In this document: positions 1 to 64,000 of the stretch, one piece after another | Layout of the letters: each line of letters opens with the position of its first letter | Position numbering within the stretch: position 1 is the first letter of the stretch | NCBI GenBank assembly: GCA_963789955.1 | Contig: CAWBMV010000037.1 | Coordinates: 288,001-352,000 of the forward strand | Source: an uncultured Candidatus Rokubacteria bacterium | GTDB taxonomy: Bacteria; Methylomirabilota; Methylomirabilia; Rokubacteriales; CSP1-6 | Length of the DNA: 64,000 nucleotides | Direction of reading: 5' to 3' | The notes under the pieces: generated by a model | Told to the model about the DNA's origin: nothing | The model's database searches: none | Seen by the model: the letters and a program-made list of their open reading frames with translations, nothing else | Position numbers and translations under genes: made by a program

Positions 1-268
1 CGCCGGCCCGGCCGTCCTCACCGCCCTCGGGCTCTCCACCGCGGAGATCACGGAGATCCAGCAGTCGCGGCGCCTCAGCGGGCCCTATCCGAACGTGCCC
101 GGGAAATTCGGCGGCAGGAATCTCGGCGTCTCGACCAGGACGTTTCGCGTCGAGGCGGAGGGCATCGTGGACGATCGCGTGGCCGCCCGGCTGACGGCGA
201 TCGTCCAGAAGCGTACCGACGTCGATCCGCCGTCGGTGGTCGTTCTGGAGTGGTCGGGCGCCCGTTGA
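1..268 (+). CDS. gspK: Type II secretion minor pseudopilin GspK, C-terminal part (truncated by window edge)
   Basis: Manual frame +2 translation AGPAVLTALGLS...LGVSTRTFRVEAEG...VLEWSGAR*. Resembles the GspK C-terminus and precedes gspL-M-C-D-like genes. Confidence 0.65.
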   Translation, partial: AGPAVLTALGLSTAEITEIQQSRRLSGPYPNVPGKFGGRNLGVSTRTFRVEAEGIVDDRVAARLTAIVQKRTDVDPPSVVVLEWSGAR

Positions 269-305
269 CTCTTTCCCTGCGATCGGTTAGGGGTGTTAAC
301 CTAAC

Positions 306-1847
306 TTGGTGAAACTTAACATCCCGAAGCTCGTGTCCGTCCGCCTCGCGGTCGTCATGCTCGGCGACCGGCTCGGCGTCGCCGCGATCGAGCGCGATCG
401 TGTCGAGACGTTCACGATCGAAGCCGAAAATCCGGCCGCGGCGCTGCGCGCCGAGCTCGACGCGCGGTCACTCGCCGCGCGAACGGTCGCGATCGGTCTG
501 TCCCGCTCGACCGTCACCGTGAAGCCGATCGAGCTCCCGGCGGTGGCCGGCGCGACGCAGGACATGGTGAAGTTCGAGCTCGAGCGCCATCTGCCGATTC
601 CGGCCGACGACGCCGCCTTCGATTTCGTTCCGCTGCCACCGGATGCCGAAGCCGACGCCGTGCCGGTCGAGGGCAGGCGCGTGCTGATCGCCGCCGCCGA
701 CCGCCGGCTGATCGATTCCGCGCTGCGTCTGGCCGACGAAGCGAAGCTGCGGCCGGTGTCGATCACGGTGGCCTCGCACGATCTGCTCGCCCTGGTCGAG
801 ACGGATCGCCGTCAGCGCGTGGTGTGGCTCCACCGTGTCGGCGACACGACCGAGCTGCTCCTGCTGCACGACGCGATGGTCGTGTTCAGCCGGAGCTTCA
901 CCGCCGCCGATGACGCGACCCTGCTCGCGGAGACGCGGCGCAGCCTCGCCGGCGCGAGGTGGCGCACCTGCGACGCGATCTGGGTGTCGGGCGACGGCGC
1001 CGCCGCCGCGCCCTTTCTCGACCTCGGCGTGCCGATCTCGGATCCGCCGTGGACGTCGCGCGCCGAGCGCTGCCTGGCCCAGGTGGCCGAGCCGCGCGGC
1101 GCCCTGGATCTGGCGGTGGCGACGGCCTCGAACCGCAACATCGCCTCGCTCGATCTCATCCCGGCGGCGATCAAGCCCCGACGATTCACTCGTCAGGAGA
1201 TGTTCACCGCGGGGGCGCTGGTCGCGACCTTGCTCCTGGCGCTGGTGGCGCTCCTCGTGCCGGGCTTCATCGAGAACCGCCGCCTCGCGCGCCTGAACGG
1301 CGAGATCGCGCGCATCGACCCAGACGTGCGGGCGGTCGAGCGCGTCGCGCGAGACCTCGATCACAAGCGACAGCTCCTCGCCACCGTCGAGAAGATCAAC
1401 ACGAGTACTCTGCAGCCGCTGGCCGTGCTGCGCGAGCTCACCGAGATCCTGCCGAGCGACGCGTGGGTCACCTATCTCGCGTTCGACGCCAAGGGCGTCG
1501 AGATGACCGGGCAGGCCGGCGCGGCGAGTACCTTGATCCCGCTGCTGGAAAACTCCCCGAGGCTCGAGCGCGTCGAGTTCGCCTCGCCGGTCACGCGCGG
1601 GCGCGATCGAGAGCAATTCAGGATCCGCGCCGCGTGGGAGGCGCCTTCGGTGGCCGCGGTGCCCGCGCCGGCCGTGCCGACGCCCCCGACGACCTCCACG
1701 CGGCCTCCCGCGCCGGTGCCCTCCGCCCAGCCCGCGCCGCCAGGACCGCCTCCCGCGGCCGCGCCCAATGTCCGGCAGCCGCGCAGCAGCGAGCCTCAGA
1801 TGGAGACCCTGGGGCGCCGCCGCGGACAGGAAGTGCCCCAGCAATGA
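306..1847 (+). CDS. gspL: T2SS GspL / PilM-PilN-like assembly protein with Pro-rich tail
   Basis: N-terminal cytoplasmic domain (VKFELERHLP), one TM helix, PilN-like periplasmic domain (LTEILPSDAWV...LENSPRLERVEF). Confidence 0.75.
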   Translation: MVKLNIPKLVSVRLAVVMLGDRLGVAAIERDRVETFTIEAENPAAALRAELDARSLAARTVAIGLSRSTVTVKPIELPAVAGATQDMVKFELERHLPIPADDAAFDFVPLPPDAEADAVPVEGRRVLIAAADRRLIDSALRLADEAKLRPVSITVASHDLLALVETDRRQRVVWLHRVGDTTELLLLHDAMVVFSRSFTAADDATLLAETRRSLAGARWRTCDAIWVSGDGAAAAPFLDLGVPISDPPWTSRAERCLAQVAEPRGALDLAVATASNRNIASLDLIPAAIKPRRFTRQEMFTAGALVATLLLALVALLVPGFIENRRLARLNGEIARIDPDVRAVERVARDLDHKRQLLATVEKINTSTLQPLAVLRELTEILPSDAWVTYLAFDAKGVEMTGQAGAASTLIPLLENSPRLERVEFASPVTRGRDREQFRIRAAWEAPSVAAVPAPAVPTPPTTSTRPPAPVPSAQPAPPGPPPAAAPNVRQPRSSEPQMETLGRRRGQEVPQQ

Positions 1848-2422
1848 TCGGCAATCTCTCCCGCCGCGAGCGGCTCATGGTGGGCCTGGCGCTGGCCGTC
1901 GGCGTCATCCTGGGCGGGTGGCTGCTGGTGGTCGAGCCGATCCTCGAGCATAATCGGTCCGCCGGCGAGCTCGTGCCGGCGCGCGAGCAGGTGCTCCAGC
2001 AGAAGCGAGAGCTGATCGCGCGGCGCGCCGCGATCACCGCGGATCTCGAGAAGACGACCGCGCAGTTCGAGAAGCTCTCGGAGGGGTTCCTCACGTCGGC
2101 GACGCCCGCCGTCGCCGCCTCGGAGCTGCAGAAGATCGTCAAGGACATGGCCGCCGAAGCCAAGACCGAAGTCCGGAGCGAGCGGATCCTGCCGCCGGCC
2201 GATCGCGGCGAGCTCCTGGAGATTCCCGTCGAGATCGCGGTGTCCTGCGAGATCCGGCAGCTCGTCGATCTGCTCGCGCGGCTCGACGGAGCGACCAAGC
2301 TGCTGCCGGTCCAGGACCTCAAGGTCCGCGTCGTCAACCTGAGCCAGCCGAAGGAGCTGCTCGTCACCCTCACGATCTCGGGTTTCATCCTGCCCAACGC
2401 GCAGGGCAAGGCCAAAAGCTGA
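1844..2422 (+). CDS. gspM: T2SS GspM / PilO-like protein
   Basis: ATG at 1844 overlaps the gspL stop (ATGA). MIGNLSRRERL motif, TM helix, coiled coil, GspM-like C-terminal domain. Confidence 0.75.
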   Translation: MIGNLSRRERLMVGLALAVGVILGGWLLVVEPILEHNRSAGELVPAREQVLQQKRELIARRAAITADLEKTTAQFEKLSEGFLTSATPAVAASELQKIVKDMAAEAKTEVRSERILPPADRGELLEIPVEIAVSCEIRQLVDLLARLDGATKLLPVQDLKVRVVNLSQPKELLVTLTISGFILPNAQGKAKS

Positions 2423-3240
2423 ATGCCGCGGCGCTTGCTTGCGATCAACGTGGTACTCGCCTGCGTGGCGGTTCTCTGCGTCGCGCTCATCGTGAAGCAG
2501 CTCGCGACCTCACGGCCGCCGGCGGCGGCACGAGGGCGGGCGCCGGTCGGGTCGTCGGCCAACCCGGCGCCGGCCGGAGATTCGAAGCTGCCGCCGCAGG
2601 CCTACAACGTGATCGCGACACGCAACTTGTTCAGCCCGACGCGCAGCGAGACGGCAGGACCCGGGATCGCGGGCGTCACGCAGGCCCCGATCGTCAAGCC
2701 GAACCTTCACGGCGTGGTCCTGCGGGAAGGCTCGCCGATCGCCTATCTGGAGGACCCGCTGACCAAGCGAATCGCCGGCTACCGGATCGGCGACCCGATC
2801 GCGGGCGGAACCGTGCAGACGATTTCCGCCGACGCGGTGGTGATCTCGCGACCGGACGGGATGGTCGACGTGCGTCTGCGCGATCCGTCGAAGCCCAGAC
2901 CCGCCCCGCCTCAGCCGGGCCAGCCGGGCGTCCCGGGCCAGCAGCCTCTCCCGGGTCAACCGCCCTTCCCCGGCCAGCCGCAGACCGGGGGCCAGCTGCC
3001 GAACCAGGGCCTCGTCCCGGTGCCGGGCCCGACGCAGCCGCACATCCCCGCGCGCGTTCAGCCCTCCGGGGAGTCCGCTGCCGCCGGGCCAGACCATGCC
3101 GCCGCCGCCCGCCATCCAGCAGCCGACACAGACGCAGCCGGGCGCGATTCCCTTTGGGCGGCCCGCGCCGAGCCTCGGACGCCGGATGCCACCAATTCCT
3201 CGGGACCCGCGGGCCAGCCGCGCCGAGCCAGAGCCAATAG
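2423..3240 (+). CDS. T2SS GspC-like protein with Pro/Gln-rich tail (3' frame uncertain)
   Basis: N-terminal TM, RNLFSPTR, LHGVV...YRIGDPIAG HR-like domain, then PGQ repeats. Located between gspM and the secretin. Confidence 0.6.
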
Positions 3241-3241
3241 G

Positions 3242-5646
3242 ATGAAGCGCCTCGTCGCCACCCTGTTGCTGGTCGCCTTTACCGCCGGATGCGCCTCGCA
3301 TCGCCGGCCGCCGCCGGCCGCGACGCCGCCGCCATCGGTGACGGTCACGCCGCCAGGCGCCCGCCGAGCCGGGGCTTCCGGCCGTGCCGCCGGTTTCCGT
3401 CGGGCCGCGGACGATTCCGCCCGCGCCGACACAGCCGCCCGAAGCCGCGCCGGCTCCGCCCCCGCCGCCGCCACCGACCGCGCCACCGGTTCCGCCGGCG
3501 CAGCGCGGACGCTTCGTCGTCCTCAACTTCGACAATGCGGACATCGAGACGGTGATCCAGGCGGCGAGCGAGATCATCGGCTTCAACTACGTGCTCGCGC
3601 CCGACGTGCGCGGCAAGGTCACCGTCCAGACGTCGGGCCGCATCGCTCAGGAAGAGGTGTTCGGCGTCCTGCTCGCGATTCTCGAGGTGCAGGGCTTCAC
3701 GGCGGTGAAGTCGGGGAACCTCTACAAGATCGTCCGCATCGAGGGCGCCCGCGAGCGTGCCGTGCCGACGATCGTCGGGCCGACGGCCGATCCGAACCGC
3801 ACCACCGACGAGATCATCACGCAGATCGTGCCGATCAAGTACTCGTCGGTCGCCGATCTCAGCGCGCTCCTGCGCCCGCTCATCTCGACGCGGGGCACCT
3901 TGATCGCCCATCGCGAGACGAACGTGCTCATCATCACCGACGCGGCGTCGAACGTGACGCGGCTGCTCGACATCATTCGCCTCGTCGACGTGCAGGTGGC
4001 GCAGGAAGAGCTGCAGATCATCCCCATCTCGTACGCCGACGCCGGCGAGCTGGCGACGATCCTGACGCAGCTCTTCGCCAGCGGCCGCGTCCGCTTCGCC
4101 ACGCCGGGCGGCGCGCCGGGGCCGACGCCGCCGGCGCCGCCGCAGCCGGGCGTGCCGGTGCCGCCGGCGGCCCCGGGGCAAACGAGTGGCTCCGCCGAGC
4201 GCGCGCCCCTGATCATCCCGGAGCGGCGCTCGAATTCGCTGATCGTGCACGCCAAGAAACACGAGGTCGAGACCATCAAGCGTCTGGTCTCGCAGCTCGA
4301 CGTCAACATCTACGGCGGCCGGCGGGTGTTCATCTACTACGCGGAGAACGCCAAGTCGAAGGACCTCGCGTCGACCCTGAACGCGATCTACGGCGCGCGC
4401 GACAGCGGGTCCACCACGACGTCTGCGAGACCACGAGCTCGTCGTCCACCACGCCTCCCAGGACGGGCGCGCCGCCGCCGCCACGCCGCCCGCGCTCTAC
4501 GGGCCGGCGCCGGGACTGATTCCGGGCGCCGCGAGCTCCCCGGAAGTCCTGGCCGAGGGCCAGGTGCGCTTCATCGCCGACGAGGTCACCAACGCGGTGA
4601 TCGTCACGACCTTCCCGCGGAGCTGGACGGAGATCGAAAACACGATCAAGCAGCTCGACCGTATGCCGCGCCAGGTGCTGATCGAGGTGCTCATAGCCGA
4701 GATCACCTTGACCGACGACACGCGGCTCGGAATCGACTGGGCCATACGAGCGGGCCGCTTCAATATCGTCAACACCAATACGGGGGCCCCTGGGTTGCCG
4801 ACGACGCCGTCGCCCCCCGACTCGTCGACGATGTTTCTTCCGATCGGCGTGGGTGGCCCCGCCCGCATCCTCGGGCCCTTCGGGCAGGGGCTCTCGGCGT
4901 TCACGTTCGGCACGGATCAGTTCATCGCGATGCTCAACGCGCTCTCGAACGAGAACAAGGTCAACATCGTCTCGAATCCGCATATCTTGACGTCGGAGAA
5001 CAAGAAGGCGGTCATCAACGTGTCGACGTCCGTGCCCATCGTCACCAGCCAGACCACCGGACAGGTGGCCGCGGCCACGACGACGCCGACGACGACCACG
5101 ACCAGCACCACGACGACGACGGCCGGGCTCAACCAGACGGTCGAGTATCGCGACGCCGGCGTGATCCTCACCGTGACGCCGCGCATCGGCGAGCAGGGCA
5201 CCGTGGCCCTCGACGTGAAGCAGGAAGCGAACCAGATCGGATCCCCGGTGCCACCCACGAATTCGCCCTCGTTCACCAAGCGCGAAGCGGAGACATCGGT
5301 CGTGCTGCTGAACAATCAGACCCTGGTGCTGGGTGGCCTCATCCAGGACAAGCTGACGACCACCGACCGCGGCATCCCGATCCTCAAGGACATCCCGCTG
5401 ATCGGCTATGCCTTCAAGTTCACCGAGCGAATCATCGACAAGACGGAGTTGCTGCTCCTGATCACGCCACGCGTGGTCGAGCACCGCCGGTGACGCCGGC
5501 AGGATCACCGACGAGAAGCGCCGATACTCGCCGGACCTCGAAGACGCGCTCCGGCGGGCGCCGCGCCTGCCGCCGACGACCACGCCGCCGCGGCAGCCGT
5601 CCACGCCGCCACCGCCGCGGCAGCCGTCGCGCCGCCGTCGCCGTAG
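3242..5646 (+). CDS. gspD: T2SS secretin GspD, split over several frames by indels
   Basis: N0 domain (LNFDNADIETVI...VRGKVTV), N domains, and secretin core (QVLIEVLIAEITL, VEYRDAGVILTVTPRI, GIPILKDIPLIGYAF, TELLLLITPRVV) in ORFs 3384 and 4564. Signal MKRLVATLLLVAFTAGC at 3242. Confidence 0.9.
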
Positions 5647-5695
5647 CGGCAGGTCGGCGCCGATCGCCCGGCGCCGCGCCCGCGGCTCGCGCGGA

Positions 5696-6478
5696 TCAGG
5701 CGCCCGAGAACTTCGGCGGGCGCTTGTCGAAGAAGGCGGCGACGCCCTCCCGATGGTCGTCGGACGCGACCGCAACGCCCTGAGACAGCGCCTCGACCTC
5801 GAGCGCCGAGGCCAGATCGCTGCTGGCCGCGCGGTTGAGCGCCTGCTTGTCCAGCCGCAGCGCCAGCGGCGGACCCGCCGCGATCTTCTCGGCGAGCTCG
5901 CGCGTCGTCGAGGCCAGGTCGGCGACGTGCACGACGCGGTTGACGAGCCCGATCCGCATCGCCTCGGCCGCGTCGAAGATGTCGCCGGTGAAGATCAGCT
6001 CCTTCGCGCGCGCCATGCCGACGAGGCGCGGCAAGAGCCAGGTGCCGCCGCCGTCGACCGCCAGGCCGATCTTGCAGAACAGCTCGCCGAATTTCGCGCG
6101 GTCGGACGCGACGATCAGGTCGCAGCAGAGCGCCAGGTTCGAGCCGGCGCCGACCGCGTACCCGTCCACCATCGCGATCGTCGGCAGCGGAAAATTCACC
6201 AGCCGCAGGACGGCGCGATTGAGGAGCCCGACGCGCACCTGCCCGTCCGCGGCGGTGCTGCGCTGGCGCATGTTCTTCACGTCACCGCCGGCGCAGAAGT
6301 GGCCGCCGGCGCCCGTCAGGATGACCACGCGGGCGGCCGGGTTCGCCTCGATCTCGTCGAGCGCGGTCAAGAGCTCGCGGCGCATCGCGAAGTCGAGCGC
6401 GTTGCGCGCGTCCGGGCGATTGAGCGTGATCGTGGCGATCGGACCGGACTGGTCGACGATGAGTGTCTCGTAACCCAT
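5696..6478 (-). CDS. Enoyl-CoA hydratase/isomerase family protein
   Basis: ITLNRPDARNAL, FCAGGD, GYAVGAG, EGVAAFFDKRPPKF. GAAGGAG RBS before ATG 6478. Confidence 0.92.
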   Translation of the reverse strand: MGYETLIVDQSGPIATITLNRPDARNALDFAMRRELLTALDEIEANPAARVVILTGAGGHFCAGGDVKNMRQRSTAADGQVRVGLLNRAVLRLVNFPLPTIAMVDGYAVGAGSNLALCCDLIVASDRAKFGELFCKIGLAVDGGGTWLLPRLVGMARAKELIFTGDIFDAAEAMRIGLVNRVVHVADLASTTRELAEKIAAGPPLALRLDKQALNRAASSDLASALEVEALSQGVAVASDDHREGVAAFFDKRPPKFSGA

Positions 6479-6539
6479 GGCGTCTCCTTCTCCTAGCGTG
6501 AGGCGACGGCGCGCGACTTCATGCCGGCGAGGAAGATCG

Positions 6540-7034
6540 TCATCGCCGTTTGGTATCGAAGCGCTGCATGACACCGCGGCCGTCCGGCCGCGGCAGCTCG
6601 TCGTAGCGTCCCCCGGTGTACTCGCCGATCACGCGGCGCCAGAAGGTCTGGGCCTCGACGTTGCTCGTCAGCTGCGTGACCTCCCACCGCCCTGGAAACG
6701 CGTCGAACAGCTTCCGGGCGACCTCGCCGCCGATGCCCTGACGGCGGTGGCGGCGCAGGATGAAGAACTCGCTGATGTCCCGGGTGCCGTTGCCCGCGAA
6801 GTACGCGCCGTCGCGGACCAGCACGAAGCCGACGAGCGCCCCGTCGACGCGCACGAGGTACGACGTGAGCTTCGGATCCGTCCAGAACCCTTCGATGATC
6901 GTCGTGTTGCCGTAGAGGCCGTCGTCTCCGATGGCCCAGTCGTCGATCGCGGCGAAGTCGTAGAGGTAGAGCTGCATGAGGCGCCGCATGACCGGGAGGT
7001 CCTGCGCGCGCGCCGGGGTGAGCTCGATCTTCAT
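6540..7034 (-). CDS. GNAT family N-acetyltransferase
   Basis: EFFILRRHRRQGIG motif A; NVEAQTFWRRVI. Confidence 0.85.
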   Translation of the reverse strand: MKIELTPARAQDLPVMRRLMQLYLYDFAAIDDWAIGDDGLYGNTTIIEGFWTDPKLTSYLVRVDGALVGFVLVRDGAYFAGNGTRDISEFFILRRHRRQGIGGEVARKLFDAFPGRWEVTQLTSNVEAQTFWRRVIGEYTGGRYDELPRPDGRGVMQRFDTKRR

Positions 7035-7057
7035 GACGTCATGCTAGGCTACCGCTG

Positions 7058-7840
7058 ATGCGACTCGAGCGCACGATCATCGGCATGGTGCACCTGCCGC
7101 CCCTGCCCGGCAGCCCTCGATGGGACGGGGCGATGGCGCGCGTCGTGGCCCTGGCACTCGCGGACGCTCACGCCCTGGTCGACGGCGGCGTGGACGCGGT
7201 GCTCGTCGAGAACTTCGGTGATGCGCCCTTCACGCCCGGCCGCGTCGAGCCGGCCACGGTGGCGGCCATGAGCGTGGTCGCCGCCGAGGTCCGGAGGGCG
7301 CTGCCGCGAACGATGCTCGGCGTGAACGTCCTGAAGAACGACGCGCGCGCGGCGCTCGCGGTCGCCGCGGCGGTCGGCGCCGAATTCATTCGCGTCAACG
7401 TCCACGCCGGCGCGGTGCTCGCCGACCAGGGCATCGTGCAGTCCGACGCGTACGGCACGCTCCGCGACCGGCGCCTGCTCGGCGCGGACGTGGCGATCTT
7501 CGCCGACGTCGGCGGCAAGCACGCGGTGCCGCTCGGGCCGGTGGACATCGACCAGACCGCGAGGGATCTCGTGCACCGCGGGCTGGCCGACGCGCTGGTC
7601 GTCTCCGGCCCGGCGACCGGCCAGGCGACGCCGCTCGGCGACGTCAAGCGCGTGCGCGGCGCCGTCGCCGACGTCCCGATTCTCGTCGGCAGCGGCGTGA
7701 CCGCCGAGACGGCCGCGGAGCTCCTGTCCGTGGCCGACGGCGTCATCGTCGGCACCTCGGTCAAGCGCAACGGCGACGTGCGCCTGCCGGTCGAGCGCGC
7801 GCGCGTGGAGAAGCTCGTTGCGGCGGCTCGCCGCCGCTAG
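7058..7840 (+). CDS. BtpA/SgcQ family protein
   Basis: IIGMVHLPPLPGSP, ENFGDAPF, GVNVLKND, VSGPATG. Confidence 0.9.
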   Translation: MRLERTIIGMVHLPPLPGSPRWDGAMARVVALALADAHALVDGGVDAVLVENFGDAPFTPGRVEPATVAAMSVVAAEVRRALPRTMLGVNVLKNDARAALAVAAAVGAEFIRVNVHAGAVLADQGIVQSDAYGTLRDRRLLGADVAIFADVGGKHAVPLGPVDIDQTARDLVHRGLADALVVSGPATGQATPLGDVKRVRGAVADVPILVGSGVTAETAAELLSVADGVIVGTSVKRNGDVRLPVERARVEKLVAAARRR

Positions 7841-8927
7841 TCTGCTCGGCATCCTGCTCGCGGCCGGCTGCGGGGCCGCGCTCGCGCCCGACGGCGTGCG
7901 CCTGACCGCGATCGAGCGCGAGCTCGGCTCGCTGTTCCTGGTCGGCTTTCGCGGCACGGAGGCGGTCGGGAACACCGAGCTCGCGAGGCTCCTGTGCGAG
8001 TTTCGAGTCGGTGGCGTGCTCCTGCTCGGCCGCAACATCGTCGACGCCGAGCAGCTGGGCCGGCTCACCGGCGGGCTCACGACGCAATCGACGGGCTGCA
8101 CCGGGCGCAAGCCCTTCATCGCCGTGGACGCCGAGGGCGGCAGCGTCATGCGGCTCGCGCCGCGCTTGGGATGGCCCGCCACGTTCTCCGCACAGGAGCT
8201 CGGCGAGAGCAACGACTTCGTCCTGACCGAGCTGGAGGCGCGCCGGATCGGCGCGATGCTCCGCGCGGTCGGTATCAACTGGGACCTGGCCCCGGTGGTC
8301 GACGTGGGCTACAACCCGGCCAACCCGGTCATCGTCGGCGCGGCCCGCAGCTTCGGCGCCAATCCGCTGCAGGTCACCGAGCACGCGCGCGCGTTCGTCC
8401 AGGGGCTCCGCGCCGAGGGCGTGCTGACCGCGCTGAAACACTTCCCGGGCCACGGCTCGAGCTTCGACGACACGCATCTCGGCTTCACCGACGTCACCGA
8501 CACCGCGTCGCCCGAGCTCGAGCTGGCGCCGTATCGCGCGCTGATCGCGGACGGGCTCGCCGACAGCGTGATGACCGCGCACGTCTTCAACAAGCGGCTC
8601 GACGAGCAATACCCGGCGACCTTGTCACGCGCGACGGTCAACGGCGTGCTGCGCGGCGAGCTCGGCTTCAAGGGCGCGGTCGTCAGCGACGACCTGCGAA
8701 TGGGCGCGATCGAGCGTCAGTACGGGATCGGCGAGGCGGCGGTGCTGGCGCTCGACGCCGGCGTCGACGTGCTCCTGATCGTCGACGACCGTCTCCCGGA
8801 CGGCACCTCGGCCACGCAGCTCGCCCAGGCCGCCATCCGCCAGGCGCTGAGCAAGGGCACCCTCGACCCGGCGCGCGTCGACGCGGCCATCGACCGGGTC
8901 CGCGCGTTGCGCGCGCGCCTGCCTTAG
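7818..8927 (+). CDS. nagZ: GH3 beta-N-acetylhexosaminidase (NagZ-like), probable lipoprotein
   Basis: VDAEGG, APVVDV, KHFPGHGSSFDDTH (NagZ D-x-H signature), SDDLRMGAI. LAAGC lipobox. Confidence 0.85.
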   Translation: MRRLAAASLLGILLAAGCGAALAPDGVRLTAIERELGSLFLVGFRGTEAVGNTELARLLCEFRVGGVLLLGRNIVDAEQLGRLTGGLTTQSTGCTGRKPFIAVDAEGGSVMRLAPRLGWPATFSAQELGESNDFVLTELEARRIGAMLRAVGINWDLAPVVDVGYNPANPVIVGAARSFGANPLQVTEHARAFVQGLRAEGVLTALKHFPGHGSSFDDTHLGFTDVTDTASPELELAPYRALIADGLADSVMTAHVFNKRLDEQYPATLSRATVNGVLRGELGFKGAVVSDDLRMGAIERQYGIGEAAVLALDAGVDVLLIVDDRLPDGTSATQLAQAAIRQALSKGTLDPARVDAAIDRVRALRARLP

Positions 8928-8969
8928 CCCACGCTCGGAGGGAGCGCCGGCCGGCGGGGCCTGTCGCCG

Positions 8970-9908
8970 TCACTTCGCCGACAACAGCCGCTCGACCTCG
9001 GCGCGGGTCGCCAGCGACGGCTGGGCGCCGCGGCGGGTGCACGCGATGGCGGCGGCCGCGCTGGCGAATCGCAGCGCGTCCGGAAGGGCCTCGCGGCCCG
9101 CCAGCGCCGCGCCGAGGGCGCCGTTGAACGCGTCGCCCGCGGCGGTGGTGTCGACGGCCGTCACGGTGAACGCGGGAACCTCCACGACGCCCTGCGCCGT
9201 GCAGGCCAGTGAGCCCTGCGCCCCGAGCGTCACGATCACGGTACCGACGCCGCGTTCCCGCAGCGCCCGCGCCGCGGCAGCGGCAGAGCGCGCGTCGCGC
9301 ACGGCGACACCGCTGAGCCGCTCCGCCTCGCCCTCGTTCGGCGTCAGATAATCGACGAGCCGCCAGATGTCGTCGGAGATCCCCTCGCGGACCGGCGCCG
9401 GATTCAGCATGGTGACGAGCCCTCGGCGTCGCGCCTGGGCGAGCGCGACCGCGAGGGTCTCGAGCGGCGTCTCGAGCTGACACATGACGACCTGCGCCCA
9501 CGCGAAATCGTCGGCGCGCGAGCCGACGTGCTCGGCCGAGAGCCGCCAGTTCGCGCCGGGCGCGACGACGATCTGATTGCGTCCCTCGCCGTCGACCACG
9601 ATCAGCGCCGTGCCGGTGGCCGCGTCGGCGGTGACCATCACGCCGTCGACGCCGATGCCCTCCGCTCGGAGCGCCGCGCGGATGTCGCGCCCGGACGCGT
9701 CGTCGCCGACGCACGCGATGAAGCGCACCTCAGCGCCGAGTCGCCGGGCGGCGACCGCCTGGTTCGCGCCCTTGCCTCCATGGTTCACCAGCAGGGTTCC
9801 GCCGCTGACGGTCTCGCCGACACCCGGCAGGCGCGAGGCCGCGACGGTGAAGTCGACGTTCGCCGAGCCGACTACGAGGACGCGTCGCGCAGTGGCGCCG
9901 GCGGACAC
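8970..9908 (-). CDS. rbsK: Ribokinase (PfkB family)
   Basis: VVGSANVD, GGKGANQAVAA, TPNEGE, DTTAAGDAFNG, GAQPS. GTG start at 9908 inferred. Confidence 0.9.
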   Translation of the reverse strand: MSAGATARRVLVVGSANVDFTVAASRLPGVGETVSGGTLLVNHGGKGANQAVAARRLGAEVRFIACVGDDASGRDIRAALRAEGIGVDGVMVTADAATGTALIVVDGEGRNQIVVAPGANWRLSAEHVGSRADDFAWAQVVMCQLETPLETLAVALAQARRRGLVTMLNPAPVREGISDDIWRLVDYLTPNEGEAERLSGVAVRDARSAAAAARALRERGVGTVIVTLGAQGSLACTAQGVVEVPAFTVTAVDTTAAGDAFNGALGAALAGREALPDALRFASAAAAIACTRRGAQPSLATRAEVERLLSAK

Positions 9909-10801
9909 AGGCGATCCAGGAAGAGTCGAATGAACCGGTCGCTCTCCACGCTCCTCGCGACGCGGCAGTTCGGCGGGCCGCTCGTGCGCATCGTCTCGCC
10001 GTCGGGCCCGATCGCGAGACGAACGGCCTCCCACTTGCCAAGCGACGGATCGAGCGCGAGCCCGACGGCAAGCGGGTCGTGCAGCGCCATGCCCTGCTCC
10101 CCGTCGCTGTGGGCAATCCGGAAACCACGTTCGCTGAATCCCTGAATCCGCGAGGCGAGCGGCCCCGTCGCGCGGCCCAAGGTGGCTCGCATCCCCGCGC
10201 GCGGCAGGACCGCCTGGCGCGTCGCGTCAAGCGGCACGACCTCGAGCGGGAGCCCCGCCGCGAGCACGCGGTGCGCGGCTTCGGGATCCACGAACATATT
10301 GAACTCGACGGTCGGCGTGACGTTACCGGGCACGTCGATGGCACCCCCCATCGCGACGATCCGCCCCACCCGCTCGAGCGCACCCGCGTCTTCCTTGAGC
10401 GCCAGGGCCAGATTGGTCAGGGGCCCGAGGGCGATGATCGTCAGATCCCGCTCGTGGCGGCGCGCCGCGTCGAGGATGACTTCGACAGCGCCCGGCGAGC
10501 CGGGCAGTCGCTCGACCTCGGGCCAATCCGGAAGATCGCCCAGCCCGTCTTCGCCGTGATAGCGGGTCGCCGTCGTCAGCGCACGAGCGAGGGGCCCGGC
10601 GGCGCCGGCGGCCACGACCGGTCGTGGGACCGGGCGCCGCAGCGCGAGCAGGCGCAGGAGGTTCGTGCTCGCCGCCTCGATCGTGACGTTTCCGGCGACC
10701 GTCGTGATCGCCTCGACCTGGATCTCGGGCGAGTTCCAGGCAAAGAGGAGGGCCAGCGCGTCGTCAATTCCCGGATCGGTGTCGATCACGACCGGCATCA
10801 C
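9872..10801 (-). CDS. Nucleoside hydrolase (IU-NH family)
   Basis: IDTDPGIDDALA, HGEDGLGD, LGPLTNLA, EFNMFVDPEAA, LHDPLA. Confidence 0.92.
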   Translation of the reverse strand: MMPVVIDTDPGIDDALALLFAWNSPEIQVEAITTVAGNVTIEAASTNLLRLLALRRPVPRPVVAAGAAGPLARALTTATRYHGEDGLGDLPDWPEVERLPGSPGAVEVILDAARRHERDLTIIALGPLTNLALALKEDAGALERVGRIVAMGGAIDVPGNVTPTVEFNMFVDPEAAHRVLAAGLPLEVVPLDATRQAVLPRAGMRATLGRATGPLASRIQGFSERGFRIAHSDGEQGMALHDPLAVGLALDPSLGKWEAVRLAIGPDGETMRTSGPPNCRVARSVESDRFIRLFLDRLCPPAPLRDASS

Positions 10802-10866
10802 GGAATCTCCCCCTGGCCGTCCCGCATCATATTAGAATGAGATCCACTTTCAGTGAGGAGGCTCGG

Positions 10867-11094
10867 ATGAACATCCAGATCAGATACTGCGGCGAGTGAA
10901 ACTACCTCCCTCAGGCCTCCAGTTTGCAGGCCGCCATCAAGACCAAGTACGGACTCACCGCGGTTCTCAAGGAAGGGCACAGCGGGATCTTCGAGGTATC
11001 GATCAACGACGACGTCGTCTACACGAACGAGACGACGTACCGGTTTCCGACCGACGAGGAAATTTTCGAGAAGATCGACGCCGCTAAGAAGTAG
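10867..11094 (+). CDS. Rdx-family (SelW/SelT/SelH-like) selenoprotein, 75 aa, UGA read as Sec
   Basis: GAGGAGG RBS. MNIQIRYCGE-UGA(10897-10899)-NYLPQASSL...GHSGIFEVSINDDVVY...RFPTDEEI: CxxU plus Rdx-like G-x-FEV and RFP motifs. Missing from the ORF track. Confidence 0.88.
10914..10932 (+). promoter_or_regulatory. Putative bacterial SECIS hairpin
   Basis: GGCCT-C-CA-GTT-TG-C-AGGCC stem-loop. Apical G at 10922 follows a 22-nt spacer after the UGA. Confidence 0.65.
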
Positions 11095-12352
11095 CACGCT
11101 GCAGTAGCTCCTCCCGAAACCGGGGATGGGCGACCGCGATCAGCGCCTCGGCCCGTCCCCGTTCCCCTTTTCCCCGCAGCGCCGCCGCGCCGTGCTCGGT
11201 CACGACCCAGTCCGCCAGCGCGCGGGGGCTCGTCACCGCCGCGCCCGCTTGCAGCGATGGGACGATCCGCGACACGGCGCCGTCGCGTCCCGTCGACGGC
11301 AGCGCGATGATCGCCGCGCCGCCGCGCGAGCGCGAGGCGCCGAGCACGAAATCGAATTGACCGCCGATGCCGGCCACCTGACGCGGCCCCAGGCTCTCGG
11401 CGGTCACCTGGCCGGTCAGGTCGATCTCGAGCGCGGAATTGATCGCGACGAAGCGATCGAGCTGCGCCACCGCGTGCGGATCGTGAACGAACCCGGAGGG
11501 CTCCATGTTCACGAGCGGGTTCTCGTGGATGAAGTCGAAGAGCCGGCGCGTCCCCATCGCCTCGCCGATGTCCATCCGCCCGCGGTGGACGCGCTTGAGC
11601 GCGCTGGTGACGACCCCGCGTTCCACGAGGGTGACGGCCGCGTCGACCAGCAGCGAGTGCAGCGAGAGATCGCGATGGCCGCCGAGCGCCTCGAGCACGG
11701 CCTGCGGGATCGCGCCGACGCCGACCTGCACCGTCGCGCCGTCCGGGACGAGCCCGGCGACGTGCCGGCCGATGGCGCGCTCGACGTCGCCGATCGGCGT
11801 CGGGGGATACGGCGTGAGCGGCTCGTCCACGTCGACCCAGCAGTCGATCTGGCTCCGGTGCAGACAGGCATTGCCGAGCGTGCGCGGCATGGATGGATTC
11901 ACCTGCGCGATCACGAGCGGGGCGCGGCGCGCGGCCGGGAGCGCGACGCTGACCGAGACGCCGAGGCTCAGATAGCCGCGCGCGTCGGGCGGCGCGCAGT
12001 GAACGAGGACGCAGTCGGGCGCCCAGGTCCCGCCGGCCGCGAATTGCGTGACGAGATCGAAGTAGCGAATCGGGACGAACTCGACACGCCCGCGACGCCG
12101 CGCGTCGTCGAGCCGGGGCGACATGTGCCACGTCGCGAACCGCAGCGCCGCGTGCTCCGGCCGCGCCCACGGGTAGTCGCCGAGATGGATGCCGCCCAGC
12201 AAGGTGAGGTCGCGCAGCCGCGACGACTGCCGGCAGATCTCGCCGACGAGCGCGGACGGCTCCCCGCACGCCGGCGGCAGCAGCACGTTCATCGCCGGCG
12301 CGAGCCGGGCCACAGCGTCAGCGAGCGAGCAGCGGGCGAACGCGCGCGGCAT
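11084..12352 (-). CDS. Acetyl-CoA hydrolase/transferase family (4-hydroxybutyrate CoA-transferase-like)
   Basis: VPDGATVQVGVGAIP, INSALEIDLTGQV, GIGGQFDF, VVTEHGAAALRG. Confidence 0.88.
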   Translation of the reverse strand: MPRAFARCSLADAVARLAPAMNVLLPPACGEPSALVGEICRQSSRLRDLTLLGGIHLGDYPWARPEHAALRFATWHMSPRLDDARRRGRVEFVPIRYFDLVTQFAAGGTWAPDCVLVHCAPPDARGYLSLGVSVSVALPAARRAPLVIAQVNPSMPRTLGNACLHRSQIDCWVDVDEPLTPYPPTPIGDVERAIGRHVAGLVPDGATVQVGVGAIPQAVLEALGGHRDLSLHSLLVDAAVTLVERGVVTSALKRVHRGRMDIGEAMGTRRLFDFIHENPLVNMEPSGFVHDPHAVAQLDRFVAINSALEIDLTGQVTAESLGPRQVAGIGGQFDFVLGASRSRGGAAIIALPSTGRDGAVSRIVPSLQAGAAVTSPRALADWVVTEHGAAALRGKGERGRAEALIAVAHPRFREELLQRATS

Positions 12353-12397
12353 GAATGGCGACGCTATATATACCTGATCCCGCGATAGAATGGCCGC

Positions 12398-12598
12398 ATG
12401 AATCCACGGCGCGCGCTCGCGCTCTTCCTGTTCCTCGTCGCGCTCGCCGCGTGCGCGACCCCGTCGTCGAGCAGCAGCAGCGGGAGCGCGTCGCGGAGCT
12501 CCGGCAGCCCGCGCGTCCGTTGTCTCTCGGATCCGAAGCGCGACGACGCGACGGGGACTCGCCCGCTCTTCTACTTCATGTGCGTGGAGAGTCCGTGA
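12398..12598 (+). CDS. Small lipoprotein, 66 aa
   Basis: LAAC lipobox, Ser-rich linker, two further Cys. Stop overlaps the next GTG (GTGA). Confidence 0.65.
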   Translation: MNPRRALALFLFLVALAACATPSSSSSSGSASRSSGSPRVRCLSDPKRDDATGTRPLFYFMCVESP

Positions 12599-13362
12599 CG
12601 GGCGCGCCCGCGCAACCGGTCGCCCTCGTCACCGGCGCCGGCCGCGGCATCGGTCGTGAGATCGCGCTGGCGCTGGCCCGGGAAGGCTGTCACGTGGCCG
12701 TCGCCGCGCGCTCGTCCGATCAGGTGGCCGCGACCGCCGCCGCGGTCGCGAACCTCGGCGTCCAGACGGTTCCGCTCGTGCTCGACGTGACGGACGAGGG
12801 CGCGGTCGCGCGCGGCGTCGCCTCGATCGCCGCGAGTCTCGGCCCCGTCGACGTCCTCGTCAACAACGCGGGCATCGCCGAGTCGGCGCCGTTCGCGAAG
12901 ACCGACGCCGCGCTGTGGGAGCGGCACCTGCGCGTCAACGCGACCGGCCCGTATCTGCTCGCCCGCGCCGTGCTGCCCGGGATGCTCGAGCGCCGCTGGG
13001 GGCGCGTGATCAACATCGCCTCGCTCGCCGGCCTCGTCGGCGCGCCGTACGTCACCGCGTATACCGCCTCGAAACACGCGCTGGTCGGCCTCACGCGCGC
13101 GCTCGCCGCCGAGGTGGCCGGCAAGGGCGTGACCGTGAACGCCATCTGCCCCGGCTTCGCGGCGACCGACATCGTCTGGAACGGCGCGCGCAACATCGCG
13201 GCACGGACCGGCAAGTCGTTCGAGGAGGCGGTGGAGGCGATGGCGCGCCTCAACCCGGGCGGTCGGCTCATCGAGCCCGCGGAGATCGCCGCGGTGGCGG
13301 CCAAGCTGCTCCGCGACGATTCGACCAACGGTGAAGCCATCGTGCTCGACGGAACTCGGTAG
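12595..13362 (+). CDS. SDR family oxidoreductase (3-hydroxyacyl-CoA/3-hydroxybutyrate dehydrogenase-like)
   Basis: TGAGRGIG, NNAG, YTASK, NAICPG. Confidence 0.9.
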   Translation: MTGAPAQPVALVTGAGRGIGREIALALAREGCHVAVAARSSDQVAATAAAVANLGVQTVPLVLDVTDEGAVARGVASIAASLGPVDVLVNNAGIAESAPFAKTDAALWERHLRVNATGPYLLARAVLPGMLERRWGRVINIASLAGLVGAPYVTAYTASKHALVGLTRALAAEVAGKGVTVNAICPGFAATDIVWNGARNIAARTGKSFEEAVEAMARLNPGGRLIEPAEIAAVAAKLLRDDSTNGEAIVLDGTR

Positions 13363-13383
13363 TCCGCGAACCAGGAGGCCAGC

Positions 13384-13800
13384 ATGACCAGACAGATCGA
13401 ATTTCTCAATCCGCCGGAGCTCATGAAGCCCGTGGGCTTCTCTCACGCCGCCGTGACGCGCGGTGGCCGTACGGTCTTCCTCGCCGGCCAGGTCGCCAAG
13501 GACCGGGACGGCCGCGTCGTCGGCAAGGGCGACATCGTCGCCCAGTTCCGTCAGGTGTGCGAGAACTTGAAGACGCTCGTCGCCGCCGCGGGAGGCCAGC
13601 TCACCGACGTCGTCAAGCTGACGATGTACGTCCTCGACACGCCTGAGTTCAAGCGTCAGGGCAAGCCGATCGGCGTCGTCTACCGGGAGTACTTCGGCAA
13701 GCACTACCCGGCGATGACCCTCGTCGGCGCCCGCGATCTCTACGACGCGTCCGAGGGGTGCATGATCGAGATCGAAGGCTTCGCCTGCCTGGCCGAGTGA
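13384..13800 (+). CDS. RidA/YjgF/UK114 family protein
   Basis: GFSHA, FLAGQV, FGKHYPAMTLVG, IEIEG. AGGAGG RBS. Confidence 0.88.
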   Translation: MTRQIEFLNPPELMKPVGFSHAAVTRGGRTVFLAGQVAKDRDGRVVGKGDIVAQFRQVCENLKTLVAAAGGQLTDVVKLTMYVLDTPEFKRQGKPIGVVYREYFGKHYPAMTLVGARDLYDASEGCMIEIEGFACLAE

Positions 13801-14258
13801 GACGGAGCGCCGACCGCCACCTGGCGGTCAGCACCTGGCTCCGGCTGCTCCACGGCTACGCGCTGATCGAGCGCGAGCTGCGCCGCGCCGTCGCCGAGCA
13901 CTGCACCTTTCCGCAGTTCGACGTCCTGAACCAGCTCGAGCGCGAGCGCGACGGGCTCACGTTCGTCGAGCTCTCGCGCCGCCTGCTGGTGACCGCGGGC
14001 AACCTGACCGGGATCGTCGACCGCCTCCACGCCGAGGGTCTCGTCCGTCGGGCCGTCCACCCGGCCGACCGCCGCGCCTTTCGTCTCACCTTGACGCCGA
14101 AGGGCCGCCGGCTGGTGCGCCGGGCCCAGGGCCGCCATCACCGCGCCTTGACCGCGCTCCTCGCCGGAGTGCCGGACCGCGATCTGCGAGTGCTCCGCCG
14201 GCTGCTCGACCGCCTCCGCGCGAGCGCGTCGTCGCGGGCGGCCGCCAGGTCGAAATAG
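13797..14258 (+). CDS. MarR family transcriptional regulator
   Basis: PQFDVLNQL, GNLTGIVDRL, DRRAFRLTLTPKG. GTGA overlap start inferred. Confidence 0.88.
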   Translation: MRRSADRHLAVSTWLRLLHGYALIERELRRAVAEHCTFPQFDVLNQLERERDGLTFVELSRRLLVTAGNLTGIVDRLHAEGLVRRAVHPADRRAFRLTLTPKGRRLVRRAQGRHHRALTALLAGVPDRDLRVLRRLLDRLRASASSRAAARSK

Positions 14259-14265
14259 GATATAT

Positions 14266-15789
14266 TTGGATAGTCGAGGTTTAAACAAGCTGGATCTCCC
14301 GACGCATCGCGTTCGTCATGCGCTCCCGGCGTCGCGCTGGCCGACCCGCGCGGAGGCCGAGCGCGCTCGCTGGTTCTCGCCCATCCAGCTCGGACGGACC
14401 GTCGTGGCCGCCGAGCGAACCTGGGTACCGGCGATGGTGCCGTGGCGCGCCACCGAGGACGGCTTCGTGACGCCGGAAGTCCTCGAGTGGTACGCGCGAT
14501 TCGCCGAGGGCCAGCCCGGCGTGCTGGTGGTGGAAGCGACCGGCATCCGCGACGTCGCCAGCGGCCCCCTGCTCCGCATCGGCGACGACCGCTTCGTTCC
14601 CGGGCTCCGCACGCTCGTCGAGACGGTGCGCGAGCGAAGCCGGGGCCGGACCCGGCTCTTCATCCAGCTCCTCGACTTCGTCGCGGTCCGCCGCCGCCCC
14701 GAGCCCCGGCGCTTCTTCGGTCGCTACCTCGAGATCACCGACTCGCTGCGCGCCCAGATCGCGCTCTGGCTCGACGATCCGCGGTGGCGCGAGGCCGAGG
14801 ACGACGAGGTGCGCGACTACCTCTTGACCGCGGACCGCGCGACCCTCGAGACCGTCCTGACCGACCGGGAGCTCGAGGCGCTCGATTACGGCTACCGCGA
14901 GCGCATCTGGGACATGCACCTGCCCCACATCAAGGAGCTCCCCCGCGTGCTGCCGCCGCTGTTCGCCGACGCCGCGCAGCGCGCGCGCGAGGCGGGCTTC
15001 GACGGCGTCGAGCTGCACTACGCCCACGCGTACACGATGGCGTCGTTTCTCTCGCGCCTGAACTCACGGCCGGACGGCTACGGCGGCGCGAGGGAGCACC
15101 GCGTGCGGCTACCGCTCGAGGTGCTGGCGGCCGTCCGGAGCCGAGTCGGGGACGACTACGTCGTCGGCATCCGCTATCTCGGCGACGAGGTCGTCGCGGG
15201 CGGCAGCGATCTCGATGACGCGATCTGGTTCGGCGTGTGCTTCGCGGAGGCCGGCGTGGACTACCTGTCCGTCTCCAAGGGCGGGCGGTTCGAGGACGCC
15301 AAGCAGCCGAAGGTCGGCGAGGCCGTCTATCCCTACACCGGCGCGTCCGGCTACGAGTGCATGCCGACGGTGCTATCCGACGAGCGCGGCCCGTTCGGCC
15401 GCAACGTGCCGCTGGCGTCGGCGATCCGCCGGGCGATCCACGAGGCCGGCTGCTCCACCCCGGTCGTCACGAGTGGCGGCATCACGACGTTCGAGCAGGC
15501 CGAGAGCATTCTGGCGCGCGGCGAGGCGGACTGCGTCGCGGCCGCGCGCCAGACGCTCGCCGATCCCGACTGGTTCAGGAAGATCCGCCTCGGCCACGGT
15601 GGGCTCGTGCGTCGCTGCGAGTTCACGAACTATTGCGAGGGGCTCGACCAGCGCCACAAGCAGGTCACGTGCAAGCTCTGGGATCGCCAGTTCGATCCGG
15701 CCGACCGCGCGGTCACGCTCGCGAGCGACGGCAAGCGCCGGCTCAGCGCGCCGGCCTGGTCGCCGCCCGGCGACGCGCCGACCGGCTGA
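14266..15789 (+). CDS. NADH:flavin oxidoreductase (Old Yellow Enzyme family) with C-terminal Cys motif
   Basis: AGFDGVELHYAHAY, DGYGG, ARQTLADPDW, RCEFTNYC...VTC. Start uncertain. Confidence 0.85.
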   Translation: MDSRGLNKLDLPTHRVRHALPASRWPTRAEAERARWFSPIQLGRTVVAAERTWVPAMVPWRATEDGFVTPEVLEWYARFAEGQPGVLVVEATGIRDVASGPLLRIGDDRFVPGLRTLVETVRERSRGRTRLFIQLLDFVAVRRRPEPRRFFGRYLEITDSLRAQIALWLDDPRWREAEDDEVRDYLLTADRATLETVLTDRELEALDYGYRERIWDMHLPHIKELPRVLPPLFADAAQRAREAGFDGVELHYAHAYTMASFLSRLNSRPDGYGGAREHRVRLPLEVLAAVRSRVGDDYVVGIRYLGDEVVAGGSDLDDAIWFGVCFAEAGVDYLSVSKGGRFEDAKQPKVGEAVYPYTGASGYECMPTVLSDERGPFGRNVPLASAIRRAIHEAGCSTPVVTSGGITTFEQAESILARGEADCVAAARQTLADPDWFRKIRLGHGGLVRRCEFTNYCEGLDQRHKQVTCKLWDRQFDPADRAVTLASDGKRRLSAPAWSPPGDAPTG

Positions 15790-15966
15790 GCGGCGCGCCG
15801 ACGCCTTCAGGGGACGACTCCTTCAGAGGCTGGCGCGCCGGACGGGGCCGTGGAGACCCGGCCCGGGCCTGCGTCAGGAAAGCTTCAACGCCCAGACCTC
15901 GGTAGGCTCGAGGCAGGATCGCGCGCGCGACATCACGACAAGCGAGGGTGTCTCGCGGATCGACGC

Positions 15967-16094
15967 TCAGCGACGCGACGCCCGGCGCGCCAGTCTGCTC
16001 AGCGGCGCGCCGGTCAGTCGGGTCAGGATCCACTGCCGCCGCAGCTTCGCGCCGAGCTTCCGATAGAACCGGATCGGCGGCGTGTTCCAGTCGA
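15967..16094 (-). pseudogene. Detached 3' end of a GNAT acetyltransferase
   Basis: DWNTPPIRFYRKLGAKLRRQWILTRLTGAPLSRLA aligns with the C-terminus of the GNAT at 22236-22739. Confidence 0.75.
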
Positions 16095-16233
16095 ACCCCA
16101 TCTCGGCCCCGCGGTCCAGCTCGGCGTCCGGCATGTCGTCCAGCGTGGCCGACCGGCCCAGCGTTGGGGACCGCTCCGTCAGCCACACGCGCGTATTGAT
16201 CTGATACAGGGATGGATGGAGGGGGTTGCGCAT
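16084..16233 (-). pseudogene. N-terminal fragment of an alpha-amylase (GH13)-like gene
   Basis: PSLYQINTRVWL...ATLDDMPDAELD...MGFDW resembles a GH13-family N-terminus. The rest of the gene is absent. Confidence 0.55.
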
Positions 16234-16489
16234 GTCAGTGTCTCCAGTCACACCTGCGCTTGCCGGCACGCGAGGCGATTCGAGAGCGGCGAGTAGGGCG
16301 CCACGATCAGCACGGGTCCCACCACCAGCGCCGCGCCGGGATACGAGACACCAAGGATGACCACTGAAACAGGAGGATAACCATCAGCAGGAGATTCACG
16401 ACTCTGCCAGATCCCGCGCGTGGCGGCACGGGGTCCGATCTACCGTTGAGCGTAGGATCGGCGGAAGGTTGTCCCACGGACCGCCGGCG

Positions 16490-17065
16490 TCAACCGAGTA
16501 GCCCCCTCTTCAGATCCTCGGAGGGCGGCTTGGGCCCCAGCCAGATCGAGAAGACTGCGTCCGCGAAGCCCTTTCCCTCGAAGACGCCCAGATCCTTGCT
16601 CCCGGCCGAGAGCGTCGTGCCTTTCCCCGGCAGGTAGGCTAACGTCATCGTGGTGCCTTCCTTCACGTCGGGAACGAGGGCGAGCATCTTGTCGAACGCG
16701 GCCTTCTGGGCGGCCTTGTCCTGCGCGTTCGCCTCGAACCCTTCCTGGAAGGCCTCGACGAGCTGCGCCTTCGTCAGGTCGCGCAGGAAATGCAAGCGGA
16801 TAGCCTTCGCGTGATCGGATGCGAGGATCGCGTTCGCGTCCTTGGAAGGGGATTCGAGGTAGAGCCCGCCCACGTAGACCTTGAACATAGCCTTTTTTCT
16901 GAGCCCCAGCCCGTTCAGCTTCAACGTCTTCTCGCCGGCCTTGAGCGTGTCGGGCATCGTGATGCCCGACAGCTCGCCGGCCAGGGCGGCCGTGCCGAGC
17001 GGCGAAACCGCCGACACGAACAGTAACGAAGCGAGACTGAATATCCCCACGACGGTGCTTCTCAT
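16490..17065 (-). CDS. Chalcone isomerase-like family protein, secreted
   Basis: LKLNGLGLRKKAMFKVYVGGLYL, FSIWLGPKPPSEDLKRGLLG. Signal peptide; GGAGG RBS. Confidence 0.85.
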   Translation of the reverse strand: MRSTVVGIFSLASLLFVSAVSPLGTAALAGELSGITMPDTLKAGEKTLKLNGLGLRKKAMFKVYVGGLYLESPSKDANAILASDHAKAIRLHFLRDLTKAQLVEAFQEGFEANAQDKAAQKAAFDKMLALVPDVKEGTTMTLAYLPGKGTTLSAGSKDLGVFEGKGFADAVFSIWLGPKPPSEDLKRGLLG

Positions 17066-17123
17066 GTGCTGGTGTCCTCCCGGATTGGCATGACGACCGC
17101 GACGAATCGTGTCGCCTGGTTGT

Positions 17124-17153
17124 GTTTCTCGGCAATGCCTTCGGCTGTCATCG
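17124..17153. repeat. 30-bp direct repeat, copy 1
   Basis: GTTTCTCGGCAATGCCTTCGGCTGTCATCG; 28/30 identical to 17768-17797. Confidence 0.85.
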
Positions 17154-17212
17154 GCGCTTGAGACGCGGTCGTCGGATCTTGCCGTGCCTCCGCTCATCGA
17201 GCGCTGCGGTCC

Positions 17213-17647
17213 TCAGCTTCCCTTGAGCCACGTCTGTGTCTGGTATATGGGGCCGAGGTACCCTCGAACCTTGAGCTTCCCGTCCTCGACCCACACCTCC
17301 GCCTTGTAGATCTTGCCGTCCTCAGGATCCAGGATGGTCCCGCCCTTGTAGCGATCCCCACTCGGGCTGAGGTCCTTGACGATCACGAGTCCGACGATGG
17401 GCTTGTCCTTGTCGCCGCCCGTACACTTGCTGCACGTCTTCGGCTTGCCCTTGTCGTCGTTGGCCTCGGTGAGGCCGACGATCTTGCCGAAGAGCTTGCC
17501 GCCCTCCTCGTAGAGCTGCACCTCGGACTTGACCTTGCCGCTCTTGTCGTCGACCGTGTTCCACTTGCCGACCGGCGAATCAGCCGCGACCGACAGGTTT
17601 GCTCCAAGCACAACTGCCAACACGAGGAATGCGGGAAGCCATCTCAT
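17213..17647 (-). CDS. DUF2147 family secreted protein
   Basis: SPVGKWNTVDD, CSKC, GTILDPEDGKIYKA, LKVRGYLG...TQTW. Confidence 0.88.
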   Translation of the reverse strand: MRWLPAFLVLAVVLGANLSVAADSPVGKWNTVDDKSGKVKSEVQLYEEGGKLFGKIVGLTEANDDKGKPKTCSKCTGGDKDKPIVGLVIVKDLSPSGDRYKGGTILDPEDGKIYKAEVWVEDGKLKVRGYLGPIYQTQTWLKGS

Positions 17648-17767
17648 ATGCGTCCTCAGTTGCCGTCAGGCTGCTGACGGGTGAATGGCGACGTTACCTG
17701 CTGGTCGCCAGGTCATTGACCACCACGACTGGTCTACTGCCGCGCCATTGTTCGCGATCACGGCGGC

Positions 17768-17797
17768 GTTTCTCGGCAGCGCCTTCGGCTGTCATCG
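17768..17797. repeat. 30-bp direct repeat, copy 2
   Basis: GTTTCTCGGCAGCGCCTTCGGCTGTCATCG; contains the stop codon of the upstream hydrolase. Confidence 0.85.
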
Positions 17798-19686
17798 AGG
17801 CTCGAGCGGCACGAGCGGCACCGTGCCCGTCGTCAGACCCATGTGGAGCCGGAGAATCCGGCGCACCTCCTCAATGGTGTGGGGATTGCCCTGCGTGGAA
17901 TGGCTCGACGGCCGAACGACGAGCTCGGACTCGACCGGCTCGATGTGGGCGCTCGAGTACTCCACCACGCCGTCGTTGCCCTGCTCGACCGGCCCGTCCG
18001 TCTCGACGGCGATGATGGAATTGACCGTAATAGACGATGCGACGGGAATCGTCTGGAGGGTCCGAATGAAGTGGTGACGCGGCGACATGTTGTCGACTGC
18101 CGACGGGACGACCAGGCTCACCCCGCTCTGCAGAGCGTCACGGTTTTGGATGATTTCCTTGTCCACTCCGGCGAGGTTGGTGGGCAGAGCGATGAGCGCC
18201 CGGACGAGGTTTCTGATGATGTTGCGCGCGGCCACGAAGCTGCCACGGTGCGGCGTGCAGATGAACACCACGCGAGAGACTTCGGGCAGCGGCTCGACGA
18301 ACATCGCACGCCGGAGCAGATCGCGAGTCTTGTCGGACAGCTGCAGCTCATCGAGCGGCTTCTTGCTGACCGAGTCCCAGAACCGATCGCCGCTGTTGAT
18401 GACCTGCATCTTGACCAGCAGGCCCCCCTGGCTGTGCCCGATCAGGACCATCCGGCGCAGGGCCGGATCTTTGCCCTGGGGTCGAGCCGGGCCACGGCTG
18501 CGACCAGCGCATCGCGCAGGCCGAGAGAGGACAGCACGATGGGGTTGCCGGAGTCGTACTGGAAGAACCAGAACTGGAAGTGACTCCGGATCTCGGGGTC
18601 GGCGAGCAGCCGATTGTACATCTCCGCCCAGCGAACCACGCTCGACTCGGTGCCGTGCACGAAGACCACGGGGATGAGCCCGGGCTTGTACGGCGTGCTG
18701 GAGACGAGCGGGGGCCGGTCCGCAAAGAGCCCGGGAAGTCGGCCGAGAAACCCGAACATCTCGAGCTGCATGATCGGCAGGCCGGTGAACGACAGCGCCA
18801 TCGCCGCCGTCGGCTCGAGCTCGAGCGGTACCCGCTCGCCGGCGATCGAGACCGATTCCGCGTCCCACGCCAGGTGGAGCTCCAGCCGGCTCGTGAGGGG
18901 CTCGCCTTGCACGAGGGCGCGCCGGGCCTCGGGGATCCGCAGCAGGGCGGTCACCGCCACTTTCAGCCGCGGTGCCACCATATCGCCCCCGGGCTTCGAG
19001 GCATCGATGGGCCGGATGGAGGCGGCGAGCGGGGCACCGAGGCCCGGCCAGCGATACCGCATCGCCAGGCCATGCACCTCCAGCTCCCCGATCGGGATGA
19101 ACCCGAACATCTCACGGTCCCCGGCGCGTAGAGCGGCGGGATCGAACGCCACGTCGAGCCGCCCGAAGGGCAGCTCGAACGAGCCGCCCTGCGGGACGAC
19201 CTCCACCCCGTCGGCCGAGCGGAAGCTCAGAATGAGCGCCCAGTTGTATAGATCCGCCGCGGTCCGTAGCCGGGGGTCGAACCGGCCCGGGCCGGCATCC
19301 CCGGTCGTCTCGGGGAAGAGGAAAGCGTAGGCGTAGACCGCTGCCGCCAGGTAGTAGTCCTTGTTCTTGGTCGCCTGACCGTGCAAGAAAGACAGCTCGG
19401 CCAGGGCGAAGAGCATGTCCTGGTCCCCCTGCGCCGCGACCATTGCCCGGTGCAGCTCGGCAATGGCGGCCGCGGGACGCTCGCCGAAGGCTTCGAAGAG
19501 ACCGCGCTCGTAGAGCACGTTGCGCGTCGGCAGGCTCGGCTCGCCCGACGTGATGGCGCTCTGGTCGAGCTCGCGCAGGACGACCTTGGGGTCGACCCGG
19601 GTCGTGCCGACCGGCCCCGCGCAGGCTGCCAGCGCGAGGCACAAGGCGCCGAGAAGCGCGAGCCGCCGGCGAGGCATCGGGCTCAT
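17792..19686 (-). CDS. Alpha/beta-hydrolase (esterase/lipase-like) lipoprotein, frameshift near 18470
   Basis: LAAC lipobox, PVVFVHG, GHSQGG nucleophile motif, TPHRGS, DGVVEYSSAH, split between ORFs 18442 and 17792. Confidence 0.8.
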
Positions 19687-20569
19687 CGGGTCGCCCCTGC
19701 ACTGCCTGGGTCGCGGGACATCCGCGGCAGTCCTTCCCTGATCCGGACCGAGAATCGAGGGTCGTCGTTGGCGGCCTTGGCGCGCTCGTTGATGTAGCTC
19801 TTCGCTTTGAGGACAGCGAATGGCAGGGAGCGATCGATGGCCCCGACGTCGTATGCCAGCTCGTCGAGGTAGCCGTTCAGGAAGAGCTTCCAGCTCCACC
19901 ACGATCGGCGCGCGTCCGACCTGGCGAGGCGCTGGATCGCCGTCGTGCAGTTGTCCGTCAAGGCGTTATACCAGCGGGGCCGCGTGCGCAGCTCGTTGAT
20001 CTGCTCGAGGTAGCGGAGTAGCAGCGTGCGAGCGAGCGCGGGCGGCGCGTCGAGCCGGTAGACGTGGACGTCCTCGCCACGGAAATTCGTGCGGAGGCGC
20101 ACGAGCGGAGCTTCGAAAGATCGAGCGCACGGTTCTCGAGGCGCACGGTGTAGTCGGTCTCGGTCCGATACTCGGCGTTGCGGACGTTGTGCACGATCGC
20201 CCGGTCTCCGTGAATGTCGGCAAAGGCCAGGGTCGCCACGTCAGGCTGCCAGTCCCGCTCGTTCGACGGCGGGATGGCGAGCCACGCGCCGAGAACCACG
20301 ACGAACGCCCCGAAGATCCCGGCGAGCGCCCACCGGCGCGGGCGCACGAACCACAGAGCGCCCGCCGCAGCCACGGGGGCGAGCAAGGCAAACCATGCGC
20401 GAAGCCGCGGCGGTCCGAGAAGCGAGAAGTCAAAGTAGATGGCCAGCGCCATCCATCCGATCAAGGCGCTGCACCCGAGCCCCAGCACGGCGAGCCCGAG
20501 CCACGCTGTGAAGCGCGAGTAGTGAACTCGGCCCTTGGTGTCCGATGCTTGGAACAACTCCGGCATCAT
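19683..20569 (-). pseudogene. DUF4105/Lnb-N-like membrane protein with frameshift and probable internal deletion
   Basis: PPSNERDWQPDV, NVRNAEYRTETDY, then jumps to RLRTNFRGEDV...WYNALTDNCTT. The central segment appears missing. Confidence 0.65.
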
Positions 20570-20726
20570 GCCTACCTAGTGTTGTTCTTTCTCGAGGGCG
20601 ACGTCTATGGGACCTTGGTCGTCGCCGGCGTATCCTCCTCTTGCCTGCCCGCGAAGCGTCAAAGGAAGAGGTGATGCAAGGTGTCGATAGGCAGCGCTCG
20701 TAGAGACACTGACGAAGACGGCCCGG

Positions 20727-21350
20727 TCAATTGCCTGGACGGGTGATCAACTCGAGCTGATGTAGCGCTGCCGCAGCCTTGAGCGTCATGTAATTGATGT
20801 TCGACCGATTCATGCTGCTTCCTTCCTGGAACGGATACTGCGGAAGCGTGGCCAGGAACTCTTTGACTTTGCCGCCGACTGGGACGAACAGCCACATGAG
20901 GTCGCCATACCAGCGCACGTACATCATCGACTCGAACGGCATTCTCTCGTATGGATCAGCCCTTAGGTTCACGACGACTGGCCAGTTGGTCACCTTGCGC
21001 GTCCCGAACGCGATGTTCCCATCCACGCCCGCAAAATTCACTTTCCAGTCGTTCCAGCGCACCGCGTTCAACTCGTCGCCTTGGCCGAAGTAGAAGATCT
21101 CCTCGCGCGGCGCCTTCGTGGTCTCGCCCTTGAAGTAGGGCATGAAGCTGTAGCCGTCGGCGTGGACCTTGAAGGTCCGGCCGTTGGCCCTGTAACCGTT
21201 CTTCAGCTTCTCGACGATGTTCGGCTCGCCAGCAGCCGCGAGCAAGGTGGGCATCCAGTCTTCCCGGGAGAAGATTGCGTTGTTAAAGGTGCCTGGCTGG
21301 ATCACGCCCGGCCATCTCACGACCATAGGCACGCGGAAGCCGCCCGGCCA
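20727..21350 (-). pseudogene. Arylsulfatase C-terminal fragment
   Basis: GGFRVPMVVRWPG, DWMPTLLAAAG, AVRWNDWK, NLRADPYE. No N-terminal CxxxR catalytic region. Confidence 0.8.
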
Positions 21351-21468
21351 GCTCCGCGATGTCAACACGGCGGTGGTGCTCGGCCTACGCTTGTATGCGC
21401 GCTTCTGACAACTCGCTGCTGACGAGGTCCTCGACGAACGACGTTCCTTTTAATCAGAGGAGAACAGG

Positions 21469-21945
21469 ATGAGCAAGGCTGCGCGCTCGACGATCATACT
21501 TTCCGTGGGTCTTGTGCTCGTGGTGTCGATGGCCGGCTGGCTCTCGGCCCAGCAGTCTCCAACATCCGCCCAGCCCCCTGGCGTGAGCGCGCCGGCACAG
21601 CCGGACGAGGACATCACGAGCGACATCGCGCTGACGCGGGCGTCGATCCAGCTCCGCCGCCCTTGCCTCCTGCGCGACCATCGACGCGACAACGCCCCAA
21701 TTCGTCGGAGCGTCCCACTTTCCACCGAGCGACCCCGCGCGCGTGGAGATCCTGCGTGGTGAGCCCTCTCGACCGCACGACCGCCTGGGCGAGATCGTCG
21801 TGGACGCGTCGATAGACCCACCGCCGCCCATCGAAAAAGTCGAGGCAAAGCTACGCAGCGAAGCGAGCAAGCTCGGAGCCGACGTTGTCATCGTGGTGTC
21901 CGACCGTGTTCAGGAGGTCGGGGCCTTCCTCTCTGGCCCTCCGAG
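21469..21945 (+). pseudogene. Fused fragments of secreted-protein genes
   Basis: RBS plus signal peptide MSKAARST... that degenerates, then unrelated VEILRGEPSRPHDRLGEIVVDAS...KLGADVV fragment. Confidence 0.4.
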
Positions 21946-22235
21946 GGAAGGCGCCGCCGGCGAGGTGCAGCGTCTCGCCCGGGACGGGGAAGGTCGCGAG
22001 TCTCCCTGGGTCTTCTGCGCCCGCTTTGCTCCCGTCTTCGCGGCGAAATACTCTCGTCCGGGTACCACCTTTAACAATTAGTTTTAGGTAAACGGCGCGA
22101 GTCGGTCTGGACGATTGATCAAGATTTTGTTGTGGGACGTATGTGGGGCGTGATCACGTGGCACGCACGCGTGGCGTGATCGGTCGGGCAGAGTTATACA
22201 GGAGAGCGGCGTGAAGCGTGGCGCGCCAGGGCGCG

Positions 22236-22739
22236 TCAGCGGTGCAGCTTGGTGCTACTCCGTGCAGCGAGACGGCGGAGGGGTTTTCCGGACAACCTCG
22301 TTAGCACCCATTGTTTCGCAGGTTTAGCGCCGAGACGCCGGTAGAACCGGAACGCCTTTTCGTTCCAGTCGAGCACCGCCCACTCCATCCGGCCGCATCC
22401 GCGCCGCCGCGCGATCCGCGCCAGCTCGCCGAGGAGCGCGCGGCCGGCGCCACGCCCGCGCTCTTCGGGGAGCACGAACAGATCCTCCAGATAGAGCGTC
22501 GGGCGTCCCAGGAACGTCGAGTACGTGAAGAAATACAGCGCGAACCCGATGGGCTCGCGACCCCGACGGCAGATGATCGTTTCGAAGTAGCGGCGAGGCC
22601 CGAAGCCGTGACGCCGGATCTGGCCCGTGGTCGCGACGGCCTCGTGCGCCAGCCGCTCGTACTCGGCGAGCCCGCGGATCAGCCGGAGGATCACCGGGAC
22701 GTCGCGTCGCGTCCCGCGGCGGATCGAGAGGGCCGTCAT
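22236..22739 (-). CDS. GNAT family N-acetyltransferase (SSAT/PaiA-like)
   Basis: LIRGLAEYE, YSTFLGRPTLYLEDLFV, RGRGAG, MEWAVLDWN. Confidence 0.9.
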   Translation of the reverse strand: MTALSIRRGTRRDVPVILRLIRGLAEYERLAHEAVATTGQIRRHGFGPRRYFETIICRRGREPIGFALYFFTYSTFLGRPTLYLEDLFVLPEERGRGAGRALLGELARIARRRGCGRMEWAVLDWNEKAFRFYRRLGAKPAKQWVLTRLSGKPLRRLAARSSTKLHR

Positions 22740-22749
22740 GCGGGGACGG

Positions 22750-23220
22750 TCACGGCGCGGTCGCCGTGTCATCGGCCGCCAGCAGCTCGAACACCGGGTA
22801 GCGCGCGGCGATCGCCGCGAAGGCGTGCGTGGGTGCCCCGGCAGGCAGCGGGAAATAACGTTGAACGACCGATCGGTACCGGTCGAGATAGGTGGAGAGC
22901 ACCGGCGGCTTGTCGGCGTCGGCGAGGGCGCGGAGCCGGAAGCGACGGTGACGCGAGCCTCGCTTGAGGACGACCTCGTTCGAGACCTCCGCGTTGCGCA
23001 CCCACTGGGTGCGGCCGCGAGGCGCCACGAGGAATCGGACGCCGTGGAGCGACACGAGACTCACCGGGAGTTGCGTACACGCGGCCGGACTTCCGCCCCC
23101 TCACCTGCAGGAGATAGTAGTCGCGCGGCACCGAGCCCCATCCCGACCAGGGCGCCGAACGCTCCGGTTGAAGACCCGCTCGAGCGCGCTCGGCTCACGG
23201 AACGCGGGGTCCGCGTCCAC
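22750..23220 (-). CDS. Deazaflavin-dependent nitroreductase (DDN/F420H2-dependent)-like protein, frameshifted
   Basis: LLQVRGRKSGRVYATP, LVAPRGRTQWVRNA, YPVFEL across three frames. Confidence 0.7.
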
Positions 23221-23222
23221 CA

Positions 23223-24044
23223 CTAGCGCTGGCTCAGGTAGTGCTCCGCGATCTCGATCGGCGGCGCGATCCAGACATCCTTCTTGGCCAGGATGTGCTT
23301 GAGCAGGCGCTCGACCATGCGCATCCGCGACGGCCGGCCGATGACTTGCGGATGGCCCATGAGGTTGTAGAACCCACCCTCCTCGTAGGCACCCTCGAAT
23401 TCTTCCTTCCAGATCTCGAAGACGTCTTCCTGGCTCCAGATCCCGTTGCCGACCGGCGGCACCGCGCTGAATCCGAAGTAGACCCAGTCGTTGTTGAGCC
23501 ACGAGGTGGGCAGCTCGACCAGCTCGCCGTAGGCCGTCTTGTGGCAGTACGGCAGGTCGGTGTCCATCATGTTGCTGTGGTAGACGAAGCCGTGCTTTCG
23601 CAAGAGCTCCATCGTGTGCTTGCTCGGGTCGCACGACGGTGCCCGCGAGCCGCGCGGCTGCACGCCGAGGATGTTCTGGAAGACTTCGAGGGTCTTCACG
23701 AGCAGGGCTTCCTCCTCCTCACGGCCCGAGAGGAAGAAGGGCTTCTCGTGCAGATACCCGTGGTGACCCACCTCGTGGCCGCGGCGCAGCGCCTCGCGCG
23801 CCATGTCGGGATAGCGCTCGATGATCCAGCCCGGGATGAAGAAGCACACCTTCACGTTGTAGCGATCGAGGACGTTCAAGATCCGCGGCATGGCGGTCTT
23901 CGGGCCGTAGGCGCCCATGCCCATGTGGAGCGGCCGCTCGGCGAGCGCCGGATCGCGGTGGATCCACGGGCTCTCGCCGTCCACGTCGAACGAAAGCGCC
24001 ACCGCGCACCTCGCCCCGTTCTTCCACTTGATCGGTCGGTCCAT
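23223..24044 (-). CDS. Polysaccharide deacetylase family (PuuE-like)
   Basis: LSFDVD, FFIPGW, HEVGHHGYLHE, MGHPQVIGRPSR. Confidence 0.88.
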   Translation of the reverse strand: MDRPIKWKNGARCAVALSFDVDGESPWIHRDPALAERPLHMGMGAYGPKTAMPRILNVLDRYNVKVCFFIPGWIIERYPDMAREALRRGHEVGHHGYLHEKPFFLSGREEEEALLVKTLEVFQNILGVQPRGSRAPSCDPSKHTMELLRKHGFVYHSNMMDTDLPYCHKTAYGELVELPTSWLNNDWVYFGFSAVPPVGNGIWSQEDVFEIWKEEFEGAYEEGGFYNLMGHPQVIGRPSRMRMVERLLKHILAKKDVWIAPPIEIAEHYLSQR

Positions 24045-24065
24045 CGCTATCTCCTGGCGGCGAGC

Positions 24066-25394
24066 CTATGCGCCCGCCACGTCCCTCAGCATCTCGGTGT
24101 ACACGCGCACGCCCTCGCGCAGGTTCTCGAGCGAGATGCGCTCGTCGTTGCCGTGGATCCGCTGAAGCTCCGACTCGTCGATGACGAACGGGCTGAAGCC
24201 GTAGGCGTGCAGGCCGCAGCGCCGGAACACCCAGCTGTCGGTGAAGGCGACCAGGATCATCGGCGCCACCACGACCCCCGGAGCCCGCCGCCGCATCGCG
24301 GCGGCCATCGCCTTGTAGAGCTCGGTGTCCGGCGGCGAGAGATTCGGGATCTTGGGCTCGCGGGCGATCGTGACCTGCACGTGCTCGTCGGCGATCGCGC
24401 CGCGGACCCAGGCGGCGATCTCCTCGGGATCGTCGCCCGCCAGCATGCGGCAATCCAGCTGGGCGGTCGCTTCGGGCGGAATCACGTTGCTCTTCTCGCT
24501 GCCCCGCAGCATCGTCACCGCGAAGGTCGTCCGGACCATCGCGGCCCATTGCCGGTTCGCGAGGAACCGGTCGCGGAACTCGGGATCGCGGAGGCTCCGG
24601 GTGAGGTCGTCGTAGCCCGCGCTCTCCTCCGGTGACATCAGCGACGCCACGCGGGAGAAGAACTCCTGCACCTCCGGAAGAACTCTGGGCGAGCGCTCGG
24701 CTTCCAGCAAACGACCGAGGGCGCGCACGAGCCGGTTCGGCGCGGTATCGGGCCACGGCATCGAGCCGTGCCCGGGCTCGCCGCGCGCTTTGAGCACGAT
24801 CGGGAGGCCGGTCTTCTCCGAGATCACGATCGCCCCCAGCGGCGCCTTGAGCTTTGGATCCGACTGGATCGCCGCGAGCTCGGAGATCGCGTACTCCGCT
24901 CCGGCCAGCCAGTCGCGCCGCTGGTCGGCGATGAACTGGGCGCCGAACTCGCTGCCGGCTTCCTCGTCGGCGGTCGCCAGGAACACGAGATCCCGCTTGA
25001 GCGGGACGCGCGCGCGCTTGAGCGCCAGCATCGCGGCGAGGTGCAGGATGCCCGTCGACTTCATGTCGATCGCGCCGCGTCCGTAGAGGTAGCCGTCGGC
25101 GATCGCGCCGCCGAAGGGATCGACGGTCCAGTAGCGGCGATCGGCGTACACGACGTCGATGTGATGGTGCAGGACGATGCCGCCGAGCGAGCCGTCGCCC
25201 GGGAGCCGCGCGCGCAGGCTGGCCCGGCCGGGCGCCGCCTCGATCGTCTCGCTCTCGATCCCCTCGCGCGCCAGGACGTCCGCGAGGAACCGAACGCCGG
25301 CGATCTCGTTGCCCGGCGGATTCGTGGTATCGATCATCAGATAGCGGCGCAGCAGATCGACCGTCTCATCGCCCAGAGCCGTCCAGTCGATCAT
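24066..25394 (-). CDS. M20 family metallopeptidase/amidohydrolase
   Basis: DTTNPPGNE, HHIDVV, GRGAIDMK, ADEEAG, GHGS, IHGNDERI. Confidence 0.9.
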   Translation of the reverse strand: MIDWTALGDETVDLLRRYLMIDTTNPPGNEIAGVRFLADVLAREGIESETIEAAPGRASLRARLPGDGSLGGIVLHHHIDVVYADRRYWTVDPFGGAIADGYLYGRGAIDMKSTGILHLAAMLALKRARVPLKRDLVFLATADEEAGSEFGAQFIADQRRDWLAGAEYAISELAAIQSDPKLKAPLGAIVISEKTGLPIVLKARGEPGHGSMPWPDTAPNRLVRALGRLLEAERSPRVLPEVQEFFSRVASLMSPEESAGYDDLTRSLRDPEFRDRFLANRQWAAMVRTTFAVTMLRGSEKSNVIPPEATAQLDCRMLAGDDPEEIAAWVRGAIADEHVQVTIAREPKIPNLSPPDTELYKAMAAAMRRRAPGVVVAPMILVAFTDSWVFRRCGLHAYGFSPFVIDESELQRIHGNDERISLENLREGVRVYTEMLRDVAGA

Positions 25395-25573
25395 CGCGCC
25401 TCCGCCTCCGGATTCATCGCCCGGACGTCGCCGAGCTCCCAGCGGGCCATGTGGCAATAGAGGTCGAGGAGCTGCATCGTGCGCTCGATCGCCGGATTGT
25501 CGCTGGCCTGCCGGAGCTCCTGCACGCGCGCCTGCAAGTCGCGAAGCCGCTCCAGCGTTTCCTCGCGCGTCAC
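25391..25573 (-). CDS. Hypothetical 60-aa helical protein
   Basis: Overlaps both neighbours by 4 nt, consistent with translational coupling; ERTMQLLDLYCHMARWELG. Confidence 0.6.
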   Translation of the reverse strand: MTREETLERLRDLQARVQELRQASDNPAIERTMQLLDLYCHMARWELGDVRAMNPEAEAR

Positions 25574-26946
25574 GGCTCGCTCCGGCCCGCGAGCTGCCAG
25601 CGGTGTCCGGCCGGCCGGTGATCGAAGAAGCGCTTGGCCTTCAGCTCGTAGCGCGGCAGGCTGCTCGGCCCCTGCACCGTGACGTCGATCGACACGCCGA
25701 TCACCGACTTGAAGACACCGGCCGCGTCACGCCCGAGCTCGGCGTAGCGCGCCGCGTCGATCTCGGGCCGCGCCTCGGCCTTGACGGTCACGAAGTCGTT
25801 GGTGGCGTCGCGGTCGACGTGAACTTCGTAATGCTCGGACAGCCCGGCGATCCGGTGCAGAAGGGCTTCGACGGCCGCCGGGTACACGTTGACGCCCTTC
25901 ACGATGATCATGTGGTCGGTGCGCCCGAGCACGCCGCCGGGATAGAAGGCCCAGGTCGTGCCGCAGCCACACGGACGATCCGTCCGGCGCACCAGATCGT
26001 GAGTCCGGTACTTGATCAGCGGCTGGCCGTCCTGGATGTAGCTCGTCACGATGTGCTCGCCGACGTCCCCGTACTCCACCGGATTGCCCGACTCGTCGAC
26101 GACCAGGGCGTGATACCAGTCCTCGCAGAGATGGTTGCCCTCCTGCAGAGGACAGCCCGGGTTCGTCGGACCGATCTCCGCGATGCCGTAAAGCTCATAG
26201 CACTTGGCGCCCCAGAGCACCTCGATCGCGTGGCGGGTCGCGGGAATGCTCCCGCCGGGCTCACCGGACACGATCACGGTCGAGATCGACGTCCTGGCGA
26301 GGTCCACACCGATCTCGCGCGCGGTCTCACCGAGGTAGAGCGCATAGGTCGGCGTCGCCAGCATGACGTCCGGACGGTATTGCTCGATCTGACGGAGCCG
26401 CGCCTTGCTGTCGAGCCCGCCGCCCGAGACGACGGTGGCGCCGAGACGGCGCACACCCATGTAGGCCGACCAGAACGCGGCGAAGATCCCCCAATTGAAC
26501 GGAAAGTAGAACGTGTGGCGCGCCCGAAGCCCGGCGGCCCAGTACAGGTAGACCCACGACTCGCCCCACAGCTCCGCCGAGTGATACGTGAGCGGAATGT
26601 GGAGCGGCGCGCCGGTCGAGCCCGAGGTCGCGAACCGTTGATGGAAGAAGTCCTCGTGGATCGCGAGCGCGTCGCCGAACGGCGGGCTCACCGCCTGCGC
26701 GTCGAGGATCTCTTTCTTGTCGATGAACGGCAGCCGCTTGACGAAGTCGTCCATCGTGCGGATCTGCTCGGGCTTGACCTTGTGACGATCGAGGAGCTTC
26801 CGGTACATCGGGCTGCGCGCGTAGGCATACTCGATCGCCGTCTGGAGCTTCCGCAGATGCAGCTGGTCGAGCTCGGCCCGCGGCATGGTCTGCGTGTACG
26901 GGTTCCAGAACTTCTGCGCCTCGACCGCGGGCTTGTAGAGAGTCAT
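25570..26946 (-). CDS. Phenylacetate-CoA ligase family (PaaK-like) adenylate-forming enzyme
   Basis: TSGSTG, ATPTYALYL, SGEPGGS, YGIAE, YRTHDL, GRTDHMIIVKGVNVYP. Confidence 0.88.
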   Translation of the reverse strand: MTLYKPAVEAQKFWNPYTQTMPRAELDQLHLRKLQTAIEYAYARSPMYRKLLDRHKVKPEQIRTMDDFVKRLPFIDKKEILDAQAVSPPFGDALAIHEDFFHQRFATSGSTGAPLHIPLTYHSAELWGESWVYLYWAAGLRARHTFYFPFNWGIFAAFWSAYMGVRRLGATVVSGGGLDSKARLRQIEQYRPDVMLATPTYALYLGETAREIGVDLARTSISTVIVSGEPGGSIPATRHAIEVLWGAKCYELYGIAEIGPTNPGCPLQEGNHLCEDWYHALVVDESGNPVEYGDVGEHIVTSYIQDGQPLIKYRTHDLVRRTDRPCGCGTTWAFYPGGVLGRTDHMIIVKGVNVYPAAVEALLHRIAGLSEHYEVHVDRDATNDFVTVKAEARPEIDAARYAELGRDAAGVFKSVIGVSIDVTVQGPSSLPRYELKAKRFFDHRPAGHRWQLAGRSEP

Positions 26947-27051
26947 GTAGTTTCTATTTCGGAGCTCTTGCCGGGACCACCGAGGGTGGCCTGAGATAGG
27001 TGCGAGCCGGCTCCGTCACGCCCGTTCTACCCGAGACGTCAGCGCCCGATT

Positions 27052-28085
27052 CTACCCACGGCAGAGCTCTGCGCGAACTTGACGCGTGCCGGTGACCAGC
27101 GCCTGGAGCTTGGCGAACGCCAGATGGCGCGGGAGCCGCGCGAGGCCGCAGTCCGGGTTGATCCACAGCCGCTCGGCCGGCACGCTCTCGAGCATCCGTC
27201 GAACTCCGTCGCGCGACCAGCTCGGGGCTCTCGACGTAGAAGTTCTTGAGATCGAGCACGCCGGCGCCGAGCTCCTTGGGGCAGTCGAACTCGCGCCACA
27301 GCTCGCTCTCGGCCATCTCGCGGTTCGCGTACTCGAACACGAGCTGGTCGGCCGAGGCGCTCGCGATCGTCGGGAACAGCGGCCGGTAGGCCCGCTCACC
27401 GTAGCCGAACCCCTCGAGCGTCCCGAAGCAGATGTGCCAGAACCGCCGCTCGACCGCGACGCCGTCGAAGCAGCGATCGTAGAGCTCGACGAGCCGCTTC
27501 GGCTCCATGATGAAGCTCTGGTAGACGTCGTCGAGCTGGAGATTGCGGGCGCCGCCGGCGGCGAGCGCGCGAAGCTCGCGATTGATGAGCGTGGCCAGGT
27601 CCGCGGCGATCTCGATCCGGTCCTTGTACGGTCCGCCCTTCGTGATCTGCGTCGCCAGGGTGAGCGGCCCGGGCAGGGTGATCTTGAACGGGCGCGTCGT
27701 CACCGTGCCGGATGTAGTCGAGCTCCTTGAGCGTGCCGAGCCCGGCCGGCGCCGAGATGCGCTCGACCGGTTCGTAGAACACGTGACCGTCGTAGGAGAG
27801 CACGCCCACCTTCCGGCGAGGCTCGATCGGGCGGAGCCCGTCGAAGTATTTGAAGATCGAGACGATGAACCCCTGGCGCCGCATCTCCCCGTCGGAGATC
27901 AGATCGACCCCCGCGTGCTCCTGATCGCGGATCGCGGTGGCGACCGCATCGTTCTCGGTCTCGGCAACGTCCATCGCGCCGAAGCCGCCGGCCTCGATCT
28001 TCTCGTACGCGGCCCAGAGCCAGGCCGGGATCGCGTAGCTGCCGACGACGGTCGTGGGAAGGATCGGCAGCGTCGAGGCCGTCAC
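27052..28085 (-). CDS. Cobalamin-independent methionine synthase-like (short MetE family), two frameshifts
   Basis: PTTVVGSY, DGEMRR, KITLPGPLTL, HICFG, EYAN, GVLD, NPDCGL (Zn ligands HxC...C). Confidence 0.85.
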
Positions 28086-28092
28086 GTGGTCG

Positions 28093-29271
28093 CTACTCGG
28101 AGAGCGTGAAGACGCCCTTTTTGACCGTGAGCGCCCAGATCTGCCCGACGTTCACGCCCAGCTCGTTCATCGTGATCACGCCGATGGCGCCGTCGTAGCT
28201 CTTGAGACCGCCCCAGCACTTCGCGAGCTTGTCCCGGTCGCTCTCGAGATCGTCGGGCTTGTTCGTCACGCCGGCCGTCTCGATGCACATCTTGGCGATG
28301 AAGAGCTGGTCGTACATCGCGGGGCCGGAGGAGTTCGGGCGCTTGCCGCCGGAACGCTCGAGGAACTTCTTCACGAAGGTCTGCATGCGCGGGATCGGGC
28401 GCTCGTTCCAGGCGTACGTCGTGGTGTACCAGCCCTCGACGGCGTCACCGCCGAGCGTGACGAGATCGGGCGTGGCCGTGGCGACGCCACCCTGGATCGG
28501 GCCCTTGAACCCTTGCTTGCGCGCTTCCTTGGCTACCAGCGCGGCCTCGCGTGAGGCCGAGCCGAGGAAGAGCATGTCCGGCTGCTTGGCGAGCGCGCGC
28601 GTGACCTGCGCGCTGAAGTCGAGATCGCCCGTCTGGAAGGTGATCGAGTCGAGCAGCTCGACGTTGGCCTGCTGGAAGGTCGGCGGCATCACCACGGTCG
28701 CCTCCGCCTTCGAGATGGCGTCGGCCTGGTTGTAGAGCACGGCCGCCTTCTTCACTTCCGGGTGATGCTTGCGCAGAGCCGCCAGCCCGGTGCCGAGCGC
28801 GCGCGCGGCGCCTGGATTCATCGTGTAGGCAAACGGCCGGAACTTGTCGGTGAGTCCGGGCGCGGCGGCGGTCGGCGAGACGATCGGAACCTTGAGGCTC
28901 GCGGACAAGGGGTACATGACGCCGGCGCTCGAGCTCGAGATCGAGCCGTGGATCATCAGGACGCGATCGGTCTGAGCCAGGCGGCGCGTGAGCGTGACGG
29001 ACTCCTTCGGGTCCCCACGATCGTCGGCCATGACGAGCTCGAGCGGCAGCCCGCCGATGCCCCCGGCAGCGTTGATCTCTTCCCGCGCGATCTCGGCGCC
29101 GATCAGTCCGTGCTGTCCCCAGTCCACGAAGATCCCGGCCTGCGGCATGATGACGCCGAGCCGAACCTTGTCACCCGCCAGCTTCGCGCCGACGGCTGGG
29201 GTGACCACACCGGCCAGCAGTACGGCAACTAGCAGGACTGAAATCGAGCCACGACGACGCATCCCGACCAT
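28093..29271 (-). CDS. Branched-chain amino acid ABC substrate-binding protein (LivJ/K family)
   Basis: Signal peptide, EEINAAGGIGG, DDRGDP, DFSAQVT. AGGAG RBS. Confidence 0.88.
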   Translation of the reverse strand: MVGMRRRGSISVLLVAVLLAGVVTPAVGAKLAGDKVRLGVIMPQAGIFVDWGQHGLIGAEIAREEINAAGGIGGLPLELVMADDRGDPKESVTLTRRLAQTDRVLMIHGSISSSSAGVMYPLSASLKVPIVSPTAAAPGLTDKFRPFAYTMNPGAARALGTGLAALRKHHPEVKKAAVLYNQADAISKAEATVVMPPTFQQANVELLDSITFQTGDLDFSAQVTRALAKQPDMLFLGSASREAALVAKEARKQGFKGPIQGGVATATPDLVTLGGDAVEGWYTTTYAWNERPIPRMQTFVKKFLERSGGKRPNSSGPAMYDQLFIAKMCIETAGVTNKPDDLESDRDKLAKCWGGLKSYDGAIGVITMNELGVNVGQIWALTVKKGVFTLSE

Positions 29272-29369
29272 GCGTTCTCTCTCCTGTGTTGACCGGCGCA
29301 CACGACTATTCATAGGCACGCCTCGGCCGGCGGGGCCCCAGCCCCGCGACGGCCTGCAGCGTGCACTGC

Positions 29370-30248
29370 CTACGCGAGCGACAGCGCGAGCTGCTCGAGC
29401 TCCGTGACCTGCATCTCGCGCCCCATGCCCCAGCGCTTGATCGCGGCCATGATCTCCGCGAGCTTCGCCGGAGGATAGGCCGAGAAGATGAACCGCTCAC
29501 CGGCGCCCCACTGGTCGACCCGCCACGGCCGGTCCGCGAACTCCGGCGGAATGCATTTCTTCCACAGCGGCAGGTAGCGTGCGAGATCGCGATCCAGCGC
29601 TTCGTCGGCGCGCGCGAGCGCCGCGAAATACCGCCGCAGCACGTCGCGATCGCTCGACTCGTCTACCCACCAGAGCGTATTGAACTCGCCGCCGAGAATC
29701 CGGCGCAAGCCCAGCTCTTCGGCCATGTAGATCTGTGGGTCGAGCAGGCTCGCCGCCTCCACCTCGCCCTTGAGCAGCGCGTCGAGCCGCCGGCCGAAGC
29801 CGCCGACGGGCTCGATCTTGATATCGGCAAGCGGCAGGTAGCTCTCGAGACGATACGGCACGTTGTAGTGGCTTCCCGCCATCAGCCCGACCGCGACCGG
29901 GACACCGGCGAGATCCTCGGGCCGGCGGATGCGCGAGTCCGGACGCACGTAGATCGCGTGCCGCGCAACGCCGTACGCATCGGGGACGAACTTCCCCATG
30001 CCGGCGCCCGCGTTGCACACGCTGCCCCACGCGCACGCATTCCCGATGGCCTGGGCGCCTTCCAGAAACGGCTGGTCTTGCGGGCGCGCCTTGTAGCCTC
30101 CGGTCCACCCCTTCATCTGACCGAGGTAGACGTCCCACATCACCTCAGGATCGAGGCGCTGCTCGCGGAAGTAGCCTTCCTCGAACGCGATCCATTCGTG
30201 AAGCCGCATACCGGTGGGGAAAATGCGGATCTTGGTAGGCCCGTCCAT
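29370..30248 (-). CDS. NMT1/SsuA-like binding-fold protein without signal peptide
   Basis: IAFEEGYF, VRPDSRIRRPEDLAG, ALLKGEVEAA. Confidence 0.65.
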   Translation of the reverse strand: MDGPTKIRIFPTGMRLHEWIAFEEGYFREQRLDPEVMWDVYLGQMKGWTGGYKARPQDQPFLEGAQAIGNACAWGSVCNAGAGMGKFVPDAYGVARHAIYVRPDSRIRRPEDLAGVPVAVGLMAGSHYNVPYRLESYLPLADIKIEPVGGFGRRLDALLKGEVEAASLLDPQIYMAEELGLRRILGGEFNTLWWVDESSDRDVLRRYFAALARADEALDRDLARYLPLWKKCIPPEFADRPWRVDQWGAGERFIFSAYPPAKLAEIMAAIKRWGMGREMQVTELEQLALSLA

Positions 30249-30258
30249 CAGTTGGGCG

Positions 30259-30288
30259 ACGGTAATACGGCAGACCAAGGCCTGTCAA
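30259..30288 (-). promoter_or_regulatory. Sigma70-type promoter candidate
   Basis: TTGACA-18 nt-TACCGT on the minus strand, 10 nt before ATG 30248. Confidence 0.5.
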
Positions 30289-30472
30289 TACAGGTGGCGT
30301 GACCCAGCACCCACATCACGATGGGAATCGTGGCCGTCGCTCGTAGGCGGCACGCGTCCCAGCTACGGCGTGAGTTATCAGCACATCGGGCTCAGCGATC
30401 CAGCCGGTGGCCAACTCGGGAGGACGCGCCAGACCGTCGGCGCCAGAATTCGATGAGGAGGCGCTTGCCTCG

Positions 30473-31411
30473 CTATAGCTGCAGCTCGCGAGCGCGGCTC
30501 GAAGGCCGCGACCTGCGGAGCAGGATCCGAATGGCGATGCGAGCCGATGCGGCTCCCGCGGCTTCGGCCGAATAAAGGCGGCCACCGACGATTCCCAGCC
30601 CCAGTTGATTCTCAAAGACACCGTTGATGGGCGCGTTCGCCGCTGCGTGCAGCTGCCGGAGCACGTTGTCCTGGTTGTGCGTCACGCCTGCCGCATCGCG
30701 GAGGAGCAACCCGAACAGAATGAAAGAGTGCGGAGGCAATGTGGCCACCTGGCGCAATGTCTCATCGAACGACAGGTCGTTGAACCAGGTGAAGCGCACG
30801 CGCTTCGTGAGCGGTTCGACAGCGTCGCGAAGGGCCTTCGTCCATAACCGCTCGAGCGGGGAGGCGCCGATCACGACGGCGATGTGGTTTGTATCGGGCG
30901 CCAGCTGGAGAATGTCGTCGAACAGGCCTGAGAGCTCGAACGAATCTCCGACGAAGGTGGCGTTGTTCTGAAGCGCGTCGGCCGGCAGCATGCGCCGGTC
31001 CATGGCCGTGTAGATAATGGACGCCCACGGAAACAGGCGATGCCGATACTTGACCACGAACTGGCCGGCCGGCGCGCCGACGGGAATCACGAGGTCGGGT
31101 TGCCATTTCGATAGGCGCGCGAGCAGGAACTCGAAGAACGGCCCTTCGAGTTCTGGCTGCCCGTAACTCGCCATGTCCAGCGAGACCTCGTCCATGTCAA
31201 CCCTCTCCCCGCGCTCCTTGGTCAGCGTGGTCTGGAAAGCGGTTGATTGCGTCGCGAACGGCGGAGTCGCGCGCCCAAAGGAGTGGACGATGAGGACGCG
31301 CTTGGCCTCGGCCCAGGCGGCCGAGTTGGCCATGAGAACGAAGACGACGAGCCCTAGCGATAACCGGCTCAAGGTCCGCATTGGGGCCATAGGATCGCAT
31401 ACTCGACCCAA
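30473..31411 (-). pseudogene. Truncated periplasmic sensor domain (ABC-SBP-like input of a histidine kinase)
   Basis: KRVLIVHSF, PDLVI, LGLGIVGGRL...AARIAIRIL, then breaks off with no TM or kinase part. Confidence 0.6.
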
Positions 31412-31494
31412 CCCCGAAAGGCGGCTGCCGCAGGTGTGCGTAACCCTACGAAAATGTACCGCCTAAGAATGTAGCACGGCTGGAGATCGCAGTC

Positions 31495-31800
31495 TTGCAA
31501 CCAGCCGAACAGGAGCCGCGGCCGCCATCGGGTTCAGTTGCGGAGTCGGTGTCACCACAGAACATGGACGGGTTCGCCGACGAGCCGGCGCTCAAGGACG
31601 TGTTCTTCGAGCCCGATCGCGCGGACATCGTCCACGATGGGGCCACTACCATGGCGAATGCCCGCTGGCTACTCACCCACTGGCTGATCCTCAATCTTGA
31701 CTACCTGGTGCTCATCGAAGGCCACGCGGATGACAAAGGAAGTCGCGAGGACAACATCACGATCGCGGAACTGCGGGCCAAGGCGGCGCGTGCACTTCCG
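31495..31800 (+). pseudogene. Degenerate OmpA/Pal-like fragment
   Basis: LKDVFFEPDRADI, VLIEGHADDKGSREDN...RAKA. Lacks both ends. Confidence 0.6.
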
Positions 31801-31909
31801 TATGCAGCGCAAGTGATGGTAGGCGACTGCCGCGACCTGCACTCCCCTGCCCCGCATCGTGGCATGGGATCAAATCGGGCATGAGACGCAAGTGATATCA
31901 TCGCGCACA

Positions 31910-32780
31910 ATGTTCGCCCAGCAGCTCGTCAACGGGCTGATGCTCGGCGGCGCCTACGCCCTGGTCGCGATCGGCTACACGCTCATCTTCGGCGTGCTGA
32001 ACCTGCTCCACCTGGCTCACGGTGAGGTCTTCATGGTCGGCGCGTACGCCGGTCTGGCGCTCGCGCTCGCCGGCTTTCCGCCGTGGATCGTCCTGGCCGG
32101 CGCCATGCTCGCCGCGGCCGCGCTCGGCGTGCTCGTCGAGCGCGTCGCGTTTCGGCCCGTCCGCAATCGCGGAAGCCACGTGACGCCGCTGATCACCACG
32201 ATCGCGGTCGGGCTCGTGCTGCAGCACGTCGTGGTGAAGATCTTCGGCGCGGAGCCGGTGGCCTTCCCGGCGCCGTTCGCCTCGGCGTCGCTCGACTCTC
32301 GGCCCCGTCACGCTCTCGACGCTCCAGCTCATCATCCTCGGCACGTCGGTGATGCTGATGGCACTGCTCGAGGTGTTCCTGCGATCGACGTCGACCGGCA
32401 TGGCTATTCGCGCGACGGCCGAGAACCAGACGGTCGCCGGGCTCATGGGCATCAACGTGTCGCTGGCGATCGTGATCACCTTCGCGATCGCCTCGGCGCT
32501 CGCCGGAGCCGCCGGCGTGCTGCTCGCCTGGAACTTCACCGGGCTCAGCCCGTTCTTCGGCGTCAAGGTCGGCCTCAAGGGGCTCGCGATCATGCTGCTG
32601 GGCGGGCTCGGCAACGTCACCGGCGCGATGGTCGGCGGACTCATCATCGGCGTCGTCGAGGTGATGAGCGTCGCCTATCTCGCCTCGTCGTACCGTGACG
32701 CGTTCGCGTTCGCGGTGATGATCGTGATTCTGCTCGTGCGCCCGACCGGCCTCCTCGGCGCTCGCCTGCAGACCGGCTGA
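31910..32780 (+). CDS. livH: Branched-chain amino acid ABC permease, frameshift near 32300
   Basis: QQLVNGLMLGGAYALVAIGYTLIFG, AHGEVFM, GMAIRA, LGGLGN. Confidence 0.88.
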
Positions 32781-32787
32781 GACGGCC

Positions 32788-33642
32788 GTGCTCTCCGATC
32801 ACACGATCTCGATCCTGATCTTCGCCGGCATCGACGTGATCATGGCGCTGTCGTTCTACCTGCCGGCCTCCGCGGGCCAGCTGTCGGCCGGCCAGGGCGG
32901 CTTCATGGCGCTCGGCGCCTACACCGCGGCATACCTGACCGTGCACCACGGCGCGCCGTTTCCGCTGGCGCTCGCCGCCGGCGGGCTCGTCGGCGGGCTG
33001 GTCGGCCTCGCGGTGGGCTTTCCGGCGCTGCGCCTGCGCGGGCTCTATCTCGTGCTCGTCACCTTCGGCTTCGGCGAGGTCGTACGCGTCATCTTTCTCA
33101 ACGCGCCGGCCTTCGGCGGGCCGGCTGGATTCGCCGGCATTCCCCCCGCGACCACCATCTGGCACGTGCTCGGTCTCCTGGCCGTTCTCGTCTATTTCTT
33201 CACGCGGCTCAGCGGCTCGCGTATGGGTCGCGCCTTCGCGGCGCTGCGCGACGACGAGGCGGCCGCCGAGGCGATGGGCGTGAACTCGACATACGTGAAG
33301 CTCGCGGCGTTCGCGGCGGGCGGTGTCATCGCCGGGCTCGGCGGCGCGCTCTACGCGCACTACACGTTGTTCATCGATCCCGAGGCGTTCGGCGTCGGCC
33401 GGTCGCTCTTCGTGATGCTCTACGCGGTGTTCGGCGGCCTCGCGAGCTTCTGGGGCGCCATCGTCGGCGCGACGATCCTCTCGATCTTGCCCGAGCTGTT
33501 GCGCTGGGTGAAAGACTGGCGCGAGATCTTCTACGGACTCCTGGTGCTGACCCTGATGCTCGTCCGGCCGCAGGGCTTGCTCGACGCAACCCTGCTGGCT
33601 CGGCTGTCACTACGCGGTGAGCGAGCCGCTGCTCGCGGTTGA
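32788..33642 (+). CDS. livM: Branched-chain amino acid ABC permease
   Basis: GQLSAGQ, LRLRGLYL, GRAFAALRDDE. Confidence 0.88.
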   Translation: MLSDHTISILIFAGIDVIMALSFYLPASAGQLSAGQGGFMALGAYTAAYLTVHHGAPFPLALAAGGLVGGLVGLAVGFPALRLRGLYLVLVTFGFGEVVRVIFLNAPAFGGPAGFAGIPPATTIWHVLGLLAVLVYFFTRLSGSRMGRAFAALRDDEAAAEAMGVNSTYVKLAAFAAGGVIAGLGGALYAHYTLFIDPEAFGVGRSLFVMLYAVFGGLASFWGAIVGATILSILPELLRWVKDWREIFYGLLVLTLMLVRPQGLLDATLLARLSLRGERAAARG

Positions 33643-34384
33643 AGGGCTCTCCCGAAGCTTCGGGAGGCTCGTCGTCCTCGCGAGCCTCGATCTCACGGTC
33701 GAGGTCGGCGGGATCCACGCGATCATCGGACCGAACGGCGCCGGCAAGACCACGTTCTTCAACCTGGTGACGGGCGCGCTCAGCCCGGACGCCGGACACA
33801 TTCGCTTCGGGGGCAGCGAGATCGGTGGCCTGCCCGCGTACCGGCGCACGGCACTCGGCATCTGCCGGACGTTCCAGAACATCCGGCTCTTCGGCTCGAT
33901 GACGGTGCGCGACAATGTCTTGCTCGGCCTGCACTGCCGGACACACGGCGGACTCCTGTCGCCGCTGCTCGGCGTTCCGTTCCGCCGGACACCAGCCGAA
34001 GTGAGCGCGCGCGAGCGCGCCGAGGAGATTCTCGCCCTGGTCGGGCTCGCGGACGCGGCCGGACGGCCGGCCATCGAGCTACCCTACGGCGAGCAGCGCC
34101 GGCTCGAGATCGCGCGGGCGCTGGCGAGCGCGCCCAGGCTCCTGCTGCTCGACGAGCCTTCCGCCGGCATGAACACGCAGGAGACGATCGAGCTCGAGGC
34201 GCTGATCGCAGAGGTCAATCGCCGCGGCGTGACCATTCTGTTGATCGAGCACAAGATGTCGCTGGTCATGCGGCTCTCGAAGGTCGTCACCGTGCTCAAC
34301 TTCGGTCAGAAGATCGCCGAAGCTCCACCGGCCGTGGTCCAGCGTGACCCACGGGTCATCGAGGCCTACCTTGGCAGTGAGTAG
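33617..34384 (+). CDS. livG: ABC ATP-binding protein
   Basis: GPNGAGKTT, RTFQNIRLF, LPYGEQRRLEIARAL, VIEAYLG. Confidence 0.9.
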   Translation: MSEPLLAVEGLSRSFGRLVVLASLDLTVEVGGIHAIIGPNGAGKTTFFNLVTGALSPDAGHIRFGGSEIGGLPAYRRTALGICRTFQNIRLFGSMTVRDNVLLGLHCRTHGGLLSPLLGVPFRRTPAEVSARERAEEILALVGLADAAGRPAIELPYGEQRRLEIARALASAPRLLLLDEPSAGMNTQETIELEALIAEVNRRGVTILLIEHKMSLVMRLSKVVTVLNFGQKIAEAPPAVVQRDPRVIEAYLGSE

Positions 34385-34440
34385 CGCTTGTCGCGCGCGT
34401 GAGGCGGGCGGGGCCTGTCATCGGGGGGCCCCGGGGCCGC

Positions 34441-35181
34441 GTGTTGCCTAGTTCTTCGGCGCTGCTCGAGGTCGAGGATCTGCATGTCAGCTATGGGCGG
34501 ATTCGCGCGTTGCAGGGCGTGAGCTTGGCGGTGCCGGAGGGTGCGGTGGTCGCGCTCATCGGCGCCAACGGGGCCGGGAAATCGACTTTGCTGCGGGCGA
34601 TCTCCGGGATCGTGCGGCCGCGGCGAGGCGCGGTGCGCTTCGGCGGCGAGAATCTCGTCGGCCTGCCCGTGCACCAGATCGTTCGCCGGCGTGTGATCCA
34701 CGTGCCCGAGGGGCGCGGCATGCTGGCGCGTATGAGCGTGCTCGAGAATCTTCGGATCGGCGGCTTCGCGCGGCGGGACCGAGCGGGCGCGGGCGCAGAG
34801 CTGGACAAGATCTTCGCGTTGTTTCCGGTGCTGCACGATCGCCGCGACCAGCTGGCGGGAAGTCTGAGCGGCGGCGAGCAGCAGATGCTCGCCATCGGTC
34901 GCGCGATGATGGCCGGCCCGCGGCTCCTGATGCTCGACGAGCCGTCGCTCGGGCTCGCGCCGCTGATCGTGCGCGAGATCTTTCGCATCATTCCACGCCT
35001 CACCGCGGAGGGCACCGCGGTGCTGCTGGTGGAGCAGAACGCGCGCATGGCACTGCAGTGCGCGGCGCACGCCTACGTTCTGCAGACCGGGCACGTGGTC
35101 CTCTCCGGCCGCGCCGCGGATCTGCTCGCCGCGCCGGAGGTGCAGCGCGCCTATCTCGGCGCGAGTGAAGTGGTCTCGTAG
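34441..35181 (+). CDS. livF: ABC ATP-binding protein
   Basis: GANGAGKST, VPEGRG, LSGGEQQMLAIGR, LDEPSLGLAP. Start approximate. Confidence 0.9.
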   Translation: MLPSSSALLEVEDLHVSYGRIRALQGVSLAVPEGAVVALIGANGAGKSTLLRAISGIVRPRRGAVRFGGENLVGLPVHQIVRRRVIHVPEGRGMLARMSVLENLRIGGFARRDRAGAGAELDKIFALFPVLHDRRDQLAGSLSGGEQQMLAIGRAMMAGPRLLMLDEPSLGLAPLIVREIFRIIPRLTAEGTAVLLVEQNARMALQCAAHAYVLQTGHVVLSGRAADLLAAPEVQRAYLGASEVVS

Positions 35182-35193
35182 CCGAAGACCGCG

Positions 35194-36087
35194 ATGCCGG
35201 ACCTCGCGTTCTTCGTGTTTCTCGTGGCCGACGGAGCGCTGGCCGGGTCGATCTACGCCCTCGTCGCCCTGGCCTTCGTGGTCGTCTACAAGGGATCGCG
35301 GATGATCAACTTCGCGGTCGGCGAGTGGACGATGCTGGGGGCTCGAACCGCCGCGGCGGCGAGCCACACCCTGGGGCTCGGGCTCGGCGGGGCGCTCGGC
35401 GTCGGCTGCGCCGGTCTGGTCACCCTCGCGCTCCTCTTCAATCGGATCGTCCTGCGCCCGCTGCTGCGACGCTCGCTGCTGGCGCTGATCATGCTCTCGC
35501 TCGGTGTCGGCATCTTCATGCGAGGCGCCGCGACCCTGGTCTTCGCCGGCATTCCGCCGCGCATCGCCTCACCGTTTCCAGTCGAACCGCTCGTCGTCGC
35601 CGGGGTGCCGATCTCGGTCGACAAGGTCGCATCGGCCGCGATCGCGGCCGCCTGCATCGCCGCGCTGAGCTGGTTCTTCCACGGCAGCCGCACGGGCCTC
35701 GCGCTGCGCGCGGTCGCCAGCGATCAGCAGGTCGCGCTCGCGGTCGGAATCGACCTCCATCGGCACTTCGCGATCACGTGGGCGCTGGTGGGCGTGCTCT
35801 CCGTCCTGGCCGGAACGCTCTGGAGCTTCGCGTCGGGCGGCGGGTTCGGGATCGAGCTGCTCGGCTTCAAGGTGTTCCCGATCGTGATTCTCGGCGGCCT
35901 CGACAGCCTGCCGGGCACCATCATCGCCGCGTTCGCGGTCGGAATCCTCGAATCAGTGGTGGCGGGCTACGTCGATCCGATCGTCGGGGGCGGCTTCAGC
36001 CACGTCGCGTCGTACCTGGTGCTGATCGCGACGCTCTTCGTGCGCCCGTGGGGGCTCTTCGGCCGGCCCGACGTCGAGCGGGTCTGA
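35194..36087 (+). CDS. Second LivH-type ABC permease
   Basis: GSIYALVALAFVVVYK..INFA, GLALRAVA, ILGGLDS, RPWGLFG. Confidence 0.85.
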   Translation: MPDLAFFVFLVADGALAGSIYALVALAFVVVYKGSRMINFAVGEWTMLGARTAAAASHTLGLGLGGALGVGCAGLVTLALLFNRIVLRPLLRRSLLALIMLSLGVGIFMRGAATLVFAGIPPRIASPFPVEPLVVAGVPISVDKVASAAIAAACIAALSWFFHGSRTGLALRAVASDQQVALAVGIDLHRHFAITWALVGVLSVLAGTLWSFASGGGFGIELLGFKVFPIVILGGLDSLPGTIIAAFAVGILESVVAGYVDPIVGGGFSHVASYLVLIATLFVRPWGLFGRPDVERV

Positions 36088-36101
36088 GACCGGCTCGCCT
36101 C

Positions 36102-36512
36102 TCAGGATTCGTAGACGCGGTAGCCGCGCGCGTCGCTCTGCGCGCCGTCCTTGTAGTTGACGATCCGCTTCGGCGAGGTGTGCGTGCCGAGAAGCCGAAG
36201 CACCTCGTCGCCCACGACGCGGAAGCTGTGTGGTACCTGCGGCGGGATCGCGATCGTGTCGCCCTTGCGGAGCGTGACCTTACTGTCCTCGCGGCCGTCG
36301 ACCCACGCCTCGGCGACGCCGTCCAGGATGTGCAGGACTTCCATGTAGGGGTGGGAGTGGACGGGTGCCACGTAGCCGGGCTGCGAGGTCTGGATGCCCG
36401 TGCGGATCGGCGTGGTCCCCTCGTCGTCGCCGAGGATCAGCTGGTAGACCGCGTCCGGCCCGAACTTCACGACATCGGTCTCGTCGAGGCGCACGACCTT
36501 GAGCTCGTCCAT
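36102..36512 (-). CDS. Cupin domain protein
   Basis: HSHPYME ... IPPQVPHSF. GGAGGGAG RBS. Confidence 0.85.
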   Translation of the reverse strand: MDELKVVRLDETDVVKFGPDAVYQLILGDDEGTTPIRTGIQTSQPGYVAPVHSHPYMEVLHILDGVAEAWVDGREDSKVTLRKGDTIAIPPQVPHSFRVVGDEVLRLLGTHTSPKRIVNYKDGAQSDARGYRVYES

Positions 36513-36587
36513 GGCTCCCTCCGTAGGTGTCTTCCGGCAGTCTCGCCCATGTGGGGAGCCGAGCGCAAGCTATGCCATGATAGGCGC

Positions 36588-37572
36588 ATGGCGCTGACCG
36601 CCGAGATCGTCAAAGCGAAAGCGCGCGAGCTCGGCGCCGACGGCGTCGGCATCGCGGACGCCTCCGTGCTCAACGCCCATCCGCCCGACCCGGCGTATCC
36701 GCAGATCCCGACGCGCGTGTCGCCCGAGATCAAGAGCTGCATCGCGTTCTTCAAGCGTATTCCGGCCGGCGCCTTCCGCGCGCGCGACAACGCGTGCATC
36801 CATCACGTCGACCAGCTCGTGCTGCGCGAGATGGACCGGGTCGGCTACCGGATCGCGCGCTTCCTCGAGGAGCACGACCACTGGGCGTTCCAGACGGCGG
36901 CGCAGGAAACCGTCTGGGAGATGAAGAGCGCGAGCTACGGCTATCTCTCCACGCGTCACGTGGCGATCGAAGCCGGTCTCGGCACGATCGGGCTCGAGCT
37001 GAATCTCCTGACGAAGGAAGCGGGGCCCGCGCTGCTACACGACCGTCGTCCTCACCGACGCCGTGCTCGAGCCGGACGGCAAGATCACCGAACAGCTCTG
37101 CATCGGCGAGCCGTGCTCGCGCTGCCTCTACTCCTGCCCGCCCGACGCCGTCCAGCACTGGGGGCTCGACAAGCGCCGCTGCGCGACGTTCGCGCAGGAG
37201 TTCGGCTTCTCGACGATCGTGCGCGTGTTCAGCGCCTTCGTCGGCGCCGACGGCGGCGGCGCCAAGCTCGAGAAGCTCGGCGGCCACGAGTGGTTCGGCA
37301 TCTGGCAGGGGCTGCTGCGCGTCGTCGGCGCCTTCGGTGATTGTCCGCGCTGCCTCGCCGTCTGCCCGGTGGGCGACGATTACAACCTGTTCCTCAAGGA
37401 GGCGCAGCGCGAGATCCCCGAGAAGAACGCCGAGAAGGTCGCGCGCGCGAGGGAGCTGCTCGGGATCCGGCGACGGGGCGAGCCGATCCGCGGCATGGCC
37501 GACGGGCGCGTTCGCTGGATCGGCGAGGACGGCTATCGCCCGCCGGCTCGGCGCGCCGGGACTCCCGCGTGA
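36588..37572 (+). CDS. QueG/reductive-dehalogenase-like Fe-S protein, paralogue 1 (frameshift near 37020)
   Basis: ARELGADGVGIA, HVAIEAGLGTIG, CIGEPCSRCLYSCP, CPRCLAVCP. Confidence 0.75.
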
Positions 37573-38538
37573 GCCTCACCGCCGCCGCGGTCAAGCAAAA
37601 GGCGAAGGCGCTCGGCGCCGATCTGGTCGGCATCGCCCGCGGCGAGGTGCTGGATCGTCACCCGCCCGACCCGGCGCGCCCGCAGACGCCGAGCCGCATC
37701 ACGTCTGACGATTCGAAGTCGGTCATCATCCTCGGGCGCCGGCTCCTGACCGGCATCAACCGCCTGCGCGGGCACGACGATCGGCACAAGCAGTACTCGA
37801 CCGAGCTCGTGCTGACCGATCTCGAGGAGATCGAGCTGAAGCTCGTCTACTTCCTCGAGGACGCGGGCTTTCCGTCGATCACGGTGCCGCCGGTGCATTT
37901 CGACCCGCGTCACTACGATCCCAAGGGCGACACGCGCGGGCCACTCTCGCTCGCGCACGCCGCCGTCGAGGCGGGCCTCGGCACGCTCGGCCTGAATCTC
38001 ATGCTGCTCACGCCCGAGTACGGGCCGCGCGTGATGCTCGGCGCCGTGCTCACGAACGCCGAGCTCGAGCCCGATCGGCCTCTGGGCGAGGCGCTGTGCC
38101 AGGGCGAGGCGTGCGGCCGCTGCCTGCTCGCCTGCCCCGCCGACGCGATCGGCCAGTGGACGCTCGACAAGGAACGCTGCGCTCCGCTCGCGTCGCCCTA
38201 CGGCTTCACCTATCTCATGGGCCACATCGAGCGCCTCGTGCAGTCTTCGCGTGAAGAGCAGCTCGCGCTCCTGAAGTCGAAGGAGTCGTTCATGAGCTGG
38301 CAGTCGATCCTGCGCGGCGTGGGCGTGTACTCCGGCTGCACGCGCTGCGTGGACGTGTGCCCGGTCGGGCGCGACTACGAGGCGCACTTGAAGCGACGCG
38401 CAGGACGAGATCGCCGAGCGGACGCCGGAGAAGGAGCGCCGGCTGGCGGAGATGGCGCGCCGGCGCGAGTCGGGCGACCAAGGGCCCCACTACGCACGCT
38501 CGGCGCGGTGGATCTCGGGAACCGCGGGCGGCGCTTAG
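37569..38538 (+). CDS. QueG/reductive-dehalogenase-like Fe-S protein, paralogue 2 (frameshift near 38395)
   Basis: AKALGADLVGIA, HAAVEAGLGTLG...PEYGPRV, CQGEACGRCLLACP, CTRCVDVCP. GTGA overlap with paralogue 1. Confidence 0.78.
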
Positions 38539-38595
38539 ACAGTATCCGATCGGACGCGCTGAGCGGCTCTCGGCACCGTGCTACGATCGCTGACG

Positions 38596-38997
38596 ATGGC
38601 GCTCACGTATGTCGCAGGCACGGTAACGCGACCCGGTCGACGCCGGCGTCCCGTGTCAGTTCGATTTCTCGTCGACACCGGGGCCGTCTATACGGTGTTG
38701 CCTCAGAGCGTGTGGCGTGGCCTCGGACTCAGAGGTGATCGAGTCGTCGAGTTCACGCTCGCGGACGGAACCGCGATCCGTCGCGACGTATCGGAGTGCC
38801 GCATTCAGGTCGAAGGACGGAGCGCGACTTCTCCGGTCGTCCTCGGAGGACCTACCGACGCGCCACTGCTCGGCGCCGTGACGCTCGAAACGCTCGGGCT
38901 CATGGTGAACCCGCTGACGCGGGAACTTCTGCCGATGCGCTTGATGTTGTCCGGCGTCCTCGGGGGACGACGGTCTCCCGCGCCGGGCCGTCCTAGC
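38596..38997 (+). CDS. Retropepsin-like (clan AA) aspartyl protease; 3' end uncertain
   Basis: FLVDTGAVYTVLP, FTLADG, LLGAVTLETLGL. Confidence 0.75.
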
Positions 38998-39007
38998 CGA
39001 CACCGCC

Positions 39008-39644
39008 TCACGCGAACGGGTCGTCGCTCCGCCCCCTCGCGCCACACGTATTCCATGTTGCGCGCCGAGGTCAGCGCCATCTCGCGCCCGTGCAGCCGCG
39101 CGATGAGGCTCAGCGCCATGTCGATCCCGGCCGAGACGCCGGACGAGGTCAGCACGTTGCCGTCGTCGACCCAGCGCGCCTTGCGCTTCCAGAGCACGCG
39201 CGGGCCCTGCTGGGTCACCCAGTCCCACGCGATCTTGTTCGACGTGGCGGGCCGGCCGTCGAGCAGGCCGGTGCGCGCGAGCAAGGCCGAGCCGGTGCAG
39301 ACCGTCGTCGTGATGTGGGCGCGCCGGCTGGCGGCGGCGAGGCGCTCGAGGAACGACTGGTCGGCGACGGCTTTCCGAGAGCCGAACCCGCCCGGGATCA
39401 GAAGGATGTCGTAGTCCGGGGCCTTCTCGAAGCTCCACTCGGCCCAGCTCGCGGGTCCTTCGCCGGCCTTGACCTTCCCGGCCTCGCCCGCCATCGAGAA
39501 GATCTCGAACAACGGGCGCCGGGAGCCGTCCGGCTGAATGGTCCGGCACGAGGCGAACGCCTGGACGGGACCGTAGACGTCGAGGACGGTGAAGCCTTCG
39601 AAAAGCGCGACGGCGACCCGTTGAATTGGCGGTGCGCTGCTCAT
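39008..39644 (-). CDS. DJ-1/PfpI family protein (isonitrile hydratase-like)
   Basis: LDVYGPV, IPGG, VCTGS, SSGVSAGIDMAL. Ends DDPFA* after a late frameshift. Confidence 0.85.
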
Positions 39645-40027
39645 GCGATGTCTCCGAGGAGCGGAACCTTCGCCTTCGCGTAGGTCAGCTTCTCCGTGAT
39701 GCGGCCGTTCACGACGTGGATGATGTCGAGTCCGCGCCACGCCGCCGGTCCGCGCTTGGTCTCGAGGGTGCACTGCCAGCGGATCAACGCTTTGCCCGCG
39801 GCGTCGTCCACGAAGAGGTCTTCCGTGTTGAAGCGCATCTTGCCGTGGTCGCCGCGGAACTGGGGCACGAACGCCGCCCTGATCGCCGCGGCGCCGCGGT
39901 TGATCGTGCCCGTGAACTCGTCGTAGACCGCGTCCTCGGCCATGAACGACATCACGCCGTCCAGGTCGTTCCGATTGAAGGCCTCGGTGAACTGGACTAC
40001 CAGGTCGGCGAGCTTCGCGCGCTCCAT
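39641..40027 (-). CDS. NTF2/SnoaL-like protein
   Basis: [32 protein letters not shown]. Confidence 0.85.
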
Positions 40028-40251
40028 TCGACTCTCCTCATTCCGTCGGCCCTGTCGCTCACGGGCCGCGTCTATCCGCCGCTGGTGACGATAACGCCTC
40101 GTTCAGGTTACCGCCAGCCCCCCTGGCCTCGGGACCAGGCGGCGCGGCCCATCGGGATCCCCGGCGGCGCGGCCGACGACGAGCCCGGGCGCACGTCGTC
40201 CTACGCGCCGACGGCGTCGGCGTGCGAAGATTCTCTTCGGGAGGTGTCGAC

Positions 40252-41670
<1,419 letters not shown>

Positions 41671-41695
41671 GCGCGCCCAGCACGGCGAGGGATCA

Positions 41696-42532
41696 ATGGC
41701 GGCCGGCGATCACGAGCTCACACCGCCCCCTGAAGTCGTCGCGTACTACACCGAGTTCCCGGAAGAAGCGCGCCTCGAGCTCGGCCCCTCACGCCTGGAG
41801 CTCGAGCGCACGAAGGAGATCCTCGCGAGGGTCTTGCCTGCTCCCCCGGTCCGAATCGTCGATGTCGGCGGTGCCGCCGGCGTGTACTCGTTGTGGCTCG
41901 CCGCGCAGGGGTACGAAGTCCAGCTCGTCGACGCTTCTCCGCGTCTGATACAAGAGGCGCGGGCTCGAAGCGCGAGATCGACGACACCCATCGCGTCGTG
42001 CTCGGTCGCCGACGCTCGACGATTGCCCCAGAAGGATGCTTCGGCGGCGGGCGTCCTGGTCATGGGCCCTCTCTACCATCTGCCGTCGGAGGCGGATCGG
42101 GTGACGGCACTGCGTGAAGCGTTCCGTGTGCTCGCGCGAGGCGGCATCGGCGTGGTGGCCGCCATCTCGCGCTACGCCTCGACTCTGGACGGTCTGGCGC
42201 GAAAACTCTCTCTGGACCCACGTTTCGCGCGGATCCGCGACCGGGACCTGGCTGACGGCCAGCATCGAAACGACACAGACAACGCGGACTACTTCACGAC
42301 GGCGTACTTTCACCGGCCGGAGGACCTTCGCTCCGAGCTGGAGGCTGCCGGCTTTGCAGAGGTCAGGATACTCGGGGTCGAAGGCCCTGCGTGGATCCTG
42401 CCGGATTTCGACGCTCGGTGGGACGATGCGGCGCTCAAGAAGGACCTGCTGGACGTCGCCAGAGCACTGGAGTCGGAATCGTCTATCTTCGGTATCAGCG
42501 CTCATCTTCTGGGCATCGGTCGAAAGCCCTGA
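41696..42532 (+). CDS. Class I SAM-dependent methyltransferase
   Basis: IVDVGGAAG, ADAR, MGPLYHL. Confidence 0.85.
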   Translation: MAAGDHELTPPPEVVAYYTEFPEEARLELGPSRLELERTKEILARVLPAPPVRIVDVGGAAGVYSLWLAAQGYEVQLVDASPRLIQEARARSARSTTPIASCSVADARRLPQKDASAAGVLVMGPLYHLPSEADRVTALREAFRVLARGGIGVVAAISRYASTLDGLARKLSLDPRFARIRDRDLADGQHRNDTDNADYFTTAYFHRPEDLRSELEAAGFAEVRILGVEGPAWILPDFDARWDDAALKKDLLDVARALESESSIFGISAHLLGIGRKP

Positions 42533-43017
42533 GCACCCGGCCCTCGGCCACGCACGTCGTCCTCGTGCATCCAGAGATCCACTGGAACACCGGGAACGCG
42601 GGACGGACGTGCCTCGCCACCGGGGCCACGTTGCATCTGATCGAGCCGCTCGGCTTTTCGCTCGATGACCGTGAAGTGCGGCGCGCCGGCCTCGACTACT
42701 GGGAGCACATCGACCTCCGGGTGTGGCCGAGCTGGGACGCGTTCGAGCGCGAGCTCCCGACTCTCGGCGAGCCGTATTTCTTCTCGACCAGAGCGACGCG
42801 ACTGGTCTGGGACGCGCCCCTCGGCGCCTCGAACGGTGTCGTCCTGGTCTTCGGTCGCGAAACCAACGGGCTGCCGGCCGAGCTTCAGGATCGATATCGC
42901 GATCGGCTGGTCGCGATGCCGATCCTGTCGCCCCGCGTCCGCTCGCTCAATCTCTCGACGAGCGTGGCGATCGCGGTGTACGAAGTGCTTCGGCAGCGGC
43001 GGGCCAACCAGCCATGA
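42529..43017 (+). CDS. trmL: tRNA (cytidine(34)-2'-O)-methyltransferase TrmL (SPOUT); start uncertain
   Basis: PEIHWNTGN, RRAGLDYW, FGRETNGLP, RSLNLS. Confidence 0.88.
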   Translation: MSTRPSATHVVLVHPEIHWNTGNAGRTCLATGATLHLIEPLGFSLDDREVRRAGLDYWEHIDLRVWPSWDAFERELPTLGEPYFFSTRATRLVWDAPLGASNGVVLVFGRETNGLPAELQDRYRDRLVAMPILSPRVRSLNLSTSVAIAVYEVLRQRRANQP

Positions 43018-43047
43018 ATCGGCGTAGTCTCAGACGGCAGGAGCCCC

Positions 43048-43749
43048 ATGGACGCGCTTGATCAGGTGCACACGCTCACCTTCGACGCCTTCGGCACGAT
43101 TCTCGATCTGGGCGGTAGTCACGCCCCGCGGCTGGGCGAGTTCCTCAAATCCAGGGGCTCCAGCATGACGACCGATGAGCTGTGGGCCCGCTGGCGGTAT
43201 CGCCAGCGCATCGAGCAGTACCAGGACAACCAGTTCTACACGGGCCACTACGGGTACCTGGATTCCTCCCGCCGTGCTCTCCTCTACACCTTGCGGTTCT
43301 CCAGGTTGCCCTTTGACGAGGCCGATATCCTCCGCATCATGGCCGGCTGGCAGGAGCTGAAGCCCTTCCCCGACGCGGTGCCCGGCCTGCAACGGCTGCG
43401 GAGCAAGTTCAAGCTGGTGGTCCTGTCCAACGGCGAGCGGGAGTTTCTGGCGCACCTGGTCAAGAACCGCATTCGCTACGACTTCGATGCGGTGATCTCG
43501 GTACAGGACGTCGGGGTCTTCAAACCGAATCCCCAGGTCTACCGCTATGCGGCTCGGATCTTGAGCGCCGAACCCGGCCAGCTGCTCATGGTGTCGTCCA
43601 ACAGCTTCGACGTGGTAGGGGCGCGCGCCTCCGGGTATCGTGGCGCCTACGTCAACCGGTACGACCTTCCCTACGACGAGACGCCGTATCGCTTCGACAT
43701 CGAGGCTCGCGACTTTCTGGAGATGGCCACGAAGCTCGGATGCAAGTAG
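43048..43749 (+). CDS. Haloacid dehalogenase type II-like HAD hydrolase
   Basis: FDAFGTILD, LSNG, FKPNPQVY, VSSNSFDVVGA. Confidence 0.85.
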   Translation: MDALDQVHTLTFDAFGTILDLGGSHAPRLGEFLKSRGSSMTTDELWARWRYRQRIEQYQDNQFYTGHYGYLDSSRRALLYTLRFSRLPFDEADILRIMAGWQELKPFPDAVPGLQRLRSKFKLVVLSNGEREFLAHLVKNRIRYDFDAVISVQDVGVFKPNPQVYRYAARILSAEPGQLLMVSSNSFDVVGARASGYRGAYVNRYDLPYDETPYRFDIEARDFLEMATKLGCK

Positions 43750-43761
43750 GAGGCACTTACC

Positions 43762-44136
43762 GTGCGTGAGGACGTGACAAAGTTCATCGAAGCGTACCGA
43801 GACGCCTTCGGTCGCGGCCCGAGGGCCATCGCCGAGTTCTATTCGGAGCCGTGCGTGACGGTGAGGATAGGCGTCGTGCGCGTGAACTCGACGCGCAAGG
43901 ATACCGAAACGCTCTTCACCGACGTCGATGCGACCTATCGGGCCAGAGGATTTACGCACGGCGAAATCCTCGGTATCGACGTCGAGCTCCTCGGAGCCAA
44001 TAGCGCGCTCGCGACGGTTCAATGGGCATACATGGGCGCCTGTGAAGAGCTGCTGTGGAAGACGACGTTCTCCTACAACCTGTATCGGCGCGACGGCGCG
44101 TGGAAGATCCTCGTGCAAACGATGCACGACTCGTGA
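43762..44136 (+). CDS. NTF2-like hypothetical protein
   Basis: AGGAGG RBS; FIEAYRDAF...SYNLYRRDGAWKI. Confidence 0.65.
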   Translation: MREDVTKFIEAYRDAFGRGPRAIAEFYSEPCVTVRIGVVRVNSTRKDTETLFTDVDATYRARGFTHGEILGIDVELLGANSALATVQWAYMGACEELLWKTTFSYNLYRRDGAWKILVQTMHDS

Positions 44137-45158
44137 AACGAATCTGCCTGCTCCTGGCCGTGGCCTTCGCGGTCGTCGTCACCGCCGCCGAGGCCAATGT
44201 CGGCTTGACCGAAATCGCGGGCAAGGACGGCGAAGGCGTCGTGACCGTCTACTACCCGTCCGCCGACGACGCGAAGATCGGGAGGCGTGGTCCGTTCACC
44301 TTCGAGTTCGCCTGGCAGGGCGCGCCGGCGCGGGGCAACGGGCGCCTGATCGTCATGTCGCACGGCTCGGGTGGCTCGCCCTGGGTGCACGCGAACCTGG
44401 CGCAGACCTTGGTGGCAGACGGCTTCGTCGTCGCCATGCCGGAGCACCGGGGTGACAACTACAAGGATCCCGGCACGCCGGGACCCGAGAGCTGGAAACG
44501 ACGGCCGGTCGAGGTGTCACGCGCCATCGACGTCGTGAGCCGGGACGCGCGCTTCGGGCCACTGCTCGCGCTGGACAAGGTCGGCATGTACGGGATGTCG
44601 GCCGGCGGGCACACGGCGCTGACCCTGGCGGGTGGCCGCTGGTCGCCCGCGCTCTTTACCCGGCATTGCGAGTCTCACATCGCCGAGGATTTCCAGACGT
44701 GCGTCGGCCTGGCCACCCGCCTGCGGGGAGGTTTTCTCGACGGCACGAAGACGACGATCGCCCTGTGGGTGATCCGCAGCCGCTTCAGCGATGCGACATG
44801 GCAGACGCACACCGACCCCCGCATCGCCGCGATCGTGGCCGGCGTTCCGCTGGCCGCGGACTTCGACATGGCGTCCCTGGCCGCGCCGCACGTGCCGCTG
44901 GCGCTGGTGACCGCCCGCCAGGACAAGTGGCTGATCCCGCGCTTCCACGGTGACGCCGTGCTCGCGGTCTGCGCGGCATGCGAGCGGCTGGCCGATTTCG
45001 CCACGGGCGGCCACGGCGCGCTGCTCTCGCCGCTGCCGCCGGGGCTGTCCGGCCTCGTCGGAGACCTCCTCAACGACCCGCCCGGCTTCGATCGAGCCGA
45101 GCTGCCCGAGGTCGACCGAAAGATCTCAAGCTTCTTTCGGAAGCTCCTGCTCCCCTAG
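44133..45158 (+). CDS. Secreted alpha/beta hydrolase (dienelactone hydrolase-like)
   Basis: Signal peptide, MSHGSGG, GMSAGG, DPRIAA, GGHG. Confidence 0.8.
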   Translation: MKRICLLLAVAFAVVVTAAEANVGLTEIAGKDGEGVVTVYYPSADDAKIGRRGPFTFEFAWQGAPARGNGRLIVMSHGSGGSPWVHANLAQTLVADGFVVAMPEHRGDNYKDPGTPGPESWKRRPVEVSRAIDVVSRDARFGPLLALDKVGMYGMSAGGHTALTLAGGRWSPALFTRHCESHIAEDFQTCVGLATRLRGGFLDGTKTTIALWVIRSRFSDATWQTHTDPRIAAIVAGVPLAADFDMASLAAPHVPLALVTARQDKWLIPRFHGDAVLAVCAACERLADFATGGHGALLSPLPPGLSGLVGDLLNDPPGFDRAELPEVDRKISSFFRKLLLP

Positions 45159-46327
45159 CCCGTCCACTCGTACTTCTTCGCCGCCTTCTCGTTGAGCTCC
45201 GTGCCCCAGCCCGGCGCGGTCGGGATCTTCATGTGGCCGCTCGCGATCTCCGGCAGCGCCGTGAAGAGCTCGTCGCGATAGGGCGTCTGCTCCGGGTCGC
45301 TCTCCATGATGCGCACGTTGGAGACCGAGGCGCAGAGGTTGAGGCTCTGGAACGTGCTGAGGTGGCCGTTGTAGTTGTGGGGCGCGATGTTCAGCTCGAA
45401 CGTCTCGGCCAGGTCGGCCACCTTCTTCGCCGCCGAGAAGCCCTGCCAGCAGACGTCGACCTTCACGACGTCCATCGCGTGCAGATCGAAGTACGGCCGG
45501 TACTGCCGGATCGTCTGCAGCTGCTCGCCCGAGCAGATCGGCGCACGCACCGACGACTTCAGCTGGACCAGCGCGTGCGGGTCCTGGTTGTCGATCTCGA
45601 GCCAGAAGAGATCGTAGGGCTCGAGCGCGCGCCCCACGCGGATCGCCTCGCTCGGCTTGAAGTTGACGTTGATGTCCAGGCAGATGCCGATGTCGGGCCC
45701 GACCGCGTCGCGCATGGCCGAGATCTGGGCCACCGCCTGCTTCACGATGTCGCGGCTCGCGACCTGATCGTGCGGGCCGAGCCGGCCCTGCGAGATGCCG
45801 CGCGCCGGCTCACCGGGCCAGATGATGTTGGTCTTGAACGCGGTGTAGCCGCGCGCGGGCGCCTCGCGCGCCGCGTCCGCCAGATCTTGCAAGGTCTTGA
45901 GCGGCTTCACGCCCAGCAGCTTCCAGTTGTTCGCGCGATACGTCGCGAGGTGCGACCAGTAGACCCACTGGCGCTCGCGGTGCGGCCCGCCCATCAGCTT
46001 GTAGACCGGTACGCCCAGCGCCTTACCGGCGAGGTCCCACAGCGCCAGCTCGATCCCGGCGATCGCCTGCTGGGTCGCGCCGTACGGCGCCTGGCGGACG
46101 GCGCGGTACAGATCGATGTAGTGCTTCTCGACGGCGGTCGGATCCTTCCCGATCAGGCGCTGACCGAGATCCTGCACCAGACCGACCAGGCCGCGCGTGA
46201 TGCCGTCCGATCCGAACTCGCTGTAGCCCGTGAGCCCCGCGTCGGTGCGGATCGCGCAGAAAAGCCACGGCCGCGGCGGTGTGAAGCCGTTCGACACCAC
46301 GAAGGTCTCGATGCTCGTGATCTTCAT
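45155..46327 (-). CDS. Mandelate racemase/muconate lactonizing enzyme family (dehydratase-like)
   Basis: IELALWDLAGKALGVPVYKLMGG, GYTAFK, D/E/E metal ligands, APHN, PGWG. Confidence 0.9.
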   Translation of the reverse strand: MKITSIETFVVSNGFTPPRPWLFCAIRTDAGLTGYSEFGSDGITRGLVGLVQDLGQRLIGKDPTAVEKHYIDLYRAVRQAPYGATQQAIAGIELALWDLAGKALGVPVYKLMGGPHRERQWVYWSHLATYRANNWKLLGVKPLKTLQDLADAAREAPARGYTAFKTNIIWPGEPARGISQGRLGPHDQVASRDIVKQAVAQISAMRDAVGPDIGICLDINVNFKPSEAIRVGRALEPYDLFWLEIDNQDPHALVQLKSSVRAPICSGEQLQTIRQYRPYFDLHAMDVVKVDVCWQGFSAAKKVADLAETFELNIAPHNYNGHLSTFQSLNLCASVSNVRIMESDPEQTPYRDELFTALPEIASGHMKIPTAPGWGTELNEKAAKKYEWTG

Positions 46328-46435
46328 GTCGCTCCTCTCTTGTCTAGAACCTCGGCTGGAGACCGAACATCCGGAATACCGTTATGCGTGTCAAGCGGGG
46401 GCTTCGCCTGCCGGCGCTCGACTGGCGGCCGAATG

Positions 46436-46777
46436 TCAGTCGCAGCGCTTCAGGAAGATCTCGACCAGTCGCGCCGGACGAGAACCCTCGTTGCGCGTGT
46501 CGTGCGGCATCAAGCCCGGTAGGAAGTAGGCCGTTCCGCCGCTCAGCGGCTTCCGTCCCATCGGGCTATCGAGCGTCAGCTCCCCTTCGACCACGATGCC
46601 GACCTCGGCCTCGATTCCCTGGTGGCGTCCTGTTCCCGATCCCGGCACGAACGTCACGACCGTGACGCGGACCGAGGGATTGTCGAGGATCACCTGCGGC
46701 GCCGGAGGCTGTCCCAACGCAGGGAGCACAGCCAGAATGGTAGCGAAGATCGGTATCAGCACGAGCGCCTTCCTCAT
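46436..46777 (-). CDS. Secreted cupin domain protein
   Basis: Signal peptide; GRHQGIEAE, VVEGEL, MPHDTRN. Confidence 0.7.
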   Translation of the reverse strand: MRKALVLIPIFATILAVLPALGQPPAPQVILDNPSVRVTVVTFVPGSGTGRHQGIEAEVGIVVEGELTLDSPMGRKPLSGGTAYFLPGLMPHDTRNEGSRPARLVEIFLKRCD

Positions 46778-46858
46778 CGCAGGGTTCTCCTTTTGAGCAA
46801 ACGGGGTGTCAGCGCTTCGGACCCGATCAGAAGGGGCCGGCGAGCTCGTCGTGATCCG

Positions 46859-47551
46859 TCACGGACCGGAGCGCAGCTTCTGAATCTTCGCGACGCCCTG
46901 ACCGATGGCGTCCGCCAGCGCGGGCAGTTGGTCGACGGCGAGGTACATGGTAGTCGGCGCCTCCCAGATAGCCCACCGCTCGAACGGGTGCAGGTTACCG
47001 GCCTGGACGTAGGCCGCCGCGTTGCGGCGGACGCGGAGCACACCGACCCGCAGCGAGCCACCGTGAAAGTCGACCTCCACAGTCTCTTCGCCGACGAGGG
47101 CCGGCGCGCTCGCCGTCGTGCGCGCCATCTCCTTGATGGCATCGAGGAGGGCGCTGATCTCCTGCTCGTCCAGGACGCCGACCGCTATCCGATACATCTC
47201 TCCGGGCGCGCCGGTGGCAAGCGAAAGCGAGAGCCTGAGGGCAAGCTGCTGCCGGCTCGGCACACCGAGCCGGTAGGCCCGCAGCACGTCGATGCCGATC
47301 TCGCCCGATTTCGTCATCCGAGCGGCCGCCATCGGGGGGAACGCCTCGGCCTTCAACGGGAGCGTCGCAATCTTCGCGATCGGATGCGTTTCCTTCACGC
47401 AGGGTGAGCAGGCGGCGACCACGAATCGCTCGAACCTCGTCGGCAGCTGCTCCGCGGTCTCTGGGCCCTGCGCGCCATTCGCGACAGCGGCCGTCACCAC
47501 CAAGGTCGCCGCTCCCAGAAGCGATCGGGCCAGCCCGCGAATGTGCGTCAC
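46859..47551 (-). CDS. Hypothetical secreted protein
   Basis: Signal peptide, CSPC motif, GAGGAG RBS. Confidence 0.6.
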   Translation of the reverse strand: MTHIRGLARSLLGAATLVVTAAVANGAQGPETAEQLPTRFERFVVAACSPCVKETHPIAKIATLPLKAEAFPPMAAARMTKSGEIGIDVLRAYRLGVPSRQQLALRLSLSLATGAPGEMYRIAVGVLDEQEISALLDAIKEMARTTASAPALVGEETVEVDFHGGSLRVGVLRVRRNAAAYVQAGNLHPFERWAIWEAPTTMYLAVDQLPALADAIGQGVAKIQKLRSGP

Positions 47552-47624
47552 AACACTCTCCTCTTCGTCACCGTGTCTCGCCGGCGGCTGTTCTTCGATA
47601 TCACTATCACACTTTCTGTTCCGC

Positions 47625-49184
47625 TCATTTCGCGGCTCCCGGAGTCATTTCGACGATCGGCTGGGCGATGATCCAGAGACTGACCATCGTGTACCCCACC
47701 ATCAAGGTCAACATCGCGAACTGGCTCCGGAGCACGGCACGACGATCACCAAACTCGCGCACGGCAATGACGTGGGCGACGTAGACGGCGATCACGTGAC
47801 CCGTGACGATGGCGACGACGGCTGTGTACCATGCGAAGCGAGCGCCGACGATCCCGATATCCGGACGGTACCTCGCCGTACCAAACAGATTCCAGCCAAA
47901 CCCGAAAGGATCGGACACCAGTGGAATCAGGAACTGTCCCTGGATCAGCAGGTACGTGAAGTAATGCGCCAGGTGATAGGCGATCGCGATCGGGATGAGC
48001 GAGACCACGAACGCGCGCTCGACGGCGGCGATCGGCCGCATGTTCCCGGCGGACAACGCCATCCATCTGGCGAACAGCCGATAGATCAGCACGAAGAGCA
48101 CCGGGAAGCTGAGGAGCGCGAGGGTGTCGATGACCGACACGCGGGCGTCGCCGAGAGGCGCCAGCGCAGTGAAGGCGATGCCTTCGAACGTGGCCCACGC
48201 CGGAGTTCCCATGAATCCGTCGAATGTCACGGTCGAGAGCATGAGCAGGACGAAGACGGCCATCGAACCCGAGATCGGCTCCGATCGCAGGAGTCCCGCT
48301 CCGAACGGCCGCAGATTCAGCTCGCGCTCGGCGTCCCCGGCGCGCGCGAAACACGCGCCACAGTTGACACAGCCGTCTTCCTGGTTCGCACACCCGTGCG
48401 CGCAACGGTGACACAGGTCGCGATTCGTCACGCGGATCTCGGTGGGAGCGAATCGCGCGAGGAGCCCGAACGCCATGGCAAACGGGTCGCCGTGTCGGAG
48501 CCACGCGACGCGCCCAAAGACCGCCATGCCGGCGAACGTCATCGCCGAGTACACCACCGTCATCAGCGCGAGCTGAGCCGGGACCGCCCGACCGAGGAAG
48601 ACGAGCTCGGTCCACGCGAACGCGAGGAACAGCGTGATCGCGGGCCACACGCCGAGCCATTGCGGATAGCGCATGATCGATGCGCCTTCGCCGTCGGATC
48701 CGCCACGGCCCTTCACCCAGTGAAAGACCGCACTCCAGGGATTCACGACAGCCCACAGATTGCCGACCAACGCCGAGATATAAGCGACGCCGACCCACCA
48801 CGCGACCCAGATGGCGGTCGGTGCGAGATTCCGCAGCGGATTTTGGTTGCCGACGGCGCCGGCAGCCACGATGAGCATCAGGGCACCGACGGATAGCACC
48901 TGAGCCGCGAGCTGGATGCCGCGGCTGACCAGCAGGCGCACGAGCCGCCATCGAAGCACGTTGATCCGCGGATAACCGCGCGTCACATTCGCGCCCTGCA
49001 CGATGGGGGCGATGATCGCGAAGGAGAGGGCGACTGCCGCGCCGGCGCCCGTCAGCCACAGCCAGAGCGGCACCGGAAGATCGTAGCGTTGGCCGAAGCC
49101 GTGGGCGAAGGCGGGCGTCGTGACGACCGGGATCGAGAGGATCGCGATCGCGGCGGCGCGTGCTCTGCAAACGGTAGCGCCCAG
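47625..49184 (-). CDS. Multi-pass membrane protein (HGFGxRYDLP family) with Cys-rich loop, paralogue A; start uncertain
   Basis: AFAHGFGQRYDLPVP, TVTFDGF, IAYHLAHY, SDPFGFGWNLFG, GHVIAVYVAH; CHRCAHGC...CVNCGAC. Confidence 0.78.
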   Translation of the reverse strand: MGATVCRARAAAIAILSIPVVTTPAFAHGFGQRYDLPVPLWLWLTGAGAAVALSFAIIAPIVQGANVTRGYPRINVLRWRLVRLLVSRGIQLAAQVLSVGALMLIVAAGAVGNQNPLRNLAPTAIWVAWWVGVAYISALVGNLWAVVNPWSAVFHWVKGRGGSDGEGASIMRYPQWLGVWPAITLFLAFAWTELVFLGRAVPAQLALMTVVYSAMTFAGMAVFGRVAWLRHGDPFAMAFGLLARFAPTEIRVTNRDLCHRCAHGCANQEDGCVNCGACFARAGDAERELNLRPFGAGLLRSEPISGSMAVFVLLMLSTVTFDGFMGTPAWATFEGIAFTALAPLGDARVSVIDTLALLSFPVLFVLIYRLFARWMALSAGNMRPIAAVERAFVVSLIPIAIAYHLAHYFTYLLIQGQFLIPLVSDPFGFGWNLFGTARYRPDIGIVGARFAWYTAVVAIVTGHVIAVYVAHVIAVREFGDRRAVLRSQFAMLTLMVGYTMVSLWIIAQPIVEMTPGAAK

Positions 49185-49305
49185 TTGACCCGGCTCCTTT
49201 CTTCCCGGCGACCTGCGGGATCGTACCGCGAGTCCGCTTCGAGCAATGGCTTTTCGAAGGTTCCTCGCTGGCGCGCCAACCGACGTTCGTGTAGTCTCGT
49301 TCTCG

Positions 49306-49805
49306 ATGCATCGCCGAGCGATTCTGCCGTGTCTCGCGGCCACCTCGGTCAGCGTCGCCCCCGCCGTCGCCTCGGCACACACCAGGCTCTCCGGAACCGT
49401 GCAGATCGAGACGTCCGGCGCGACATTGTCGGCGTGGTTGACGAGCTGGATGCGCGGGCGAAGCGTCCCGGCTGGCCATCCTCGCCGCCGGATGTGCGCT
49501 CGCTGCCATCCTGGCGATCTGGGCCCGGCGCGTCCGGCGCATACCGGTCGTCGCGCTGGCGTTGATGCTGGCCCTGACCGGGTTCGAGACCGCCATTCAC
49601 TCGGTGCATCATCTGGGCGATCCCCGGGCGGCCGAGCAATGCCTCGTCGCATCGAGTGGCGCACACACGCACGCCATCGGTGGCGGATCACCGTTGGTCC
49701 CTGGACGACGTCACGAGAGTCCTTGGAACCGTCTCGATAGCGTCCTGGCCATTACGTCGCTCGACGGTCGCTGCTCCGACCCCCGGCCGCGCTCCCCCCG
49801 CCTAG
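49306..49805 (+). CDS. HxVHHL/RAPP leader membrane protein, copy 1 (two frameshifts)
   Basis: MHRRAILP...VASAH; then FETAIHSVHHLGD...CLVASSGAH; then PGRAPPA* (49782-49805) in successive frames. Confidence 0.65.
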
Positions 49806-49901
49806 CTCCACGCGCATCGCACTTCGAGTCGCAGCGAGCAGCAGGCGAGCGCCTGCTCCGATGTCCCCTTGATCGTGCGCCGGCGGGCGCGAGGATCCGT
49901 C

Positions 49902-50265
49902 ATGCAAGCTATGCTCAGGTGGTCCGGGCTCCTCTGGCTCCTCGCGATGATGAGCGTGGTCGTGGTGCAGGCTTCCATGGCCGAGCCGAAGGCCATCGAC
50001 CTGGTCATCCGCGGGAGAAGCCTCTCGCCCGAGCAACGCGTGATCCGGGTCCAGCAAGGCGATGCGGTCACCTTGCGCTGGACGAGTGACCAGACGCTCA
50101 CCCTGCACCTGCACGGCTACGACGTCGAGCGACGCGTCGCTCCCGGCGCGGCCGCGACGATGAGCTTCACAGCGCATGCGACGGGCCGATTTCCCATCGA
50201 AGTCCATGCGAGCGAAGGACGGCGGCGAGACGACCCTGGGCTACCTGGAGGTTCACCCGCGGTGA
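49902..50265 (+). CDS. Cupredoxin-like periplasmic protein (late frameshift)
   Basis: Signal peptide, IRVQQGDAVTLRWTSD, LHLHGYD, GRFPIEVH, LEVHPR*. Confidence 0.72.
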
Positions 50266-51793
50266 GAGCCATTCGCCGTGACACCGTCGCGTCGTCGCCG
50301 TTCTCGCGGTCGCGCCGCCGGCGTGCGCGCACGGGTTTGGGGATCGTTACGACCTGCCGGTGCCGCTCTCGCTATGGGTCGCCGGGGCGGTGATCGCGGT
50401 GGTGCTCTCGTTCGTCGTCGTCGGGTTGGTCGTGCGAGCGCCCACGATTCCCGGGGACTACGCCCGGGTCAATCTGCTGCGCTGGCCGCCCGCGCGGATC
50501 CTCGTCGATCCGCGTCTGTGGCTGGTCGGGCGGATCGCGTCGATCGCGCTGCTGCTCCTGATCGTGGCTGCCGGCGTTCTCGGCAACCAGAACCCGACAC
50601 GAAATTTGGCTCCGACGGCCGTGTGGGTCGTCTGGTGGGTCGGCGTCGCCTATCTCTCGGCGCTCCTCGGCAACGTATGGCTCGTCGTGAATCCGTGGAG
50701 TGCGGCGTTCGCTGCCGTCGAGCGCTTCGTGGGGGGTAACCTCGCGTGGCGTTTCCCCTATCCGCGCGCGCTCGGAGCTTGGCCGGCGGTCCTGCTCTTC
50801 GGCGCGTTTGCGTGGACCGAGCTCGTATTCAATGGAAGGGCGGTCCCGGCCCAGCTTGCGCTGCTGATCCTCGGCTATTCGCTCGTCACCTGGGCGGGAA
50901 TGGCGGTCTTCGGCCGTGCGACGTGGTTACGCCACGGCGATCCCTTTGCGACCGTCTTCGGACTGCTCGCTCGATTCGCGCCGCTCGAGCTGCGTGTGAG
51001 CAATCCGCGCTGGTGCCACCGCTGTGAGGGAGACTGCGACGGCCCGGCGGATGGATGCGTCAACTGCCTCGAGTGCTTCGAACGGGCGCCCGAGGGCGAA
51101 CGGGAGCTGAATCTCCGTCCGTGGGCGGCCGGGCTGCTCGACGCCCGTGACGTCTCGCCGTCGATGGTCGTCTTCGCCCTCCTCCTCCTGGCCACCGTGA
51201 CCTTCGACGGGTTCATGGCGACTCCGCCCTGGTCCACGGTCGAGAGCACCCTCTACCCCTTGATGCCCGGCGACCCGGATCTCAAGCTCACGCTCACCTC
51301 CACCGTCGGTCTGCTGGCCTTCGCCGTCCTGTTCGTCGCAGCGTATCGCGTCGTCGCCGCCGGGGTGGCTGTCGCCGCCGGACGGCACGCCTCATCGCGC
51401 ATCGCCGGCGCGTTCGTCCTGTCGCTGGTGCCGATCGCGCTGGCCTACCACCTGGCGCACTACTTCACGTACCTGCTGATCCAGGGCCAGCTCACCATCC
51501 CGCTCGCGTCCGACCCGTTCGGCTTCGGCTGGAACCTCTTCGGCACGGCCGCGTTCGTCCCCGACTTCGGCCTCGTGGATGCGCGAGTGGCCTGGTACAC
51601 ATCGGTCGTGGCGATCGTGATCGGCCACATCGTGGCCGTCTACGTCGCCCACGTGGTCGCGCTCCAGGAGTTTCGCGAGCGCCGCGCCGTCGTCAGGAGC
51701 CAGCTCGTGATGCTGCTGCTCATGGTTGGATATACGACGGCGAGCCTGTGGATCATCGCGCAGCCCATCGTCGAGTTCAGCGGCACGAGCTAG
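50262..51793 (+). CDS. Multi-pass membrane protein (HGFGxRYDLP family), paralogue B
   Basis: ACAHGFGDRYDLPVP; colinear with paralogue A; CHRCEGDC...CVNCLEC. Early frameshift near 50290. Confidence 0.8.
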
Positions 51794-52353
51794 GGGGCCA
51801 GGGGCTTCGTGCCGGCAGCTCGCCGCCGGCGACCCCAGACCGCGAGCCACACAGCAAGGAGGAGGATCGCCAGCGCGCCAATCGCTACGAGCACGGCCCA
51901 ACGGACAGCCAAGGGCGGCTCGACATCCATCTCGAAATCGACGTCACCGCGCCCCGCCGATCCCTCGACCGACACCGTGACGTGCCAGCGCCCTTGCGCC
52001 GGAATTTTTACCCTCGCGTGGTACAAGCGCGGCACGAGCAGATCGAAGAATCCGCCGGCTGCGCGCGAGCCCACGCCCTCGACGAAGCCTGACGTGGTGG
52101 CGGCACGCGCCGTCAGGCGCATCCGGGCGTCGTCGACGGGCCGGCGCGTGTCGGCGCGGAGGATCGAGGCGCTGATATCGAGCGCGCCCACCCGCGCGGG
52201 ATCCGGCGCGGTCCACACCGAGACGACATAGGGCCCGGCCGGGACGAGCTCGCAGCGAAGCCGGCCTCCGTGCGCGTCCGCGTGCCCCGCCGGGAGCAGT
52301 AGCACGGCAACGATCGATCCGACCCGCAGCGCCGCCGCCCACCCAGCAGTCAT
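51790..52353 (-). CDS. YtkA/FixH-like Ig-fold protein with C-terminal membrane anchor
   Basis: Signal ADA-HGG, PDPARVG, YHARVKIPAQGRWHVTVSVEG, C-terminal TM plus RRRR. Confidence 0.6.
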   Translation of the reverse strand: MTAGWAAALRVGSIVAVLLLPAGHADAHGGRLRCELVPAGPYVVSVWTAPDPARVGALDISASILRADTRRPVDDARMRLTARAATTSGFVEGVGSRAAGGFFDLLVPRLYHARVKIPAQGRWHVTVSVEGSAGRGDVDFEMDVEPPLAVRWAVLVAIGALAILLLAVWLAVWGRRRRAAGTKPLAP

Positions 52354-52406
52354 CGACTCGCCTGGTCCTCGCCGCCCGAGCCGCCCCATGTTAGTGTGGC
52401 GCCGTC

Positions 52407-53978
52407 GTGTTGGCCTTCGCTCTGTTGTGGCTGCGCGCCGCGGGGCTCGTCGGGCAGGCGCTGGCGCTCGGCAGTACGGCATTCGCGCTCGTCGTGCTTC
52501 AGAGGACACGCGAGCCGGGCTCGCTCCGGCGCTTTCACTCTGCATTGGTGATCGCGGCGGCCGGCGCCTTGCTCTGCGCCGCGGCGCAAGCCATCGTTCT
52601 CGCGACCATCGCGAACGCGTTCGCCGACGAGCACGGCTGGGCGTTCGGCGCGCTGCTGGGCTCGACGGTGGGCCAGCGCGGAATGTTGCGCATTGTGGTC
52701 GCACTCGGTGTCGCCGGAGCCGCGCTGGCGACTCGTCGGGTCTCGAGCCCACGGATCTGGTCGATGCTGCTCGTCGCCGCCAACGCCTTGCTCGCCCTTT
52801 CGAGCGCACGGGTCAGCCACGCGGCGGGCCGTCAGGATTTCGGCTGGCTCGTCGCCGTCGGCGCTCTCCATCAAGCCGCCGCCGGCGTCTGGGTCGGCGG
52901 CCTGGTCTGCGCGTTCGTGTTCACCGTGCGACATGATGCGCAGGCTCCGATCGCCTGGCTCCGCCCGTTCTCGCGGCTCGCCGCGACGGCCGCCGGAGCG
53001 ATCGCGCTCACCGGCATCGCGCTCGCGTGCGGGTACGTCGCCACCCCGCGAGCCGCCATCGGCACCACCTACGGCGCGATGGTCGTCACGAAGAGCACGC
53101 TGTTCGTCGCGCTGCTCGTGATGGGCGCGCTGAACCATTTCGCCCTGCGCCGCCCGCCGGCGGCGGCACCCGGCGATACCATCGTCCTTCGCCGGCGCAT
53201 CGAGGTCGAAGCCGGGCTCGGCCTCGTGACGCTCCTCGTGGCGGCCTCCATCGCTTCGGCTCCGCCCGGCGTGGACGCGGGCGTCGCGCGCGCCACGCCC
53301 GAAGAAGTCGGCTATCTCTTCACGCCCCGCTGGCCGCGGCTCGACACGCCAACTCCGGCGGAGCTGCTGGCGACCTCCGGCCTCGGTGACCCGAGCGCGC
53401 CGCGCACCCAGGAAGAAATCGCGTGGTCCGAGTTCGGTCACAACGTCTCGGGCCTGTTCATCGTGGCGATGGGCCTGCTCGCGACGCTCGAGCGGACCGG
53501 CCGCGCGCCGTGGGCTCGCCACTGGCCGCTGCTCCTCCTGGGGCTGGCGGGCTTCATCGGCTGGAGCCTCGATCCGGAGGGCTGGCAGACGGGCGTCGTC
53601 GGTTTCTGGGACCAGATGCGCAGTCCAGAGGTCTTGCAGCACCGGATCTTGCTGCTGCTCACCGCGCTCTTCGCCCTCGCCGAGTGGCAAGTCCGCAGCG
53701 GTCGGCGCCCGAACTCCCCTTTCCGCTATCCGTTTCCGTTCGTGGCGATCGCGAGTGGCGTGCTCCTCATCTCGCACAGCCACGAGGTGAGCAACGCCAA
53801 ATCCGGGCTGCTCATGGAGCTCTCGCATCTTCCCCTGGGTCTGGTCAGTCTCCTCGCCGGCTGGTCGCGCTGGCTCGAATTGCGGTTGCCTCCCGCCGAC
53901 AGCGGCGGGCCCGGCCGCCTCTGGGGTCCCGCCTTCTGTCTCTTCGGGCTGATCCTCACCTTTTATCGCGAGGCGTGA
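52407..53978 (+). CDS. copD: CopD-family copper uptake membrane protein with extended C-terminal membrane domain
   Basis: VSHAAG, LHQAAAGVWVGGL, FSRLA, TTYG...K, LNHF. Extra domain WSEFGHN...QH...HSH...SH. Confidence 0.8.
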   Translation: MLAFALLWLRAAGLVGQALALGSTAFALVVLQRTREPGSLRRFHSALVIAAAGALLCAAAQAIVLATIANAFADEHGWAFGALLGSTVGQRGMLRIVVALGVAGAALATRRVSSPRIWSMLLVAANALLALSSARVSHAAGRQDFGWLVAVGALHQAAAGVWVGGLVCAFVFTVRHDAQAPIAWLRPFSRLAATAAGAIALTGIALACGYVATPRAAIGTTYGAMVVTKSTLFVALLVMGALNHFALRRPPAAAPGDTIVLRRRIEVEAGLGLVTLLVAASIASAPPGVDAGVARATPEEVGYLFTPRWPRLDTPTPAELLATSGLGDPSAPRTQEEIAWSEFGHNVSGLFIVAMGLLATLERTGRAPWARHWPLLLLGLAGFIGWSLDPEGWQTGVVGFWDQMRSPEVLQHRILLLLTALFALAEWQVRSGRRPNSPFRYPFPFVAIASGVLLISHSHEVSNAKSGLLMELSHLPLGLVSLLAGWSRWLELRLPPADSGGPGRLWGPAFCLFGLILTFYREA

Positions 53979-53989
53979 CCGGGCGCCGG

Positions 53990-54604
53990 CTACTTCATGT
54001 CGTGTCCTTTCATGTCCATCGGCTTGTCGCCGGTCGGCTTGTCGCCGCCAGCGTGATGGCTCATCTCGCCTTTCAGCGATTTGAGGTAGGCGACCAGATC
54101 GACGAGCTGGCGGACGGTCATCACGTCCCCGTAGTCGGGCATCTTCGATAGCCGATCGGAGCCCGTGTAGCCGGCGCCCTGCACGATGACCCGGTTCGGG
54201 TTCACGATCGATTCCGCGAAGTATTCAGCCGGATGATGGGAGCCCATGCCGGTCAATGCCGGGCCCGGCTCTTGAGCCCGCTTCGATGCCTTCGGGAAAT
54301 CCTCCCCTTTGACTTCGTGACACGCGAAGCACTCCAGTGTCACGAACGCCTCGCGCCCCTTGGCCGGATCACCCGGTGGCACCAGGAATTTCCAGCCCTT
54401 CGGCACCCCGCCCGACGCATGCAGCGCTTCCATCGTCGTGCGGATCGGCGCCGGCGGCTTCATGGCTGAAGTCTTGTCCCCGCCCATCTGCATGGTCCCT
54501 TGACCCCAGGCCCCTGCGGTGACGACCAGGCCGATCAGCAGCGCTAACACCGTCGTGCGTCGCGGTTCGATTCTCATGCCCATCCTCCGTAGGATGTCGT
54601 TCAT
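53990..54604 (-). CDS. Monoheme c-type cytochrome with His/Met-rich tail
   Basis: GDPAKGREAF, CFACH, ESIVNP, SKMPDY, tail MSHH...MDMKGHDMK. Confidence 0.85.
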   Translation of the reverse strand: MNDILRRMGMRIEPRRTTVLALLIGLVVTAGAWGQGTMQMGGDKTSAMKPPAPIRTTMEALHASGGVPKGWKFLVPPGDPAKGREAFVTLECFACHEVKGEDFPKASKRAQEPGPALTGMGSHHPAEYFAESIVNPNRVIVQGAGYTGSDRLSKMPDYGDVMTVRQLVDLVAYLKSLKGEMSHHAGGDKPTGDKPMDMKGHDMK

Positions 54605-54626
54605 CGTTGCCTCCGGGTTTGAGGAC

Positions 54627-54999
54627 TCATCGCGGGACCTGGATGACCGTGAACTGCAGCACGCCGTCGGTGATGTGGCCGTCGACCGACAAGGCCTTCC
54701 ACTCTGCCCGATACTGGCCGGCCGCGCAGTGAATAGACCAGCGTGTCCGCGGCGGTCGCGTCGGGGTTCATCAGAAGGACCCGGGCGTTTCGCGGCCCAC
54801 CGACGAGCAGCACCGACGACAGGCGAGCCTCGATGCGGCTGTTGAACTTGAGCACGAGCTGCGGGGGCGCCGGCAGTGACGCGTCGGCCTTTGGGACCGA
54901 ATCGACAAGCAGTGCATGCGCGGACAGCAGCGAGACGGGACCTAGTGCCAGCAAGGGCGCGATCAGAATCCCTCGCGCGACGGCCATCAACGGCTTCAT
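54627..54999 (-). CDS. copC: Copper resistance protein CopC (frameshift near 54725)
   Basis: Signal then HALLVDSVP, LKFNSRIE, YRAEWKALSVDGHITDGVLQFTV. Confidence 0.88.
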
Positions 55000-55140
55000 G
55001 CGCAGGACCGAGTCCGCGAGAGCTGAAACGGCCGACAGAGCACGAACCCCTCCCTCTGTTCACGCGAAGAAAATGGTGCTTCGGTGTTGCCGTACGCCGC
55101 TCAAGTGCGCGGACGGCGACCGCTGCGAGCTGCTGAGACG

Positions 55141-55710
55141 TCAGGGAACGATCGAGGGAGGAGCGCGTCCCCGCTGGGGACCGAGCGGGCGTGTGTCGGG
55201 CTGGAGCGGATCGACGACCGCGACGCAAGACTCGGTGGCGCCGAGACTTGCAGGGTCCGTATGAGGCGGATCAGCCGTGCCGCTGACGTGCGACGCGACC
55301 GAGGCAACGACGCAGCGCGCCGCGCCCTCGGCGTCACCGAGATGATGAACGGCGTGTACCGCCGTCTCGAAGGCGGCAATCGTGAGCAGCACCGCGAACG
55401 CCATCGCGCCGAGCCGGAGTCGCCGTCGCGGCAGAAGGTTCAGAACGGCAACCGCGAGGCACACCCCGAGGACCGACGTCGCCGCCGGCAGCGCATCGAG
55501 AGGGGCGACGTCCGACGCGCGGACCTCGTAGACGCTCGCGCCAGTCTCCTCGACTGGAGAGATGGGCGCCGGAACAGGGGAACGCGTCGCTACGGCGGGG
55601 GCGAGCGAATCCGGATGGGCCGATGCCGGCACCACGGTGCCAGCGAGCAGCAGCGCGACCGCTGCGATGAGCGTCGCCATCGGCCTGAGCAGGGGCCGTC
55701 GCATCGTCAT
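55141..55710 (-). CDS. HxVHHL/RAPP leader membrane protein, copy 2 (intact)
   Basis: PASA-HP signal, two TMs, FETAVHAVHHLGD...CVVASVASH, GRAPPSIVP*. Confidence 0.78.
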   Translation of the reverse strand: MTMRRPLLRPMATLIAAVALLLAGTVVPASAHPDSLAPAVATRSPVPAPISPVEETGASVYEVRASDVAPLDALPAATSVLGVCLAVAVLNLLPRRRLRLGAMAFAVLLTIAAFETAVHAVHHLGDAEGAARCVVASVASHVSGTADPPHTDPASLGATESCVAVVDPLQPDTRPLGPQRGRAPPSIVP

Positions 55711-55762
55711 CACGGGCACTGTATCACGGCATCGAAACCTGACCGCCCGCGCGGACCCGACA

Positions 55763-58018
55763 TCACTCGAGCCGCGGGGTGAAGCCCTTGACCGAGGCGT
55801 ACTGGTCCGGCCACGGCAGGTCCCATCCCTGCTCGTACGCGGCGTGCCGCGTCCAGTAGGGATCGTACAGATGACCGCGGGCGAGCACGCAGAGATCCGC
55901 GCGGCCCGCGGCCAGGATGCTGTTCACGTCGTCGTAGGAGGCGATGCCGCCGACGGTCATCGTCGGGATCTCGGCGTCGCAGCGGATGCGGTCGCTGAAC
56001 GGCGTCTGATAGAGCCGGCCGTACTCCGGCTTCTGGTCGGGCACGGTCTGCCCGGTCGACACGGTGACGATGTCGCAGCCGTGCTCGCGGAGCGCGCGCG
56101 CGAAGCCCACCGCTTCGTCGAAGTCGAGCCCACCTTCGGCCCAGTCCGTCGCCGAGATCTTCACCGACATCGGCCGGGCCGATGGCCACACACCGCGAAC
56201 CGCGTCGAACACCTCGAGCGGATAGCGCGCGCGATTCGCCGCCGAGCCCCCGTAGTCGTCGGTCCTCACGTTCGTCAGCGGAGAGATGAAGCTCGCCAGC
56301 AGATACCCGTGGGCCATGTGGAGCTCGAGCATGTCGAAGCCCGCCTGCTCCGCCATGCGGGCGGCACTGACGAACTGCTCGCGCACGCGGCTCATGTCCT
56401 CGCGGTCCATCGCCTTCGGCACCTGGCTGTGGGGATGATACGGGATCGCGGAGGCCGAGATCAGCGGCCAGTTGCCCTCGGCCAGCGGCTCGTCCGCCCC
56501 TTCCCAGAGGCGCCGCGTCGACCCCTTGCGGCCCGCGTGGGCGAGCTGGAGCGCGATCCGCGCCGGGCTCGCCGCGTGAACGAAGTCGACGATGCGCTTC
56601 CAGGCCGCCACGTGCTCGGCTTTGTACATGCCGGTGCAGCCGCGCGTGATCCGGCCATCGCGGCTGACGTCGGTCATCTCCGCGATCACCAGCGCTGCGC
56701 CGCCGACCGCGCGCGAGCCCAGGTTCACGAGATGCCAGTCGCCAGGTGTCCCGTCGTCGGCCGAGTACTGGCACATCGGCGAGACCACGATGCGATTCGT
56801 GAGCAGCATGTCGCGCAAGCGAAACGGCGTGAACATCGGGGGCGGCGGCGGCGAGACGGAAACGGCAACCTGGCTTTGATCCTCGGCTCGCGAGACGAAC
56901 CATCGATCGACCGCGCTGACGAAGCGCGGGTCGCGAAGCTTCAAGTTGTCGTGGGTCACGCGGAAGCTCCGCGTCAGGAGGCTCATCGCGAACTGGAGCG
57001 GCTCGAGGCGGCCGTGGTAGCGCTCGGCCGTCTCGAACCACTCGAGGCTCACCTGCGCGGCGCGCTGGAGACGCTCGACCTCCGGCCGCCGGTCCTCCTC
57101 GTACGCCGCGAGCGCCTTCTCGACCTCGCCGTGGCTCTGAAGCGCCTGCGCGAGCGCGATCGCGTCCTCGAGCGCGAGCTTCGTGCCCGAGCCGATCGAG
57201 AAGTGCGCGGTGTGCGCCGCGTCCCCCACCAGCACGACGTTCCCGTGGCGCCAGCACGCGTTGCGGACCGTCGGGAAGCTGCGCCAGAGGGAGCGGTTCT
57301 TCAGGAGCCGGTGCCCCTGGAGCTCCTGGGCGAAGAGGCGCTCGCAGAAGGCCAGGGTCTGGTCCTCGTCGGCCCGGTCGAGACCGGCGCGGCGCCAGGT
57401 GTCCTCGGTCGTCTCGAGGATGAACGTCGACATCGACGCGTCGTACCGATAGGCGTGCACGCGCCAGAGACCGTGGGGGCTCTCCTTGAACAGAAACGTG
57501 AACGCCGGATACGGAAACGTCGTGCCGAGCCAGACGAACTTGTTGGGTCGCCAGTCGATCTGCGGCCTGAAATGCTCGGCATAGCGGCCGCGGACGACGC
57601 TGTTCACGCCGTCGGCGCCGAGCACGAGGTCGGCGTCGGCGTAGTCACTCGGGTCGCCGACATCACGCTGGAACTCGAGCCTCACGCCGAGCTCGGCGCA
57701 GCGCCGCTGGAGGATGTCGAGCAGGACCTGGCGCGACATCCCGGCGAAGCCGTGGCCGGTCGAGGTCAGCACCTGCCCGCGGTAGTGGATCTCGATGTCG
57801 TCCCAGTGGGCGAAGTGGCTCGTGATCTCGGCGTGGCTCTCGCGATCGGCCGCCGCCACGTGCTCGAGCGTCGCGTCGGAGAACACGACGCCGAATCCGA
57901 AGGTGTCGTCGGGCCGGTTCCGCTCGACGACGGTGACGTCGTGGGCGGGATCCGACTTCTTCATGAGCAGGCTGAAGTAGAGGCCTGCCGGGCCGCCCCC
58001 GATCGAGACGATCCTCAT
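55763..58018 (-). CDS. Bifunctional anthraniloyl-CoA monooxygenase/reductase (salicylyl-CoA 5-hydroxylase/oxidoreductase family)
   Basis: GGGPAGLY, DDTFGFGVVFSD, GDAAHTAHFSIGSGTKLA monooxygenase fused to an OYE domain (SPMCQYSA, HMAHGYL). Confidence 0.92.
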   Translation of the reverse strand: MRIVSIGGGPAGLYFSLLMKKSDPAHDVTVVERNRPDDTFGFGVVFSDATLEHVAAADRESHAEITSHFAHWDDIEIHYRGQVLTSTGHGFAGMSRQVLLDILQRRCAELGVRLEFQRDVGDPSDYADADLVLGADGVNSVVRGRYAEHFRPQIDWRPNKFVWLGTTFPYPAFTFLFKESPHGLWRVHAYRYDASMSTFILETTEDTWRRAGLDRADEDQTLAFCERLFAQELQGHRLLKNRSLWRSFPTVRNACWRHGNVVLVGDAAHTAHFSIGSGTKLALEDAIALAQALQSHGEVEKALAAYEEDRRPEVERLQRAAQVSLEWFETAERYHGRLEPLQFAMSLLTRSFRVTHDNLKLRDPRFVSAVDRWFVSRAEDQSQVAVSVSPPPPPMFTPFRLRDMLLTNRIVVSPMCQYSADDGTPGDWHLVNLGSRAVGGAALVIAEMTDVSRDGRITRGCTGMYKAEHVAAWKRIVDFVHAASPARIALQLAHAGRKGSTRRLWEGADEPLAEGNWPLISASAIPYHPHSQVPKAMDREDMSRVREQFVSAARMAEQAGFDMLELHMAHGYLLASFISPLTNVRTDDYGGSAANRARYPLEVFDAVRGVWPSARPMSVKISATDWAEGGLDFDEAVGFARALREHGCDIVTVSTGQTVPDQKPEYGRLYQTPFSDRIRCDAEIPTMTVGGIASYDDVNSILAAGRADLCVLARGHLYDPYWTRHAAYEQGWDLPWPDQYASVKGFTPRLE

Positions 58019-58048
58019 CGCCTCGATTCTAAGCCAGCACGCCGATGG

Positions 58049-59274
58049 CTACTTCGGAAGCTTGATCGTCTGCGTCACCGTCTTGAGAACGGGGAACTGC
58101 TCCTCGTGCCAGGCCACTACGAAATCGCCGCCCGGCGCCACGGCCACGTCGGGCGCGTAGGCCTTGATCGCCTGCGGACAGGGACTGGGGCGCGCTGAGC
58201 GTCCGGCCGCCGTCGGTCGAGTAGCGCAGCAGGACACGCCGCCGCACGGCGGTCGCCTCCTCCCACACGATCACGACGCGACCGGTCGGATCCGCGGCGA
58301 GCCGCACCTGGTCGGGGATGGAGCCGGTGCGAGCTATTGAGGCGCGACGGGCGACCAGAATTGAGGTCGTCGCCGGCGGCGGCAAACAGCATGCGCGGCT
58401 GCCCGTCCGCCGTCTCGGTGTACCAGGCGAGGTAGACGCGCCCGCGATCGTCCATGGCGACGCTGCCGCCGCGATGCGGGCAGGCGTTGATCTTCCAGCG
58501 ATCGGCGTGGACGAGTCCGGCCGGCGCGAACGATCGCCCGCCGTCGCGCGACAGGCCGACCACCATGTCGCGGATGCTTCCGGGGAACACCTTCCGCCAG
58601 GCCACGGCGACCGTCTCCCTCGGCCCCGCCGCGACGTCGATCCGGCAGCAGACGCACGTTTCGCCCTCGTCGAGCTTCAGCGCCCGCTCGACGCGCGATC
58701 CGCGCTCCGTGACGCGCGCCAGATACGTGCCGGCGGTGCTCGGGCCGTCGCGACTATCGATCCAGGACACGATCACGGTGCCGTCCGGCATCGCGCCGAG
58801 CCCCTCGAACGAGTGCGAGATCGGCCGGTCCTCGTTCACCCGCAGGGGCGCCGTCGAACGTCTCGCCCTCCGTCGAGCGAGCGCGAGAGACGAAGATCCG
58901 AGGCGAAGAGCGCGCCCTCGGGCAGTCGGCTTGCGCGACGACCACGACACGTAGACTTCGTCGTCCGGCCCCAGCGCCAGCCCGGGCGGCTGATGCAGCG
59001 AGTCGACGTCAGACGCCGTCGGGGTTGACGCGCACCGGCTTGGGCTCGCTCCCGGGCCGCGCGACGAACAGATTGTTGTCGTGGCCCTGCTGGGCGAACC
59101 AGGCGAGCACGATCTGGCCGTCCGCGCTGACCGCCAGGGCCGGAGCGGAGACGTGCGCCTCGTGGGCCTTCTCGAAGACCGTCAGCTCCTGGCGCGGACC
59201 GAGCGCCGGGCCGGCGGCCTCGGCGGGCATCGCGCCGAGGACGAGAGCGAGCGCCGCGACGAGGTGATCATCAT
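58049..59274 (-). CDS. Sialidase/BNR-repeat-like periplasmic protein (several frameshifts)
   Basis: Asp-box-like SRDGGRSF and STDGGRT, ETCVCC, CPHRGG. ATGA overlap with the receptor stop. Confidence 0.75.
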
Positions 59275-61394
59275 TTGAACCTCCAGCTCACGCCGCCGTA
59301 GAAGGCGCGCCCGTCTCCGGGCTCGAAGTAGCGCCCGTTGGCGTTGTCCACGACCACGGACGAGACGTAGTTCGTAGTTGGCGAGGTTGCGCGCCTCGAA
59401 GAAGACGCTCAGGTTGATGGGCGGCTTGAGATCGAATCCCATCCGGACGTTGCCCAGCGCATAGCTCGGCGTTTTCACGGTGTTCTCGCTGTTGACGAAG
59501 TAGCCGGCCGGCACCCACTCGACGCTCGGCGCGATCCAGAAGCCCGAAAAATGGTCGTAGCGCAGCTCGCCCCGGATGAAGTGCTGGGGCGCGCCCGGAA
59601 TATAGTTGTTGTTGAAGACCGGATCGTCGACGAAGACGAAGCGCGAATAGGTGTAGGCAACCCGCGTGGCCAGGGTATCGCCCATGTCGCCCAGGCCCAT
59701 GCTCTTGGCCGCGTCGCGGACCAGCACGGCGCTGGCGCCGAATTCCACACCCGAGTGCCGCGAGCGATCGATGTTGTTGAAGCGCGGGATCGTGAAGGGC
59801 GCGCCCGGGAACGGCTGGACATTGACGTTCGTGATCTCGTCCCACAGCTCGATGTCGTACAGGGCGACGTCCCAGGTCACGCGATCGGCGAACGTTCCAC
59901 GGGTGCCCACCTCGAACTGCCACGCCTTCTGCGCCTCGAGCTGGCTCAGGTCGCCGCCGATCTGGCCCGGCGCCGTCAGCTCGAGCATGAGCGGTGGCTC
60001 GTACGATTTGCTCGCGTTGCCGAACACCTGGATGGTCGGCGCGACCCTCCAGAGGAAGCCGAACTTCGGGGCGAACGAGAAGAAGTCCACCGAATCGGAC
60101 TGGTTGCCGTCACTCAGAAACCGATCGCGGACTTCACGGGTCGCGTACTGGGCACGGCCGCCGACGACGGCGGTGAAGGTCGGAACGATATCGAACTGGT
60201 CCTCGGCGTACGCGCCCACGTTCGTCGAGATGTTGAACTGATCCTTGGTCTTGGCCCCGCGATGCCCGCTCAGGTTCTGGAGGTTGCACATCGATCTGCC
60301 GGGTGGAGAAGTACTGCAGACCGGCGATGAACCGGTTCCCATGCGAGAACAGCGGCGCCGTCACCGCGTACCGGAGCTCGGTGCCCCAGTTGTACGTGGT
60401 CTGGTCGATGACGGCGAAGCTGAGGGGGTGGTCGAGATCCTGATAGTCCAGCTGAGTTTTCCATTCCAGGATCTGGGTCTGCGCCGAGCGGCGTCCGGAG
60501 CGTCAGGCCGCCGCGGCCGTAATCGTAGTTCCGCTCCTGCCGGAACTGAGCGACGGTCGGGTCTTGCTGCCGCGGATTGCTCAGGAACTCCTGCAAGGTC
60601 AAGGCACCGGGCAGCTCTTCCTCGCTGTGGGTGTACCCGAGATCGAGGCGGATCGTGGTGCCGCCCGGAAACAGGTATCCGAAGGTGGCGAAGGCGCGAC
60701 GGCGCACCTGCTCGCTGTGATCGCGATAGCCGTCGAGCTCGGTGTCGGCGAAGGCCGCGTAGATATCGAAGGGGCCGTAGACCTGGCCCGTCCCGATGTA
60801 GTTCTTCAAGAAGCCGAACGAGCCGGCCTCGCTCCGGATCGCGACCAGGCCCTCGTCGTATCCCGTCTTGCTGACCAGGTTGATCGCGCCGCCGAGCGTA
60901 TACCCGCCAAACTGGAGCGCGTTGGCGCCCTTGTAGATCTCGATGCGCTTGGTCGTCAGGAGCTCGAGGGACTCGAAATCGCTGAACCCATCGGCCTGGC
61001 CGTAGATGAAGCCGTCGATCAGGACGTTGATGCCGCGCAGGTGGAAGTTGTTGCGCAACCCGGAGCCCCGAATCGAGAGCTGGCTCTCGTCGGCGGCGCC
61101 GAAGCGCGGGCGGATCATGACACCCGGGACGAAGTCGAGCACGTCCCTGAGGTTCGCCCCGCGCGTCTGCTCGATCGCCTTCTGATCGACGATGGCGGTG
61201 CCGCCGGGAACGCGCGACAGCTCCTCGCGGGCTTCCTGATCGGTGCGCGTGCGGTCCGCGAGGCACCTCGGGGACTTTCAACCACGACCGGTTCGAGCCG
61301 GGGTGGCGACTGCTGAGCCGGTGGCGCCGTCGGTTGCTGCGCCAGGGCCGGAACGGCGAGGAGCAGGATGAGTATCGAGCACGACGATCCGCAT
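59271..61394 (-). CDS. TonB-dependent outer-membrane receptor (several frameshifts)
   Basis: LEPVVVE TonB-box-like segment, plug VPGV...LSIRGSG...IDG...IEIYKGANA...GGAINLVSK, FFEARNL, C-terminal SWRFK*. Confidence 0.9.
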
Positions 61395-61403
61395 GAATGG
61401 CTC

Positions 61404-62178
61404 CTATCGAAGCCGGAATTCCACGGGGAGTAGCACCCACACACCGACCGCTTCCGATCCGCGTCGGCCGGCTCGAAGCGCCAGCGCTTCACGGCCTCGG
61501 CGGCCGCGCTGTCGAGATCGGGATGTCCTGCGGACTCGTGAACGAGTACCTCGCTGACACGTCCGTCGGAGGCGACGTAGACGCGCAGGGTCGTCATGCC
61601 CTGAATCCCGAGGCGCCGCGCGCTGCTCGGGTACGACGGCCGCACCTGATAGCCGCCGCGCGGCAGCGCCGTGCTGGTGATCGCGTCGGAGGGACGCGCC
61701 GCCGCGCTCTGCTGCGGGGCGGAAGCGTCCGTCTTCGCGCTGCCGCGGCCTGGCTCGACCCGACTCGCGGAGGTCTCGTCTCACGCGCGGCCTCGAACGA
61801 CGTCGAGGACGCCGATCCACTGACCGGCTCGCGGGGCGGCGGTGACGGTTCAGCCGCTGGAGCCGGCGGGGCGGAATCCGAGTTTCGACCGTCTGCGGTT
61901 CCGCGATCGGCGCCGGCATCGGCGTCGCGATGGGCTTCGGCAAGGTCAACTCTTCGGGCTTGCCGGCGGCGGCGGCGCGCGGCGCCGGCGGGCCGGCCGC
62001 GGGCTCCTCGAGCGGCCGCGGCGCGTCGACCAGAGTCAGGTCGGCGATCAGGACCGCCGGCATCCTTGGGCGTGACGAGATCACGACCGAGCGCGATCGC
62101 GCCGCCCACGAGTGCGACGTGGAGCAGGCACGAGATGCCGAACGTCGTACAACGGTACAGCGGTATCGCCTTCGCCAT
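61404..62178 (-). CDS. tonB: Energy transducer TonB (frameshifted)
   Basis: TM with SCLLH (SxxxH), Pro-rich linker, PSYPSSARRLGIQG...DG...LDSAA...WRFEP...LPVEF. Confidence 0.88.
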
Positions 62179-62221
62179 GAGTTCGCGGAATCCGCCTCTC
62201 GAAAAATTGACGGTGGAGTCC

Positions 62222-62248
62222 AGCGGACCGGAAAGAGTCCGGGCCGCT
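62222..62248 (-). promoter_or_regulatory. GC hairpin between RAPP leader stop and tonB start
   Basis: AGCGG-C-CCGGA-CTCTT-TCCGG-T-CCGCT on the minus strand. Confidence 0.5.
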
Positions 62249-62266
62249 ACCAGCGGGAACGCGAGC

Positions 62267-62785
62267 CTAGGCGGAGATCGGCGGGGCGCGGCCCTGATGG
62301 GCCGAGAGGGACAGCGCGTCGACGGCCGGCTGATGCTGGACGACGAGACGCTCGTACGAGGGCAGAACGAGGTACTCGGGCGTCGTCGCGTCGACCGGCG
62401 TACCGGACAGATGAGCGGACGCGGCCGCGACGTGACACGTCAATCCCGAGCGCAGATCGTCGAGATGACGGAGATCGTTGAGATGATGAACCGAGTGCAC
62501 GCCGTTCTCGAAGGCGAACAGCGCGAGGATCAGCACGATCGCCAGCGCGAGCGCGCGCCGCGGACGCCGCCACGCGACGATCAGCGCCGCCGCGGCGGCG
62601 AGGATGGCCGGCCAGGGCACGGCAGGCGGCGTCGGCGCTGAGGACCAGGTTGCCGTCGACACGGCGACCGTCGGCGCCGGCGTCTGGGCGACGGCCTCGA
62701 ACGCGGGATGCGCCCACGCGGGTCCGCACCAGGACGCGCACGCGACCAATACGAGCGCGGTGATCAGGGTAAAACGGCGAGGCAT
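62267..62785 (-). CDS. HxVHHL/RAPP leader membrane protein, copy 3 (intact)
   Basis: PAWA-HP signal, two TMs, FENGVHSVHHLND...CHVAAASAH, GRAPPISA*. Confidence 0.8.
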   Translation of the reverse strand: MPRRFTLITALVLVACASWCGPAWAHPAFEAVAQTPAPTVAVSTATWSSAPTPPAVPWPAILAAAAALIVAWRRPRRALALAIVLILALFAFENGVHSVHHLNDLRHLDDLRSGLTCHVAAASAHLSGTPVDATTPEYLVLPSYERLVVQHQPAVDALSLSAHQGRAPPISA

Positions 62786-62846
62786 CGGCGACATCCTAGC
62801 ACGGAACCGCGTGGCACCCGCCGGAGCACGGATGGCCCGCAGATTA

Positions 62847-62876
62847 TTGACACGCGGCCGGAGCCTTCGGCATAGT
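62847..62876 (+). promoter_or_regulatory. Sigma70-type promoter candidate
   Basis: TTGACA-18 nt-CATAGT upstream of ATG 62891. Confidence 0.5.
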
Positions 62877-62890
62877 CGCCGCGGGCGTAT

Positions 62891-63757
62891 ATGGCCAAGA
62901 GCGTCTTTCGCGAGTACGACCAGCAGGCCCTCGACGCCGAGTACAACAATCGCGAGAAGGTCACCGACAGCGCCGACTGGCTCTCACGCTACGCGATCGC
63001 CAGTGCCGAGACCCGCGCCACGCTCGAATGCCGGCTCGATCTCGCCTACGGCGCGCACCCCGGCGAGCGCCTGGACGTCTTCCCCGCCAAGAACGGGCCC
63101 GCGCCGGTGCACGTGTTCGTCCACGGCGGCTACTGGCACCGCCTGGACAAGTCTGATTCGAGCTTCGTCGCGCGCGCATTCCAGCCGTCGGGCGCGGCCG
63201 TCGTCGTCATCAACTACGCGCTGATCCCCACGGTCGACATGGACGAGCTCGTGCGGCAGTGCCGCGCGTCGATCGTCTGGGTGCACCGCCACGCCACCTC
63301 GTTCGGCGGCGATCCGAACCGGATCTTCGTGTCGGGTCACTCCGCCGGCGGGCATCTGGCCGCCATGCTGATGTCGACCGACTGGAGCGCCTTCGCCGGG
63401 CTACCCGCCGACGTCTTCAAGGCCGGCTGCGGCATCAGCGGGCTCTACGATCTCGAGCCGATCCGCCTGTCGTACCTGAACGAGGTCTTGAAGCTCACGC
63501 CCGAGTCGGCGCGCCACCTGAGCCCGGTTCACTGCCCGCCGGCGCGCTCCGGGCCGCTCCTGCTCGCCGTCGGCGGGCTCGAAGGCCCCGAATATCACCG
63601 CCAGGGCGAGGAGCTCGCCGCGGTGTGGCGCACCAAGCGGCTGCCGTGTCAGGCGCTCGACATGCCCGGCCATCATCACTTCTCGATCCTCGCCGAGCTC
63701 GAAGATCCGGGCACCACGTTGAGCCGCCTGCTGCTGCGTCAGATGGGCTTCCGCTGA
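62891..63757 (+). CDS. Alpha/beta hydrolase, arylformamidase/kynurenine formamidase-like
   Basis: LDAEYNN, FVHGGYW, GHSAGGHL, ISGLYDLEP, HHHFSI. Confidence 0.82.
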   Translation: MAKSVFREYDQQALDAEYNNREKVTDSADWLSRYAIASAETRATLECRLDLAYGAHPGERLDVFPAKNGPAPVHVFVHGGYWHRLDKSDSSFVARAFQPSGAAVVVINYALIPTVDMDELVRQCRASIVWVHRHATSFGGDPNRIFVSGHSAGGHLAAMLMSTDWSAFAGLPADVFKAGCGISGLYDLEPIRLSYLNEVLKLTPESARHLSPVHCPPARSGPLLLAVGGLEGPEYHRQGEELAAVWRTKRLPCQALDMPGHHHFSILAELEDPGTTLSRLLLRQMGFR

Positions 63758-63775
63758 GGCGTAGAATTCGGTTGA

Positions 63776-64000
63776 ATGGCCGACTTCCTCCCCTTCGTCC
63801 GCCGCTGGTTCGATGACACGTTCGCCGAAGCCACCCGCGCCCAGCGCGAGGGCTGGGACGCGATCGCCTCCGGGCGCGACACGCTGATCGTCGCGCCGAC
63901 CGGCTCGGGCAAGACCCTGGCCGCGTTCCTGTGGGCCATCGACCATCTCTGCCGGCTCGCCCTCGATCGTCAGCTCGAGGACCGCGTCTACGTCGTGTAC
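63776..64000 (+). CDS. lhr: Lhr-like DEAD/DEAH helicase, N-terminus (truncated by window edge)
   Basis: Manual translation VRRWF...TRAQREGW...TLIVAPTGSGKTLAAFL (Q motif plus Walker A). Confidence 0.8.
   Translation, partial: MADFLPFVRRWFDDTFAEATRAQREGWDAIASGRDTLIVAPTGSGKTLAAFLWAIDHLCRLALDRQLEDRVYVVY

Follow-up and report, generated by a model that had tools for sequence, protein, structure and literature searches.

Histidine-type leader genes ahead of metal-handling operons in a soil Rokubacteria genome: likely metal-sensing translation switches of the CruR/CutF kind

The window analysed here is a 64,000-nucleotide stretch from the MAG of a soil Rokubacteria (Methylomirabilota), a genome in which broken genes are numerous. 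Three related leader genes, referred to as copies A, B and C, occur in this window together with the following features:

47625-49160, minus strand: divergent paralogue of the Cys-rich membrane protein at 50282-51793, N-terminus ...AFA-HGFGQRYDLP
49306-49805, plus strand: leader copy A, the same gene as B and C in a three-frame reading, with breaks near 49440-49471 and ~49706
49806-49901, plus strand: intergenic region A, 96 nt, to ATG 49902
49902-50265, plus strand: cupredoxin-like gene, three-frame reading with a frame break near 50200
50282-51793, plus strand: Cys-rich multi-pass membrane protein with a short signal and the predicted mature N-terminus HGFGDRYDLP
52407-53978, plus strand: CopD-family membrane protein (Pfam CopD, E = 7e-17), convergent with block B
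53990-54655, minus strand: cytochrome c gene (Pfam Cytochrom_C, E = 4e-11)
54560-54999, minus strand: CopC gene (Pfam CopC, E = 2.6e-4; 22.4 bits against a cut-off of 23.3)
54995-55140, minus strand: intergenic region B, 141 nt, to copC ATG 54999
55141-55719, minus strand: leader copy B, open frame, 192 aa
58029-59230, minus strand: BNR-like protein, in pieces
59182-61142, minus strand: TonB-dependent receptor, in pieces (Pfam Plug and TonB_dep_Rec_b-barrel)
61115-62178, minus strand: TonB gene, ATG 62178, split over three frames (Pfam TonB_C, E = 5e-18)
62179-62275, minus strand: end of leader C and its 88-nt intergenic region, with a predicted 12-bp helix
62267-62794, minus strand: leader copy C, open frame, 175 aa

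The leader ORFs lie where a sequence-only reading of this DNA had placed them, and pairwise BLASTP E-values of 8e-11 (B-C), 2e-13 (B-A) and 2e-10 (C-A) indicate that their likeness is therefore not due to chance. As that reading had described, all three encode a hydrophobic N-terminus ending in AxA-H, two hydrophobic helices, the motif E-x3-H-x2-H-H followed by Cys-x2-Ala, and a C-terminus that reads GRAPPA (A), GRAPPSIVP (B) or GRAPPISA (C) up to the stop codon. An Arg-rich loop separates the two helices. In copy B the conserved residues are H122, H125, H126 and C136, with RAPP at 185-188 and the stop four residues later; an alternative start, MATLIAA, gives the 179-aa form found in the protein collection. 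Copy C has close orthologues in L013 and L015. Two points of the earlier description need adjustment: the trailing His of the motif (H144 in B) is frequent across the larger family without being invariant there, and the three copies of the window are part of a set of five, with two further paralogues (copies D and E) at ~561780-562315 of contig C1 and ~71260-71765 of contig C6 of the same genome.

In each case the next gene is co-oriented, at distances of 96 nt (A), 141 nt (B) and 88 nt (C) that agree with the ~90-140 nt noted before, and the blocks have the proposed composition: a cupredoxin-like gene and the Cys-rich membrane protein after A, CopC and cytochrome c after B, and TonB, receptor and BNR-like protein after C. 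The cupredoxin-like gene matches Pfam Cupredoxin_1 and Cu-oxidase_2 below their cut-offs, and no family assignment was found for the Cys-rich membrane protein. The CopC frame is broken near the C-terminus and the remainder of the domain lies in another frame. An intact orthologue of the receptor (L015:6177-8333) matched no specific receptor type above cut-off in NCBIfam. The window copy of the BNR-like protein gave no Pfam match, and orthologues in L008 (at cut-off) and in L009 and L011 (slightly under) match BNR_2.

All of the computational checks put forward in the sequence-only reading supported its interpretation. A profile built from the copies, one of these checks, retrieved a large family that keeps the RAPP-type end. 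It comprises 768 cluster representatives at E <= 1e-3 (570 at E <= 1e-10) and is present in 72 of 151 genomes of Methylomirabilota; no Pfam or NCBIfam model matched the window's copies at its cut-off. Of 150 representatives, 145 carry R[AG]PP no more than 12 residues from the C-terminus, with 1-11 residues left ahead of the stop, and 5 carry RSPP; the RAPP end is found in 13/13 relatives from species-representative genomes. Seven positions are invariant across the 150 sequences, namely H122, H125, H126, C136, R185, P187 and P188 in B numbering. The layout runs from an export signal to a transmembrane helix, oriented from cytoplasm to periplasm and ending in H-x-x-H-H, then to a single invariant Cys 5-15 residues further on (7-9 in 253 of 263 proteins), a linker and RAPP. 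This Cys-to-RAPP linker is 47-49 residues long in all 263 proteins (Cys-to-Arg spacing of 48 in 220, 47 in 33 and 49 in 10), and its alignment has almost no gaps while its sequence is unconserved. It is predicted to be unstructured; in the AF2 model of copy B, helices are found at residues 11-26, 83-94, 101-125, 130-135 and 137-145, and residues 146-192 form coil. An additional signal peptide and first helix are present in 228/263 members, 214 of which have a predicted mature N-terminal His.

The association with metal genes also extends beyond the window. Among 13 genome loci, TonB and a receptor follow the leader in eight and copper chaperones in two, and contig ends truncate the downstream region in the remaining three. 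Downstream genes encode TonB with a TonB-dependent receptor, or CopC, CopD, Sco1, PCuAC, cytochrome c or cupredoxin, or outer-membrane proteins; Sco1, porins and an unnamed outer-membrane-like family are found at other loci.

The closest characterised counterpart in build is CruR (Bp2923) of Bordetella pertussis, the prototype of Pfam DUF2946/PF11162 (Roy et al. 2022, PMC9426467), for which arrest and a toeprint have been reported (Fujiwara et al. 2025, PMC12992588). The comparison with DUF2946 proposed earlier did not give a clean match: against a cut-off of 23.7 bits the core of copy B scored 8.6, and full-length B and C were not matched at all. One short-form relative does score above the PF11162 cut-off (27.1 bits), and the last positions of this model align to RAPP in the family cores. 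Profile-profile comparison against another leader family from this phylum, one that is borderline for DUF2946, yielded a probability of 2%, and we therefore speak of a build shared with CruR, homology not being shown. This shared build is extensive. Both are small exported proteins encoded first in the operon, with a long spacer and a TonB-dependent transporter behind them, and in both a metal-ligand motif precedes a linker of set length and free sequence, which is followed by RAPP close to the stop. From first Cys to Arg the two are equally long, with 48 residues between C90 and R139 of CruR, and lengthening this spacing by five residues strongly reduced its copper response (PMC9426467). In contrast to CruR with its CXXC motif, the family has C-x-x-A with H-x-x-H-H 5-15 residues upstream, a His cluster at the end of a transmembrane helix and, in most members, the extra signal peptide and first helix. 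Also, the first gene under control is TonB itself, PF11162 does not recognise the copies of the window, and the family belongs to Methylomirabilota whereas the CruR type is proteobacterial. The host organisms are uncultured.

A similar mechanism has been described for CutF of Rhodobacter capsulatus (Ozturk et al. 2021, PMC8456105; Ozturk et al. 2023, PMC9973294). In CutF (preprint 10.1101/2025.02.05.636593) a nascent exported chain serves as a periplasmic copper sensor and a C-terminal proline motif causes ribosome stalling, and the same is proposed here for the His-type family. In the stem-loop model of CutF, the stall melts an RNA structure hiding the following gene's ribosome-binding site, and a similar structure is predicted in 16/32 His-type loci. 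However, CutF has a CXXXC motif and an EF-P-sensitive PPP motif and controls a multicopper oxidase; furthermore, the masking strand in the His-type family is predicted to consist of the RAPP codons and tail themselves. DUF2946 metal sites have been described as 'mostly Cys- and His-residues' in the same preprint, citing Ozturk et al. 2023. A survey across phyla has already covered small exported proteins with RAPP/RGPP that precede TonB-related and copper genes, and arrest was shown for seven Streptomyces proteins (PMC12992588). SLIV_16130 and SLIV_18480 of Streptomyces lividans and the 'TonB-related' and 'Cu-related' uORF classes resemble the His-type leaders: they too are small proteins with a signal peptide or a membrane location, encoded ahead of metal genes, and they have RAPP/RGPP near the C-terminus and conserved His/Cys predicted to bind copper. 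Arrest of the Streptomyces proteins was shown in vitro. These are other sequence families. The strings HSVHHL, HAVHHL and HSAHHL had no match in part of the uORF list of that survey, and the phylum name is absent from the supplements searched. In ApdA/ApdP and SecM, too, a RAPP (or RAGP) core near the C-terminus of an exported protein causes a stall that controls the next gene, but their task is to monitor the secretion machinery, and the genes that follow them are sec genes (PMC7897499, PMC10951233), whereas His-type leaders precede metal genes and carry a conserved metal-ligand cluster in the chain. Novelty is smaller than the sequence-only reading had hoped, RAPP leaders before TonB and copper genes having been surveyed in 2025.

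The arrest footprint is predicted to form at least three expected pairs with the ribosome-binding region in 16/32 loci, compared to 2/32 and 1/32 for control windows of equal size 24 and 48 nt upstream, with downstream start codons picked partly on Shine-Dalgarno score. The window directly after the footprint pairs instead in 6/32 loci. Copy C has 5.9 expected pairs in the ensemble, and a consensus fold of the window copy, L013 and L015 predicts a conserved 12-bp helix between 62261-62275 (last codons, stop and 7 nt) and purine-rich 62191-62202 upstream of the tonB ATG; this element is 13-24 nt from the ATG, beyond the usual Shine-Dalgarno distance. Pairing is absent or weak for copies A (1.2 expected pairs), D and B, the latter with ATG 54999. 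In intergenic region B, a pairing with the RAPP codons is predicted for purine-rich 55046-55056; GTG 55042 comes next and starts a mini-ORF of 15 codons, its TGA overlapping the copC ATG. The fold of this segment as a whole does not exceed that of shuffled sequences (z = -1.2). RAPP codon usage is biased toward an anti-Shine-Dalgarno-like string, with CCT as first Pro codon in 15/36 (19/245 background Pro codons; p = 8e-7), GCT for Ala in 13/36 (43/476; p = 3e-5) and CGC for Arg in 30/36 (70/183; p = 7e-7), p-values that are overstated because the loci are related. Decoding speed instead of RNA pairing could cause this bias. C-rich RAPP codons are expected to pair with G-rich sites in any case.

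Frame changes are needed in three of the five copies, and A, D and E might be decaying pseudogenes that leave only B and C as working genes; we consider this improbable. Copy A, which has both hydrophobic helices, requires two frame changes: its signal peptide, ending VASA-H, starts at 49306 in frame 1, frame 2 (~49463-49700) supplies FETAIHSVHHLGD and the Cys, and the terminal GRAPPA with its stop at 49805 is in frame 0. However, two short environmental contigs, from related strains, fit a frame that stays open at both breaks: one has 5 extra letters at 49455-49471 and the other lacks the C at 49706, as judged from its loose end. When the second break is read through, the Cys-to-Arg spacing becomes 48, as is typical of the family, and the ruler is restored. 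Frame breaks are frequent across the assembly (87% complete, 38 contigs), affecting the cupredoxin, CopC, TonB, receptor and BNR genes of the window and also L001 and L002 genes, and the relatives in other assemblies are intact (13/13).

The leaders could also encode a stable membrane-anchored periplasmic metal-binding protein, a chaperone or sensor partner, in which RAPP is a contact motif with no translational role. The long forms, with a cleavable signal, a periplasmic stretch of ~50 residues and two helices, exceed what a leader needs, their His/Cys/Glu cluster could be a permanent copper site, and the five paralogues adjoin copper proteins. Yet the unconserved, coil-predicted linker, fixed in length to within one residue, fits a ruler and not a folded contact surface, the leader gene always comes first and is followed by a long spacer, and RAPP is reportedly strongly avoided in proteomes and an arrest motif in all cases tested (PMC12992588), making a stable protein very improbable. 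A closer contender, though still an unlikely one, is an arrest-peptide sensor with transcriptional output, in which the stalled ribosome shields intergenic RNA from Rho, release of the stall leads to Rho termination before the next gene, and masking of the ribosome-binding site is minor. CruR acts via Rho (PMC9426467); the intergenic stretches are of considerable length (median 91 nt, maximum 236 nt; 79-101 nt in 18/32 loci) with C slightly over G (0.36 vs 0.31); intrinsic terminators were not found in those of the window, and half of the loci lack predicted footprint pairing. Against this, the C-over-G excess is at least as great in the leader coding sequence, only 39 nt separate the genes at copy E, and the RAPP codon bias and the conserved C-type helix are accounted for by RNA masking and not by Rho.

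Hence, we place the window's leaders in the known CruR/CutF class, as a variant that is of histidine type and often has two helices; this placement concerns build, with function predicted. They are likely metal-sensing translation switches of this kind, in which histidines replace the usual cysteine pair: the upstream leader product probably stalls the ribosome at the C-terminal Arg-Ala-Pro-Pro while being threaded through the membrane, and a periplasm-facing His/Cys site is predicted to tune this stall to a metal, most likely copper. With the first RAPP Pro codon in the P site, the linker would fill the exit tunnel and translocon, and the Cys and His cluster would have newly emerged in the periplasm. 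Metal binding there, possibly also involving the His predicted at the mature N-terminus of long forms, would alter the pulling force on the chain and therefore, we propose, the length of the stall. The stalled ribosome would cover the C-rich RAPP codons and tail. At roughly every second locus, this stretch has a predicted pairing partner in the next gene's purine-rich ribosome-binding region, and the stall would therefore turn on translation of that gene, as in the logic of CutF and SecM. Protection from Rho termination, the CruR logic, may act instead or in addition. The effect of metal on stall length may differ between importer operons (TonB and receptor) and handling operons (CopC/CopD/Sco1).

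Leaders A, B and C, small proteins with a predicted export signal that end in RAPP, are mutually similar (BLASTP between copies, 8e-11 to 2e-13), as the sequence-only reading had claimed in describing three paralogous leaders. The total in the genome is nevertheless five, since two more copies, D and E, were found on other contigs both by whole-genome tblastn with B and C as queries and by a profile search.

49306-49805, plus strand: leader A, a gene of the same type whose reading is divided among three frames
55141-55719, minus strand: leader B, an open reading frame
62267-62794, minus strand: leader C, an open reading frame
Contig C1, ~561780-562315: leader D, ending in GRAPPA and the stop, with a cytochrome c paralogue 130 nt downstream
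Contig C6, ~71260-71765: leader E, ending in PRAPPFALA and the stop, with an outer-membrane-like gene 39 nt downstream

The source assembly, from which the window takes C37:288001-352000, comprises 6.77 Mb in 38 contigs (69% G+C) and is 87% complete with 5% contamination. Frame changes are needed to read A, D and E. Other window genes are broken as well, namely the cupredoxin-like gene (near 50200) and, within 49900-62200, those for CopC, TonB (three frames), the receptor and the BNR-like protein, and further broken genes occur in loci L001 and L002. Despite these frequent breaks in otherwise conserved genes, several long window genes are unbroken, which points to local errors in the assembly consensus, and relatives of the leaders from other assemblies are intact in all 13 cases. 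The public contigs matching copy A are few, short, of low depth and derived from related strains; one of 151 nt carries five extra letters at 49455-49471, which places frames 1 and 2 of A in register, and a second stops at 49705 with a loose end that corresponds to 49707-49717 of copy A. From this loose end, the second contig appears to lack the C at 49706, which would place frames 2 and 0 in register. Read through both contig-corrected breaks, copy A has a Cys-to-Arg distance of 48 residues, the value of the family. None of the public DNA runs contained half of the words sampled from copy A. Consensus errors or very recent changes are the most likely source of the frame breaks. A genome-wide list of open reading frames ending in R[AG]PP was also drawn up and discarded, as its 256 stop-to-stop frames were mostly Arg/Ala/Pro-rich and too noisy in a GC-rich genome.

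The leaders belong to a large family with a narrow taxonomic range. A word-indexed protein search with B retrieved nine proteins, each ending in RAPP plus 3-5 residues, and close B orthologues in the protein search were 72-93% identical. A profile built from 13 sequences and run against 1.84 billion representatives matched 768 of them when the limit was E <= 1e-3 and 570 when it was E <= 1e-10. Relatives of the leaders derive almost exclusively from metagenome-assembled genomes of Candidatus Methylomirabilota or Rokubacteria, which makes this the likely phylum of the window. Within the phylum, 72 of the 151 genomes sampled have a family match, as do 53 of the 98 that are at least 90% complete and at most 5% contaminated, and the genome of the window has the highest number of matches among the 151. 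A comparison of B with 100 genomes of the same taxonomic family gave nothing closer than 44% identity, and two scans of metagenome contigs, with the middle part of A and with B as queries, confirmed no relative. Matches in the ESM Atlas are unnamed Methylomirabilota clusters, and the nearest named cluster is DUF2946 at 0.81, which serves as a lead only.

Among the best 150 representatives, the last 12 residues contain RAPP in 140 and RGPP in five, with RSPP at the same place in the other five; RAPP is likewise present at all 13 loci of species-representative genomes. The expectation that the C-terminal motif would be conserved across homologues is therefore borne out, with R[AG]PP no more than 12 residues from the end in 145 of 150. 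The motif is followed by 1-11 residues, most commonly three or four. In the numbering of copy B, H122, H125, H126, C136, R185, P187 and P188 are invariant in these 150 sequences, and conservation reaches at least 90% at R101, E118, V124, G184 and A186. The gap from Cys to Arg is 48 residues in 220, 47 in 33 and 49 in 10 of the 263 collected proteins with both motifs, and the alignment of the stretch between Cys and RAPP is almost gapless while its sequence is unconserved. By inspection, A, B and C have an N-terminal export signal, a hydrophobic N-terminus ending in AxA-H. Long forms, with at least 70 residues ahead of the His cluster, make up 228 of the 263 proteins, and in 214 of these a small-x-small-His motif follows the first hydrophobic stretch, which predicts a mature N-terminal His. 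A further 26, the short forms, measure ~100 residues and have one anchor helix, which follows an Arg-rich start; examples come from small-genome families of the phylum. An AlphaFold2 model of B, of modest confidence (pLDDT 69.5, pTM 0.37), places helices at 11-26, 83-94, 101-125, 130-135 and 137-145 and predicts coil for 146-192; coil makes up half of the model.

The genes that accompany the leaders point to metal handling. On the minus strand of the window, leader C is followed by TonB, a receptor, a BNR-like protein, a salicylyl-CoA 5-hydroxylase-like flavoenzyme, leader B, CopC and cytochrome c, with CopD convergent to this string; on the plus strand, leader A precedes the cupredoxin-like gene and a Cys-rich membrane protein. 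A paralogue of the latter lies divergently, upstream of leader A.

50282-51793, plus strand: Cys-rich multi-pass membrane protein
47625-49160, minus strand: its divergent paralogue
55763-58018, minus strand: flavoenzyme, intact, 751 residues, between the C and B blocks

The two Cys-rich paralogues (~480-510 residues) share a loop C-H-R-C ... C-V-N-C ... C-F and a predicted mature N-terminus H-G-F-G-x-R-Y-D-L-P, and have no Pfam or NCBIfam match. The flavoenzyme matches the NCBIfam model 'bifunctional salicylyl-CoA 5-hydroxylase/oxidoreductase' with 1175.6 bits against a cut-off of 1078 and is kept after the C-type operon at L013 and L015, which carry close orthologues of C. Across genomes, downstream genes are of the kinds that had been anticipated: at the 13 species-representative loci, TonB and then a TonB-dependent receptor follow in eight, often with a BNR-like gene next, copper chaperone sets follow in two (Sco1, PCuAC, cytochrome c, CopC and CopD at L006; CopC and CopD at L012), and three are cut by contig ends. 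The TonB-dependent receptor matches no specific NCBIfam type above cut-off. Additional loci have Sco1 and cytochrome c or, in three cases, BBP2-type porins. Directly after the leader, six loci encode a family of ~325 residues, which includes the gene following copy E.

L002:6805-7792, L012:5369-6349, L020:1905-2360, L029:3272-4246, L032:4634-5614 and L035:3534-4532: members of the ~325-residue family

This family has no Pfam or NCBIfam model; its predicted mature N-terminus reads H-G-L-x-G-x-R-F-F-P-A-T-L-A-x-D-D-P-F-V-A-D-E-L-S-L-P, and it may be an outer-membrane channel. In two genomes, two leaders occur in one string in the order leader, TonB, second leader, receptor (L007:5178-7110, which equals L033, and L010:4299-6128), and at L012 two leaders stand back to back on opposite strands. 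Given the gene neighbours of the family and the precedent of CruR, we infer that the metal sensed would be copper. A string of the Rokubacteria type, with leader, TonB, TonB-dependent receptor and BNR-like gene, is also found at L009 in an archaeal metagenome-assembled genome labelled Candidatus Nitrosocosmicus, and this is probably a misbinned bacterial contig. The genome of the window further encodes another small membrane protein with H-V-H-V after its first helix, upstream of porin-like open reading frames and ZnuA/ZnuC-like genes; it resembles a RAPP leader of a second type.

Contig C6, ~68128-68409 (L002:3129-3410), minus strand: small membrane protein ending in DSRAPPLR

Whether the family falls within DUF2946 was assessed with the Pfam model PF11162, whose gathering score is 23.7 bits. 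Full-length B and C gave no match at E <= 0.01, and B none even at E <= 10; a PF11162 search of the genome itself returned nothing at any of the five copies. The core of B, cut like all cores from the second helix to the C-terminal end, reaches 8.6 bits (E = 4.2) against the 23.7-bit cut-off, so the clean DUF2946 match that the sequence-only reading had allowed for in its proposed model comparison did not materialize, and clean membership of the window's copies was rejected on these sub-threshold or absent scores. At E <= 10, matches to PF11162 are seen for seven of the 150 full-length proteins and for 10 of the 35 cores. On the cores no other weak match is as common, and the last positions of the model always align to RAPP; the cut-off was passed once, by the short form L018 (27.1 bits), with L020 at 20.3. 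Among the matches listed in the word-indexed searches (in one case 120 of 173), no protein carried a stored PF11162 label. NCBIfam gave sub-threshold matches only, of the kind expected for hydrophobic segments, and weak DUF4131 matches in 119 of 150 (best E = 4e-4, under the cut-off) are likely of the same kind. A second leader family, from Methylomirabilales, is built from a helix, A-Y-H-Y-H-P-D-G-G, C-L-L-H-F-W, 47 residues and R[AG]PP, and scores 22.5 bits with PF11162. It was used as a stand-in for DUF2946, and hhalign gave a 2% probability in a comparison with a family that is thus borderline DUF2946 and not canonical.

L019:1480-1836, plus strand: second leader family (proteins P0267-P0285)

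The published leaders provide a functional comparison. CruR, an exported DUF2946 protein of 145 residues, carries a CXXC motif at 90-93 and RAPP at 139-142, separated by 45 residues, or 48 from the first Cys (PMC9426467), and lengthening this spacing by five residues strongly reduces the copper response (Roy et al. 2022, PMC9426467). Without copper, arrest permits expression of the downstream TonB-dependent transporter; with copper, arrest is relieved and Rho termination follows (PMC9426467). When CruR arrests in a reconstituted system, its two Pro codons occupy the P and A sites (Fujiwara et al. 2025, PMC12992588). In CutF, copper binding leads to a stall that melts a stem-loop and exposes the cutO ribosome-binding site (10.1101/2025.02.05.636593). 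Small exported or membrane proteins with RAPP or RGPP are enriched upstream of TonB-dependent receptors, YcnI, PCuAC and PepSY across phyla, and arrest has been proven for seven Streptomyces proteins, two of them with predicted His/Cys copper sites (PMC12992588).

The family shares with CruR the 48-residue Cys-to-Arg distance, and since the gap equals that from C90 to R139, the family Cys occupies the place that the first Cys has in CXXC. Where CXXC has its second Cys, the family has another residue, which is Ala in the window's copies and closer relatives. In contrast to the CXXC of CruR, only one Cys is invariant; in closer relatives x-x-Ala comes after it, and an H-x-x-H-H cluster lies upstream. 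The export signal, the near-terminal RAPP, the Cys-RAPP spacing and the gene context, in which the leader is first in a predicted copper or TonB-dependent-transporter operon and is followed by a long intergenic spacer, are those of DUF2946 leaders; the model score and CXXC are not. By analogy, the family is one of putative leaders that would work like a DUF2946 leader and are built to the same ruler, and homology to DUF2946 is plausible. We conclude that the leader family is real and conserved and is well explained, on the model of CruR and CutF, as a histidine-type variant of these nascent-chain metal sensors.

How an arrested ribosome might act on the next gene was approached by folding the RNA of 32 loci, beginning 75 nt ahead of the Arg codon and ending shortly after the start of the next gene; pairing probabilities were summed between the predicted footprint of a stalled ribosome (Arg codon to 15 nt beyond the P-site codon) and a stretch of 12 nt, positions -16 to -5 relative to the start. 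At least three expected pairs with the ribosome-binding region were found for the footprint at 16 of 32 loci, compared with two and one for windows of equal size 24 and 48 nt upstream and six for the next 23 nt downstream, figures that are indicative in that start sites were picked partly by Shine-Dalgarno score and the loci are related. For the copies in this genome, the expected pairs are 6.0 for E, 5.9 for C, 1.2 (weak) for A, 0.3 for D and 0.0 for B. For the C type, folding three orthologues to a consensus predicts a 12-bp helix in which the final codons and the stop pair with a purine-rich element located 13-24 nt ahead of the tonB ATG; this helix shows one-sided changes only, and a small intervening hairpin shows compensatory changes. 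In copy B, the RAPP codons are predicted to pair with a purine-rich element at 55046-55056, which is followed by a mini-ORF.

54995-55056, minus strand: spacer element of B, purine-rich, then GTG and a mini-ORF of 15 codons, ending in a TGA that overlaps the copC ATG

In the folding model, element and mini-ORF may provide translational coupling of leader B to copC; as the segment folds no better than shuffles, pairing and mini-ORF are a lead only.

Codon choice at the arrest motif is unusual for GC-rich genes and yields a string resembling the anti-Shine-Dalgarno core. Compared with other codons for the same amino acid in the same genes, and again as indicative figures for related loci, CGC encodes the RAPP Arg in 30/36 (70/183 elsewhere), GCT the Ala in 13/36 (43/476), CCT the first Pro in 15/36 (19/245) and CCC the second Pro in 23/36 (91/245). 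This bias fits an RNA mask, and it could also serve slow decoding. A different output, Rho control as in CruR, is by analogy a live alternative. It retains that standing because of the spacers themselves: their lengths cluster at 79-101 nt (18/32; median 91), no intrinsic terminators were found in those of the window, and C is slightly above G, an excess no larger than in the leader itself, so that C-over-G as a test for Rho sites was non-discriminating.

We put forward a joint reading in which, across this phylum of soil bacteria, one 12-nucleotide string would have two jobs. As the peptide Arg-Ala-Pro-Pro it would jam the ribosome, and as C-rich RNA (GCU-CCU-CCC, anti-Shine-Dalgarno-like) it would hide the ribosome-binding site belonging to the next gene. 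The length of the jam would be set by a histidine-brace-like site, made up of H-x-x-H-H, one Cys and the His of the mature N-terminus and fixed at a distance of exactly 48 residues from the point of arrest. A genome would have up to five such switches, in some cases two within an operon, and together they would form a post-transcriptional copper regulon with TonB itself also under its control. We regard this combination of dual-role string, His-brace-like timer and regulon as tentative, its chances falling clearly short of even.

The class, its logic and even His-containing sites are in print through the CruR, Fujiwara and CutF papers, and with the general idea already published the family is an extension that adds no new principle. 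Neither the family motif nor the phylum name was found in the available part of the supplements of Fujiwara et al. 2025 (PMC12992588), where the family may still be listed. Likewise, in the published texts searched and that portion of the supplements no mention was found of the ligand set of His cluster plus single Cys at a helix end, of the long form with two helices and a predicted N-terminal His, of TonB as first target or tandem leaders in one operon, of the identity of the ruler with that of CruR, or of the anti-Shine-Dalgarno-like codon choice at RAPP.

The field of nascent-chain metal sensing is young, and the two prototypes studied, CruR and CutF, show opposite responses to copper. The family would add a large natural series, with sequence clusters in the hundreds and as many as five copies in a genome, another ligand set (His-rich, with one Cys) on the same 48-residue ruler, one-helix and two-helix forms, and targets including TonB itself. 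It offers a comparison set for the basis of the ruler, for the relation of ligand chemistry to the polarity of the response and for the use of arrest codons as an RNA mask. For the Methylomirabilota, it would give a function, predicted from sequence, to an unannotated gene family without a Pfam or NCBIfam model.
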